A stretch of DNA of 64,000 bases, from contig QPMI01000212.1 in assembly GCA_004431415.1 (NCBI GenBank), forward strand, positions 81,678 through 145,677, written 5' to 3'. Position 1 is the first letter of the stretch, and the number at the start of each line of letters is the position of its first letter. This DNA is from Cyanophora paradoxa CCMP329. Taxonomy: Eukaryota > Plantae > Glaucophyta. Position numbers and translations under genes: made by a program. This document shows, in pieces, positions 1-64,000 of the stretch. The notes below the pieces were generated by a model that was not told where the DNA came from, made no database searches, and worked only from the letters and a program-made list of their open reading frames with translations.

Positions 1-364
1 GGAGTGGCTGGTGGCCGAGAAAGACGCCCTGGACCTCGCGCGGCGGCGGCGGGCGCGCCTGCCCCCCGCGCAGCAGGCCGACGAGCCCCCGCTCCTGCCC
101 CGCGACGAGGCCCTGCGCTCCATGGACGAGGGCCGGCTCGTCCCGGAGGCCGAGGCTGCCTCGCGCCTCGGGGGCACCCGCGCCGCCGTGCGCGAGGCGC
201 TGCGGGCGGGGCGCCTGCCCGGCGCCCGCTACTTTGCGGAGCGCCAGGAGGGCGTCCGCTGGCTCGTGGAGGCCGAGGGCCTGCCCCCGCCCCGCCGCAG
301 GGGCCGGCCCCGCTCCGCCCCGCCCCCGTCCCCGCCCCCGTCCCCGCCTCCGGAGTACCAGTAG
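1..364 (+). CDS. 3' end of a putative DNA-binding protein: excisionase/MerR-like winged-HTH motif plus AT-hook (5'-truncated by window edge)
   Basis: Reads EAASRLGGTRAAVREALRAGRLPGARYF..VRWLV (HTH_17-like pattern AAxxLG..V...GRLP...W.V), then RRGRPR (AT-hook core), stop TAG 362-364. Confidence 0.5.
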   Translation, partial: EWLVAEKDALDLARRRRARLPPAQQADEPPLLPRDEALRSMDEGRLVPEAEAASRLGGTRAAVREALRAGRLPGARYFAERQEGVRWLVEAEGLPPPRRRGRPRSAPPPSPPPSPPPEYQ

Positions 365-845
365 CCGCCCCGCCTGCCTGCCTCCACACAGCTAGCGCCC
401 CGCCCCGCCCCGCCTTTCTCCCCTTTATTTCATGCTGAATTTAATGCTCATACATGCAAATACTAACTTTACGCCAACGATCAAGCGATCACGAAACTTG
501 AGATTGCGCATGCCTGCGTGCCTATAACTACAGCTGCCTGCGCGGCGCATGCAGCTGACTGCGCATGCCGACGCCGTGACGGAGTCTAGATCTGGATTCG
601 ATGATCTAGATCTGAGACTTGCCGCCGCTCAGCCTGGCAGCGGCTAGCGCTGGCGGCCCGGCGGCCCGGCGGCATTCCTGCAGTGCACGTGATTGTAATC
701 ATGACTCACGAGTCATGACTCTTTAATGAAAGAGTCTAGATCTAGCTAGAATGAGATGATTGAGCTCAGCGGCTCAAGAGCAAGCTCTAGAGAGATCCAA
801 ATAGATAAAGCAACCGTTGAACGACTGGCGAATCATTGAATCAGT

Positions 846-888
846 GCACAGGCCTCGAGGCAGCACAGGCCTTGAGGCAGCACAGGCA
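846..888 (+). repeat. Short tandem repeat, ~17-nt unit (gcacaggcctYgaggca) x2.5
   Basis: gcacaggcctcgaggca gcacaggccttgaggca gcacaggc read directly. Confidence 0.7.
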
Positions 889-1486
889 ACAAAGCAAAGG
901 GCACCCGGATATTCGAGCCCCCCTGCGGGGCCGCCGCCGGGGCGCAGGATCGCATTATCCGGGTCCTGCGGGGCCCGGGGCCGCCGCAGCCTGGCAGGAC
1001 CCTGCTATAGCTATGTCCACAGTGTTGCTATTTCTTCAAACTCGTATTGTGCATCCATCTCTGAATTTACAAAAAGCGATATCGATGCAAAGCTGCAGTG
1101 TAGAGCTGCAGCACTGGGCCTCCACGGCCAGCAGAGCTTACAAAAATTTACATAAGCTAGTGCTTTGGAAGACTAAAACGCTTAGAAAATCAAGAGAGCG
1201 TGGCAATCTTACATAGGAGTATACATGTGGCAAGGCACGTAGACGCATGTACGTGAAAAAGCATTCAGATGTAAGGGGCCGTATGTTCTGCTAGGAAATT
1301 TAAAGCGCTGGAGGGCCAACGGCGAGTGAGCCAGCGAGCCAAGGCCACCGGCAGACCGGAGCAGCGCATGCCGGCACGCCGGGGGCCCAGAGAACGAGCT
1401 CGTCATTGGCAGCGCCCGGGCCGGGGAGGGGAGGGGGGGGGGGGGGGGGGGGTATTGGAAGGGAACGGGCCGGGGTGGTCGGGTCG

Positions 1487-4470
1487 TCAGGAGGCGGAGA
1501 GGCGCCCGAAGAAGGCGGAGATCGAGTCGAAGAGGCCGCCCTCCGGCGGCGGCGAGGGGCTCCCGCGCGGGCCCCCGTACCCCGGCCCGCGCACCCCGCC
1601 GGGGCTCCCCGGCGGCCCGTACCCCCCGCCGGGGCTCCGCGGGGGGTCGTACCCCGGGCCGGCGTGGGGGTAGCCGAAGCTGGCGCGGCGGAGGTCGGAG
1701 GAGGTGAGGCTGGCGCGCCGCTCGTGGGCGGCCGCCTCGGAGCCGTGCGGGAAGGCGCGGCGCCGGGGCGCCCCGTCGGGGAGCTCGCCCTCCTCGCGGC
1801 CCGCGAGCGCGACCGGGCCCGCGGCTGCGGCCCGTGCGGGTCCCCCGGTGCGCCCCCGCCCGCTCGCGCTCCCCGTACGGGCTGCCGCGCGCCCCCCCGT
1901 GCCCCGAGCTGCCCCTGCGCCCGCCGGCCTCGCTCAGGAGGGGCTGCGGGCGGGCGGGCGGGCGGGCGGGCGGGGCGGACCAGGAGTGGTTGGAGGAGGT
2001 CTCGGAGGCGTCCCAGTGCGGGCCGCGGCCCCCGGCGCCGGGGCTCGCCCCGGGCCAGCGGCCCCCAGGCGGGCGGCCTCCGCGGGGCCGGCGGGGCGCG
2101 GCGAGGCGCGGGGCGAGGCCTGAGCGATCGCGAAGGCCCGGCTGAGGGTCGCCGCCGAGGGCGACCCGAGGCGGGCCCCCGCCACCGGCGTCGGCGCCGG
2201 CGCCTCCATGCCTCCCTTGCGCCTCGGCCGCTGCTCGGCGCGGCCTTCGCTCAGCAGAGCGGGCGCGCGGTGGCGGGGCGGGGGCGGGTGCGGGCGGGGC
2301 GGGGCGCGCCTGGAACTCGTCATAGGAACCCCCGCCGCCGTCGGCGGCGGCGGCGTCGGCCATCGAGTTGTGCGGGGCCACCGGCGGGGCCCGCGGGCTC
2401 CTCAGGCCCGACCCGGGCGTCCCGGGCCTGTCGGGGGCCTCGTCAGGGCGGGCGGGGCGAGCGGGCGAGCAGGCGGGCGGGCGCGGGGCGTGGTGCTTGC
2501 CGGTGCGGGCTCGCGGCCGCGTAGTCGTCCGGGCCGGGCGTGCGGGGCCGGCGCCCCGGGCCGGCGGGGCCGCCCGGGTGTGGGCTGTGGCTGCGGGGCC
2601 CCTGCGGCCCCTGGCCCTGGGGGTGCTGGCCCGCCCCGGAGCCGCGCGAGCTGCTGGCGCTGGAGACGCTGCCCCACTCGGAGCGGTCGGCGAAGACGCC
2701 GGCCCCGCCGAAGGCCGTCTCCCGCAGGGGCCCCAGCTCCCACACCACCGCCCGCCCGTCCTCGCACGCCGCCGCCAGGCGCGAGCCGTCGGGCCCGAAG
2801 GCCAAGGCCGTCACGGGGGCGACAGTTCCCCCGAGGTCCCGCACCCGCGCCCCGCCGTTCGCCACGTCCCACACAATAACCTGAGCGCGAGCCGGGCGAG
2901 GGCGCCTGAGCGCGGCTGGGGGCAGCGGGGCGAGGCGGGGCGCACCAGGCCGTCCTGCCCCGCAGAGGCCAGGAACTCGCCGTCGGCCGTGTACGCCACC
3001 TGCTCGGATGAGCTAGGCGGGGGCGGGGCGGGGCAGGGTAAGGGGGGACGGGCCTGGGCGGGGTAGTCGGAGTGGCCGTGCAGGCGCGCCGAGGGGCGAC
3101 CGCGCTCCGCGTCCAGCAGCAGGACCTGCGAGGCGGAGCCCCTGCTCAAGAGGCGGCGAAGGGGGCGGGAGGGGCGGGCGGGCGGGCCTCGTTCGTGTAG
3201 AGGCCGGCGGCGAGCTGGCGGCCCCGCGGGCTGAAGGCGAGGCACGCGGCGCTCCCGCCGCCGCACTCGGCCGTCCAGCTGCGCTGACCGCTCGGCACGA
3301 ACCACATCGAGACGGTCCCGTCCTGCGGGGGTGCGGAGAGGGGGCGGAGAGTCGCCGCCGTCAGAAAGCGGGAGGCGGGGCGGGGCGGGGCGCGGACCTC
3401 GTGAGCGATGGCGAGGTGTCGCCCGTCATTGGAGAGGGCCAGAGCCTGGTCGTCTCCCTTTGAGGCGCGGGCGGGGGGGGCGGGGCGGGGCGGGGCCGGG
3501 CGGGGCGAGGCGCACCAGGGGCAGTTCGCCGCAGCGGCGGCGCGGCCACGCGGCGCTCCGCGAGTCGACGTCCCACACGCCCTGCGCCCGGGTGGCGTTG
3601 GGAGGGCGCGCGGGGCCGGGGCGGGCGCGCGGCGCGGCGCGGGGGAGCGCACGACCTGCGCGGGAGCGTCGCGCGGGGCGGGGCGGAGACGGAGCGGGGG
3701 GAAGGGAAGGTGCGCACGCGGCCGTCGGCGTCGGCAAAGGCGAGGACGGCGCCGGAGGCGGCGAGGGCGATGCGGGCGACGGGGCCGGCGGGCCGTGCCC
3801 CGCGCCCACGCCCTCGTCCGAGAGCGCGTCCAGCCGCCCGCTCGCGTAGTCCAGCAGAAAGAGCGTGTCGCCTCCCTGCGCCGCGCGTCGGCGGCGGCTC
3901 GGGCGGGCGGCGGGCGGGCGGGGCGGGGCGCGCGTTGGCGGCGGCGACGAGGTCGGGCCCGCGGAAGGCGAACGCCTCCACGCGGAAGCGCACGCGCGGG
4001 CCGCCCGGCGAGCGTCCCGCGTACTCCTGCCGGTAGTCCACCTTCTGCAGGCACCGCTGCGAGTCTGCCCGCCCGGCCCGCGGCCGCGCTCATGATCAGC
4101 GCGGGGCCGCCGCCGCGGAAGCGCGACCGCCAGCTCGCACCGAGCACATCCCAGCTGATCACCTGGCTCTCGCTCGTGCCGCACACGACTCCCCGGCCCT
4201 GCGCACCGCTCGGCTCGGCCGGAAAGCCGCGGGCGGAGGGGCGCTGGCCGCGGCGCATTCGAACCTGCGGGGTCCACGCGAGGGCAGTGCAGCTGCTCCT
4301 GTTGTCGAGCAAAGCCTGCAGACGCGGTTTCGGTGGCCGGGCGGCAGGACGAATGGCCGCGGGGGCGGCCAAACCTGCGGCCGCTGTGCCCGTGCAAGCG
4401 CGGATCGGGGAGTGAGCGACCCGCGCGGCGTCCTCCTGCCATCCTCGGGCCCGGGCGTTCTGGAGCGCAT
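1487..4470 (-). CDS. WD40-repeat protein with low-complexity Gly/Pro/Tyr C-terminal tail (multi-exon)
   Basis: Spliced exons give CTALAWTPQ, LALSNDGRHLAIAHE/DGTVSMW, LHGHSDYP..VAYTADGEFLASAGQDGL, LWDV, VTALAFGPDGSRLAAACEDGRAVVWE; ATG at 4470 (MRSRTPG..), stop at 1487. Confidence 0.85.
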
Positions 4471-4728
4471 GGCGATGTTGCTAAAGGGCCGCCCAGACTG
4501 GCTATTCGCTCATCGGAGCAGGTATCGAAGTTGATTGCAATCGTGTGGCAGCTGCAGCTGCGATCGGCCGTTCCCGCCGCGAACGCTTTGTACAGGTGAC
4601 GAGCGCGGAGCCGCGGCTGGCCGACCGCGTTCAGCTGCTTCGGCGCAGAGTCGACTCCGGCCGGGGCCACATTTCGGCCGCGGGCGCCCCCCGGCTCTCC
4701 GGTCGCCCCGCGCGGCGCGAACGGCGAG

Positions 4729-7700
4729 ATGGAGCATCAGGAGACGACAACGGGTGCGTTGAGCTCGCAAAGGCCCCAAATTTTGACCGGCGAGCGCTCG
4801 TGCGACGCGTGCCGACCCTGGGCGGCGCGCAGGGCTGCGCGATACCAGCAGGGAGTCGCTGGGGCGCATGCTCACCAAGATCGCGGAGAAGAAGCAGAAG
4901 CGCGAGGAGCTGGAGGCGTTGCACGGCGGCGGGCGCAAGAGCTCGAAGCGCGCGAAGAGCGACGGCGACTTCGCGTTCTTTGACCGCCTGGCCTCCACGT
5001 CCGCCGGCGCCGGCGCCTCGCTGCGGTTCGACCTGGGGCCGCCCGCGGGCGGCTCCTCCTCCTCGTCAGCGCCCGCCCCGCAGCCGCCGCGGCCGTCGCA
5101 GCCGTCGATCAGCAGCGCGTTCGGCCTGCGGCGAGGGGGCGGCGCGGAGGACGACGCGGCGGCGGGCGACGACGCGGCGCGGGAGGAAGCGCTCGCCGCG
5201 GGAAGCGAGGCCGGCGGGGCGGAGGCGGCGGCGGAGGCGGAGGCGGCGGCGGCGGCGGCGGTGCCTTGGGGCGACGACGGGTTCGAGGGGGAGCTGTGGG
5301 ACGAGGAGGGCCCGGGGCGGGCGGCGGGTACGACGGCGAGGACGAGGACGGCGCCTGGGAGGAAGCAATCGCCCTGCAGCCCGCCGCCGCCGGCCCCGCC
5401 GCGGCGCCCGGCGGCGCGGCGGCCGGCCCGTCGACGTCGGGCGCCGGCGCCGCGCCCGTCGAGTTCGTCGCGAGCGTCGAGCTGGAGGCGGCGGGCGGGG
5501 CGAAGGCGCGGCGGGGCGGCCGGCAGCTGACGGGCGAGCAGCGGGCGGCGGCCGTCGCGGCGCACCGCGCGCACCTGCTCTGCCTCACGGCCCGCGCCGC
5601 CCGCCTCTCCGCCGCCGCCGACGACCCGCTGCTCCAGGCCACGCTCCTCTCGCGGGCGCCGCCCTGCCCCGCCCCGCCCCGCGCCGGGCCCGCCGCCGGC
5701 TCCCTCACCGCCGGCGCCGTCGCCGGCGTCGCCTCGTGGCTGCGCGCCTCTCTGCCCCCACCGGCGCCGGCCCGCGGGGCGCACGACCCCTTCTCCGCCC
5801 CCGCCCCGGCCGGCGCCTCCGAGGTGGTCGACCTGGAGGCGGACGACGACGCCCACGGCGACGCCGACGCCCCGCGCGCCCCGCCCGCCCCGCCCGCCCC
5901 GCCCCGCCCCGCCCCGCTGACTCCGCGCAGTGCGGCCCTGAGCTGCGGGAGCGGCTGCAGCGGGCGGCGGCGGGCGGGCGGGGGGCCCGTGCCGGCCCTC
6001 AGCGCCACGGAGGGCGCGGTGCTCTTCGTGGCTGCGCTGCGCGCCCTCGGCGCCCGCGCCCGCCTCGTCTGCTCCCTCCACGTGCGCCCCTGTTTTGTCG
6101 ACCGGCCCCCGCCCTCGCCCTCGCCCTCACGGCCCCGCAGCCGGTCTCGTACAAGGACCGCCGCCTGCACGAGGCCCTCTGGGGCGCCCCGCCGCCGCCG
6201 GGGCGGGACCCAAAGGAGGAGAAAGGCGCCCCGGCCTCCGCCCGTGCGCCGCCCGCCTGCCGTCGTCGGTTGGCGCGGCGCTGAGGGGCGGCCGCCTGCG
6301 CCCGCAGGGGTGCCTCGCTGCTGGACTTGCTGGAGACGATCTGCGGGCGGGAGCCGGCGGCGGGCGGCGAGGGCGGCGGGGCGGCGCGGGGGAGGGCCGC
6401 GGGGCGCCCGGGGAGGGGCCGGGGCGCGGCGCGGGGCCGGGGCGGGCGGCGCGGGGCTGTGGAGGCTGAGGCGCCCTCTCTCGCGGCGGTCGTCGCCCGC
6501 GCCCGGCGCGGCCGCGGCGGACGAGGCGGCGGGAGCGGCGGCGGCGGCGGCGGCGCGGGCGTGGCGGGGCGGCGGGGGCTCTGCGGGGCGAGGTGCCGGC
6601 GTGGGCCGAGTTCCTGCTGGGGCCCGACGGCTTCCGGTACCCCCGCGCGCCTCACCCTTGCCCGCCGCGTCACACGGGGGCGCAGGTGGGCGGCGGCGGA
6701 GCTGTGGGGCGGGGCGGTGGACGACCCCGCGGGGGCCGTGCGCGCCGCCTGCGGGCCGGGCGCCCCGCCGGCCTTCGTGGTGGGCCTGGAGGCCGGCCGC
6801 GCCCCGCGGGAGCTGAGCGCGCGGTACGCCCCGCGCTGGTCGGCGGCGCTCGCCGAGCGGCGGGCGGCCGGCGAGGCCTGGGCCGCCGCTCTCGCCGCCC
6901 TGCGCCTCCCGGGGCCCGAGGGCGGGCCCGAGGCCGCCGCCGCCGCCGCCCCCGCCGCTCGCGCCCCCGCCGGCGTCAGCGCCGAAGACATCGAGGAGGT
7001 GCCGCGCGCCGGGGCGCCCGCGCGGCGGCCTCCGACGCGCCGGGGGCCAGGACCGGTGCGCGCGGGAGGAGGCGGAGCTGGCGGGGGCGGCGCAGGACGA
7101 GCCCGTCCCCACGACCCTCGCCGCCGCCAAGAGCCACCCCCAGCGCGCCCCGCCCCGCCCCGTTCTCCGCTTCCCGTCCCGAGCGCGCCCCGCGGGGCGC
7201 AGGTACGTCCTGGAGCGGCACCTGAAGAAGTACGAGGGGCTGCACCCGCGGGCCCCCGTCGGCTTCATCGGCAAGGAGGCGGTGTACCCCCGCTCGGCGG
7301 TGCGCCTCCTGCACACCCGCGAGCGCTGGCTCCGCGAGCTCCGCCAAGTCCGCGTGCGCCGATACCCCTCCCGCTCGCCCGCGCCCGCCCCGCCCGCCCC
7401 GCCCACGCCGCGCGGCTCCGCGGCAGGAGGGCGAGGAGCCGTTCAAGGTGGTCAAGCACAAGCCGCGCGGCTCGGGCTCGGGCCGGCGCGGCCCTGGCCC
7501 GCGGGGGCGCCCCGTCGGCCCCGTCGACGTCGCCGGCGGGGGCGGGGGCGGGGAGGCTGAGGCGGGGGAGGAGGGCGGACCCGCCCTCGAGCTGTTCGGA
7601 GAGTGGCAGACGGACCCCTGGCTACCCCCCGCCGCCGCCGGCGGCAAGGCGCGCCCCCCGCGAGTGCCGCCGGCCGCTGCTTCTGACGCGGGCGGCGCAG

Positions 7701-8446
7701 GTGCCGAGGGGCCCGCGGGGCCACGTCGAGCTCTGGACGCCGCGCCACGTGCCCCGCGGCTGCGTCCACCTGCCCCGTGCGCCCCGCCGGGCGGGAACCG
7801 GGCGGGATTCGAGGTCTGACCCGGCGCCGGCGGGGCGCGGCAGAGGCGCGGGCGTGGCAGGCGGCCAAGGCCCTGGGGGTCGACTACGCGGACGCCATGA
7901 CGGGCTTCGAGGCGCGCCGCCGCCCCGCGCGCCCCGCGCCCTCCCCTCCGAGCGGGCGGGCGCGGGCAGGTGCGGCAGGGCCGCTCGGTCCCCAAGTTCG
8001 AGGGGGTCGTCGTCTGCGCCGAGTTCGCCCCCGCCGTCCGCCAGGCGCGCCCCGCTCCGAATCCGCGCCCGGGCCCGTCGACGTCGGCCTGAGCGGCTGA
8101 GCGGCGGGCGGGCGGGCAGGCGCTGGCGGAGCAGGAGGGCCGCCGCGAGGAGAAGGAGCGCGCCAGGCGGGAGGCGGCGCTGCTCGACCGCTGGGGCGCC
8201 CTCCTCCGCGCCGCCGCCGCCCGCCGCCGCCTCGCCGAGGCCTACGGGCCCGCCGGCCCTGCCCCGCCCCAGCCGCACGGCTCCGGCTCCGCCTCCCCTG
8301 CGGGGGCGGGGGCGGGCCCGGGGCCCGGGCGCGGGGGCCGGTGCGAGCGGCACGCGTTCGAGGATGCGGGGGAGGCGGGGGGGGAGGGGCCGCCCCTGCA
8401 GCGCTGCAGCCGCTGCGGCCTCCTCGCCGCCGTCGAGCGCATGTAG
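4729..8446 (+). CDS. XPC: DNA damage recognition protein XPC/Rad4
   Basis: HRAHLLCL, LFVAALRALGARARLVCSL, WAEF (transglutaminase-like domain); YVLERHLKKYEGLHP, VYPRSAVRLLHTRERWLRE, LFGEWQT, VPRGPRGHVELW..VPRGCVHL, LGVDYADAMTGFE..PKFEGVVVC (BHD1-3); C-terminal H/C motif CERHAF..CSRCG; first intron places ATG 4729 in frame. Confidence 0.93.
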
Positions 8447-8665
8447 CTAGCTGGCCATGGCCGGGCCGCGAGGCTCTTCAATTTCGCAGGAAACAGCAAA
8501 ACAATATTAATCGGGGGCCGGCCGACGAATGTAAGACGCATGCGCAATGGCTTCCGCCGACTGGGGCCCAGTCTGGGGGACCAGTGGGGGTACATGCAAC
8601 CTCCGTAGTCGCTGTGTGCGCTAGCCGGCGCCCCGCGGTGTCGATCGAGCTCATCCACCGGAGCG

Positions 8666-9968
8666 ATGGCATTAACTGCGCATCATCCTTTTCGAATACA
8701 GCTCGCTGGCTGGCGTAGGTGGCGATGTCAGCGAATGTCGGCGCCAGCTGCGTATGCAGCGGCAGGCGCAACCGGCCGCTCCACCGGCATGCGCAGACTT
8801 TACAGCGACATCTCTTTGTACCGTGCCATCATCCCGGGTGCGCACAGTCTGTTGGCGTCGTTCTCTTCCGATCGATATCAGATCCGCTGACGCGCGCGCG
8901 CCGCGCGTAGTCGAGAAGGTGGAAGAGGCAAAGGAAAAGCTGCGGCGGCGGAACAATGTCGAGCGCGAGGGCCTGCATATCGTCATGCTGGAAGGGCCCG
9001 GCGGCGCCAACAAGGGCGGGCTCCTCGCGCGCCTGCAGGCACTCGGCTACACGACGCACAAGCGAGTTCGATTGTTGGCTTTGCGTCGCGCGTGTCGGCG
9101 TTCGCGCGCCGCTGATCGACGGCTCACGCGCGGCGCGGTACCGGTTGCAGCACTCGGTACATTGACCTTTACAAAAAGGTGGGCTGTATCGCACTGCGGC
9201 GCCTCTGTACCGTGCGGCTCTGCGGCTCACGCCCGCGGCGGGCACCGTCCGCAGTATCCGAGCTACGACACCTTCGGGGGCATCCTGGGCGTGCGCTGGG
9301 CGGCTGCCTGCATCGACGCCGTCGAAGCGCTGCACCGCCGCTATGAGGTCTGCCGGCCGTGGGCGGCTGGCCTTGAACTCGAAACCGAACTCCCGCGGCG
9401 CAGAAGGAACCGAGCTCGTTCCTTGGGGGCCTGGCCTTCGTGCACCGCTCGCCCCTCTCGCCGAGGATCCACTATCGAGCCAAATACGGCATCCCAGATA
9501 CCAAGTATGGGGATGCAGAACACATCATCATGGCTGCAAGAGAGCTGGCGGACTACGGCTGCTCCGTCATCCTCTGCAAAGCGGACCCGGAGGCTACCAG
9601 CCGCACCCTCTCGTGCGTACCCCCCTCGCCAGGGGTACGGCTTCCAAGGAACGAGCAGCGCCCTCGCAGCGAGCGGCGCGCGCAGGCGGGGAACGTGGAG
9701 CGGGCGCTGCGGGAGCGACTCGGCGAAGACGATGCGCGGTACCAGGTACCCCTCCAGCGCCCCCCCCCCCCCCCCCCCTCCTCCCTAACCAATCTCTCCC
9801 CCCCTCCCCCCGCTTCTGAGCCTGGCCGATGGGTGTGTGCCGCCGCTGCAGAAATGGGTCCTCGACCTCTACGAAGAAAATGGCCTCTTCTGGCCCTTCA
9901 GGGGCGTCAGCGTCGTCACGACCGACTCGGAGCGCGCGGCGTCCGCGCTCCTCCGCGTGCTCGAATAG
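8666..9968 (+). CDS. P-loop nucleotide-kinase-fold protein (thymidylate kinase/PPK2-like), degenerate motifs; start uncertain (8666 or ~8789)
   Basis: IVMLEGPGGANKGG (Walker A-like), FVHRSPLS (DRS-like motif), VILCKADPE, last exon KWVLDLYEENG..LLRVLE*. Confidence 0.55.
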
Positions 9969-10379
9969 TTTTAAGCGCGATGAGACGGACGTATTGAGCA
10001 TGTCCCATATACGTGATCTTAGCCCTGCGCATGCAGCTCCGGATCCCCCAGCCTCCCGGCCTGCCCCCCTCCCCTTTTTAACCCCCCTTCGAATCCGTGT
10101 ACCCCGCGACGCGATACCGTGTCCCCGAACTTCGGAACGGCAGAGCTTGTCGGCAGGCCTCGGGTCTGGGCACGTGCACACGCCGCGCACGTGCACAGAG
10201 CTAGCCGGGCCTCTAGATCTAGATCTAGATCTCCAGCCCCGGGTACACAGCGGGACCCAAGCGGTCTCCAGATCCCCGGCGGTCTCCAGATCGGATACCG
10301 ACCCTCTCGTTGTGTTTGTAAAGAGGGCCGGCCGGCGCCGCTCTTCCAATTCTCCGGCGCGCGCAGAGCGGCCCCAACT

Positions 10380-10771
10380 GCAGGTCCTCTTGCTGACTGA
10401 GCTTCCCCCTAGGCCTCCAGCGGCCATGTTCGCAGAGGCCCCGCGGCCGGCCCTGTACCCGGGGGCCAGGGGGCCGGGCGGGGATTTTTCTCGGTGTCGC
10501 CCGACCCTAGCGGTGGCCGGGGCCGCCGTCAGGCTGCAATATATATATATATACCCTCGTTCTAAGCATACTTCCGGCGGCCCAAAGCGAGCACTCCGAG
10601 GCTCCTTCCTTAGCTGCACGCCCCTCGCCCGACGTTTCTGTACCCCGGCGGTCTTCAATTCGAACGCCGATCCCCTCGCTGCATTCGCGGTGAGCGAGGG
10701 CCGCTCTTCCGGATCCTAAGCTTCTGCACGCCCGGGGCGGCCCGCACCGCAGGTCCTTTTGCTGACTGAGC
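10380..10771. repeat. 23-bp direct repeats (10380-10402, 10749-10771) bounding ~350 bp
   Basis: gcaggtcctcttgctgactgagc vs gcaggtccttttgctgactgagc (1 mismatch). Confidence 0.65.
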
Positions 10772-10908
10772 ATGAGCTAGAATAGGCTGCACAAGTACAA
10801 GTGCGGCCGCCGCGCATGGCGAATGACTCTGCAAGAGCTGCAGAGCAAAGACTTCGAATTCCTGCGACCTGGAGTCCGGGACGGGCCAGCACACGGCGAG
10901 CTCGACGA

Positions 10909-13900
10909 CTACGCGGTGTCCATGACGTCCACGGCCGCCCCCTCCCCCTCCTCCTCCTCCTCATCCTCCTCATCATCCTCGCCCTCCTCCCCGTCCTCAG
11001 GCGGCGCTCCCGGCCCCGCGGGCGCCTCCGCCGGGTCGCCGGCGCCGGGGCCGCCCCGCTCGGCGTCGCTCTCGGCCTTCACGTCGACGCTCTCGCCCTC
11101 CGCGTCCGACGCCGCCTCCGGGCCCGAGGCCGCCCCCGCCCCCTCGCCCTCCTGCGCCCCGGCTGGCTGCCCTGCAGGCGCCGCCGCCGCCGCCGCCGCG
11201 GCGCTGCGCTCCTGCCGGGCGCGCTGGAGCGCCTCGCGCGCCCGCGCCTCGCGCGCGGCCACCTCCTTCGCCGCCGCCCGCGCCCTCTCCTGCGCCGGGC
11301 GGTCGGGCGCGCGGCGCGCGGCGCACGGCGGGGGTCGACGCGGGCGGGGCGCACGAGGGCCTCGTGGACGCGGGCGGCGAAGTGCGCGAAGAGGCCGGTC
11401 GCCGCCTCCTCGCCCGCCACGAGCCCGCGCAGCCGAGCGAGGTGCGCCCGCGCCGCCTCGACGGGCGCCCGCTCCGCCCCGCCAGCGCCTCCAGCGCCCC
11501 GCGTGCTCCCGCAGCGGCGAGGCCGCCAGCCGCTGCGCGGCGCCCGGGCCGGTCAGGCGCGGGGCGGGGCCGGGGCGGGCGGGGCGGGGCGCCTTCTGGA
11601 GGGCGGGGCGGCGAGGGCGGCGCGGAAGGCGGCGAGCTCGGCCTCCTCGCGCTCCAGCGCCGCCAGCGCCGCGTCCACGCGCGCCGCCGCCTCCTGCCGC
11701 CCCCGCTCCACCCCGGCCCGCAGCGCCCCCCCGCCGCCTCCGCCTCCGCCTCCTGCGCGCCCCGCGCTCGGGCCGGGCGGGGCGAGGGCGCGGCGGGGGC
11801 CGGCGGGGCCCGGGAGGGCGGACGCGGTTGCGGGCGGTGGCGGCGCGGTCGGCGAGGCGCGCGAGGGCGAGGTCCAGCGGGTCCTGCCCGCCCGCCGCCC
11901 CCGCCGCCGCCGGCGCCGGCGCCGCGGCGTCCCCATGCCGCTCCCCAGCGAGGCGATCGAGGCCGGGAGGCCCTGCCGCGGGGCTCGGCGCGGGGCGCGG
12001 CGGGGCGGGGCGGGCGGCGGGGCGCGCACCCGCAGGGTCTCGAGCTCGGGGCGGTGCATAAGGGCCGGATGGCGGCGCAGAGGATGCCGTGCGACTCGTA
12101 CGGGATCAGGTCGCCCACGGCGGCGCGGATGACCCTGCGGGGCCGTCGGCCGGCCGAGGGGCGGGAGGTGGGCGGGGCGGCGGGCCGGGGGCGGCACCGG
12201 TCGATCTTGAGCATCTCGGGGGGCAGCCCCTCGGGGGCGACCTCGGCGAGGCACTCCGCGACCGTCCGCCCCGCCCCCGGCGGCTTCGAGCTCGGCCCGG
12301 CACCGGCGGCCGCCTGCCCGGCCGGCCCCGTCAGGCCCGCGCTCGCGGGGAGAAGGGCGGGCGGCACCTGCTGAAGAGGGTCGCCGAGGAGGGCTTGGCG
12401 GCCGACTGCGAGCCCGACGCCCCCGCCTCCGCCTTCGACGCCGAGCGCGGGGGCGGCGGTGGCGCCGCCGCCTTCGCCGGCGCGGGTGCTGCTGCTGCCG
12501 CCGCCGCCGCGCTCGAGGGCGCCGGGGCCGGCGCAGGCGCCGCGGAGGGCGCGGGGCCGGGGCCCCAGCGAGGCCGATGCTGGGCGCCTTGATGCGGATC
12601 TTTATGCTGCCTCCGGTGGGGGACTGCGCCGGCTGGGCCGCGGGGCTCGGCAGCGGCGGCTCGGGCGGCGCGTCGGCCGCCCGCTCGCTCCGGGCCCCCG
12701 CGCTGTCCTCCCCGCTCTCCTCGCTCCCGTCGCCGTCGCCGCCCACTGGAAGAGGCCGCTCGCTGTTAGACGGTGGCGGCCGGGGCGGCGGCGGCTGCGC
12801 ACCGATGTCGATGCGCCCGTCGTCGTCGTCGTCGGGACCCTCCGCGCCCGAGGCCCGCTGCGGGCGGGGCGCCCCCTCGCGCGCCTTCTTCTGCTTCTTT
12901 TTGCCGCCCTCCGAGGAGCCCGGGGCCGGGCGCTTGCGCTCGCCCCCGAAGGAGACGCGCTCCGGCGGGGCGGCCGTCGTGTAGTGCAAGTCGGCTGGGC
13001 CCCGCGGTCAGCGCGAGGCGGCGGGGGCGGGGGCGCGGGGCGCGGGGCGGGGCGCACAGGGCCGGAAGCGGAGGAGCTGCGTCTTGGCGTACTTCTTCTG
13101 CTGGAGACCGCCGTAGCACCAGAGCTCCCCGTCCACCGTGCACCCGCACGCCCCCATCACCATCCCTGCCCGCCGGCCCGCCGGCGCGCGTCACGGGCGG
13201 CCTCAGGGGGCGCGCGCGGGGCCGGGCGGCTCGGGCGGGGCGACCTGCGAGCGCCTCGTGGCCCTCCACGCTCCGCTCCCACGTCCCGCGAACTGCGCCC
13301 CCGTCAGCGCCGCAGAGGCCCGAGCCGCAGACGCGGGGGGCCCCCGCTCGCCCGTGTCGAGCCTGTAGACGAACTGGCGCCCCCCGGCCGGTCAGCGGGG
13401 CGCGGGCGAGGGCGCGGGGCCCGGGGGGAGAGGGGGGCCGACGCACCGGTCCGAGGCCTCCGCCGACGACGTAGACGTGCGTGCCGCTCGAGCTCTCCAC
13501 GTGCCACGCGCACGGCGGCAGCGCCACTGCGCCGCCGGCGTCGGCGCCCCGCGAGTGCCGCAGCGCCGGGCCGAGGCGGGGGGCTCGCACCGGAGGGGCC
13601 CTTGGGCGTCACCCGCTTCACCAGGTGCCGCCCTGCCGTGTCGGGTTGCAGTCAGACGCCGCGAGGACGGCGGGCGGGAAGAGAGGCGCGCGGCCACGCA
13701 CTGGGATCTATTTGGAAGACGTCTGCCGTACGAAGCGACGCGTCAGCCGGCGGAAGCGAGCGCCAGCGCGGGCGCAAGGGCGTCGGCCCGCCGCGGACCG
13801 TTCACTGCGCGCCGCTGGTACTGGCCGCCCTGCAGCGCGCGCGTCGGGCAAGTGGGCGAGGAGAAGGGGGGCGGGGGCGGGGGGGGCGGGGGGGGTACGA

Positions 13901-15304
13901 ACGATAATGTAGAGGCTGTCCCTGACGCAGCTCGCCGTGGCGGCCGCCCGCACGGGGAACTGCGTGGCACCCCGCCGCCCCGCCGCGTCAGCCGCGAGGC
14001 GGGGCGGGGCGGAGCGGAGCGGCAGGCGCCCCCCAACACCCCCGCACCTCCGTGTCCTGCGCGCGACGGGCCATCAGCGCGGAGCGGCGGGGTCGCTCGG
14101 GCGGGCGGGCTTGGTCCCACCGCGGGCAGTAGGCGGCCCTTGATGTCTAGCGCCCCGTTCCCGTGCGCTGCCGGCCGCTGAGGGCGGGCGCGACGGCCGG
14201 GGCGCGGGCCGCGCACCGTCAAAGCTGAACTTGAGGGGCCAGCAGGAGTTGAAGTAGGGAGAGGTCTTGCCTGCGGCGCGCGGGAGGCCGTCGGCGAGGG
14301 GCACGGGCAGCGGGGCCCCGGGGCCGGGGCGGCGGCGCGCACAGTCCTCGTCGCTCTGGCCGGCGACGATGTAGAAGGTGTCGCCGGCGCGCGCGCTCGC
14401 GAAGTAGAGGCCCTGGGGCGGGTACGCGAAGGTCGACTCCGGCCGCCCGACGAGCACCTCCGCCCCCTCGATGACCTGCACCTCGATCTGCCCGCTCCCG
14501 TTCTCCCTGCGCCGCTTCAGCGCACGCGCGACCGGCGCACCGCGCCGCGCGCCGCGGGCGCGCGACGCGCCTGAGGATGAACGCGTCGTTGGTGCTGAAC
14601 TTCGCCTGCGCGCCGCGGCCGGTCAGCGCGCCAAGGGCGGGTTGCTCGCTCACGGAAAGAGGCAGGGCAGCCGTACCGTCTTCCCCTCTTCCTCATCGTC
14701 TTTCCCGATCCACGCCCCTGCACACGCCGGGAACCAGTGCGATTACACCCCGGCCGGCAGAACCTCGTGATAGCTGCGTACCACCAAACACGGCGACTCT
14801 GGGGCCCGCCGGCGTGTCGTAGACCGTCGCGGCGTGTGCGGTGAGCGGCGGGAGTCGTTCGGCGTGCCCTGGCGCGAACCTGTGCGGGGCGTGAGTACTT
14901 CCGAGGCGCGCGCCCGCCGAGACACGGCGCACGGCTTCCGCGTCCACGACGCGCGCTTCCGGTTGAACGCGAAGATGGCGCTATGGTAGCTGGGAATGGT
15001 GGAGTCAGCGGAAGCATACGAGGCTCGGCGAAGTCAGCGGGGAAGCGGAGCGGGCTTCGAATGCTATAGCTGCTTGTTTGGCGGCGCCTTCGCTAAATTG
15101 GAGCTCTCGGCTGCACGACCGCTTGAAGCACCTGTGCGGCGTCGCTGGGTTCACTTTAAATCGACCGCTGTAGCCACAGACGAGCCAGAAGATGTCATTT
15201 CCGACATACACGAGCTGCGCGTAATCCTTCTGCGGCGGCGCGTCCGTGGCGAAGAACTCGATGGGAATCTCGTTGCCGACGGACTGCGCGGCTTTCGCAG
15301 CCAT
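10909..15304 (-). CDS. Kelch-repeat beta-propeller protein with basic/NLS linker, coiled coil and acidic C-terminus
   Basis: HAATVYDT..VAVFGG, FYIVAG, HVYVVGG, YGG Kelch-type blades; GGKKKQKK; EAAARVDAALAALEREEAEL coiled coil; poly-E/D tail ending VMDTA*. Confidence 0.7.
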
Positions 15305-15916
15305 TCTCGCCGCGTCGACGCCTCAGCTGCAGATTCGACCACAGTACTAGTTCAACGGAGTTCGATCGGCGCAGTTCGGCGTTCCGCCGCGTTCGCTGTT
15401 CCCAGGGTACGCAGATCTAGAGCCTTCAAATTTCGCCCGGCGCCATATGCATGGCCATGCGCGGCCAAGTCGGCCCGCCATATGTACGACGCAAGTGCCG
15501 CAGTGCGCCTGCAGGCCTGACCACCAGGAAGTGCAAGTTTGTGTAGCAGACATAGATCTAGATTGAGCAACGGAGAGACAACATGTACAGTCACCTCGAT
15601 CAGAGTGATGGGAAGGGTACATAGGTGCGGGTATGCGCAGGCAGGGGCGCCTGCGCAGAAGCCGCGCAGATCGCGGGCAGCTGCGTGGATTCGGGAGGGG
15701 GCTGCAGGAGACGAGGGGAAGAGATCGTGGTGCAAGGGACGGGAATATCAAATGGGAGGAGGAGACAAGAGAGAGGAGGAAAGAGACAGGATCGGAAACG
15801 GCTGTGCGATAGCGACGGGACTCGGGAGAAGCAGCCAGTTTGCGGGGGGAGAAGGGACTCGGGAGGGGCAGAGTGCAAGCGGCGGCTGGGACGGGGCCGG
15901 GGGGTGGCGCCCGGGG

Positions 15917-16609
15917 CTAGTAGTAGACGAGCTTGCAGCAGACGATGGCTGATATCACCGTCGCCTCCACCAGCGCCGGGAACGCGCTGCCCGCCGCCCC
16001 GTGAGCCGAGGCCGAAGGCGGAGGCGCGCATGCGCAGCGCGAGGGGCACCAGGTGAAGCCGAAGATGTACCAGTACCAGACGGACGCCCACGTGTCGACG
16101 ATGAACATCGTACCGAAGAAGAGCCCCACAAGGTGGCAGAGGATCTCTGCCCCGCACGCCGTCGGCCCCGGTGCGCTAGCGCACGGGGCATGCGCGGCGG
16201 GCACGCACCGAAGAGGCTCACGGTCGTCGTGAACATCGTGAAACCTCCAAATAGGCCGACGTACTCAATGAAGAAGCAGAAATAAGACAGCGCCAACGCC
16301 ACGGTGATGCTGCGAAGCCGCGGGTGGGAGGAGTTAGCTACGGCGCGGACGCGGCACTGGCGGCCACGCACCTCGTATCATCTCGGTTAAAGTCGTCCTG
16401 AGAGAATGTCGGGGGCAGCCCTGTCTTGACATTGTCCGCCTGCGGCCAGCGGCGGAGAAAGGCGGGAAGACATCAGCGGAGGCTGCTGCGAGGCCGCGGA
16501 TGCAGCTCGCGCGAACCCTATTGAAAGCGATCATGATGGTCAAGATGAGATGGCCCGTGAGCACCAGGAACCGCGTCGGCACCAGCGTCGACAAAGCATC
16601 CGACCCCAT
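15917..16609 (-). CDS. TMEM107: Ciliary transition-zone protein TMEM107
   Basis: MGSDALSTLVPTRFLVLTGHL..LPPTF..FIEYVGLFGGFTMF..HLVG..W..WYIFGF..AFPALVE matches the TMEM107 pattern LVPxRFL..H / GxSMF / WYIF..ALPA; 5 exons. Confidence 0.9.
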
Positions 16610-16759
16610 TGCTGCCAACTCCTCGAGGGCGTATCAGAGTGGAACTGCTATGCGCGGCGTCGACCGATGCTGACTATGCAAGGCTAGCGCTGGTGTGTGC
16701 TCGGGCCAGGTCAGCTTGAAGTTTAGGAGTACACGATTCTCAGACGCGCCTCAACAGCG

Positions 16760-17075
16760 ATGGTCAACGCGATCCGCGGGATGCTGGTAACCTGGTATGC
16801 ACTCTCCGAGTCGCTCTGGCCCGCCGCCCGGACGCCTCACGCCGCGCTCAGCGACATCCCGACGATGACGTTCGTGCTCTTCCTCGACAAGGAGCACAAG
16901 TTCGTCATTCAACAGCTTGACGACACGCACGTTCTCATCGATCCGCGCGGCGTGGACATCATCAAGAGTGCGCCCGCCCCGCCGTGACCGCGAGCAACCC
17001 TAACAATCGCATGCCGCAGAGCGCCTCGCTGAGATGCAGGCCGAGATCACATTCGCGCCACTTGACCTGAAATGA
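16760..17075 (+). CDS. TFB5: TFIIH subunit TFB5/GTF2H5 (TTDA)
   Basis: Spliced: MVNAIRGMLVTCDIPTMTFVLFLDKEHKFVIQQLDDTHVLIDPRGVDIIKKRLAEMQAEITFAPLDLK*; intron 1 16795-16851 GT-AG. Confidence 0.93.
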
Positions 17076-17605
17076 GCTCCTCAGCAAGTCGCAGCGAGCG
17101 CTCCCCAGGCCCAGCCAGCGGCTTCAGCGATTGCTAGCGCTCTGAGCACTCGCTTTCATCCGCGAAGCTTGATAACAACAGTTGCGGATGGCGACCAGCA
17201 GAAAACGCGCGGCGCTCCCTCGGTGTCCCACCGCGCAAGCTCGCCAGCGGGCCCAATCAGCTGCCTGCAGCCGCCAACTGCAGGTGCACCGCCGCGCCGG
17301 CGCGCGGCCGAGGCAGCCGAGTCGCTGCTGTCAACGCGGGCATGCACATCGAGGAGCTGCCCTTGTAGCCAACCAGCCTTGCCCCCAGCTATGACCCAGC
17401 TGCGCGCGGCTGCGACAGCAGCAGCAGGACAGCTCAACCTGCAATTTAGCTACAACTGAGTAGATGCAGCGACTGCAAGCTTAGAGCTCATCGCCGTCGA
17501 TGACGTTTGAAAAGAGAATGCAGCATTGTGGATGCTTGATAACGGTCGGGAGGGGTCCAGAGGCGCGCGCGGGGGCGCGCGGGGGCGCGGGGGGAGTGGT
17601 GGGGG

Positions 17606-17956
17606 CTACCGCTCGCGTTCACCCGGCCAGCCTGGGTGCCAGCCGGGGCCACCATAGAAGGGCCCGAAAGCCCAGGGCCCCCCGGCGGGCGCGTCTACGA
17701 AGTGCCCGCCCTCGACCTCCAGGCCCGAGATGTAGAGCTGGAGTCGCTGCAGGCGGTGCTCGACGCTCTCCCGCCGCGCGCAAGCCACGAAGCCGCGCCC
17801 GCTCTCCGCCTTGCGCGCGTGCAGCAGCTCCCGCCTCAACGCCTCTCCGTCGGGGCGCGCGAAGGCGGACCAGGCCGGCGCCAGCGGTCCCCCAGACGAC
17901 GCCGACCTGCCGGCGTACGTTGTCAGCTGCGCGTAGAAAGAAGAAGGAGGAAGCAT
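17606..17956 (-). CDS. Hypothetical protein (116 aa)
   Basis: ATG-initiated ORF with coding-like composition (EALRRELLHARKAE..EHRLQRLQLYISGLE); no recognisable family. Confidence 0.4.
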   Translation of the reverse strand: MLPPSSFYAQLTTYAGRSASSGGPLAPAWSAFARPDGEALRRELLHARKAESGRGFVACARRESVEHRLQRLQLYISGLEVEGGHFVDAPAGGPWAFGPFYGGPGWHPGWPGERER

Positions 17957-18320
17957 TGGCTGCAGGATGCGGGCGAGCGGTCCAGTGCGTCGTTCAACGG
18001 TCCAGCTGCAGCTGCCGATCTAGCGCCGATCTAGATCTAGCGCCCTAGGCCACCAATGAAAAGAACAAGGAATCATTAACCGTAACGCGTGCTCCGAGAC
18101 GAGCCGCTCGCTCTGTGACAGAAGAGGAGCAGGTGGGCCCCAGCGGCCCCAGGGCGATCGACCGCTCATCTTGTGCCAGCCGGCCAGTTCGTTGAAACAA
18201 CACTGAAAAAGGGCTGTGCGCTTGCTGGGAAGGCCTCCCGGCGGGCGCTGGCGGGCCAGTGGCGGCCACTCTCAGGGTACAGGCACAAGGGGTATAAGCG
18301 GCGGAACAGAGCAACCGAGC

Positions 18321-20142
18321 ATGGCGGCGGAAACCTCGGCGCCCGGCTCGAAGCCGGCGTCGCTAACGAGTATGGGCACCGCACCCCTTAAGCGGGTGCG
18401 TGCACGTTGCTTGCCGACCTGTCGCGTGTCGTGCCTCGCCGGCCCTCGCGGGCTCATAGCAATTCTGAGGCCGCGTCTCCGGCGTCTCCGGCCGCGAGAC
18501 TAAAGCCCAGCACGAGCAGTTACCTCTGGACATCTTCGAGCCGGAAGCGGTGCAGCGCATCAACTACTTCCGCGAGAACCTAGCAGACACGCGGCAGAAG
18601 TGCGATCCTAGAGCCGAGCGACTCGCTTGTCAAGGGCTGAGCGACGCACAGGAAGAACCTGGCGCGGGTGCTTGACATCGCGGGCGAGAGAGCGGAGAGC
18701 ACGATGGCGGGGGCGACGGCGGAGAGCAGCAGCAAAAAGGCGCTCCGGCAAGCGGAGCGAGAGCGCAAGCTCGAGGAGATTCACTTAGCGGACAAGAAGC
18801 TGTACAAGTGCGCGGGGCGCGGGGACCGCGGGGCGGCGGGGCGGGCCGGGGCCCGATTGCGGGGCGCGCAGGACGACGTACCAGCAGGAGTTCGAGGGCG
18901 GGGCGGGGGTAGCGGGGGAGGCGCTGCAGGCGAAGGTGGACCACTTCCGGCTGATGCAGCCCTACCTCGAGGGCCTCGTCCGCCCCGAGCGCATGCCCGA
19001 GGTGGAGGAGTGGGTCCGCCACGTCGCCACCGACACCCGCCTCGTCGACCGCAGGAAGGTCCCCGCCCGCCGCCGCCGCCCCATCGGCTGCGCCGCCTGG
19101 CGCCGACGCGGCCGCGCGGGGCCGGCAGCTCCTTTTCGAGGCGCTGGTCTCGTTGAACACAATGGACGAGAAGCACCAGACCGAGCACGCCCGCGAGTAC
19201 CACAGGAAGCCCATCCCGCCACGCGAGCCGCCACCCACCTTCTCCGCCCACGCCGCCTCCTCCCCGACCCGTGCCAAGGCCCGCCCGCGCGGCCCCGCCT
19301 CCCCCCTCGCCGGCGGCGGCTGAGGGGCGCGCAGGAGAAGAAGCAGAAGGGGACGACGCTGCCGCCGCTGGCGCGGTCGGCGCCGGAGCCGCTGGTGCGG
19401 GCGGCGCTCGAGGCGGGGGCCGGGGGGCACGAGCAGGAGCGGGCGGGGCGGCGGGAGCGGGCGCCCTTCGTGGGCGTCGTGCCCGGCGGGGCGACGGAGT
19501 CCACGTACAAGGCCTCCTTCGTGCCGCGCATGGCCCGCGGGCTCGCCCCGCCCGAGCCCACCAACTGGCACCGCCTCCCCAGCGACGGCATGGGCACCCT
19601 CGTCCCCCAGACCGGCTTCGTGCGCCCCTCTCCCGCCCCGCCCCTCTCCCGCCCTCCCGGGAGCGGCCGCGCGAGACGGGGGCGGGGCGCAGGGCGGGAG
19701 CCCGTCGAAGGCGATGTACGACTCGCGGCAGTACCACCCGCGCCTCCCCGCCGACCGCGCCGCCGCCCTCCGCGCCTCCACCGACTTCCAGTACCCCTGG
19801 CCCCTGGTCCCTGCCCCCGCGCCCCGGCCCCGTACCCCGGCACCGGCCCCGGCTGACGCGGGGGCGGGGGGCAGAGCACGGCGCACGGGTCGTACCAGCC
19901 GGCGGCCTCGGACGACCCCGTCCTCAAGTCCTACAAGAGCGGCGCGGCGCGCCCCGGCCCCGCCCCCTCGGGCCGCCAGCGGCGGCTGACGGCGACGGCA
20001 GGAGCGGGCGGAGTCGCTGAAGCGGCGGGCGCGGGGCTCGGAGGTGCCCCTCTCCATCGGTGTCGGCTTCAGGAAGGACACCACGTACACCAACGCCTAC
20101 GACGGCGCCCGCCTCGCCGCCTCCGCCGTCGCCCCCTTCTAG
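18321..20142 (+). CDS. Putative ciliary microtubule-binding (MIP/SAXO-like) protein with Mn-type motifs
   Basis: Repeated [T/S]TYxxx[F/Y]-like motifs TTYQQEF, STYKASF, STAHGSY, TTYTNAY in spliced product; stop TAG 20140-20142. Confidence 0.55.
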
Positions 20143-20368
20143 GCCCCGCCCCCGTCCTCCTCTCCCATCCAGTCCGGCAGTGGCCCCGGCCCGGGCCCCG
20201 CCCCCTCGGGGCGGGCCCCAGAGGGCGGGGCGCGGCGCTTGCGGGCGCCCCCGTTTTTTCTTGCGCTTTTTCGACCCGTTCCTGCAATGTACAGATCTGC
20301 GTGCGGCCGGGCGGGGGCGCGAGGCGGGGGGCGCGGGGCGCGGGGGGAGCGGTGGGCGGCCGGAGGCC

Positions 20369-21246
20369 CTACTGAGGGACGGAGAGGGAGGCGAGGAGGG
20401 CGCGGAGCTGCGCCTCGGGCTCCCCCGCGAAGTCGGCCTCGGGGTACTGCGCGTTGAGGATGTAGAGGCGGCCCCCCGCGATCGCCGCTCGGCTCAGCAC
20501 CCGCTTGTACCCCCGCGTCGACTCCACCCGGTACTCCACGCTGCGTCGTCCGAGTGCCGGCGTCGGCAGGGCAAGGGCGGGGCAGGGGCGGGGCGGGGCG
20601 GGGAGGGGCCGGCGCACTCGTAGAAGCGGCCGGGGCCGACGTCGGCGAAGGAGATGAGCTCGCAGGAAAGGACGCCGTCCTTCTTGGCCTCGGCGGCCAC
20701 CGTGCGGCGCGCCACCTCCTCCGCGGTCCCCACCTCCGCCAGCGCCCGCGCCTTCACCGGGTTCACCACGAGGCCCGCGTTGCCGAGCCGGCCCCCCGAC
20801 GGGATCTTGACGAAGACCAGCGACCCGCTCTTGCTCCCCGCCTCCCTGACCCGCGCGTCAGCCGCGGCCGCGCGTGCACGCGAGGGGGCCGAGCAGGGAG
20901 CGACGGGCTCGGCGCGCCAGTCGCTGGGATACTGGAAGCTGCATTGCGTCTCCGCATCCTCGAACAGGGTAAGGCCGTCTGTCGCCGCACGCGCCGGCCT
21001 GTCCACGCGCAGCGCGGCCGCCGCTGCGGCTAGGGCGGCGGCGGCGAACGCCTTGCGGCGGGAGTAGCTAGCTTGCGGCTCGGACGAGCACTCCAGCTGC
21101 AGTTGCACGCCCGGCGCGCGCGGTGCTGGCGCATGGCACTTCCTGACCGGCTTTGCCAGCGGGGCGGTGCAAATGATTCCCTTTGTCGACTCGCACCTTC
21201 TCTGACCGACAGGCACCGCCGGGGGGCCCAAGAAGCAGGCGCTCAT
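20369..21246 (-). CDS. PsbP-domain (PPD-type) thylakoid lumen protein
   Basis: Transit peptide MSACF.., Tat signal SRRKAFAAAALAAAAAAL..PARA, F.YPSDW, NAGLVVNPV, GTAEEVA, YEVEYRVESTRG, GRLYILNAQ. Confidence 0.85.
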
Positions 21247-21327
21247 CTTTCCTTGGGGGGTACCGGTGTATAGAGCTTGGGGGACGTTGCAGGACAGAGG
21301 AGTCTGCCCAGGATCCCGGACGCGGGG

Positions 21328-24229
21328 ATGGAGACGATGTCGGACGCGGCGTTCGCGCGCTACCTCACGTCCGCCTCGCCGGTCTGCTCGACCCGCACTC
21401 GCCTGCTCGCTGCGAAGCTCCCTGCCTGCGCTGCCCGAGGTCCCTGAGGCGCTTCCACTACAGCTCGCTGGCGGGCCGAGCGCAGATCCGTGGGACGGCG
21501 TCGCCGAGCGCTTCATCAGCGAGAGCGTCCCCGAGCAGCGGCACGCCGCGACGCCAGCGGAGATCGAGGCGCGGCTGGCCCGGTGCAACACCGCGCTCGC
21601 AGAGATGGGCCTGGCGACCTTCAGCCGCCCAAAGCACGCGACGGTCGGCGAGCTCTCTCCGATCCTGGCATCGATGAGCGCTTTGCTGGAGCAGCGGTCG
21701 CGGGAGTTGCGGTTCCGGCAGGAGGCGGAGGACCGCATCGCGCGGCTCCAGTCCGACCGGAAGGTCTCCCAGTACACGCAGGCGCGCGGGAGCCCCGCCC
21801 TCGCCCGCCTCGTCCCGCGACCGACGCCGGCCCGCAGAGCCAGCTGGCGGAGAAGCTCGAGACCCGGGAGCGCGAGTACGCGCTTCTGCTGCTGAAGGAC
21901 AGGTGCGGCCGGAAGGCGGGGCCGGCGCGCGGGCGGGCCGGGGCGGGGCCGACGCGGGCCGGGGTGGGGCCGACGCGGGCCGGCAGGGACCTGGAGACGC
22001 AGCTGCGGCAGCTGCAGGCGCAGCGGGCGAGCGAGAAGGAGGAGCTCGCGCGGGCCCAGGCGGCCCTGCAGCACCGCGAGAACCAGTTCATCGTGGGCCC
22101 TCCCCCGCCCGGCGGCGCGGCGGCGCGGCTGAAGGGGCGGGGGCGGGCAGCACGAAGCGCGCAAGCGGGAGCGGGAGCTGACGCGCCTGAACGAGCGAGT
22201 CGCCTCGCTCGTCTCGTCGGGCCGGGAGGCCAAGGCCCGTCCTCGCGCCACTCCCCCCTCCCCTCCGGCGCCGCGAGACGCCGCGGCGCAGGTGGCCCCC
22301 TCGCTGGACATCCGGGGGGCCCTGGGGCGCGCCGGCAGCGGGCGGCCGACGTGGAAGGACCCGCAGAAGGCGCGCCGGAGCCCCGCGCGCCACGCGCGCC
22401 GCGCGCCCCGCGGGGCGGGAGCTGAGGGCGGGGCCAGGACGCGGAGGACCTTCACCGGGCGGTGGTCGGGGGCTACCAGGACCGCCTCGAGCGCGCCCTC
22501 GGCGAGATGGCCGAGCTGCGCGCCTGCCTCGCCGCCTTCGCCGCCGACCTCGAGCGCCTCGCCTCCGCCCACCCGCTCCTCGCCCGCTTCCCGCCCCCGC
22601 CCCGCCGCCCCGAGGAGGCCCGGGCGGAGGGCGAGGGCGAGGAGGAGGAGGAGCCGGTGGCGGGCGGCTTCGCGAAGGAGGTGCTGGAGCTCCCGTTCGA
22701 GCACGCGCGGGAGACCGTCGAGGAGGGCGTCCGCGCCTCCCTCGCCCGCCTCTCCGCCCGCCTCGCCCGCGCCCACCAGGCCCGCCCCGCCCCGCGCCCC
22801 ATCCCACGCCCGGTACGGTTGCTCACGGGCGCGCAGGCGATGCTGGCTCAGGAGATGATCGCCAACTCGCGCTCGCCAGTCCTCGCTGCGGCGGCGGCGG
22901 GGCGCCCCTCGCACCCCTCCGTCGTCTCCTCGCCGGCATCCGCCTCCGCCGGCCGCCCCTCCGACTCCACCGCCGGCGACGCCTCCCCGCGCCGCCCCGG
23001 CGCCGCCCCGGGCGCCGGCCCCGCCGCCTCCACGCCGGCCCCGCGCACGCCCCACGGAGTGCTGGCGGCGGCCGGCCCGCCCGAGCCGGCGACCCCGCCG
23101 AGGACCTGCGCGAGCAGATCCGTGCGCCTCCCCCGCCGCCGCTGCGCGGACGGGGCTCACGGGCCGGCAGGCGAGCTGCGGCGGGTGGTGGCGGAGCAGG
23201 AGCGCCTCATCCAGTTCGCCATCGTGCGCCCTCCGCCCGCCCCGTGGCCGCCGGCCGGCGGCGCCTCACGCCGCCGACGCCGGCAGCTGCGGGACGCGCC
23301 GTTCGCGGAGACGCTCGAGGCGGGCGGCCCGGAGGCGCCGGGCCCGCGGGGCGCCCGGGGCGGCGCGGGAGGGGGCAGCCCCGGGGCGGCTGGGAGGGGT
23401 GCGTGCGGCGGAGGCGGAGGTGCGGGAGCGGGAGCGGCGGCTGGAGGCGAACCGCGGGGCCCTCCTCGAGCGCGCCCTCGCCCTCGACCGCGACCGCCTC
23501 CTCCTCGAGGCCCGCCCGCCCGCCCCGCCCGCCCCCGCCGGCGCGCGCGGCTGAGGGCGCCCGGCGCAGCACGACCGGCGCGAGTTCGAGGAGGAGCGCT
23601 CCCGCTGGCGCTCCCAGGCCTCCATCTTCGCCCCGCGTGCCGCCCAGCCCGCCCCGCCTGCCGATGTCCGCGCCGACGCGCGGGGCCGGCGCAGAGGCGG
23701 CCCCGGGTCGCCCTCCTCCGCCCTCACCCCGACCTTCATCGCCGCCCTCAACTCCGCCGCCGCCCCGCCTCGCCCCTCGCCGGTGACCCCGCACTTCCCC
23801 GACGCTCCCCGCCCCGCTCTGCTCCGCGCCGACGCGCGGGGCACTGCGGCAGCGCCGGCGCTGGTGCAGGGGAGCACGCCGCCGCTCCGGCGGCGGTCGC
23901 GTGAGGGGTCCCCGCCGCCGCCGCCCCCGGCGGCGCGGCTGGCCTTCGCGGCGCCTCCGCCGCGGGAGCCGCGGGACGCGTGCGAGGCGCCACGGCCGGC
24001 CGCCTCGCCCTCCCCGCGCATCTCCGGCCGCCTCTCCGCCACCGTTGCCCCCGGGCGCTCCCCCTCGGGCGCCCGCCTCGCGCGCACGTACTCCGCCCCG
24101 GCGCCGCCCCCCGGCGCCGCCCAGGAGGGGCCCTTCACCCCTATGTTCACCCCGCGTGCCCTCTCCGTCCTCCAGTCCCCGCGCGCCACCCCTCCCCACC
24201 GCTACAGCGCCGCCCCGCCCGACTCCTGA
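21328..24229 (+). CDS. Afadin/alpha-actinin-binding (ADIP) domain centrosomal protein SSX2IP/Msd1-like
   Basis: Coiled coil with QFIHEARKRERELTRLNERV, GRPTWK, VVGGYQDRLERALGEMAELRACL, LELPFEHARETVEEGVR matching ADIP-family blocks; long S/P/R-rich tail. Confidence 0.7.
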
Positions 24230-24546
24230 GCGGCGGCTGCGGCGCCAGGCTCAACTTCGATCAGCCCGTGTTTAATCCGACTACTAGCTATGTAGTAGTA
24301 GCCGACATGCAGGAACTGGGATTTCGACGGCACTGCGCATGCGGCAGCGTTGAAGCGGGGATAGCTATATGAGCTGCTGATCATAAGCTTTGGCTACAGG
24401 ATCCGATGATCCGGAGCTAGGACGTCGACGTCGGTTGCGAATCGAAAGGGCAAGTCACCAGCTGCAGTGGCCAGCTGCATCAACCAAGTCCCGAATCCGC
24501 GTAGCCCCCCCGTCTTCATTCCCCCGTTCGCCAGACAGATCTAGCC

Positions 24547-25519
24547 ATGGCCTTCGTCGCCGCCACCCCGTTCGTGTCTGCCCGCGCCACCAGCATTCAG
24601 GCGACCCCGGCCTGCTCCACCGTCGCGACCCGGCCGGTCCTGCGCTCTGCGTTCAAGGGTGCCGCCGTCGCGCACCGCACTTTCGCTGCCCAGCAGGTTC
24701 AGGTTAGTCGCGCCAAGTCCCCCTGCCGAACCTTGTGATCTGCGCGCGACTCGTGCCTGACCACCCGCGCGCTCGCAGTTCCAGCCCCGCACCTTCACCG
24801 TGCGCGCGGAGCTCGACAAGAACATCGGCGCTGCCATCAGCAACGCGCTGACTTCCATCTCCGGGGTGAGAACGCCCCGCCGAAAAGAATCTGAGGAGGG
24901 GCCATCGGACCGCGCGCTCTATGTGACACTTAAGGCTAACATCCGCATAGAAGGAGATGGAGTTCACTCCTGAGGCGGAGCAGCTCAACGGCCGGTGCGC
25001 GCTCGATGCGACCTAATGATGTGGGTCCGCCCGCTGACGTCTATCTCGCGATGCTCGCAGCCTGGCGATGCTCGGCATGCTCGGGTTCGCTTTTAACTAT
25101 CTAATTCGTTTGCTTGGTCTGACCATGCTCGGGATTGGCACAGTCTCATCCTGATCGAGGTCCGCTGAGCGCTAGCGACGGTTCGCGCTCGCCGCCGCCG
25201 ACGCGCTCATCGCAGCTCGCCACCGGCGCTGGCGGTCTCAAGTTCCTCTACGGCACTTTCCTCGCCCCCGGTCCGTGCCACTCTGGCCCGGCAGCGCCCC
25301 GTTGCTGACAGGAGGCCCGCGGCGCAGTGCTCGAGCTCATCGGCTTCGGCTTCTTCGTGTGGTTCGTTTCCAAGAAGGTGCTCGTCAAGTCCGCGCGCGA
25401 GGAGCTCATCGGCGGTGAGCGTCGCCTTCCCCGCCCCGCCGGCGCCGCCGCTGGTGCTGAGCGCGCCGCCCGCAGAGGTCACGGGTCTGGTCGACAAGAT
25501 TGTCGGCAAGTCCGAGTAA
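24547..25519 (+). CDS. Plastid two-helix protein: HLIP/LHC chlorophyll-binding helix fused to CURT1/CAAD-like C-terminus
   Basis: 8 exons (24547-24702, 24779-24865, 24951-24994, 25061-25084, 25144-25159, 25216-25270, 25328-25414, 25476-25519), all GT-AG; MAFV transit peptide; FTPEAEQLNGRLAMLGMLGLILIELATG then FLAPVLELIGFGFFVWFVSKKVLVKSAREELIGEVTGLVDKIVGKSE*. Confidence 0.85.
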
Positions 25520-25705
25520 GAGCGGGGGTCGCCCGTTTCTCTAGGACCCACAGGCAGCCGTATGCAGTCATAGATAGATGCACTCTTTTCAAGCTTTCAA
25601 CAACGGCGCACTTCTGCGCCACTGCTCGCGATCGCGCGCCTGCCCCGAGCACTTTTCTGAACGCCGGCGCCGGCTCGCGCCGTCGGCCGAGGCCCGGCCA
25701 GCCGG

Positions 25706-26140
25706 CTAGGGGCGGCGGGGGGCTCCCCAGAGCGCGGCGGGCGGGGCGGCGGAGGCGGGGGCGGTGCCGGCGACGGCGACGCCGGAGGCGAGGTGGGTGA
25801 GGTCGAGCGTGGCGAGGCGCCCGTTGCCCGGCGCCGGGCTCTCCGCGCTCGTCGCCACCGTCCGCTGCGTCCCGTTCTCCACCAGCACGTAGCGGTACCC
25901 CTCGTACGCTGGAGGGGCGTCAGCCCGGTCGGGCGAAGGTGGCCTACTCGAGCGCGGGGCGGCACGCACGGTTTTGCGCGGGGGTGCTGGGGTACGGGCT
26001 GGGCGCGGCGACGTGCCCGGGGGAGGGCGGGGCCGCGTAGCGCGCAAGGGCGGGGACCGCGTCGAGCGAGGGCGCCGGCGCGCGGCCGAAGAGGAGCGTC
26101 TCGAGGCTCGTGACGCGCCGCTCCAGGCTGGCAACCTGCC

Positions 26141-26186
<46 letters not shown>

Positions 26187-29100
26187 GCCATGCGGCGGGC
26201 CGTGCGGCGGGTGCGGCGGGCCGTACGGCGGGTAGGGCGTGCCGTGCGGCGGGTAGGGCCGATGCGGGTCGTAGGGGCCCGGCGGGGGCAGGCCGTAGTG
26301 GGGCGGCGGGGGGCCGTAGAAGTTGTACGCGGCGCCGGGCAGCGGGGGCCCCTGGTGGGCGTCGAGGGGCAGCGGGTGCCTGCCCGCCTCCTCGAGGGCG
26401 TGCGCGGGGGCTGCCGACGGGCGCGGCGGGGGCACGAGCGACGCGTGGTGGGCCGAGCGGGGCGAGAGGGGCGCGGGTGGCACAGGGCCCGAGAGCCGCC
26501 GCTCCTGCGCGGGGCGGCGTGAGGCCGGTGAAGCGGAGGGGCGGGGCGGGGCGGACGGCGTCGGAGGCGAGGAGGGCGAGGCGCTCCTCGAGGGCCGCCA
26601 CGCGCCCTCGAGCGCCTCCTGCGCCCGGCCCCGCGCCGCCTGCTCCGCCCGCAGCGCCGCCAGCTCCCGCCCCACGCCGGCCCCGCCGCCCCGCCGCCCC
26701 GCCGCGTGGTGCGGCAGCACGGGCTTCCGCTCCGGCTCCGGGTCGAACTCTGGTGGGCGTGGGCGTGGGCGGGGCAGGGCGAGGGGGGCGCGGGCCGGGG
26801 CGGGCGCACCGGGGGCGGCGTCGTACTCGCCGGCGTGGAGGGCGGGGTCGACGTGGGCCGGCGGCAGCGCGCACTCGCCCCGCTCGTCCTCGAGGGCGCG
26901 GTGGCGGGGCGGCGGCGCCGCCTCCTCGCCCGCCGCCAGTGCCGCCTCATAGTTCAGGATGCTCGCCGCCGTCGCCCCCGCCCGCCCCGCCCCGCGCCGG
27001 GGCCGCCGCCGCGCCGGCCACCGCGCTGCGGGAGAGGGCGAGGGAGGAGCGGCGGGCGACCTCGCGGGAGACCGAGGCGGCCGAGCGGAGGGGCACGGGG
27101 GCGCCCGCGGGGGCGCCCGGCCGCCACGCGTGGCGGGGCCCGGGGACGGGGGCGGGGCGCCGGCGGGGAGGGACGGGGTGCGGGGCGGGAGGGCGAAGAG
27201 GGGCTCGTCGGCGTCGGCGCGCTGGATGAGGAAGGCCGCCTCCAGGGGCCGCTCCCCCTCGAGCTCCACGTCCCGGTCGCCCCACACCACCAGCGTGAAC
27301 CGCGACTCCTGCCCCGGTGCCTGCCCCGCCCCGCCCCGCGTCAGCCCAGCAGCGCCCCCCGAGGCAGCCGGGGCGGGGCGGGCCATGGTCATGGGGATGA
27401 TCTTGTAGTGGCCGGGCTCGAGCGTGCACTCGACGGAGACCTCGCGGCCGGGGAAAAAGGGCGGGGAGGTCTGGGCGACGACGTTGGCCGCCGTGAGGGC
27501 CCGCGCCTGCAGAGCCGTCGGGCCGCGTCCCGCGGGAGAGCGCGGGCGGGGCAGGGCGGGGCGGACGGCGGAGACGTGGCGGCCGGCGACGCGGACGACG
27601 AGGAAGCCGATCTTAACGTCGTAGGTGGTGCGCCCCGCCAGGCGCGCGTCCGGCTGGCTCAGCGTGATCACCACCGTCGTCGTCGCCTCCGGCACCTGCC
27701 GCCCGCCGTCGCGGCGCGCCTCGGCTGGTGCGGGGCGGAGCGGGGCGGGGCGGGGCGGGCCTCGACGTGGAACTGGCGGTTGTCGATCCAGGAGGGGTTC
27801 ACCGCTGACGTCGGCCGGCCCCGCTCGTCCAGCCGCCGCGGCCCGCCCCCGGCCCCCTTCCCCTTCCACTCCCCCTGCCCCCCCGTCGGCCCAAGAGGGG
27901 GGGGGGACGAAAGGTGGGGGTACGGGGCGCACGTGGACGTACTGGCCGTGCCACTCGTGCGGGAAGATGCGGCAGAGGTAGACCTGCGGCGCGCGTCAAG
28001 GGGGGGCGGGGGCGGGGGCGGGGGGCGAGGGCCCCGAGGGGCCCGCCGCGCCTTGGAGAAGTGGAGGATGAAGTCGGGCCAGGCCATCCAGAAGGTGCCG
28101 TCGTTGCCGGCCTCGGTCGAGTAGCCGAGCTCGCGCTCGAGCTCCTCCGTCCAGCGCTCGTCCCCGTCCGACCAGTCGCCCGTCCACTCGCCGAAGCCGT
28201 ACGGGTTGCGCAGCGAGAGGAGCCGCACGCGGGCGCCCCCGGTCTCCACCTCGCGCATGTCCAGCAGCGAGTACGCGTGGCCCTGCCCCGCCCCTCGGCC
28301 TCCGCGGGGGCGCGGGGCGCAAGGCGCGGGGCGCGGCGCACGCGGACGATGCCCTGGCGGCCGGAGAAGCCGGCGGCGCCCATGAGGGAGCCGGCGCGGT
28401 GCAGCTCGAGGAGGCGGGGCCACGTGAGGTCCGCCTTCAGGTCCGCCTGCCCCGCCGCCGTCTGAAAGTTCCTGCGCCGCGCTCGCCGCGCTCGCCGGGG
28501 CGGGGGGCGGGGGGCGGGCGGGGGGGCGGGGCCGGGGCGCACGCGACCTCGGGGACGCCGCCGGTGAGGTCCTTGAGGCCGTAGTCGACGAAGCCGGCGA
28601 CGAGCGCCTCGTAGCAGCCGTGCACCTTCGCGTACGCCTTCTCCAGCACCGCCACCCACAGCTCGTTCGCTGCCGCCCCCTCGGCCCCGCGCCCACGGCG
28701 GCGCGAGGGGGCGGGGGCCCGCACGGTCGTGGCAGCGGGCGAAGACGGGGCGGTTGGAGGTGCGGCTGCAGAGGATGCGGTCGTCGACGACGACGCGGTG
28801 CCAGTACTCGTCCTTGTAGACGGCGACGGCGTAGAGCCCCCGCGGGCCGTACTCCACCTCCTTGCGCCCGTGCAGCACGAAGAGGCGCTTCAGGTACTCG
28901 CGCCGCCCGGCCAGCACCGCCATCGAGCTGATGAACCAGCAGTCCCCCAGCACGCCCTGCACCACGTCCGACGCGTCCGTGCCGCGAACGAAGAGCATCG
29001 GGGCCCCCGGGCAGAACCTGGGCCCCGGCCCCGCTCAAGCGCCGGCGCCGCACCCCGGCAGGCAAGCCGGCGCACTCGGCCGGCCGCAACCAGTCGCAGG

Positions 29101-29567
29101 AGTCGAGGTCCACAAGCGGGCTGTCGTTGTAGGGGTTCTTCGGCGGCGCGCTCGGGTCCCGCCAGAGGCTTCGCGCATCTGTCGGGAACTCCGCATCCTC
29201 GAACAGCTGCCGAAGGCGTGAGCGCGCAGTAAGACGGCAGGGAAATGCGTAGCTAAGCTTGGCCGACACGCGCGACTGCACCAGAGGGGCCCTGGCGGCC
29301 AAGCCAACGCACCTTGCCCGGCGCCAGCTGCTCAATCAGTTTCGCAGGCTGCCTCGCTTTATCGTGGTTCACACAAGCCTGCTCAGATCACCGTGAGCAC
29401 AGGCAGCTAGCAGGGAAGCACAGCCTGCAGGAGACCGTCGGACGCACTTTCACTCGGCAGGTTTCAGGCGTGCACAGCGGCGTAGGCGTCGGGAGGGGCC
29501 GCTTCTTCTTTGCAGCTGCAGGCCCGCCCGGCACCTGCACCGGTGCTGGCGGCGGGCGCATCGGCAT
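25706..29567 (-). CDS. Calpain-family cysteine protease (CysPc + domain III) with coiled-coil and Pro/Tyr-rich tail
   Basis: [20 protein letters not shown] (Cys), [30 protein letters not shown] (His), [15 protein letters not shown] (Asn), DGTFWM; [18 protein letters not shown]. Confidence 0.92.
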
Positions 29568-30013
29568 CGAAGTGCTAGTTGGGCCGAAGCCTCGAAGTGG
29601 ATTCGGAGCTGTACGCCCCCACGGTTCACCCTGGGGCAACCTGGCCAGCCCAGCTCATGATCATGATGATATCAGCCGGCTCAGCTGGCTCAAGGCGCCG
29701 GCACGAGCCGCGGCGCCGCTCAATTGGGAGGCCGCCAGCGTCCGACGGCCAGTCGCCGCGCGGCGCTGCAGCCGCTGAGCTGAGCCGGCGCCGCCGCCGC
29801 GCGCCCGGCCCGCGGCCCCCTACTAGGCTAGGCCTTCAAGGCCCTGAGGCTTCGAAATTCCTGGGAGCCTCGGAGTCTGCGACACGCTCTATTTAAATAG
29901 AATAAGCTGACAACGCGATAATGCGATAAATTATACACCGTCCTGAAAGCCCTGACTGCCTGTGCTGGATAGTCTGATCTACGCTACTGTTCCGGCGGGG
30001 CGGGCATGGCGCG

Positions 30014-31412
30014 CTAGAGCTCGCAGTCCTTGCCGAGGACGGCGGCCATGCCGCGGAGGTGCATGATGCCCTGCTGGGCGATCTTGCTCCGCAGGCCCAG
30101 CTGCCCGATGTACAGCCGCACCGCCGACAGCACCACCGGGTACGCCTCCGCCACCGTCTGCAGCCGGATCGAGCGCGGCAGCTGCGTGCAAACGCGCTCG
30201 ACCTGGCTCCGGAGGTACTGCTCGCCCTTCTCGTCCTGCGGGGGGCGTCAGGGCGCGGGGCGGGGGCGGCGGGGGCGGGGGCGGCGGGCCGGGGGCTTGG
30301 CGAGGGCCTCGAAGTCGCCGACGAGGCCGTCGCCCTTCTCCATGCGCCGCTTGCTCTTGATCTTCCGCATCGACTTCACCGAGAACGCCGACGCCGTCAG
30401 CGCGTCCAGCTCCTCGTCTGCCCGCCCCTCAGCCCCGCCCCGGCCCCCGCCCCCCGCCCCCCGCCCCGCGCACCGATGTCGCCCTTCTTGCCCTTGCGCC
30501 CGCGGCGCGCGCCCGGGACGCCCAGCAGGCCGTCCGCCTCCACGGAGGGGCGCCTGGTCCCGCCGGCCCCGCCCTCCTCATCGTCATCCCCCAGCTCCGT
30601 CCGGCTCGCCGCCGTGATTCCGATCCGCAGCCCGCCGCCCGCCCCCTTCGCCCCCGCCCGCCCCTCGCCGCCTCTCCTCGCGGGCTGCTTCTCTGCGCCG
30701 GGTCGCCGCGCGTGAGGGGGCGCCTCGGGGGCCGTGGCGGGGCGGCGGGGCGGCGGGGCGGGGGCGGGCCCTCGTCGCTGGCGCTGCCGGCGTCGGTGGG
30801 GGTGCGGCGGTCGGGGATCTCCTCGAGGGCGGCAACCTCTGCCGCCGTCGGCTCCGCCTCCACTTCCTCCAGGTCCCCCAGCGGCTCGAACTCCGCGTGC
30901 CCCATCCCCTCCGGCGCTGCCGCCCCACCCGTCAGCCCCGCGCCTCCAGGCCGCCGCGCGCCGTCCCGCACCGTCTACCGAGGCTCGCGAGCGCGCGGAG
31001 GCCCTGGAGGTCGCCCGCGCGTGGTCCGCCGCGCTGCTCATGGGCCTGCCCAGCGCCGACTCGCCCCGCTCTCCGTGCAGGTCGTCGAAGACAGGGCCCG
31101 TGTGTGTGTGCAGAGGATGCTCCTGAACACTGAATCCGGCGGGCATAGCCAGCGCCACGGGCTGCACTGCGCTCGCCGGGGCGCTGAAGTCGAAAAGAGT
31201 TCCAGGCAGCGTCGCATCCTCCAGCGAGGCTGAACAGGACGACGTTAGCATAAGCTCGTGCGCCGAGGAGCAGCCCGCGCGCGGCGCTAGACGCAGGCAC
31301 CTTCGGCGGGGCCAATTACGCGGCCCGTCGCGGGATCAACAGGAGGTTGGCTGGGCGCATCTTCCATGATCAGCTGCGCTTCCCCCGCGGCCGAAGGCCT
31401 TCGGTCCTCCAT
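30014..31412 (-). CDS. Hypothetical protein (disordered N-terminus, helical C-terminal domain)
   Basis: Spliced exons ending ..EQYLRSQVERVCTQLPRSIRLQTVAEAYPVVLSAVRLYIGQLG..KDCEL*; no family recognised. Confidence 0.55.
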
Positions 31413-31486
31413 GGTTGCTGGTGTTGTTTTTTTGCCGCATGCGGGTACACGACTTCTCAGGCATGAGGCGGGCCAGCTGCTCCAGC

Positions 31487-34011
31487 ATGGAGCCGCCAGC
31501 TGCGTTTTGCTTCTCGAGACGCGCATGCGTCGTGCTGCTGCGGCTCGGGCTCGCTCTGGCCCTCGCGCTTGTTTTCCTCGCCCAGGGCGCCGCCGCCGCT
31601 AACGACATCGACCCTGACAAACTCACAAATCGGCCCTACAACGGTGAGTATTCCTGACATCCGCGTATGCCCGGAATGCCCCGGACAGCGCCGTCACCGC
31701 CGGAATGCGGCTCCGGCGCACTGTATGTGACGCGCGCGTGCGCTTGCCGATGTGCAGACGAGGAGCTCGCGCAGATCGCTGCCTGCTCCAGCGCCACGGG
31801 CACGGATTGGTGCGCTCTCGCTCTAGATCTGTCGAAACGCTGCCGATGCGTGACGCGCCCGGCAGCGGAACATGCACACTAGGCGGCTGCATGTGGTAAG
31901 AACCGAGATGGGAGACTGTATGGTGAGAAGCTCTGACCCTCGCGACAGGTGGTAAGAACTGAGATTAGAATGCATATGCACGGTGAGAAGCTGTGACCCT
32001 CTCACGTCCACAGCCCTCTCTTCCGCACATGCTACCCCAAATTCCTGCTGCCGACCCAGCGTGCGCCACATCCAAGGCGCTACGCGCCGCGCGCCGGGTC
32101 TGGGAGTGACGCCGTCGCGGTGCAGACTGCAAGGCGGGGGCGTACGACGCGTTCCCGATCACCCCGTGGCTTCTCGACCCCGCCGACTGCAGCGGTGCGG
32201 CCCCGCATTCCTCCCGAGGCTCGCGCCAGGCGCCGCTGACCGCGACGCCCCCGCAGTGAACGCGACGGAGGCCGGTCAAGGCGTGAGCGTGCAGGTGCAA
32301 GCGCGGCATGCGCGGTGCGCCGCTCGCTCCGAGGCGAGTGGGGGGACAGCTGCCGGACGGGCGGCGGGCGCTCGAGGCGGGCCGGAACGTGAGCGTGCGC
32401 TGGTCCACGCGAGGCTTGGACTTCCGCGCTGTCTTCCGCGTCGCTCTCCTTGCTCTCTTCGCGCCGGGCGAGGTGCGCACGTGCCACCCGCCCGGCCGGC
32501 CGCGCCGGGGGGCGGCGGGGGCCGACGCAGGGGAGCAGCCGGTGGTGCACGTGGCGGCGGCGCAGCAGGAGAACACGGGGGCGTTCGACTTCGAGCTGCC
32601 GCGCTGGCTCCCCACGGGCCACTACGCCGCCGAGCTCCGCCTCTACGAGCTCGGCGCTCTCTCCGCCTCCCTCGCCGCCCGCTCCCCGCCCTTCCCCGTC
32701 CTCGGCCCGCCCGCCCCCCGCCCCTCCTCGCCACGCCTCCCGCTGCCGCCGGCTTCCTGAGGCTGCGCGCGCGCAGGGCCGCTCTCGCCGCCGCCGGGGA
32801 GCCCCGGGTTCAGCCCGCTGCGGGCGGACGTGCCTCTGTGCGGGCTCTACGCCGTGCCGGCGGCGTGCGGCCTGCTGGCCTCGTGCTCGGGCTTCTCGTG
32901 TGCGGCCGCGGAGGCCCCGGGCGCCTCGCTGGTGCCGCCCGAGCTGCTGGCGGGCACCCTCCTGCGCGCCCTCTCCGTCGCCGCCGACAACTGCGTGCGC
33001 CGCCTGCCCCGGGGGCGGCCCCCTCGCCCCGCCTCACGGGCGGCGGCGCAGACGCTGCGCGTGGACGCGGAGGCGGACTTCCGCGGGGGGCCCGCCGCCT
33101 CTTCTCCGCCACCGCCCCAGGCCCGCCGCCCCCGCCCGCTCGCCTCGCGCGCCGGCCGTGCGCTGACGCCGCGGGGCGGCAGTGCACGACGGGCGGGTGG
33201 CGCTCACGCCCGACACGGCCCTCTCCCTCGCCGACATGCGCCTCGACCCGCCGACGCGCGCCCCGCCCCGCCCCGCCCGTGGCGCGGGCGCCGGCTGAGG
33301 GCGGGGCGGCAGGCGGGGGCGTTGCGGGGCAGCCTCTTCCTCGTGACGGGCGACGTGGCGGTGACCCTCGCCGCCGACCTCCGCCTGCTCCTCGACCGCG
33401 CGCCCCGACCCCCGCCTCGCCCGAACCCCCGCATCCGCCCGTCACTCCCTGCGCAGCGCTCTCCGTCGCCCGCCGCTGCCCGTTCCCTCCGCGCCCGAGC
33501 CTCTACGCCCAGCGCGCCCCGCCGGCCCTCACGGGCCCGAGGCCGACGCCCGGAGGCGGCGGCGGGAGCAGCCCGGGGGCGACGCCAACGCCGACACCGG
33601 CCGGGGGTGAGAAGGGGCCGGGGGGCCCGGGGCGGTGCCGCAGAGCGCGGGGGCGGGCCCGCTGGGGACGGGGGCCATCGCCGGCATCTCCGCGGGGGCC
33701 GGAGCCCTCGCCCTCGTCGGCGCCGGCGCCGCCGCCGCCGTCGCCATCCGGTGCACCCCCGCGCTGCCGCCCCACCGCTGCGCCGGGCCTGACGGGCAGG
33801 CAGGAGGCGGCGCAGGACATCGGGGGGGGAGGAGGAGGAGGCCCCCGGGGCCGGTGGGGAGGCCGCCAGAGAGCTGGAGCCGCAGCCCACGGGCGCGGCC
33901 CCCGAGACGGCGGCCCCGGCGGGCCCCCACGGGCCGGACGGAGGCTGGGAGGATGCCGCAGGCGAGGGCGAGGAGGTCAACCGCCGGAAGGGCGGCTGCA
34001 CGGTCATGTGA
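31487..34011 (+). CDS. Type I membrane protein with PSI-like Cys-rich domain and C-terminal CaaX
   Basis: Signal peptide LLRLGLALALALVFLAQGAAA; CSSATGTDCGTCTLGGCMWCPLFRTC; TM GAIAGISAGAGALALVGAGAAAAVAI followed by RRRRR; ends RRKGGCTVM*; early exon junctions and start (31463/31487) uncertain. Confidence 0.7.
31896..32013 (+). repeat. Tandem pair of homologous introns (31896-31948, 31952-32013) separated by 3-nt exon GTG
   Basis: gtaagaaccgagat..ggtgagaagctctgaccctc..acag vs gtaagaactgagat..ggtgagaagctgtgaccctc..acag. Confidence 0.75.
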
Positions 34012-34326
34012 GGGGGCGGCCAGCCCCCACTTACCGCACAGAGTCTTTAGCTGCATGCGCAGACTAGCGCTGTAAATACAGGTCACAGATCTAGAATAAC
34101 GAAGCGAGCCTCAATGCCGCATGAACGCCTAGCCGCACTGTGTACCCGGCCACCCAGAAAAAAATTCGCTTGCAAAGTTGGCGCTCCACGGGCCACGGCA
34201 TCAGCTGCCAGCTGCTTTAGCACGGAGGAGTCCGGGAGGATATGCATCATTAGCTATAGACAAACTTGAGCCGACGCGCGAGCTGGGCTTCTCGCTGAAG
34301 CGAAATCGGCTCTGGAGCTGACAGCC

Positions 34327-35512
34327 ATGGGTGGAAAGCCGAGTTCAAGTAGCGCGAAGAAGCGTGCGCCGCGCACCTCACCCCAGCTCTCTCCCGTTGA
34401 GCTCACCGCCACGCAGCGTCCTACCAAGAACCCCCGCAGCCAAAGGCGAGCAAGAGGGAGGAAGAGGATGACTTTGATCAAATGACCTCGCAGGGAACTG
34501 TTGTGGTGCGCCCGACGTTGGGGGTTCATATTGGCGTAGCCGCATCTCCGTGTGCTCCCGCCTGACCGCGCGTCCGGAGCAGAAGAAGGTGCAGCGAGCG
34601 ATGCCGAAGGATGACTTGCCGTCGCTGCTTGACGCTGCGCGCCACGGCTTCGCATATCAGGTGCCGCGCCCGCAGCCCCGCCGCGCGCGGGCGGTTCGCC
34701 GACGGGGCGCGCGGCAGCTTGCGGAGAAGGAGACGGAAGACGACGTGGAGAAAGAGATCCTCTCCATGTCGCGGGCGCCGCCCGTGCCGAAGCCGAGGCA
34801 ATCGCCGGAGCCGGCGGGGCCGGAGCTCGAGGGGCCAGGCGGGGAGTTCGGCCTGGGCGGGGAGTTCGGGGCGGACGCCGAGTTCGGCGACGACATCGAC
34901 CTCAACGCCTCCCGCGGCCTCCGCCGCCTCCCCAAGCCCGCCCCGCCCGCCGCCGAGACCCCGCCGGGGCCCCGGGAGCGCCGCGCCAGCATGGAGCACG
35001 CAGAGCAGCGCTTCGCGCCGATGGAGGGCCCCCCTGCCGCCGCGGATGGCGCCTCGGTCCGGCGCTTCAGCTCGCCGACCCGGCACGACGAGGGGCGGGC
35101 GGGTTTCCCGCACCAGCCGCCCCCGGCGGCCGTGCCGCCGCGCAGCCCCGTCCCGGGCGGCCTCAGCGTGAGCGCGACCGGCAGCCTGCGGGCGGGCCTC
35201 GAGGCGAGCGCAGCGGTCTCAGCGGCCCTCACGCCGGGTCCGCGGGCGGCGGCGCCAGCGCTCCCGCACGGGCACGCGCCCGTCGGGGGCCCCGCGCTGG
35301 ACCCGACCTCGCCGACGGCCCTCTTCCTCGCGCGGCGCCCGTCCCCGGGCTCCCTCGCGTCCCCCGAGGTCGCGAGGAGCCCGAGCCCGGGACCGGCGCG
35401 GGGCGGCGGGCAGCGCGGGCGCATCGTAACCGCCGGCGGTGTGGCGCAGGCGGGCGGCGGGCCCCGCCAGAACCTCAACCTCGCCTCGTACCAGCTCGGC
35501 CTTGTCACCTGA
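34327..35512 (+). CDS. Hypothetical disordered protein, predicted N-myristoylated
   Basis: MGGKPSS (Gly2/Ser6); three GT-AG introns give a continuous frame to ..NLNLASYQLGLVT*. Confidence 0.6.
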
Positions 35513-35759
35513 CCGCCGGCCGCAACTGCGCCCCGCCCCAGCGCAGCCACAACGAGGAAACGACTGGAGATGACTTCGAAGATTTTCCGCGCACGCTTAT
35601 TTTCATTAGCCAGATTTAGGCAGCTTTCGGCTGCGATTCGTAGATCCAGCCATGTGTACTCTATCGCTCGCCATGTCGTGCTCAACTGCGTGTCGTCAAC
35701 TTGGCAACATGCTTAAATTGAAGTTTGAATGCTGTTGATTTGTCCCGGCCCTCCATATC

Positions 35760-36800
35760 ATAGTATCTGTGCCGCAGTGCTCTACTAGGCTGCCAGGCTG
35801 CCAAGGGATCCCCAAAAGCCGGCAAGCTTAAGCCTTGAAGGGTTATAAATTACTAAGTTAGGCCGCTATATAGCTAGTGCTGCAGCTGCAGGCCCCGGCC
35901 GCGCGGGCCGGGGCCCTGAGGAAATTATAACACGTTATATATATACAATTACGTATACCGTACTACGGTATCATATATAGTATACGTAGTATGACCTTGG
36001 AAGACCGTCATGATCACGGCGCGCGTCAGATCTAGACTCTGATCATGAGATCGCCCCACGTTCCGAAGTTCCGCGAAAAGCTTCGACTTACGCGGCCAGC
36101 CTGGCAGCGTAATTATACATATAACCGCCGGGCCGTTCGAAGTCTAACTTAGTAATTATAACTCAGTGACTTAGTAAGTTCCCCGGGCTCCCCCTATCCC
36201 CCCCGGGCTCCCCTCCCTCCGGGACCGTCCCCCCCCCCCCCCCCCCCCCCGGGCCCCGCGGGCTCCCCCACGTGCACCCAGCCCCGGCCGCGGCCCTCCC
36301 GGAGTCCCTGCGGCCCCCCGGGCCCAAGCCCCCCTACCCCGGGCCCGCCCAACCGCCATGAACCACTTTCACATGTACAGCTCAGCAGCGCGATAGCTCA
36401 TCATGGCATGATCTGCGGCTGGAAACTCGAAACCGACCCGGTGACCCGGCGGTGGAGCTTCCGAATTTCCCGGGTTCCCGAACTACGGTACTACGGTAGT
36501 CATCATAAGTACTAGTTATCATGGCATTCGCAGTTCCGAAGTTCCGAAAGTTCCCAAGTTCACTGCCAGGCTGCCCGGCCGCAGTGCCCCAGTGCTACCG
36601 TAGTACCGTAGTACGCTGGCACGTCGACGACCCCGCGCCGGCGATGATCATCCCGAGTCCGATGATCACTGAGTCATGAGCTTGAGCTTTGAAATATCGA
36701 CATCGTGGTACGTATCACAGTATACGTATCATAGTATGCCATGATGCCTAACACGAATGAAGCCCTGTGATCACTAGGAAGGTCATGATCATGAGTGCTC
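35760..36800. repeat. Non-coding spacer rich in short palindromes and direct/inverted micro-repeats
   Basis: actacggtactacggta (36482-36498) and its reverse complement at 36596-36612; gttccgaagttccg twice; CTGCCAGGCTG/CAGCCTGGCAG at 35790, 36097, 36563. Confidence 0.55.
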
Positions 36801-37108
36801 AAATTAAATGAATGTCATCAGCATCCGATGATCATCGGATCCTTCAATCATTGAATTGGAATCTGAACGCACGATTCAAAACCGCAACTGGAAGAGCTCG
36901 TCGCGCGCGTGCCCACGGTGCACGTGCGCTTTGCGGCATACGCATGCGACCCCACTGGGGCAAGTCGCAACTCCGTGCCCCGCCCTCGCGACAAGCCATG
37001 GCCACCGCGAGCCCTCAAAACCCCTCGAAATCACGAATTGCAGCAGCTCAGCGGCTGGCGCTTAGATTACGGGCTGCAGCGAGGGGGGGGGCGGGCGAGG
37101 CGCGGGCG

Positions 37109-39842
37109 CTAGAAGCGCTCGCCGAGGCCGAGCTGGACGAGGGGCCAGCCCTTGCCGTCCTTGAAGCCGAACTGCACGGTGACGGGCCCGAGGCCGGTGA
37201 GGCCGCGGATGCCGGCGCCGATGCCGAAGCCCTTGCCGGGCTTGCCGCGGACCCCCGCGGGGTTCCCCGGCACGCTCCCCGCCGTCTCGAGGTCCGTCGC
37301 CGCCTCCGCGAAGGCGAAGACCCCCCAGCGCTCCGTCACCGGCACCCGGTACTCCGCCGACGCCTGCCCCGCCTCAGAGCGCGCCGGGGCGGGCGGCGGG
37401 GCGGGCGGTGGGGCGGGCGCACGAGGGCGTAGGAGCGGCCGGCGCCCATCTCGCCGTCGGTGTAGCCGCGCACAGTGGTGACACCGCCCAGGCTGAACGC
37501 CTCGTACGGGGGCAGCGTCCCCTGTATGTGGCCCCCTTGCGCGCTCACCACCAGCGTCTGCGCCCCATCAGCGGCGCGGCGGCGCGGCGCGGGGCGCGGG
37601 GCGCGGGGCGCGGGCGCGGGGCGCGGGGCGCGGGCGCGGGGCGGGCCTGGCCGTTGCCGGGGTTGTCCTTGAGGGGGAGGAGGGGCAGCGGCAGGTACGC
37701 CGCGAACTTGCCTGCCGGCAGCGTTCGGAGGCGGCAGGGGGGCGGGGTATCGGGGGCGAGAGCGCGCACCCTCGGCGCGGTTCATGAGAAGGCGGCCCTT
37801 GCCTGGCGGTTGCGGTGAGGGGCGTGCAGCGGGGGCGGGGCGGGGGCGGGGCGGGGGCGGGCACCGACGGGGAGGGACTGGTCGACCTGCCAGCGGAGGA
37901 CGCTCCCCGAGGAGGGCGTCCGCGGCGCGTCGCGCGTCTCGCGGGCCCCCCGCACCTGCGCGCCGCCCCTCGGTCGGGGCGAGGCGCTGCGGGGGGGCCC
38001 CCGGGGGCCGGGGCGGACGGTGAGGAGGACGAGGTCGTCCTGGCCGTCGGCGTTGTACGTCAGCTGGTGCCCGTGCCCGTCCCGCGAGAGCACCCGCCCT
38101 GCCGCCCCCCTCGCACCCCGCCCCGAGCGCGAGGGGCGCGGGGCCGGCGGACCGTGCGGGTCGGTGATCGCGACGCGGTTCCACGAGCCGCCGAAGGCGA
38201 CCCCGACGTCGCCGTTGGCGCGCGAGACGAAGGCGTTGCCGCCGGAGCGCCACTTGAGGACCTTGGAGGCCTCCTCCGCCTCGCGGGCGGTGAGGCCCGG
38301 CTTGGCCCCCGCGAAGATCCCCGTCGTGCTCTTCTCGTTGAAGACGTTGGCCTCGAGGCCGGTCTTCTCCTTGAAGGGGGCGAGCCAGGGGTCGCGGAAG
38401 GAGACGTTGAAGAGGAGCTCGTCGAAGCCGGGCACGGGCGCGAGCGTGAGGCCCCCGACCGTCACCTCCCCGGACACCTTCTGGTTCCGGCCCCGGAAGT
38501 TCGAATCCGACACCGAGAAGTTCCCGATCAGGCCTGCCCCGCCCCGCCCTCGGCCCCGCGCCGCCGCCGGCGGGGCCGGGGGGCCGCACCGGAGCCGCCG
38601 AGGCCGGCGCCGCCGTTCATGGTGCCCGTCTGGTCGTGCTCCTCGATGAGGACGATGAGCTCCACCTTGCCCGGTGCCGCCGCGTCGCTCCGCACCCGCG
38701 CCCCCACGTTCTGCGCCCCACGCCTCGCCGGCGGCCGGCGGGGCCGGCGGGGCGGGGCGGGGCCCTGCCTTGAAGATGTTCAGGTTGTGGAGGCGGCGCA
38801 GGGCCAGCATGACGTTCTGGGAGCGCAGCGGCTTCCCGACCTGCGGGAGGGCGGGGTGAGGCGCTGGGGCGAGCGGGGCGGGGCGGGGCGGGGCGGGCCT
38901 CGAGGTCGCGGAGCTCGCGGAGAATGACGAAGGGCTTGGTGCGGCCCTCCTTCTCCTTCCCCGCCTCGTCGAAGAAGCCGACCTGCCGCCGCCTCGCTCC
39001 CCCCGCGCCCCGCCCCGCCCCGCCCCGCGCACCGTAATCTTGCTGATCTCCATCCCCTCCGGGTCCCCCACATCCTTCGCCGCCGCCGCTGCTGGCGCCG
39101 CTGCCGCCGCCGCCGGCTTCGCCGCCGCCGGCTTGGCCTTGGCGGCGGCGGCGGCGGCGGGCTTGGCGGCGGCGGGGGCGGCCGGCTTGGTGTCGGCCAC
39201 GAGCTCGACGGCGGGGCCGCTGGGACCCTGGCTGCTCTGGTGGAACGCGTGCGCCGCGGGGCTGAAACCCGTCAGCGCGAGCGACGCCGCGGCGAGGCCG
39301 GTGGCCAGCGCCACACGGAAGCGCCGCCCCAGCGCCCCAGCTGCACTACGGAAAAAGCTGTGCAGCGCTGCGATCAGCCGGCTGAAAGACCCCTGGCTCT
39401 GACCACGCTCCCCAAACGCGGGACGCCTCTCGCGCGGGGCCCTCCCCTCGCCACTGCCGCCGAACGCTGCGCGGATGATCTCGTTCGCTACGCCCTCCGA
39501 ATCGCCCGCGGCGGCGGCGTCCAGGAGCCGATACAGGTGCGAGCCCGAGAAGAATGACGAAACTACGTCCCGGGAGACGAATGACGAGCGCAGGGCGAGG
39601 CTGGAGCCCAGCACGGCCGTGTTGGATGCCGGGACCTGGGCGCTGGACACGGGATCGCATCCAAAGGCGGCATTGCCGCGAGGAATGCTGACGTGGAAGC
39701 TCCGGCGCGCGCTGGGGCCGGTCCGCCGTGCAGCCGAAGCTGATACCGCCCTGCAAGATTCAGGGGCGGACGCGGGCCTCACGGGGGGCGAGCCAATGCG
39801 ATCGACCGCCCCGACGATCCCGCACGAGAAGGCGGGCTCCAT
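37109..39842 (-). CDS. Omp85/BamA superfamily plastid outer-envelope beta-barrel (Toc75/OEP80-like), single POTRA domain
   Basis: GRTKPFVILREL, LRRLHNLNIF (POTRA), SDSNFRGRNQKV, SFRDPW, LPPYEAFSLGGVTTVRGY, ASAEYRVP, GNP..RGKPGKG, terminal GLGERF*. Confidence 0.92.
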
Positions 39843-39949
39843 ACTGCCTGCGATCAAACCAGTCTCTCGCCGCGCGGTACCCCCTTCCGGCAATTGGGTT
39901 GAATTGGCAACCTCCGTGCGCGCATCCCCGGGTCCCCCGAGTCGGATTC

Positions 39950-42900
39950 ATGGGCCGGGGCGACGGGGCGGTCGCCTGCTGGATGCTCGCGCTCCTCGCG
40001 TCAGCGCTAGCCACGGACCTCGCCGACCCCGCGCTCCACGGCAGCAAGGTGCACAGTGATGAATTGCTGGTGCATCGCTGCGCCAGATTACGACGCCCCC
40101 AGATACTGCTGCGCTCCGGGACCTTGGACACCGCGGCGGTCCCGGCCCCGCGCATCGCAACCAAGTCGCTGGTCGACGCCAGCGTCGAGATACCAGTCCT
40201 GGTTCGTACCTCGGGAAGGGCATTGCCCAGGGCTCTGAGCACCGGCTCGCTGCGCCCAAGTCTTCGAACCGCCGCGGGCGGCAGGTTCACATTGAGGAGC
40301 ACGCGGCGAGCGAGCAGACGGCGGTGGAGGCGCTGCTCGCGGGCGCTGGCGTCAAGGCGACCGTGCTCGGCTACGTCCCCCACCACACGTGTCCGTCCCC
40401 GCCGCCCCCAACGCCCCCTGCTCTCTCCGAGGGCCCGCGCAGGGCTGCTGCTCTGCACGGCCGGAGAAGCCGAGCGCATCCGCACCCTGGAGCCGCGGGG
40501 CGTCTCGTGGGCGCGCCGGCCGCTCCCACCGCCCCTCTGCCGGCGCGGGGCGCTCACGGTGCGCAGGCGGGGCCGCTGGAGGCGGGCCAGAAGCTGAGCG
40601 AGGGCGAGTTTGGGTCGGGGGGCGCCCCCGCCCTCGAGGTCTACTTCGCCGTAGCCCCGGGCGCCGAGGGGCCCGACCTCGGTGGCCCCAGCTCGCTGCC
40701 GCCCCGCCTCCTCCCCGGCCCCTGACGCCCCCCCAGAGGAGATCGCGCAGGCGGCGGAGGCGGCCGGGGCGGTGCCGCCGGGGGCGCTCCGCTTCCGGCG
40801 CCTCTCGGCGGGCGCGGCGGCGGCGTCGCTCGCGGGGCGCCGGGGGCGGCGCTGCCGCTGGCGCGCTTCCTCGCGGGGCGGGCGGAGGTCCTCTGGGTGG
40901 GGCCTCGGCGCGCCACCCGCGCCCTGCGCAACCGGCACGCCTCCTCCGTCGTCCAGGGCGGCGACGTGCGCGCTCGCCGGGGCGTCGCGGGGCGGGGCGG
41001 CGTGGCGGGGGCGGGGCGGCTGAGGCGGGGGCGGGGGCAGGGGTCGACGGCGCCGGTGCACGCGCGGGGCCTGCGGGGCGAGGGCGAGATCGTCGGCATC
41101 GCCGACGACGGCGTCGACTGGGACCACGTCCGCCCCCGCCCGCCCCCGGCGCTCCGGCCGCCGGCTGGCTCTGACTGCGGGGCCCCGCGCGCGCCGCGGC
41201 AGTGCCTGCTGCGGGAGGCGGCGGGGGCGTCGGAGAAGCCGCCGGCCTCGCCGGACCTCACCCGCCGCAAGATCGTCGCCTACCGCGTCTTCCCGGGCGC
41301 CGACACCGACACCTGCCAGGCCGGCAACTCCTGCAACAAGGTCCCCCCCCGCCCCCCGCCCCTCCGCCCCACTAGCTCCTCGATTTCGCGTCGGCGTCTC
41401 GCCCCCCGCTTGTCGGACACATCCGTCCGCCTCCCGCCGACGGCCAGCGGCGCAGCACGGGACGCACGTGGCGGCGAGCCTCGTCGGGGAGGCACTGTAC
41501 CCCGGCAACGCGAGCGTGCAGGGGGCGGCCGGCTCCTACCACGGCGTCGCCCCGGGCGCCAAGCTCGTCTTCCAGGACTTCGGCGCCTTCGACGACGCCG
41601 TGCCGCCCGCCCGCCCCTCCCCGCCCCCGCCGCCCCGCCCACGCTGCGGCGCGCAGCTCGCGGAGAGCATCGACCCCGTAGACACGCAGCTCTTCGGCCC
41701 CGCGTACGAGATGGGCGTCCGCATCCACTCCGACTCGTGGGGCTGCGCCCCCGACGAGGGCCAGGCGCGCGGCACCGCCGGCTGCGCTGGGCTGGGCGTG
41801 ACGGGGCGCGGGGCGGGGGCAGACGGTGGCGGAGGCGTGCAACGTGTACAGCGCGGAGACGGCGCTGACGGACGCCTTCGTGTGGCGGCGCCCCGACTTC
41901 CTGGTCGTCTACGCGGCCGGCAACGACGGGGACCAGGGGGCCGCCTCCGTCGGCGCCCCCGCCGTCGCCAAGAACGCCCTCTCCGTCGGCGCCTCCCAGG
42001 GGCCCCTCGCCTCCTTCCTCGTCCGCCCCGCCCCGCCCCCGCCCCCGCCCCGCCCCCGCCCTCCGCCCCCGCCCCCGCCCCTCCCCCGCCCCGCCCCCGT
42101 CCCCTGCATGCTCTGGCACGCGCCCTTCCGTCTTTGTAGGGCGAGGGCCCTCCCCCCGCGTCTCTCTCACGCTCTCCGATGTGCCACTCCCCAAGCTCTC
42201 CTGAGTGCCCCCTCCGTCGCTCGGCAGCTAGATCAAAGCGGGCCGGGCGCGCTTCTCCTCCTGCGCTGACCCGGGGCCCCGCACTGCAGAGCGCGGCCGA
42301 CTATCCGGAGGACAACCGCTGCTGCATCACCCGGTGCGTTCCGCTTTCCTGGCGATCCCGCACGGGCGCCTGCTGACCGCCGGCCGCAGCCGCGACTGCT
42401 GCCGGGCCCTCCTCGTGCGCACACCCCGCGTCCCTGCCCGGGGCGGCCGCAGCTGACGGCCCACTGCCACAGACGGCGGAGCTGTACAACCAAAACAACC
42501 TGGCGTGGTTCAGCTCCCTCGGTGCGTCCGCTCTGCCCTGCCCTCGGGGGCGCCGGGGAGCAGCGGCTGCTCACGGGGCGCAGGGCCGACCTGGGACGGC
42601 CGCCTCAAGCCCGACATCGTCGCCCGTGCGCCCTCGCGCCGCCCGCCGCAACGCCCGCGCGCGCGTGCCTCTCGGGCTCCGAAACGCCCGGCAGCGGGCC
42701 AGTACGTCACGTCGGCCCTCTCCACGCGCTCCTACGACGATTTCCAGGCCCGCCGTCGCCCCCACCCGCCGCCCCCGCGCCGGCCCACACGCGCGTCGCC
42801 CACAGTGCGACAAGGCCTTCATTTCGGCCCAGGGCACCTCCGTGCGCCCCGCACACCTCTCTCTCACAGCCGACCCCTCACGGCGCCCTCAGATGGCTGC

Positions 42901-44921
42901 CCCGTTCGTGGCGGGGGCGGCGGCGCTGGTGCGGCAGTACCTGCGTGAGGGGTACTTCCCCTCGGGGGCGGCACGGGCGGCGGACGCGATCCCGTCGCCC
43001 TCGGCGGCGCTGCTGCGGGCCATGCTGCTCCACTCGGCCGCCTCCCTCACGGGCTTCCTCCCGACCCGCGACAACCCCCGCGGCAGCCCGCTCCCCGCCG
43101 CCCCCAGCTTCCCCCAGGCGCCTCCCCGCCTGCCGCGGCCCCCTCCCCTCGGGCCTGAGGCGCGGCAGGGGTACGGGGTGGTGCGGCTGGCGTCGGTGCT
43201 GCGCTTCCCCGACTCGGCGTTCAACCTGCACCTGCACGACTCGCCGGTGGCGCCCCCCGCCGGCGAGCTCGTCGAGTACCGCCTCCAGGCCCGCCGCGCC
43301 GCGCCCCGCCGGCCGGCCGCGCTGGGGTGGGGCGGGGTGAGGCGGGGGCGGCAGGTGACGGAGGGCGGGGGGCCGCTGCGGGCGACGCTGGCGTGGACGG
43401 ACCCGCCGGCCTCGGCCATGTCCGCCCTCGCCCTCGTCAACGACCTCAACCTCATCGTCGTCGCCGAGGCCCGCCCCGCCCCCTCCCCGCCCCGCCCCGC
43501 CCGAGCGCCCCGCCCCCCGCAGGCCACCGGCGAGACCTTCCGGGGCAACGGCGGCGCTCGTCTCGATAACCTCAACAACAACGAGCAGGTCACGATCTCC
43601 GCGCCTCGCGCGGCGGTCTACGCCGTCCGCATCAACGGCTCCGTCCGCACCGGTGCGCTCCGCCGCCCGCGCCCCGCCCCGCTCCGCCCCCGCGAGCCCG
43701 CCGCCGCAGGCCCGCAGCCGTACGCCCTCGTCATCACCGGCCGCTTCACCCTCCTATCCCCGGCCTCGGGTGCGCGGGGCGCGCTCCCCCCGTTGGGCGG
43801 CCGCCGAAGGGGCGGGGCAGGGACGCGGGTGAGTCAGGCGAGCGAGACGGGCTCGTCCTCGAGCTCCCTCAGCAGCGGGGCCGTCGCCGGCATCGCCGCC
43901 GGGGCCGCCGCCGCCGGCCTGCTCCTCCTCGCCCTCGCGTGCGCCCCCGCCGCTGCCCCCGCCACTGCGCCCCCCGACCCCGCCCTCAACCCCAGAATCT
44001 TCTCCCTCGTCTACCTCTCCCGGCGCCAGTCACGGCCCCAGGGCCACACCGTTGGGCCTCCGGCCCCTCCCCCGCCTCCACCGCCCCTCGCCCCTGCACC
44101 GGGCCCTGCGCCTCTCGGACCCTCTAACTACAGCCCGTACCCCACCGCCTATCCCTCCGCCCCCGCCTACCCCTCCGCCCCCTACCCGCCGGCCCCCTAC
44201 CCGCCCTACCCTGCTCCAAGCGCCCCCCCGGTAAACCCCTGCTTTTGTTGTCCGCGCGCCCTCACAAGAGCACCGACGCTCGCGCAGCAGGCGGCGCCGT
44301 TCGTGCCGCCCCGCGCGGCCGCGGTCAGCCGCTCGCCGCCGCTGCCCCTCGAGGCTCCGGCGGCCCGCGCGTGCGTTCCCCTCCAGGCACGCCGCGGTCC
44401 CGCACCGACGGCCCCGCGACAGGCCGCACAGCCCGGGGCGGGGCGGCAGCCCGCAGGCGTCCCGGGGCCCCTCCGCGAGCCCCTCGCGCGATGCATCCCT
44501 GCGCGGCAACTCCCTGCGTGCTTCCCGTGCGGCCACCAGCGCCGCCCGCCCCGCCTGTGTGCCCCAGCACCGCTTACGGTCTGGCAGGGCCGAGCGCCCC
44601 GCGACGGAGCGCGGCGCGCGTCTGCCGCGGCTCCCGACCGAGGCGACGCGCGCCCCGGCGGCACCCGAGGGCGAGGGGGCGAGCGCCGCGCGCCAGCCGC
44701 GCCTGCCGGGAGCCGGCGGCTCGCGCCACAGCTCCTCGGCGCTGGGGGAGGGCCCGGGTCCCGAATCGGCGCGGGGGGAGGGCCCCGAGGGTCGCGTGCG
44801 GCTCCCCAAGCTGCCCTCGGGCCCCGCGACCGCGCTGGGGGCGAGCCCGCCGGAGAGCGCACATGCGTGGCCCCTGCCGCCCGCCGTCGCCGTCGGCGGC
44901 GCTTACGCGCCCGAGATGTGA
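39950..44921 (+). CDS. Subtilisin-like serine protease (S8, KP-43/TagC-like) with signal peptide, C-terminal TM and Pro/Tyr tail
   Basis: GEGEIVGIADDGVD (Asp), HGTHVA (His), YAAGNDG (oxyanion Asn), DGRLKPDIVAP, QGTSMAAPFVAG (Ser), PSAALLRAML, QGYG, TLAWTDPP..LVNDLNL, NNNEQV. Confidence 0.92.
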
Positions 44922-44979
44922 TGCAGCTTTTGTTCGCATAGATAAGATATAGTACGTGGCGGGCGGGGGGCGGGCGGGG

Positions 44980-47900
44980 CTAGCTGGCGTCGAGCTGGGA
45001 GAGTGCCGTGCGCACGCGGTCTCTTACGTCCAGGTCGACGTCTCCCGCCATGCCCCGCAGCCGCTCCCCGAAGCCCAGCGCCCGCAGCTTCGCGCCCCGC
45101 GCCGCCGTGCCCGCGTCGTCCCGCCACGTCAGGTTGATCACGCACCAGATCGCCGCCACGCGTATGGCGCTCCTCGCGTGGCCCTGCGCGGCCGGCTCAC
45201 GGGGGCCGGGCGGCGCGGCGGCGGCGGCGACGGCGGCGGCGGGGCGCGCCATGTGCTCGAGGACGGCGCGGAGGAGGGCGGGGCTCTGCATGATGGCCTC
45301 CTTGTGGGCCTCGTCCCCGCACGCCACGTTCGTCACCACATACAGCGCCTGCCGGGCCGGCGTCAGGGGCGGGGCGGCGGGGCGGGGCGGGCGGGGGGCC
45401 TGGGTGATGGTCTCGGGGCGGTCGGAGGCGAGGCAGCGCTCGATGGCCGGCATGAGCTGGGGCCCGGCCCCCTCGAAGACCGCCTCGATGTCCCCCCGCT
45501 TGCCGTACGCGAGCTGCCGCCCGGTGAGGGCGGCCGGTGGCCGGGGGCGGGCGGCGCGGCGGGCGCGCACGTTGCGGAGGAGGGTGAGGGCCTGCTCCTG
45601 GACGGGGGGCGAGGGGTCCTCGAGGAGGCGGAAGAGGCGCCCGTACGTCAGTTCCGCCATGATCGCCCCCTTCACCTCCGACTCCGCCATGTACGAGAGG
45701 TTCTGCGCCCCGCTCGCCCCCGCCCCGCGCGCGCGCCCCGGAGGGCGGGGGCGGGCCTTGAGGGCCCAGACGGCGTTGAGGCGGAGGGTGGCGTCCGGGG
45801 CCGAGGCGAGGGCCACGAGGCGCGCCACGCCGCCCTGCTCCAGCACCACCTTCTTCATCTGCGCCCCGCCTCGCCCCCCGGCCCCGGACGGGGCGCGCGG
45901 CGCGCACGGGGCTGAAGTCGAGGACGATGTTGCAGACGGTGGCCGCCGCCGAGACCTGCACCTCCACGCTTTCGTCCTGCAGCAGCTGCCCCCCGCCCCG
46001 CCTCAGCCTCGCTCCAGGCCGCGCACGCGGAGCGCAAGTGGAAAAGGGTGTGGGAAGTGTATCCCCGCGCGCGGTGCCGCGCCGCAGGCCTCGCGAGGCG
46101 CGGCAGAGGCTTGGAAGCGCGGGGGCGGGCCGCGAGCGTGGCGGCGGCCCAGGGGTCGATGTTGCACGTCACATACTCAGGCGGGGCGGCACTCGAGCCC
46201 GCGCCTGCCTGGTTCTGTGCAGAGGCGCCGCCCCGTCCGGGGGCGAAGGAGAGGGCGGGGGCAGGGACCTTGAAGAGGGGGAGGGCGATGCCTGCGTCGA
46301 CGAGGGAGGTGCGGAGGTTCTGGGCGGGGCGTGGGGTGGGGCGTGGGGCGGGGCGGGGCGCGGGGCGGGGCGGGGCGGGCGGCGGGGGAGGCGGGACCTT
46401 GACGGAGCGGGAGAGGGAGCGGGCGAGGCGGCAGGCGGCAGCGCGCACGGGCCCCTCGCGGTCCTCGAGGGCCGCCACGAGCGCCGGCAGCACGCGCGCC
46501 TCGATGCACGCCTTCCGGCTCTCCTCCAGCGCCCCGCTGTCCCCGCCCCCGCTCGACCCCGCCCACCACCCCCGACGCCCCGAGCCGCCTCCCGCGTACC
46601 ATAGAGCCGCGAGCGCCGTCAGGGCGCCCTGCGGGGCAGTGACGGGGGCGGGGCGGCGCGGGGCGGCTGCGGCGGGGCGGGCGGGCCTCGCGGAGGGCCG
46701 CGGGAGATCCCGGGGCAGCGACGAATGCGCCCAGCTTGGCAATCGCGTCGGCGTCCGCAGCCGCCTTCTGCTTCGCAAAGCCGCTCAAGCGGGGCGGGGC
46801 GGGAGGGGCGGGGCGGGGCGGGCGCCTGGAGCTCGTCGGAGTCTGCGACGAGGGCGGCGAGGAGGCGCGCGGCGGCGGCCCGCGTCTCTGCGTCGTGCTC
46901 CGCCCCGAAGAGCTTGACGAGGGCGGGGAGCACTTGCTGCGCCCCCCGCCCCGAGCTCGCCCCGGTGCGCCGCGGCGGGGCCGCCGGCGGGCGCACCGTG
47001 AGGCGCATCTCGAGGACGGCCCGCTCCTGCGCGCTCCCGCTCATGTGCACCACGCTGCCGCCCGTCAGCCGCCCCCCGCCCCCTCCCCGCCCCCCGACGC
47101 ACCACGTCGCCGCCAGCAGCCGTATGCGCGGTCTGCGCGGGCGGGGGCGTCGGGGGCGGACTAGGGGCGGAGGCGGGGCGCGGGGGCGCGGGCCTCCTGT
47201 CGCGGACGAGGCGGAGGATGGGGCCGGCGTGCTGGGCGAGGAGGCGGCCCACCGCGGGGCTGCCTCGGCTCAGCGTCCCCAGGCACTCCAGCGCCGCCTC
47301 TTGGCTCTGGCGCCCCCTCAGCCCGGCGAGGGGCGGCGGCCGGCCGGGGCTTGCCCGCGGGCTCGCGGCGGAGAGGAGGTGGAGGAAGAGAGGCACGCCG
47401 CCGTGCTCGAGGATCCACTCCCGGTGCTCGGCAGCCCCGCAGCACCGCGCCACCACGCTCGCCGCCGCCTGCGCCCCGCCCCGCCGCGCCTCGCCTCGGC
47501 TCCCCTCCCAATGGGGTGGTGTCGTCCCCGCACCTCGCTGATGAGGTCGGACCCCGAGGAGAGGAGCGGCAGCATGCCGTGCAGCACCTCCGCCTCCGCC
47601 CTGCCCCCGCCGCCGAGCTCAACGGAGCCGCGGCGGGGTCGGCTGGCGCAGCGCACGGCGGCGCGCTGGGGGCGTTGAAGAGCGTCCGCAGCGCGCGGGC
47701 GGCGGCCTGCGCGGAGTCACACGCGCCGCGCGGCCGCCCTGGCGGGCCACGCGCCTCGACGACCTTCAGCCGGAGTTCCGCGGCCGAGGGCAAGGTTGAA
47801 CCGTTCCCGCGGGTGAGCAGCAGGAGCGCCTTGCTCGCGCCGGCAGCGAAGAGGCTCCGAACCCCCTCATCGTTCCCTGCCGCCGCGCGTTCATGAGGGC

Positions 47901-48233
47901 GGCGTCCGGGGCATGACACGGTGCGCGGACCGTGCGCAAGAGAGCCAATTGCGCCCGCCGCCTGTACGACGATCGATGCGTCCTCCTCCGCGAGCAGCTT
48001 GACGAGCTTCTCGGCCACGCCCAGCTTGATGAGTTGTGCCTTGCGCGTCCTGGATCCAATCGCGAGGTTCTTGAGGTCCCGCGCCGCCTTGAAGCTGCGG
48101 CGTGCGGTGAGCTTCTGCCCTTGCGGGAGCGCTGACGTACGCACCGATCTTCCGGCGAGGGCGCGTCGAGGAGCTCCGCTGCCGCTTTTTCTGGACCGGC
48201 TCGGCAGCTCGGCTCCAGCACCACCCCCGGCAT
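44980..48233 (-). CDS. ARMC8: Armadillo repeat protein ARMC8/Vid28 (GID/CTLH complex)
   Basis: [73 protein letters not shown]. Confidence 0.88.
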
Positions 48234-48324
48234 GTCGGGCGAAAGAGAAAGGGTCGATGAAGAAGGGGGCTAGGGGGCGATTCCCGGGCGAATGGGGCGG
48301 GGGTAGTGGCAAACACCCTGGCGC

Positions 48325-50195
48325 ATGGAGGGATTCCCGGCCCCGGCTCCGGGGACCACGGAGCACCCCGAGAATCTCAATGCAGCCGCCGGAGAGTCCA
48401 GCAGAGAGGTTTCGGGGGACTTCGACCAGACCGCGCATTTCGGTCAGGTGGTGGAAGCGAAAATCGATGGCTACATCGACTGCGGGTTCTTTATCACAGC
48501 GCGGATAGGCGGACGCGAGTTCCGAGGAATGCTGCTCGATACATCGAATAGAACGTGAGACCTGCGCCCTTCATCGTTTTCTTCGGATTCTGGCTGATTC
48601 GCAAGGCAGGACGCGAGCCGTTCGCGCCCCTCTCACCGCGGAATCCCTCGCTGCGCACGACAAACACACGAGAGCGCGGACCCAACGACGCCGATCCCGG
48701 CAGTCCGGCGCCGCGTCTGTAGCTGGGCAGTCCGTAGCTGGGATGTCCGTTCATAGCGTCGGTGAGCCTCTCGCCTCAGCTAGCGGCAGCTCAGCTAAGC
48801 CTGGCCGCGGCCTCGTGGCTGAACTGACTAGGGTGCTGCAGGCGCCGAAACTACGATGACAACGCGCACGGGCGACGTAAACCTCCCTGTGGGCTACAAT
48901 ACAGACGAGGACGACGGGGACCCGAATAAAGTGCGTGGCGGCGGCTTCCTGCCCTCGCCGGAGCGCCCGGCTCAGCTACAGCTGCGCAGGTCCCGGTCGG
49001 AGTCGTGCTGTCGGCGAAGGGCGTAGCGCGGCGCTTCAGGGGTTGCCCCTGTCACCGGAGGAAGTGCCCGCGGTGCCATCGGTGCCTGAAGAGGCACTGC
49101 AAGTGCGGCTACGTGCCGCCTCCGGAGGGAGCTGAGGCAGCCGGGGAGGACGACGGGCGCAGCGACTGGGAGTCTATGAGTGTGCGCTCCTTCGTTAGCG
49201 CCCGGTCTGCGGCTTCAGCGTCCTCTCGGGGAAGCACGCCCGCCAAGCGCCGCAGCCGCAAGCCCAAGGCCGCCGTCGACTCCGCGAGCGCTGCGGCGGC
49301 GGCGGCCGCCGCCGCCGCTGCCGTAGCGGCCGATGTGTACGGGACAGCGATTCCGCCTGGCTCTTCGGCGCCGGCTTCAGCGCCGGGGTTGGCGGCGCCG
49401 AGCCCGTCGGGGTTGGGGGACGGTCTCCCCGCGAACCTCCCAATCACCCTCCCCATTCCGCCCGAAGCCCTCGCCCCCGCCATCTCTCTCACAGCTTCAC
49501 CCCATTCCATCGCCCCCACGCCCGCTGCGCCGCCCCCGGCAGCAGCCCCACCGGCCCCTGCGGGGGCCGCTCCGCCACGCAAGGTCGGCCCCGCAGCGCG
49601 TGCCTCGCCGCCGGTGAGGGCGGAGGAGGCGGCGCACGGCGCGGAGGCGGGAAGCGGGTCGGAGGCCTCCGGCTCCCTGAAGCGCAAGGCTGGAGAGGCA
49701 GGCCCCGAAGCGGACCCGCACGCCCCCGCCCCCTCCTCCACCACCCCTTCCTCCACTGCCCCATTTTCCGCTGCGCCCGGCGGGCGCCTCGTCGCTCTCG
49801 GTGCCTCCGCGCCCGCTGCCTCCCTCCCCAGCTCCGCATCATCGGCCGCCACATCCTCGGCCCCCGCCACCGCCCCGGCCTCCGCTCCAGCGCCGGCCGC
49901 TCCGAACGCGAACCGCTTCTCGTCGTCCGTAAACCAGCAGCCGGGCACCGCCAACGGGCGCTCTAGCAGCGAGCAGGAGGCCGGCCCTCGCGCCGCCAAG
50001 CGCAGCAGACCTCCTGGCGCACCAGCGGCGGCCGCCGCCCTGGCGCCCGCCGCTTCGGCTGCCGCCCTGGCGCCCGCCGCTTCGGCTGCCTCTGGTGCCT
50101 CCGCGGCGGCTAACTCGTCGTCGGCGGGGAGCACCGCAGCGCCTGCCATGGCCAGCGCAGCGTTGCCGGCGGCGGCAGGCGGCCCTCTGGCGTGA
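48325..50195 (+). CDS. Hypothetical nuclear protein: small beta domain + Cys/His Zn-binding motif + Ala/Pro/Ser-rich tail
   Basis: GQVVEAKIDGYIDCGFFITARIGGREFRGML; CPCHRRKCPRCHRCLKRHCKC; PAKRRSRKPK NLS; internal exons uncertain. Confidence 0.6.
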
Positions 50196-50464
50196 GACAG
50201 GAGGGGAACTGGACTCTGCGGAGCCGTCCTCGAGGCGACCCAGTCCCCGCGCCACTCTTTGACGCGCGCCCCGTCACGGCGTTGCGCCCGCCCAATTTCC
50301 CGTCCGTAGAGTGGATCAAACTGGCATGCTTTCGGACAGTCCTAGTAGGCCTCCGCTAAGACTGCAACTGGTCCTTCTGGATGGTTTCCTAGACAACCTG
50401 TAGGGGCGGCGGCTGCTCGCCGTGCGGGGGGCCCGAGGTGGGGCCCGGGGTGCGGGGGGTCGCC

Positions 50465-53400
50465 CTAGGGGCGCGGGCCTCCGAAGAAGCGGGCGATGGA
50501 GGCCTGCTTGAGGGAGTCCCCCTGGCAGGGCCCGAAGAGGCCCGGCTTCGCCTTGGGCCCGCTCCCCGCCCGCTTCTTCTTCTGCTTTGGGGCGGAGCTC
50601 GCCGCCCGCGGCTTCTTCGCCGCTGGCGCCTTCAGCTCGGGCCCCCGCCGCTTGCCGCCCTCCCCGCCCGACTCCTCCTCCTCCTCGTCGGCCGCGGGCC
50701 GCGGGACACGACGCCTCCGCCGAACCGCAGGGCCCTCCTCCTCCTCCGCCTCCTCCGCGTCGACGTCGATAGCATGCGCGCCGTCTTCGTCGCCCTGCGA
50801 TGCCCGCTCCGGCGTCCGCTCCTCCCCCCCCGCCACCGCCTCCTCCTCGTCCAGCGGCCGCAGCCGCTTTGACCGCGGCGCGTCGCTCGTCTCTGAGCCC
50901 CGCCGCTGCCGGCCCCTCCGCCCGACCGGCCCCCCCTCGTCTTCCTCCTCGTCTTCTGCTGCAGCGCCCTCTGCATCTTCCGGGGCCGCATCCGCTGCCT
51001 CGGCTTGCGCATCCTCGAAATCCGCATTGTCTCCCTTCCTGCTGAAGCGCGGCGCCGCCGCTGACCGCGCCTGCACCTCCGGCGCTGCGGCGGGCGTGAG
51101 GCGACGTGGTGCGGTGGGGCGGGGCGGGCCGCACGGGCGAGGGTGCGGAGGGCGAGGGGCGGAGCAAAGCGGGAGGAGCCGAGCTCGTTGGCGGCGGCGA
51201 CCTCGAAGACGTATTCGGTGTCAGGCCGCAGCCGCCCCGCCTCGTACACACGTGCCGCTCCGCGGTAGTACACCCGCCCTGCAACCGGCAGTAAGACCCC
51301 GGCGCGGGGCTTGGGGCGCGGCGGGCGTGCCGTTCATCTTGAGAATGTACTCGTCGACGGAGCGGGGCCCGACGGCTGGCGGGTCCCACGCAAGCAACGC
51401 CGTCCGCTCCGTCACCTCGCTCACCCGCAGCTTCTCCGGAAGCCCCGGCGGCACTGCCGGCGCGTCGCTCGAGGGCGGAGGAGGGGTCGGGGTCGGCCGC
51501 ACGCTCGCAGGCCCCGGTGGAGAGGATGGAAACCTGGGTCCAGCCGCGATGCCCCCGCGAGTTGGCGGCCAGCAGGCGGAAGCGGTACTCGCTGCGCGGC
51601 GCCAGGCCTTCGACCCGTGCCCGGCACTCCGGGCCTCGGTACGCCTCGCGGACGTCCTTCCCCTCCCCGCGCATTTGCAGCATGTACATGACGTTGTCTG
51701 CGGCGGTAGACGTATCACGAGCGGGCCGCGGCAGACAGGGGGCGGCGGCCGCACCATCGCCGCGGCCATTGACCGGATCCCACTCGACCTCGATCCACTC
51801 GGCGCCTGCTGCCACCGCCCGCGGAGGCACTTCTGGCCGATCTGGCGCCGCTGCGAGGGCCCAGTGTCGGCTGGGGCGATGGAGCTCGAGCGGGGTGCTT
51901 GGCGCGGGGCACCGGCGTCGGTGACAACGGTGAGGAGGTCACTGTAGGGGCCGGGTCCCTTGCTGTTGAGGGCGACGACGCGCAGCTCGTACGCCTTGCC
52001 GCCCAGCAGCCCCGCGATCTCGTACGCGCGCTCCTTCCCCAGATACACTTCAATGAACTCGCCCCGCCCCGCCACGCGGATCTGGGCGGGCTGCTCAGGG
52101 CAGCGCTGCGGGGGCAGGCAGGTGGGGCAGAGGGCGGGGCGGACCTCGAGGGAGTACTTGCGGACGGGGTCGCCGCCGTCGCGGAGCGGATGGTCCCAAG
52201 CAAGAGCGACACGTTCGTCGCTCTTCTCGACGAGGCGCAGGTCGACGGGGGCCCCCGGCGGGCCCGGGTCCGTCAGCACCGCCACGTGCTTCCCGAACTC
52301 GCCCCGGCCGAGCGCATTCACCGCCTGCCGGCGCCCGTCGGCGACGGCGGCCGGCGCGCGGCTGCGGCGGGGGCGCACGGCGACGCGGAACTTGTACAGG
52401 ATGACGGGCCGCAGGTCGTTCGCCTGCGCCGCGGCGGTCAGGCGGCCCACAAGCCCCGGGAGGAGGCGGCGTGCCGTGAACTCGGTGGCGGGGCCCTCGT
52501 AGACGGTCTCCCAGGGCTTCGCCAGCGGCTGCATCTGGAGCACGTAGCTGCAAGGGGCGGTCAGCAGGGCCGGCGCGCGGCGGGCTGTGGGGCCCACGAG
52601 GTGACGGGGGAGCCGCCGTTGGAGGCGGGCGCGCTCCAGACGACGCGGGCCCAGGAGGAGCCGCAGCCGCGCCGGACGGGTGGGAGGGGCGCCTCGGGCG
52701 GCGCCGCGGCGGTGGTCACGTGCGCCGGCTCCGAGCGCTCCCCGGCGCCCTCGGCGTTGCGCGCGGCGACGGAGAAGGTGTAGGACTCGTTGGCCTTGAG
52801 GCCGTCGAGGGTACAGCGCGGCTCGGCGCCAGCCCAGAGGGGCGAGAGGGCCCCCGCGGGTGCCCTCCCCCGCTCTAGATGGACCTCGTAGACGACTTGT
52901 GCGCCGTCGGCACCCGCCTCGACGCGCTCCCACTCCAACTCCACCCGCCCCGCCCCCGCAGCCGACGCTCGAGCCCCCGCGACGCGCCCGGGGGGCGCTG
53001 CGCGCAGCACTCCTCGGTTGGTGGCGGGGCGGGCGGGGCGAGGCGGGGTGGCGCGGGCGGACCGGCGCGGGTGGTGATGCGTGTGTCGTGGGAGAGACGC
53101 GAGAGCCCGGCCTCGTTGAGGGCGGCCGCCCGGAAGGAGAAGGAGGTGCAGGGCGGGAGACCGGGAAGGAGGAAGCAAGCGGCGCCAGCCTCAGCGGGGG
53201 CGGCCGCAGCGACGGGGCGGCCGTCAAGGAAGAGGAGGTAGGCAGTCACGGCGGCAGCCTCGTCCGGCTGCGCCTCCCGCTCGGGGGAAAAGTAACCTAC
53301 CTCTACCGCCACCTCCCCGCCCGCCGCCTGCGACACCCGCGGCGGCGGCAGCCGCTGCGCCACGTCTGCCTTTCCCTGATCAGCCGGGGGAGGCGGGTGC

Positions 53401-56400
53401 GGCGCAGCTGAACACGGACCCAGGCGCGTGCGCTGCGTTGTGGCATCGGAGGCGGGCCCCATACCGGCGGAGTTGCGGGCGGCAACAGCGAAGGCGTGGC
53501 GCGTTGCGGGGGCGAGTCGTTCGACGCGCCAACGGGACGCGGCGCCCTCGAAGACCACCTGCCGCCGACGTGAGAGGAAGCGGGGCGCTCGTGACGCCGC
53601 GCGTGCTTTGCCGTTGACGGAGAGGGCGTAGCCGGCGACGGCGGCGCCGTGCTCTTCAGCCGGGGGCTCCCATGCGAGCTCGACCCACGTCGCGCCGAAC
53701 GCCTCCACGCGCGGCGGCTCGCACCGCCCCGGCGCTCCTGCGAGACGCCGATCACCTCGAGGCTCCAGGAGAGGCGCCGCGCGGGGGCCCACCGGGAACG
53801 GTGAAGAATTCGGCCTCTTCACTGAACTCGGAAAGGCCGCGCTCGTTGCGTGCAGCCACGCGGAACCTGCGCACATGCTCGCGCCCGCCCCGCCCAGCGG
53901 ATTCCCCGGGGCGCGTGGCGGGGCGGGCCTGTATGCGGTGGCAGGGCGCAGGGCGCGGATGGTGCAGGCCGGGAGGACGCCACTATAGGGGTCGGTCTCC
54001 TCGCCGGCCTGCCGGAGGACAAAGCTGCGGACGGAGGCCCCGCCGTTGTCGCCCGGCGCCTCGAACTCGAGCTCCAGCGTCATCGCCGTCGCCCGCACCA
54101 GCCGAGGGGGCGCCGGCCGCCCCGGGGCGGCTGTTAGCCCGTCAGAGGCCGCCCGGCGACGAGAGGAGAAGCTGGTGCGGACCGGCCTCGGTCTTGGCCT
54201 TGGTGGCGGCGGTGCGGGGCCCCTCGCCCCAGCGGTTGTAGGCGAGGACGGTGACCTTGACGGCGGTTGCCGGCTTCAGGCCCGCCACACGGAAAGAGGG
54301 CCTCTCGCCCCTGCGCCCGGCTCGCCGTGGCCCGGAGAGGCGGGCGTGGTGGGCGAACGCGCCGGTAGACCTCGCGGTCATTGACGAAGAGAGCGTATCC
54401 CTCGGCCGCGCCGGCGTTCTCATCGGCGAGGGCGGGCAGCCAGGAGACCTCAAGGCCGCCCGGCACGCCGACCGCCCGCAGATCCACGGGGCGCGCCGGC
54501 GGCGCTGCGCCGATGACGCAGCGTCGGAGGCAGGCGGGTGAGACAGAGGGGTGCCGGCACCGCCATCAGTGACGAACTCGGTGGCCGCGCTCCAGCTGCT
54601 GGGGTAGGCCCTGCGCGGGGGTCACTAGGGCGCACCCTCTCCCGGGCCACGCCCCCCGTCGCCCCGCGCACTTGTTCTTCGCGAGAACGCGCACGCGGTA
54701 CGCCGTCGCCTGCGAGGCGCCGAGTGAGCTGCGAGGCGCCAGCGCGACGGGCGGCATCCCCGCGCACCGGCTTCAGGTCCTTCAGCGTGTGCCTCCTCTC
54801 CGGCCCCTGGTACGCCCGCGCGCCGTTCACCTGCGCCGCGCTGATTCGAGGCGCTGCGGCTCACGCCAGCCTCTCACGAGCTCGCGCACGCACCTCCACT
54901 TCGTACTCGGTAATGGGGGACCCGCCGTTGTCCTCGGGCGCCTGCCCCGCCAATCAGGACCCGCCCCGCGAATCCCGCGCCCGGGCTCCTCACCGTCCAG
55001 GAGATCTTGGCGGAGCGGCTCTTCCCGGCAACGACAGTGGGTGCCGCCGGCGTGGACGGCATGCCTGGGGAGAGGGAGGGGGGGGGGGAGCGGTGACATG
55101 AGGCGACGCCCGGAGGGCTGCGACGGGGGAGGAACGCAGGCACCGAAGTCGGTCTCGACCCAGAAGGTATCCGAGAAGGGGCTGCTGCCCCGCGCGTTTG
55201 TCGCGCACACCTGCCCCATACGCGTCAGCAAGGTGGGCGGGCGGGGCGTTCGGGGGAGGGCTCGCCTTGAAGCTGTGTCGCGTGTTGGGTCGCAGGCCCT
55301 GCACCTCGAACGCCATCGAAGGGCCCGTGTACAGCTTCGCCTGCACGGTGCCTCGGCAGGCGGCAACGGAGAGGGAGAGGGGCGCAGGACGGCACCTCAT
55401 CAACATAAAGGGTGTAAGAAGTGATCGGCGAGCCGTTTTCCGCCGGCGCCCTGCCGCACCAGTGAAAAAAGCACGAGGAGGCGTGCTGGGACGCGATAGT
55501 TACATCCAGGATACACGAATCATGTTCGCGCTCCGGAACATGCACGCCATTCCAAACGGCTTCGATGGCGGGACTGCTCGACGTGGTGTGAATCAGCCGC
55601 GCCTTCGAGCGGACGGCCGTGCGGGACGCACAGGAGGGCGGTGCCTGTGGCTGCGGCGCCCGGTACTGCGGCTGTGGCTGCGGCTGAGGATATCCTCCAT
55701 TGAAGCCTGCGCCGAAGGCACCGCCGAATCCGTAGATCTTCTGGTCGTACTTGAGGCGCTCCGCAGCGTCAGTCAGCGTCGTGTTGGCGGAATTCAAAAC
55801 TGCGCGTGGGTGCCCGCTGTCAGCGCTAGGCGGCGCATGCGGTGCATTCTCAATGAGCGCGCACTCTTGAATGCTTCTACGGCGCCCGTATGCTTGTTCT
55901 TGTCGGGGTGCACCAGCAAGGAGAGCTGCGGAGCAAACTTGCGTTCGCAGGCGACGAGCAGAGCACCGGGGAGGGAGAGCACCTTCCGAAAGCTCTTGGT
56001 GATCTCAGAGTCCGAAGCATTGCGCGCCACGCCGAGCACGTTGTAATAGTTCGCCTGGACCGAATGTGCGTTCAAACTGGAACGACGCAAGCGAGGCGAC
56101 CGCAAGGTGTACCTGGTTGTTGAGGATGCGTATGACGGCCTGATACTGCTGACTGTTGCGCTCCGCTGCGTCGGCGCTCTCCGCATTCGCCGCGCTGCGC
56201 TCGTTTTCCTGATCTTGCCCGGCGTCCGCCTCGTCGGCGCCGTCCTCCGCCTTCGCGGCGCCGTCCTCCGCCTCGTTCAGCAGCACCGTGAACGTTGGAA
56301 AAGCGGCCTCGATCAGCGGATCGAGCTGCAGGGCCTTCCGAAGGAGCTTGGCGGCGCGTCCGCACTGCTTTTGCCTGAGGGCCGCCTCGCCGGCGGCGTA

Positions 56401-56439
56401 GGCATCCCGCGCCGCTTCCTTGTTGGCTGCGGTCACCAT
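50465..56439 (-). CDS. J-domain (DnaJ) protein with N-terminal TPR-like helix pair, ~11 fibronectin type III repeats, NLS and C-terminal PIP box
   Basis: NYYNVLGV..LSLLVHPDKNKHTGAVEAFK..RLKYD; G/F stretch; repeated W..P..NGG..Y / L.P.T.Y.FRV.A.N..G units; tail KQKKKR..KQASIARFFGGPRP*. Confidence 0.85.
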
Positions 56440-56557
56440 TGCCCCGGGAAGGCCTTCGCTCCGGTGCGGACCGACACGCGCTGCAATTCAAACCGACTAC
56501 CGGGGGAAGACGGCGTGGGGGTAGGGGCTCATCCGGCGCGCGCGGCAACGCCGCGCC

Positions 56558-59280
56558 ATGACGGAGCACATCGCGTTCGCCGGCCCTGCTCCCACGAGAA
56601 TAGAACATCGTGCACGTGCCAGCCCGAGATGCCTGGCGCCGTCCGGCGTTACCTGCTCGCACGTCGCCCGCCTAACGAGGCGTCCCGAAGCCCAGACGAA
56701 CCCGAAAGAGTTCTTCTACGAGAGGGTTTTCCACTCACCCGCGAGGTAGGCGCCGAACGCGGCCGTCCGAGACCGCGTCACAGACCGGCCCGTCCTGCAG
56801 CGTCGAGCAGGCCCAAGAAGGCCGATCCGAGCCTCGGCGCCGGCATTTCTGGGTCGAGGCGTCAGATTATCATCGGCACCACTCCTGCTTGCGCCGAAGG
56901 CAGCCGCACTGGAAGAAGCAGTGAGCAGCTTGCGCTCGCCCCTTCGCGCCAGCAAGAGCTTCGCGGCGATCGCTCATGCGGCCGGGCGCGCGCAGGCACT
57001 TGCACATCCACCACCACAGTCATCACGCGACGGAGATAAACGCCATGGCAACCGTGCCGCAGTGCGCCTGCTTGGGGCTCGCCGGCGGGGCCTCGGGCGG
57101 GGCGTGACGGGGTGACGGGGGCGCGGCAGTGGGGAGGGCCATTCGGAGCAGGTGGAGAGGCTGCTGGAGTCGTTTGAGCGACAGCTGCGGCAGATCCTCG
57201 ACAAGGAGGCCGCCGAGCGGCGCCTCGCCGAGCTCGACGCGCAGCCATACTCCCTCGGCTCAGGCTCCAGCCCCGCCGACGGCGACGGCGACGGGCACGG
57301 CGGCGGCGGCGGCGGCGGCGGCGACGGGGGGGGGCAGGGCCCCTGGGAGGGCGGCTTTGGGGATTCGTCGTGGCCGCGCGAGGAGGCGGCGCTGTGGCCC
57401 CCCGACGCCCGCACGCTTCAGGAGCTCGCCCTCGCCGTCGCCGGCACCGCCTGTGCGCCCCGCCCGGGCCACGCGGCCGGCGCCGGGCCGGCGGCTGAGG
57501 GGCGGGGCGGGGGCAGACGCGTTTGGGTGGGCGGCCCTGCAGGGCTTCGAAAGGATGGACGTGGAGGCGGCGCCCGTGCCCCTGCAGGCGCTGCCCCGCG
57601 CGCACCCCGCCCCGCCCGTTGCTGACGCGCCCCGCGCAGGTGCTGTACGGGCTCCTCCAGCTCGGCCAGGTCGCGGGGCCGCCCAGGCGGCGCGCCACGC
57701 CGGCCCGACGCGCAGCGCGCAGTTCGTCGGCGTCGCCCGCATCGGGCAGCTGCTGCATCCGCACGCGGTGGTGGCGGCGCGGGGCCTCGCCGAGGAGGGC
57801 GCCCCCCTCGCCCACGCCTTTCTCTCCGAGGGCGTCGACTACGCCATGACCATGTGCGCGCCGCGCCGGCCGGCGACGCCGGCCCCGCTGGCGCCCGCCC
57901 CGCCGCCGGCGACGCCGGACGCAGCTTCGGGCTCGTGTACGCGATCATGCTGGGCTCCGTCTACGACGACACGAGCGCCAAGCAGGCGCGCCCCCCGCCC
58001 CCGCGCACCGACTGCCGGCGACGGGGCGGGGGTGCAGGACCACATCCGCGAGGCGGCGCACCGCGAGGTGGGGAATCTGAACACCGTCATGCTCCTCGGG
58101 CAGAATATGAACGGCGGCAACGACCTCCCCACCAAGACCGAGATCTTCAACGCGCGTTGCCGCCTCCCCCCCCCACCCCCCCCCGCCGGGCGGCTGAGGG
58201 GCGGGGCAGATGATCCACGAGTACGCATGCTGCGTGCTGAAGCTGGACTTCTCGCGGAAGGCGACGATCTGCTCGCGCTGCGCCGGCATCCTCAACCGCG
58301 TCGAGAAGCGCCTCATGGAGATGGCCGACGACGGGCGGCAGGACAAGGTCCGCCCCCCGCCTCGCCCCGCGCCCCGTTCCCCGCTCTCACGCCGCCTTCA
58401 GGTCGACCGCGTCAACCTCGGCGCCCTCCTCTCCGCCCTCCGCAACGCGCAGGAGTCGCGCTCGGTGCGCAGGGGCGGGGCCGGGGGCGGCGGGGCGGGG
58501 GGCGAGGCGGGGCGCGGCAGGTGCGCATCTCGGCGTTCGAGACGCACCTCTCGTGGATGCTGGCGGCGCGGCTGCGGGGCCTCTCCGCCCTTCTCACCGC
58601 CGGCTTCCTCTACTCCTCCTCGGGCTCCCCGCGCCTCGACGCCCTCCTCTGGGGCACCCTCATCGGCGTCTTCGTCAAGCTCGACCAGGCCCGCCCCCGC
58701 CGCCCCCAACCCCGCCCCCTCCCCCGCCCTCAGCCCCCGCAGGTCTACCAGGACCTCGCCGACTGGACGCAGGGCGAGTGGAAGGCGCGCCTGCTTGCGC
58801 GGGGCGGGGCGGCGCATCGCGTGGCGGCGAGCTGAGAGCGCGCAGGTGACGCCGTACTGCTTCGAGCAGCTGCTCGACACCGTCGAGGCCGACATGCGCG
58901 TGCGCGCCGCCGCTCGCGCCTTGGCCCGCTACGCGCCCCTCCCGACCCCGCCGCCGGCCCCTCAGGAGCTCAAGATCCCCGTGCCCAGCCGCGCCGCCTA
59001 CAACTTCGTTGCCCGTTTCGGATCGCAGGCTCGCGTCGCGCGCCCGCCCCGCCCGCCCCGCCCGACGCCCCTGCAGGAGATGGTCTCGCCCCCGCCGACG
59101 ACGGCCGCTGAGTCGGCGCCGCTGGTGCGCCGCCGTCGCTCCGGCCGCCTCGATCTCGACGACTTCGCGCCCTCTGTGCGTCCCTCGCCCCGACCAGCGC
59201 TCTCCCCCGCGTTGCCGAACGCCCCGCCACGCCCGCAGCTCTCCTCCGCCCGCAAGGACGTTGGCTCCCGCAGCCACTAG
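56558..59280 (+). CDS. Degenerate trans-isoprenyl diphosphate synthase-fold protein (probably non-catalytic)
   Basis: LVYAIMLGSVYDDT..AHREVGNLNTVMLLG, RISAFETHL, LIGVFVKLDQVYQDLAD align loosely with FARM, KT and SARM regions; spliced frame continuous from ATG 56558. Confidence 0.5.
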
Positions 59281-59830
59281 CTCCCTCTCCTCTCCATCCG
59301 TCAGACCCGCTCCCCGGTTCGACAGTTTCATGCAGGCACATGTCCCGTCTCCATTGCATTCAATGATTCTGTAAGAGCCCCCTATCTCTGTAGTGGTAGG
59401 CGTGTACATGTGCTTCGTTCTTTCAAAGCTCTCTCAGGGTTATTAGTTTTTTGATTTGCTCTTCAAGCTTCGTCTGGCGTGGCGGTTCGAATTCAACCTT
59501 CCACCTGTGCAGCTCACTGCAGCCCAGCGGCTGGCATCCTCTGCACAGCTTCTATATCTCTGCTTGTTTCAAGTTTCAAACCGCGGCGGTGCCACGGTTT
59601 TTTTGGAAAGCGGTTATAATTAGCTAGCTGTACTATGATAGGGGCACATTCTAGCTCTAGAATATACGTAATGATTCGCGTCCGCAGTCGATTTTGAATG
59701 ATGGCTCGCAGCATGCAATTGCAATATATACCTATCTGGCTCAGAAAAAAAAACGTTTAAAAGACCTCGTCAACTGTGAGCTCGAGAGTTCCCTTACTAG
59801 GTCGCAAGGCTTCGATTTCGAATTCACGTG

Positions 59831-60728
59831 TCAATCGTCATGATCATTGCGGGTGTACCAGCGCGTAAAGAAATCGCTCTGAGGAAACCTGCGTGAGCGG
59901 CCAGGGACGGGGCGAGGGACACTATGTATACGTATACGCGGCAGGGCCGGGGTCTAGATCATCAGATCTGTGTGTGCCGGACCTGGATCCACAAGAGCTT
60001 GCTGAAGGCGCGCACGAGCGCCCACTTCTTTCCCTCGTCCAGAACCGCCGGGTCCACTGCCTGTCCGGATCTATTCGTGAGCAGGGGTCTGGGTGGCGGG
60101 GCTGGGAGGGATATCGATCTACAGGGACGAGAGGGGAAAGGGGGGGGGGGGGGGGGGTGGGTGGGGTGCGCGAGGGAAATCAAAGGGGTCCGGGAGGGGC
60201 GGGTCGGGCGCAAGTGCAGAGGGTAGGGGAGCCGATAGAGGGCCCGGAGGAACGGGAAAGGAGGAGCGCTTACAGCGAATGTGCTGATGAGGGCGTCGTG
60301 AACGAATCCAAAGAGGGCGCTGACATGCACGAGCTCCACCTCCACCCGCCGGTCCCCCGCACTGCGAGCTCGAGTGCGTTATATTAAAAGAATGATCTAA
60401 AAGAGGATCGGCCTGGGGTCCCGGGCCGGGCCAGGCGCCGGAGGGAGGCCGTTGAACTCGCCTGTGGGTGTGGACCTTGCCGACGCGGTCGATGTACGCC
60501 ACGAAGTCGCCATCGTAGTCCGCCGTAACCACTACGGATCAACGTGCACGTTCCGGCCGCCCCCGGTTCAGGACACATACGTCGACTGCCACCGGCAGAG
60601 GGCCGGGCCGGCCGCCGGGCACAGGACTCACGCTTGGTGAGGTACTGGATGTGGACCCGGGATTCGAAGTTAAGTGGGCGCGGGGGTGCTTGATGAGCTC
60701 GAGGTGCTGGCACGGATGCACGTAGGGG

Positions 60729-60766
<38 letters not shown>

Positions 60767-61702
60767 CGGGGGGGGGAAGGGGCGGGGGCACTGGGTCGGA
60801 GCGGGGCAGGCCGCACAGAATTCAGCATTGCCTTGCGGTAGGCGATAACTTTGGCGAAGGCTTCGGCGGCGCCATCGAGGCCTTCGGGACCCTCGGGGGG
60901 CACGAAGTAGCTCTTGGTCGCGTCGAACGAGAGCAACTTCTCGTACACTGCCTCCACCAGCCCCGGCACTACGCGCACGCGCGCCGAACCCCGCACGGCA
61001 TCATGGTCACGATCATCCACTAGTGCTGAGCGAGGCGTGGGGAAGCTGGGGCGGGTGGCGCGCACCGAGGGGCCCCAGGAGGGGTGCCGACGACTTGATG
61101 AGCGCGATGTCCTCCTCCGAGAACTGCGCATGGGCGGTAGGGGGCGGTGACCCGCGGCCGCCCGTCAGCCTTGCGCGCGCAAGGCTAGGGCCGCGCGCGA
61201 ACGCCAGACGCGGCGGGCACCCCCATGAACTCGCTCAGATACTGATAGCGATAAACCTACGCGCACAGCGGCCACCCGGGGTGAGAACAAAGTTCAGCGC
61301 AGGTCTAGATCATGATCAGCAGACCGAGTCGTCGCGCAGCGCCGCTTTGTCCACGTGAGTCGCAGCGCTAGCCGCAGCTGCAGTCGAAGCGATGATCTCT
61401 GGCACCGAAGCGCGCGCGAATGTGGTGGCAGCCGGCGCCACGTGCCGCGACGACAGGCCTTTAGCTAGGCATGCACCAAAGAATGCTCGCTTGGCATCGC
61501 GATCGATATCCAGCTGAGCCGGCGCCGATGCGGCGCGGTGCGTGATGCTGCGAGCTGACCTCGAGCTCCGCTGCTGCTGATCACGCGTACGCGTATGAAG
61601 GGAACCGTTGCGACCGCTTGCGATCGACTGCGCATGCAGCTGCAGGCTCCGGCAGTGCGACCCGAGCGAGCTCGTCGAGGCGAAGGACGCGGTGAAGGCC
61701 AT
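59831..61702 (-). CDS. Protoglobin-like single-domain globin with plastid transit peptide
   Basis: MAFTASF.. presequence; RYQYLSEFMGFSEED, VEAVYEKLLSFDATKSYF, RKAMLNSYLTKLVTADY, YIDRVGKVHT, VELVHVSALFGFV, RAFSKLLWIQSDFFTRWY. Confidence 0.82.
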
Positions 61703-62251
61703 CGTCTCCAGACGTCGACGTCGACCAGACCGTCTCTCCACGCTAAAGAGAGCAGTTGCAATTGCAACCGTGTTGAACTTGGCCGGCAAGTCGACGACTG
61801 CACGTACGCAGTGCAAATCCGCTGCGACTCCGGGATCCACGCGCGCTGCTAGATTTCTAGATCTTTATGATGTCGACGTCGCCGAGTCGATCTATAGATG
61901 CTGATGGCGACTCGCGCGCGGGCGCATGCAAGCCAGCGTGACAGCAGCTAGCCTAGTAGCTGCTCTGAATTCGAAGTGCTTTCCCGACCCTACGGGAAGC
62001 AGCCTTCAATGCAAACAGAAGGGCTCGCTTGCGCATGCTGTCAAGTTGCTGAAGGGAGGCGGCGACGTCACGCGATCGCGACCTGGCCGTTAACGTTTTC
62101 GCGAAGAGGCCTAGGGTTCGCATGCGCACACGAAAATCAAGCACGTGCGCGCTCGTGATCGCGGAGCCGGAAACGCGACATGTACACGCCAAGTTTCTGC
62201 AGAGCCGGCTGACAAGCGGAACAGTACCGATGATTCCGCCGTACTTCGCAT

Positions 62252-62342
62252 CCGTTCTTAGCTCAGTTGGTAGAGCGGAGGACTGTAGCGGTACCACGAT
62301 GTGGTCATCCTTAGGTCGCTGGTTCGATTCCGGCAGAACGGA
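62252..62342 (+). tRNA. trnY: tRNA-Tyr (GTA) with 18-nt intron at 37/38 (62289-62306)
   Basis: Acceptor stem CCGTTCT/AGAACGG, D arm TAGCTCAGTTGGTAGAGC, anticodon GTA 62285-62287, T arm GGTTCGATTCC, followed by T4 Pol III terminator. Confidence 0.95.
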
Positions 62343-62471
62343 TTTTCGCCAATTTTCGCCGTGCTTCGAGTCCCCGCAGGGCCTGTTCCTGTTGACTGAT
62401 CGATTTTTTTTGCCGGCCGTCGCGCGACGTCAGCTGCAGCTAGGCCTGCCGCAGTTCCAGATAGCTATAGC

Positions 62472-63762
62472 ATGCTCTCCGTCCGCCGCATCGCTCGCCT
62501 CAGCACCGGTACTCGGCCGCGCCCTTCACGCGCCGCCTGGACCAAGGTGCATGTGTGCAAGGACGTCCGACGGTCGACGTCGACGTCGACATTGCGCCCG
62601 CCTAGCCCTGCAGCTAGCTGCGCCAGGCTGCGCGGCGATTTCCAAACATTCGATCAATTCCGACATCGCAGGCATGCAGCGAGTCAGAAATCGCCGATAA
62701 TGCCCGCAAGGTCGTCAATTGAGGTCGCAGAGAAGGTGCTTGCGTGTGCTTGCGTCAGCAGTGCCGGCCGGCGTCTGGCCAGCCTCAAGCACTGTGGATT
62801 TGTAAATGCTCGCTATACTCTCTCACTAGTAGGCTTAATCCAGGGACAACGCGGCAACTTCTCCCCGTCGGACTCCGGGAGCGATATCGAGAGATTGAGA
62901 TATACCTGACGCGCGCGGGCCTGCGGCCGGCCGCAGGAAATCATTGTCGCTAAGCAGCAGGGCAAGCTGTACGCCTTCAATTCAAAGTGCGAATTCTTCG
63001 AATTCTTCGATCATGTCGCAAACGTGCACGGGCCAAGGTGGTGACAGGCGTGCCCGTGTCCCTGCGCAGATGTGCGGCCACTCGTCGGATGTCTGTTTTT
63101 ATGCTGCGCACGTTGCCGACGAAGTGCGCAGGCCCGCACTTGAACATGCCGCTGAACACGTCTCCGATTCGCGTCGAAGCGGGGACGTGTCTGGTCCGTC
63201 CTGCTTTCCGAGCACCGGGCGTTGCTCTAGCTCTCGCCCCCGTGCGCTAACTAATTCCCCACGGGCCAACTTGGCAACTTGCAACATGTACAGATCGAGT
63301 GCAAGTTCCACAAGTACGCGAGCGTGCACATCGCGATTGCGCTTCTATCCCAAAGCTATCCGAGCCACGCAAGCGCGAGCACAGGAGATGACTCGGTAAC
63401 GGGCGCTATATCTGTTCGTCGCGCAGGAGCAAGTTCGACTGCTCGAACGGTGATGTCCTCGTCTGGTCGGAGTCCGTCATGGTGCGGCACCCGCGCCTCG
63501 AGCTCGCTCGAGCTCTGCAGCTCGCCCCCCCTTCGAATTCAAACGACAAACCGCTCGTGCCCCGGCCACCGGCCACGTAGGGCATCCCCGGCACAAAGAT
63601 CGTCGGCTCCCTCCTGGGCAACATCAATAAGGGCAAGAAGCTCGTGCGTCAGCTTCGATCGCGCGCTGCACACTGTATAGTTCGACTGTGCCAGTGCGAT
63701 CCCCCTCTCAGGACACGTACACTGTCAAGGTAGAGGATGGCAGCATCCTCGTCGACATCTGA
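62472..63762 (+). CDS. Rieske-type [2Fe-2S] ferredoxin-like protein (cyanobacterial-type), apparent frameshift near 62717
   Basis: WTK/ACSESEIADNARKVV, EIIVAKQQGKLYAFNSKCPHLNMPL..IECKFHKSKFDCSNGDV..W..TYTVKVEDGSILVDI*; CxH..CxxH ligands. Confidence 0.8.
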
Positions 63763-64000
63763 GCACCTCGCCTCCGCCTCAGGCGCCCTAGCTCTTCAAA
63801 GTCCATGACTCAGTGACAGATGCGCGCGCACACTATGCGTCTCCCCAAGAGTAAGAGCGCGAGTAGTACTGCGTATACAACGAGGCGTAGTATATTGAAA
63901 CCCGCGGGATCGCGAGGGCGGGTCTGCTACACGTTCATGGGCACGGCGCGGGCAGCTCTTGCGGGGAGAGTAGCGGTCTATGAGGCCATAGCCGATCGCC

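What the first reader, a model, noticed from the sequence alone, without database searches (positions are those of the whole stretch)
24547..25519. HLIP chlorophyll-binding helix grafted onto a CURT1/CAAD thylakoid-curvature module
Seen: eight clean GT-AG exons encode a MAFV transit peptide, then FTPEAEQLNGRLAMLGMLGLILIELATG, then FLAPVLELIGFGFFVWFVSKKVLVKSAREELIGEVTGLVDKIVGKSE. Known: the first block is the ExxNGRxAM chlorophyll-binding helix of HLIP/OHP/SEP proteins. The second closely follows the second TM and C-terminal amphipathic helix of CURT1/CurT/CAAD (P..ELxG.G..WF....L.KS.R.EL..I.G). Inference: TM1 of a curvature protein has been replaced by a pigment-binding photoprotective helix, or a SEP acquired its second helix from CAAD. 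This could deliver chlorophyll/carotenoid binding or quenching to curved thylakoid margins and biogenesis sites, and bears on how two-helix LHC-like proteins arose. I do not know of this fusion being described; it may be annotated only as a SEP.
Basis: partly seen in the sequence, partly recalled or inferred. Interest (0 to 1): 0.85.

Follow-up and report, generated by a model that had tools for sequence, protein, structure and literature searches.

The report
Glaucophyte chlorophyll-helix / CurT-half fusion protein
This is a real, expressed nuclear gene of the alga Cyanophora paradoxa whose small plastid protein joins a complete one-helix chlorophyll-binding unit to the back half of a thylakoid-shaping CurT/CURT1 protein; the protein was catalogued in 2010 as "stress-enhanced protein 1", but I found no paper noting where its second helix comes from.

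Summary
Eight GT-AG exons (24547-25519, + strand) give a 513-nt CDS of 170 aa. Transcript contigs from three separate studies join all eight exons, including a 16-nt micro-exon.

The spliced product is identical to database protein P0001. That is UniProt D9PTQ2, Cyanophora paradoxa "Stress-enhanced protein 1", from Engelken et al. 2010.

Pfam passes its curated cut-offs for both parts:
- Chloroa_b-bind covers residues 82-116.
- CAAD covers residues 124-167, but only profile positions 42-85 of 85.

Residues 81-121 are 56% identical to a glaucophyte one-helix protein, almost to its last residue. Residues 124-170 are 47% identical to the C-terminal half of a bacterial CurT-type protein. The first helix shows no CAAD similarity (8.7% identity).

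Proteins with both parts turned up only in glaucophytes: Cyanophora, Cyanoptyche, two Glaucocystis species and two unnamed transcriptomes. A profile search of 5.8 billion proteins dropped from 223 bits or more to 60 bits outside this set.

No searched paper links CAAD/CURT1 with LHC-like proteins or glaucophytes, although databases tag both domains automatically.

Function is inferred, not shown: a pigment-binding dimer whose CurT-derived half mediates oligomer contacts at thylakoids. It is a new variant of a known kind, and it identifies the source of a SEP second helix.

The parts
24503..24546 (+). 5' UTR (minimum extent)
   Evidence: RNA contig of run X3 starts at 24503
24547..24702 (+). 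Exon 1, residues 1-52: transit peptide with Phe at position 3
   Evidence: F3 is invariant in the five-sequence alignment. An N-terminal Phe in glaucophyte plastid transit peptides is known from the literature (my own knowledge).
24779..24865 (+). Exon 2, residues 53-81: end of the presequence and a short amphipathic helix (about 62-80)
   Evidence: Hydrophobic moment is 0.41. AF2 predicts a helix at 66-77, at low confidence.
24951..24994 (+). Exon 3, residues 82-96: start of the chlorophyll-binding motif (E91, N94, G95, R96)
   Evidence: These residues are invariant.
25061..25084 (+). Exon 4 (24 nt), residues 96-104 of the chlorophyll-binding helix
25144..25159 (+). Exon 5, a 16-nt micro-exon, residues 104-109 (includes invariant E109)
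   Evidence: RNA contigs carry these letters between 25084 and 25214 (table 5c)
25216..25270 (+). Exon 6, residues 110-128: end of the HLIP-type unit, the fusion junction (residues 122-123) and the start of the CAAD half (from residue 124, base 25258)
25328..25414 (+). Exon 7, residues 128-157: CAAD second TM helix and start of the C-terminal helix
   Evidence: Pfam CAAD on this exon alone, E=3.2e-7
25476..25519 (+). Exon 8, residues 157-170 plus TAA: end of the CAAD C-terminal helix
25520..25626 (+). 3' UTR (contigs of X3 and X7 end at 25625/25626; the X1 contig runs past 25700)
   Evidence: table 8

Best explanation
This is a nuclear gene of Cyanophora paradoxa for a plastid (muroplast) thylakoid protein with two membrane helices. 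The mature protein is a chimera. A complete HLIP/OHP-type one-helix chlorophyll-binding unit (residues about 82-121) is fused, at residues 122-123, to the C-terminal half of a CurT/CURT1 (CAAD) protein. That half comprises the second TM helix plus a C-terminal heptad-patterned helix (residues 124-170). The fusion arose in the glaucophyte lineage and has been kept under constraint in every sampled genus. It is the protein that Engelken et al. 2010 listed as glaucophyte 'SEP1'. Shown here: the gene structure, the transcript, both homologies, the junction and the taxonomic range. Inferred mechanism: the protein inserts with its N-terminus in the stroma, like HLIPs. This puts the CAAD helix and tail in the same orientation as in CurT/CURT1, with the C-terminus in the stroma. 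The chlorophyll-binding helix pairs with a second such helix, its own or that of a one-helix protein, through the Glu-Arg pairs typical of HLIP/LHC, and so holds chlorophyll and carotenoid. The conserved CAAD half then provides CurT-type helix-helix contacts, either self-association or docking onto canonical CurT oligomers. The result would be a pigment-holding, photoprotective unit tied to CurT-organised thylakoid regions. My confidence in the architecture and origin is about 0.95. My confidence in the CurT-contact mechanism is about 0.35.
For: All exon joints are confirmed by RNA contigs from three studies. The spliced model is identical to P0001/D9PTQ2. Pfam gives PF00504 at 26.8 bits (cut-off 22.3) on residues 82-116, and PF14159 at 41.1 bits (cut-off 30.7) on residues 124-167, profile positions 42-85 of 85. 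Residues 81-121 are 56% identical (23/41) to a Gloeochaete one-helix protein, up to 2 residues from its end. Residues 124-170 are 47% identical (22/47) to a CAAD protein on a bacterial contig carrying SLH, IS605 OrfB and Uma2 genes, up to 2 residues from its end. In the 44-column CAAD half, glaucophyte proteins average 36.8% identity to CurT/CURT1. In the first helix they average 8.7%, with a mean BLOSUM62 score of -0.15. G133, F140, R151, L154 and G167 are invariant across fusion proteins, bacterial CurT-type proteins and green CURT1. The chlorophyll-binding residues E91, N94, G95, R96, A98, M99 and E109 are invariant among the fusion proteins. Orthologs with both domains occur in Cyanoptyche, Glaucocystis nostochinearum, G. 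incrassata and two transcriptome contigs. There are two hydrophobic segments, at 93-118 and 119-147.
Against: There is no experimental or computed evidence for pigment binding, oligomerisation, localisation or any effect on membrane shape. The homodimer prediction gave no verdict. The monomer model is of low confidence, with pLDDT 52. Only half of the CAAD domain is present, and the N-terminal region of CURT1 is not recognisably kept. I could not check whether Cyanophora has a canonical CurT to dock onto. The CAAD half could serve merely as a second membrane anchor.
Confidence: 0.6

Rival explanations
1. It is an ordinary two-helix SEP. The CAAD-derived half is only a second membrane anchor that fixes topology. 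The protein would then work like plant SEP/LIL or OHP proteins, as a transient chlorophyll carrier in chlorophyll synthesis or photosystem assembly, with no link to CurT or membrane shape.
For: Only profile positions 42-85 of CAAD are present. SEPs in other lineages have a second helix without the LHC motif and without a Pfam CAAD tag (every non-glaucophyte hit is PF00504 only). Nothing here shows curvature activity.
Against: The extramembrane C-terminal helix, which an anchor does not need, is conserved with CurT/CURT1 down to R151, L154, V158 and G167. That argues for retained CurT-type contacts.
Confidence: 0.33
2. It is functionally a CurT/CURT1-type membrane-shaping protein. Its first helix merely resembles a chlorophyll-binding helix and binds no pigment.
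For: In P0002 and P0003 the CAAD alignment stretches over both helices, at profile positions 14-85 and 9-85. The two-TM topology equals that of CAAD.
Against: The first helix passes the PF00504 cut-off in all family members. It is 56% identical to a one-helix LHC-like protein over 41 residues. All pigment-ligand motif residues are invariant. The first helix adds nothing to the CAAD score and is 8.7% identical to CAAD first helices.
Confidence: 0.05
3. The gene model is an artefact: two neighbouring genes, or chance open frames in GC-rich DNA, wrongly joined.
For: The window is 60-83% GC and has long chance open frames. For example, one frame is open from 25309 to beyond 25788. Three exons are only 16-44 nt long.
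Against: Single RNA contigs of 947 and 663 nt from different studies span all eight exons with no mismatch. The same 170-aa product was derived independently from ESTs in 2010. Intronless transcript contigs of orthologs carry the same two-part protein.
Confidence: 0.02

Closest known systems
Two-helix stress-enhanced proteins (SEP/LIL; glaucophyte SEP entries of Engelken et al. 2010)
   Same: It has one LHC-type chlorophyll-binding helix followed by a second TM helix without the motif, and it is nuclear-encoded and plastid-targeted. This very protein is deposited as C. paradoxa SEP1.
   Different: Its second helix and tail are recognisably CAAD/CurT. No non-glaucophyte hit in the profile search carries PF14159. 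The 2010 paper defined SEPs by the motif plus two TM helices, built its tree on 32 positions, and left SEP monophyly open.
CurT / CURT1 (CAAD domain, PF14159) thylakoid curvature proteins
   Same: The second TM helix and C-terminal helix are homologous: 47% identity to a bacterial CurT-type protein, with five residues invariant across the groups. The inferred topology of this half is also the same.
   Different: The CAAD first helix and the N-terminal region are absent and replaced by an HLIP-type unit. Curvature activity is unknown.
HLIP / OHP1-like one-helix proteins
   Same: The whole unit, from the residues before the ExxNGRxAM motif through the glycine-rich end, is kept. It is 56% identical to a Gloeochaete one-helix protein.
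   Different: One-helix proteins stop where this protein continues into the CAAD half.
Other natural fusions of these modules: ferrochelatase II with a C-terminal CAB/HLIP helix, and cyanobacterial aminoacyl-tRNA synthetases with an appended CAAD
   Same: They show that each module is portable and is used to tie a function to thylakoid membranes. The Atlas structure search lists both kinds next to this protein, as a lead only.
   Different: Those fusions attach a whole module to an enzyme. Here the two membrane modules are spliced to each other, and only half of CAAD is used.

Membership tests
LHC-like superfamily, two-helix SEP subfamily | LHC chlorophyll-binding motif (ExxNGRxAM) in a TM helix | tested here: met
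   PF00504 scores 26.8 bits against a cut-off of 22.3 on residues 82-116. E91, N94, G95, R96, A98 and M99 are invariant in the family.
LHC-like superfamily, two-helix SEP subfamily | Two TM helices, with the motif in the first | tested here: met
   Hydropathy peaks lie at 93-118 and 119-147. AF2 predicts helices at 88-112 and 116-166, at low confidence.
LHC-like superfamily, two-helix SEP subfamily | Binds chlorophyll and carotenoid | not testable with these tools
   This needs reconstitution or purification of the native protein.
LHC-like superfamily, two-helix SEP subfamily | Second helix shares ancestry with that of green and red SEPs (monophyly) | tested here: inconclusive
   No non-glaucophyte hit has PF14159. 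I did not compare plant or red-algal SEP second helices directly.
CAAD / CurT / CURT1 (PF14159) | Significant match to the family profile | tested here: met
   The match is 41.1 bits against a cut-off of 30.7. Exon 7 alone gives 30.5 bits.
CAAD / CurT / CURT1 (PF14159) | Complete domain with both CAAD TM helices | tested here: not met
   Only profile positions 42-85 of 85 are matched. The first helix is 8.7% identical to CAAD first helices, with mean BLOSUM62 of -0.15.
CAAD / CurT / CURT1 (PF14159) | N-terminal amphipathic helix before the first TM helix | tested here: inconclusive
   Residues 62-80 have a hydrophobic moment of 0.41, but the region is poorly conserved among orthologs.
CAAD / CurT / CURT1 (PF14159) | Oligomerises and bends thylakoid membranes | not testable with these tools
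   The homodimer prediction gave no verdict.
HLIP / OHP one-helix proteins | A single TM helix | tested here: not met
   The protein has two hydrophobic segments.

The most novel reading that the evidence does not exclude
Glaucophyte 'SEP1' shows in a traceable case how a one-helix chlorophyll protein became a two-helix one: by capturing the back half of CurT. Functionally, it would co-assemble with canonical CurT through the shared TM2 and C-terminal helix, placing an HLIP-type pigment-binding, quenching unit at curved thylakoid edges or biogenesis zones. This would also make the SEP group polyphyletic, which weakens the argument that SEPs in all three primary plastid lineages descend from one ancestral two-helix protein.
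Probability: 0.3. Interest if true: 0.75.

Novelty: new variant of a known kind. Interest (0 to 1): 0.55.

Why it matters
Current accounts of antenna evolution say that two-helix SEPs arose when an OHP-like protein gained a second helix of unknown source, and that SEPs then gave rise to LHC and PSBS. For the glaucophyte SEP1 entries the source can be named: the C-terminal half of CurT. The junction can be placed to within two residues.

This makes the open question of SEP monophyly testable, by asking whether green and red SEP second helices carry any CAAD signal. It also weakens the use of glaucophyte SEPs as evidence for one ancestral SEP.

It offers a concrete, testable physical link between two systems studied separately: HLIP/OHP-type chlorophyll handling and CurT-organised thylakoid architecture. 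The organism has unstacked, cyanobacterium-like thylakoids.

The gain is modest. The protein itself is catalogued, databases tag both domains, and no function is shown.

Tried and rejected
- **Exon-by-exon Pfam scans.** Exons 1, 2 and 3, by reference, gave no hit. They are a transit peptide or too short.
- **First Pfam call.** It failed because of a frame slip of mine and was corrected.
- **Word-indexed search with P0001 residues 60-170.** It found only P0001 itself.
- **Homodimer prediction.** Residues 62-170, two copies, scored 0.00. The tool's verdict is 'no answer', which is no evidence either way.
- **AlphaFold2 with the five-sequence alignment.** It gave pLDDT 52 and pTM 0.21. That is too poor for a fold search, so I ran none.
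- **ESM Atlas search.** The best score was 0.75, with TM-scores of 0.34-0.57. I treat these as leads only. They split the protein into a CAAD-like back half and an HLIP/ferrochelatase-CAB-like front half, and no cluster carries both families.
- **Literature searches.** CAAD + LHC-like gave 0 papers. CAAD + glaucophyte gave 0. 'CAAD domain' + light-harvesting gave 1, an unrelated wheat proteome paper. CURT1 + Cyanophora or glaucophyt gave 1 and 5 papers. I read the passages of one of these, where CURT1 is mentioned only for its patchy distribution. I saw only the titles and abstract openings of the others, and none mention this protein.
- **Rejected: exon shuffling at the junction.** The junction (residues 122-123) lies inside exon 6, not at an intron.
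- **Rejected: a green-algal source.** The organism is Cyanophora.
- **Not done.** I ran no search with a typed joined protein. I could not test whether Cyanophora has a canonical CurT, and I made no direct comparison with plant or red-algal SEP second helices.

Full report
**How the searches were handled**

I never typed the joined protein or sent it to any search tool. I built it only inside a script from window.fa, to check phase and translation.

An exon-7-based search then returned database protein P0001. A script showed P0001 to be identical to the model over all 170 residues. All later whole-protein work used the id P0001.

**1. The observation**

The window is very GC-rich, 60-83% per 2 kb. 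From the ATG at 24547, eight exons with GT..AG introns give a 513-nt in-frame CDS ending in TAA at 25519. The exons are:
- 24547-24702
- 24779-24865
- 24951-24994
- 25061-25084
- 25144-25159
- 25216-25270
- 25328-25414
- 25476-25519

Sixteen runs guessed to be RNA hold 15-33% of the stretch's sampled words, whereas three runs with no kind on record (one sample) hold 50-91%.

I laid four runs on 24300-25700. Single contigs of 947 nt (X1) and 663 nt (X3), plus the X7 contigs, come from three different studies. They lie on exactly these exons without a mismatch. The 16-nt micro-exon appears as the letters between 25084 and 25214. The run X17, which has no kind on record, is collinear with the genome, so I take it for DNA. 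The transcript is therefore real and is a single molecule.

**2. What it is**

Exon 7 alone (29 aa) matches Pfam CAAD (PF14159) at E=3.2e-7. I then used the chance-open frame that contains exon 7 as a length carrier and scored only its first 40 residues. This search returned one protein, P0001. It is UniProt D9PTQ2, 'Stress-enhanced protein 1', Cyanophora paradoxa, a third-party annotation entry. The window is therefore nuclear DNA of a glaucophyte.

On P0001, Pfam passes both curated cut-offs:
- Chloroa_b-bind: 26.8 bits against 22.3, residues 82-116.
- CAAD: 41.1 bits against 30.7, residues 124-167, covering only profile positions 42-85 of 85.

Hydropathy shows two membrane segments, at 93-118 and 119-147.

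**3. Where the two halves come from**

An exhaustive phmmer scan of 1.84 billion representatives gave 41 hits at E of 0.001 or better. Three kinds of hit matter here:
- Those that span both halves are other glaucophyte proteins.
- Hits to the back half alone are CurT/CURT1-type proteins. P0015, P0025 and P0033 start without a plastid-type presequence. P0023 is Tetraselmis CURT1.
- Hits to the front half alone are LHC-like proteins.

Residues 81-121 are 56% identical (23/41) to a one-helix protein of Gloeochaete wittrockiana. That alignment ends two residues before the Gloeochaete protein's C-terminus.

Residues 124-170 are 47% identical (22/47) to P0015, again ending two residues before its C-terminus. 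P0015 is a CAAD protein on a bacterial contig with SLH, IS605 OrfB and Uma2 genes.

In a joint alignment of 10 sequences:

| Segment | Glaucophyte vs CurT/CURT1 | Within group |
|---|---|---|
| CAAD half (44 columns) | 36.8% identity | 48.9% (glaucophytes), 53.9% (CAAD proteins) |
| First helix | 8.7% identity, mean BLOSUM62 -0.15 | 68.7% (glaucophytes), 23.0% (CAAD proteins) |

So the protein is a whole one-helix unit joined at residues 122-123 to the C-terminal half of CurT. The junction lies inside exon 6, so the present introns do not mark it.

**4. Range and conservation**

Proteins with both Pfam domains were found in these sources:
- Cyanophora paradoxa.
- Cyanoptyche gloeocystis. UniRef names this one only 'CAAD domain-containing protein'.
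- Glaucocystis nostochinearum, deposited as 'SEP1' (D9PTQ4).
- Glaucocystis incrassata.
- An MMETSP transcript, P0042. Its organism was not established.
- A Logan transcript contig, P0048, closest to Glaucocystis.

A profile of five members was searched against 5.8 billion proteins of 0.55-1.75 times the query length. It scored the family at 223 bits or more, and the next protein at 60 bits. Every non-family hit was tagged PF00504 only.

Within the family the pigment-ligand motif residues (E91, N94, G95, R96, A98, M99, E109) are invariant. So are the CAAD residues P127, L129, E130, G133, F134, F140, L146, R151, L154, V158 and G167. G133, F140, R151, L154 and G167 are also invariant across bacterial CurT-type proteins and green CURT1. 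Both halves are therefore under constraint.

F3 is invariant. This fits the N-terminal phenylalanine of glaucophyte plastid presequences, which I cite from my own knowledge of the literature.

**5. How it probably works (inference)**

HLIP/LHC first helices insert with the N-terminus on the stromal side. The following helix then returns to the stroma. That is the orientation of the second TM helix and tail in CURT1, whose two ends both face the stroma (established knowledge of both families). The graft therefore preserves topology.

A single chlorophyll-binding helix cannot form the crossed, Glu-Arg-locked helix pair that holds chlorophyll in HLIP, OHP and LHC proteins. A dimer is therefore expected, either a homodimer or a heterodimer with a one-helix protein.

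The extramembrane C-terminal helix shows a heptad-like hydrophobic pattern at L154, I155, V158, L161, V162, I165 and V166, read directly from the sequence. It shares invariant residues with CurT/CURT1. That is more than an anchor needs, so I favour retained CurT-type contacts: self-association or docking on CurT oligomers.

I put this mechanism at about 0.35. The plain 'SEP with a borrowed anchor' reading is at about 0.33. Nothing here shows pigment binding, oligomerisation, localisation or curvature. The dimer prediction gave no verdict, and the monomer model is poor.

**6. Comparison with what is known**

Engelken et al. 2010 (PMC3020630) found two SEPs in C. paradoxa. They named the glaucophyte lineages SEPx.1 and SEPx.2, and defined SEPs by one chlorophyll-binding motif plus two TM helices. 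Their tree rests on 32 positions. They left SEP monophyly explicitly open, while arguing from the presence of SEPs in all three lineages for an ancestral SEP. I did not establish which of the two lineages the 'SEP1' database entry corresponds to.

None of my full-text searches found a paper linking CAAD or CURT1 with LHC-like proteins or with this glaucophyte protein. That library lacks most subscription-journal papers. Automated domain annotation does show both families.

**Verdict**

The protein is already catalogued. The recognition that its second half is a CurT half-domain, the location of the junction and the glaucophyte-only range are new as far as I could search. I rate it a new variant of a known kind, of moderate interest.

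Noticed in passing
window 25144-25159: A 16-nt micro-exon, flanked by 24-nt and 55-nt exons, is spliced constitutively in contigs from three studies. The gene packs eight exons into 973 bp, with introns of 57-85 nt.
   Followed up: partly
window 25520-25700 and beyond: The transcript contigs of X3 and X7 end at 25625/25626. The X1 contig continues about 240 nt past 25700. This could be alternative 3' ends or an assembly difference.
   Followed up: no
window 25309-25788, + strand: One frame stays open for 160 or more codons through exon 7, intron 7, the 3' UTR and beyond. This is a by-product of the high GC content, not coding sequence, and a warning against ORF-based calls in this genome.
   Followed up: partly
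P0005-P0009: These proteins of 541-2078 aa have 4-8 separate matches to the chlorophyll-binding helix. They look like LHC polyproteins. I did not check their sources.
   Followed up: no
P0063, P0151/P0161 (Gloeochaete wittrockiana) and P0014 (Logan contig): These are nuclear one-helix LHC-like proteins with glaucophyte-type presequences (P0014's source organism was not checked). P0063 and P0151 stop almost exactly where the fusion protein continues into the CAAD half, so they are candidate relatives of the donor of the front half.
   Followed up: partly
L003:3434-4636 (bacterial contig carrying the CurT-type protein P0015): An IS605 OrfB / Cas12f-like TnpB gene lies near the CurT-type gene, alongside Uma2 and SLH-domain genes.
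   Followed up: no
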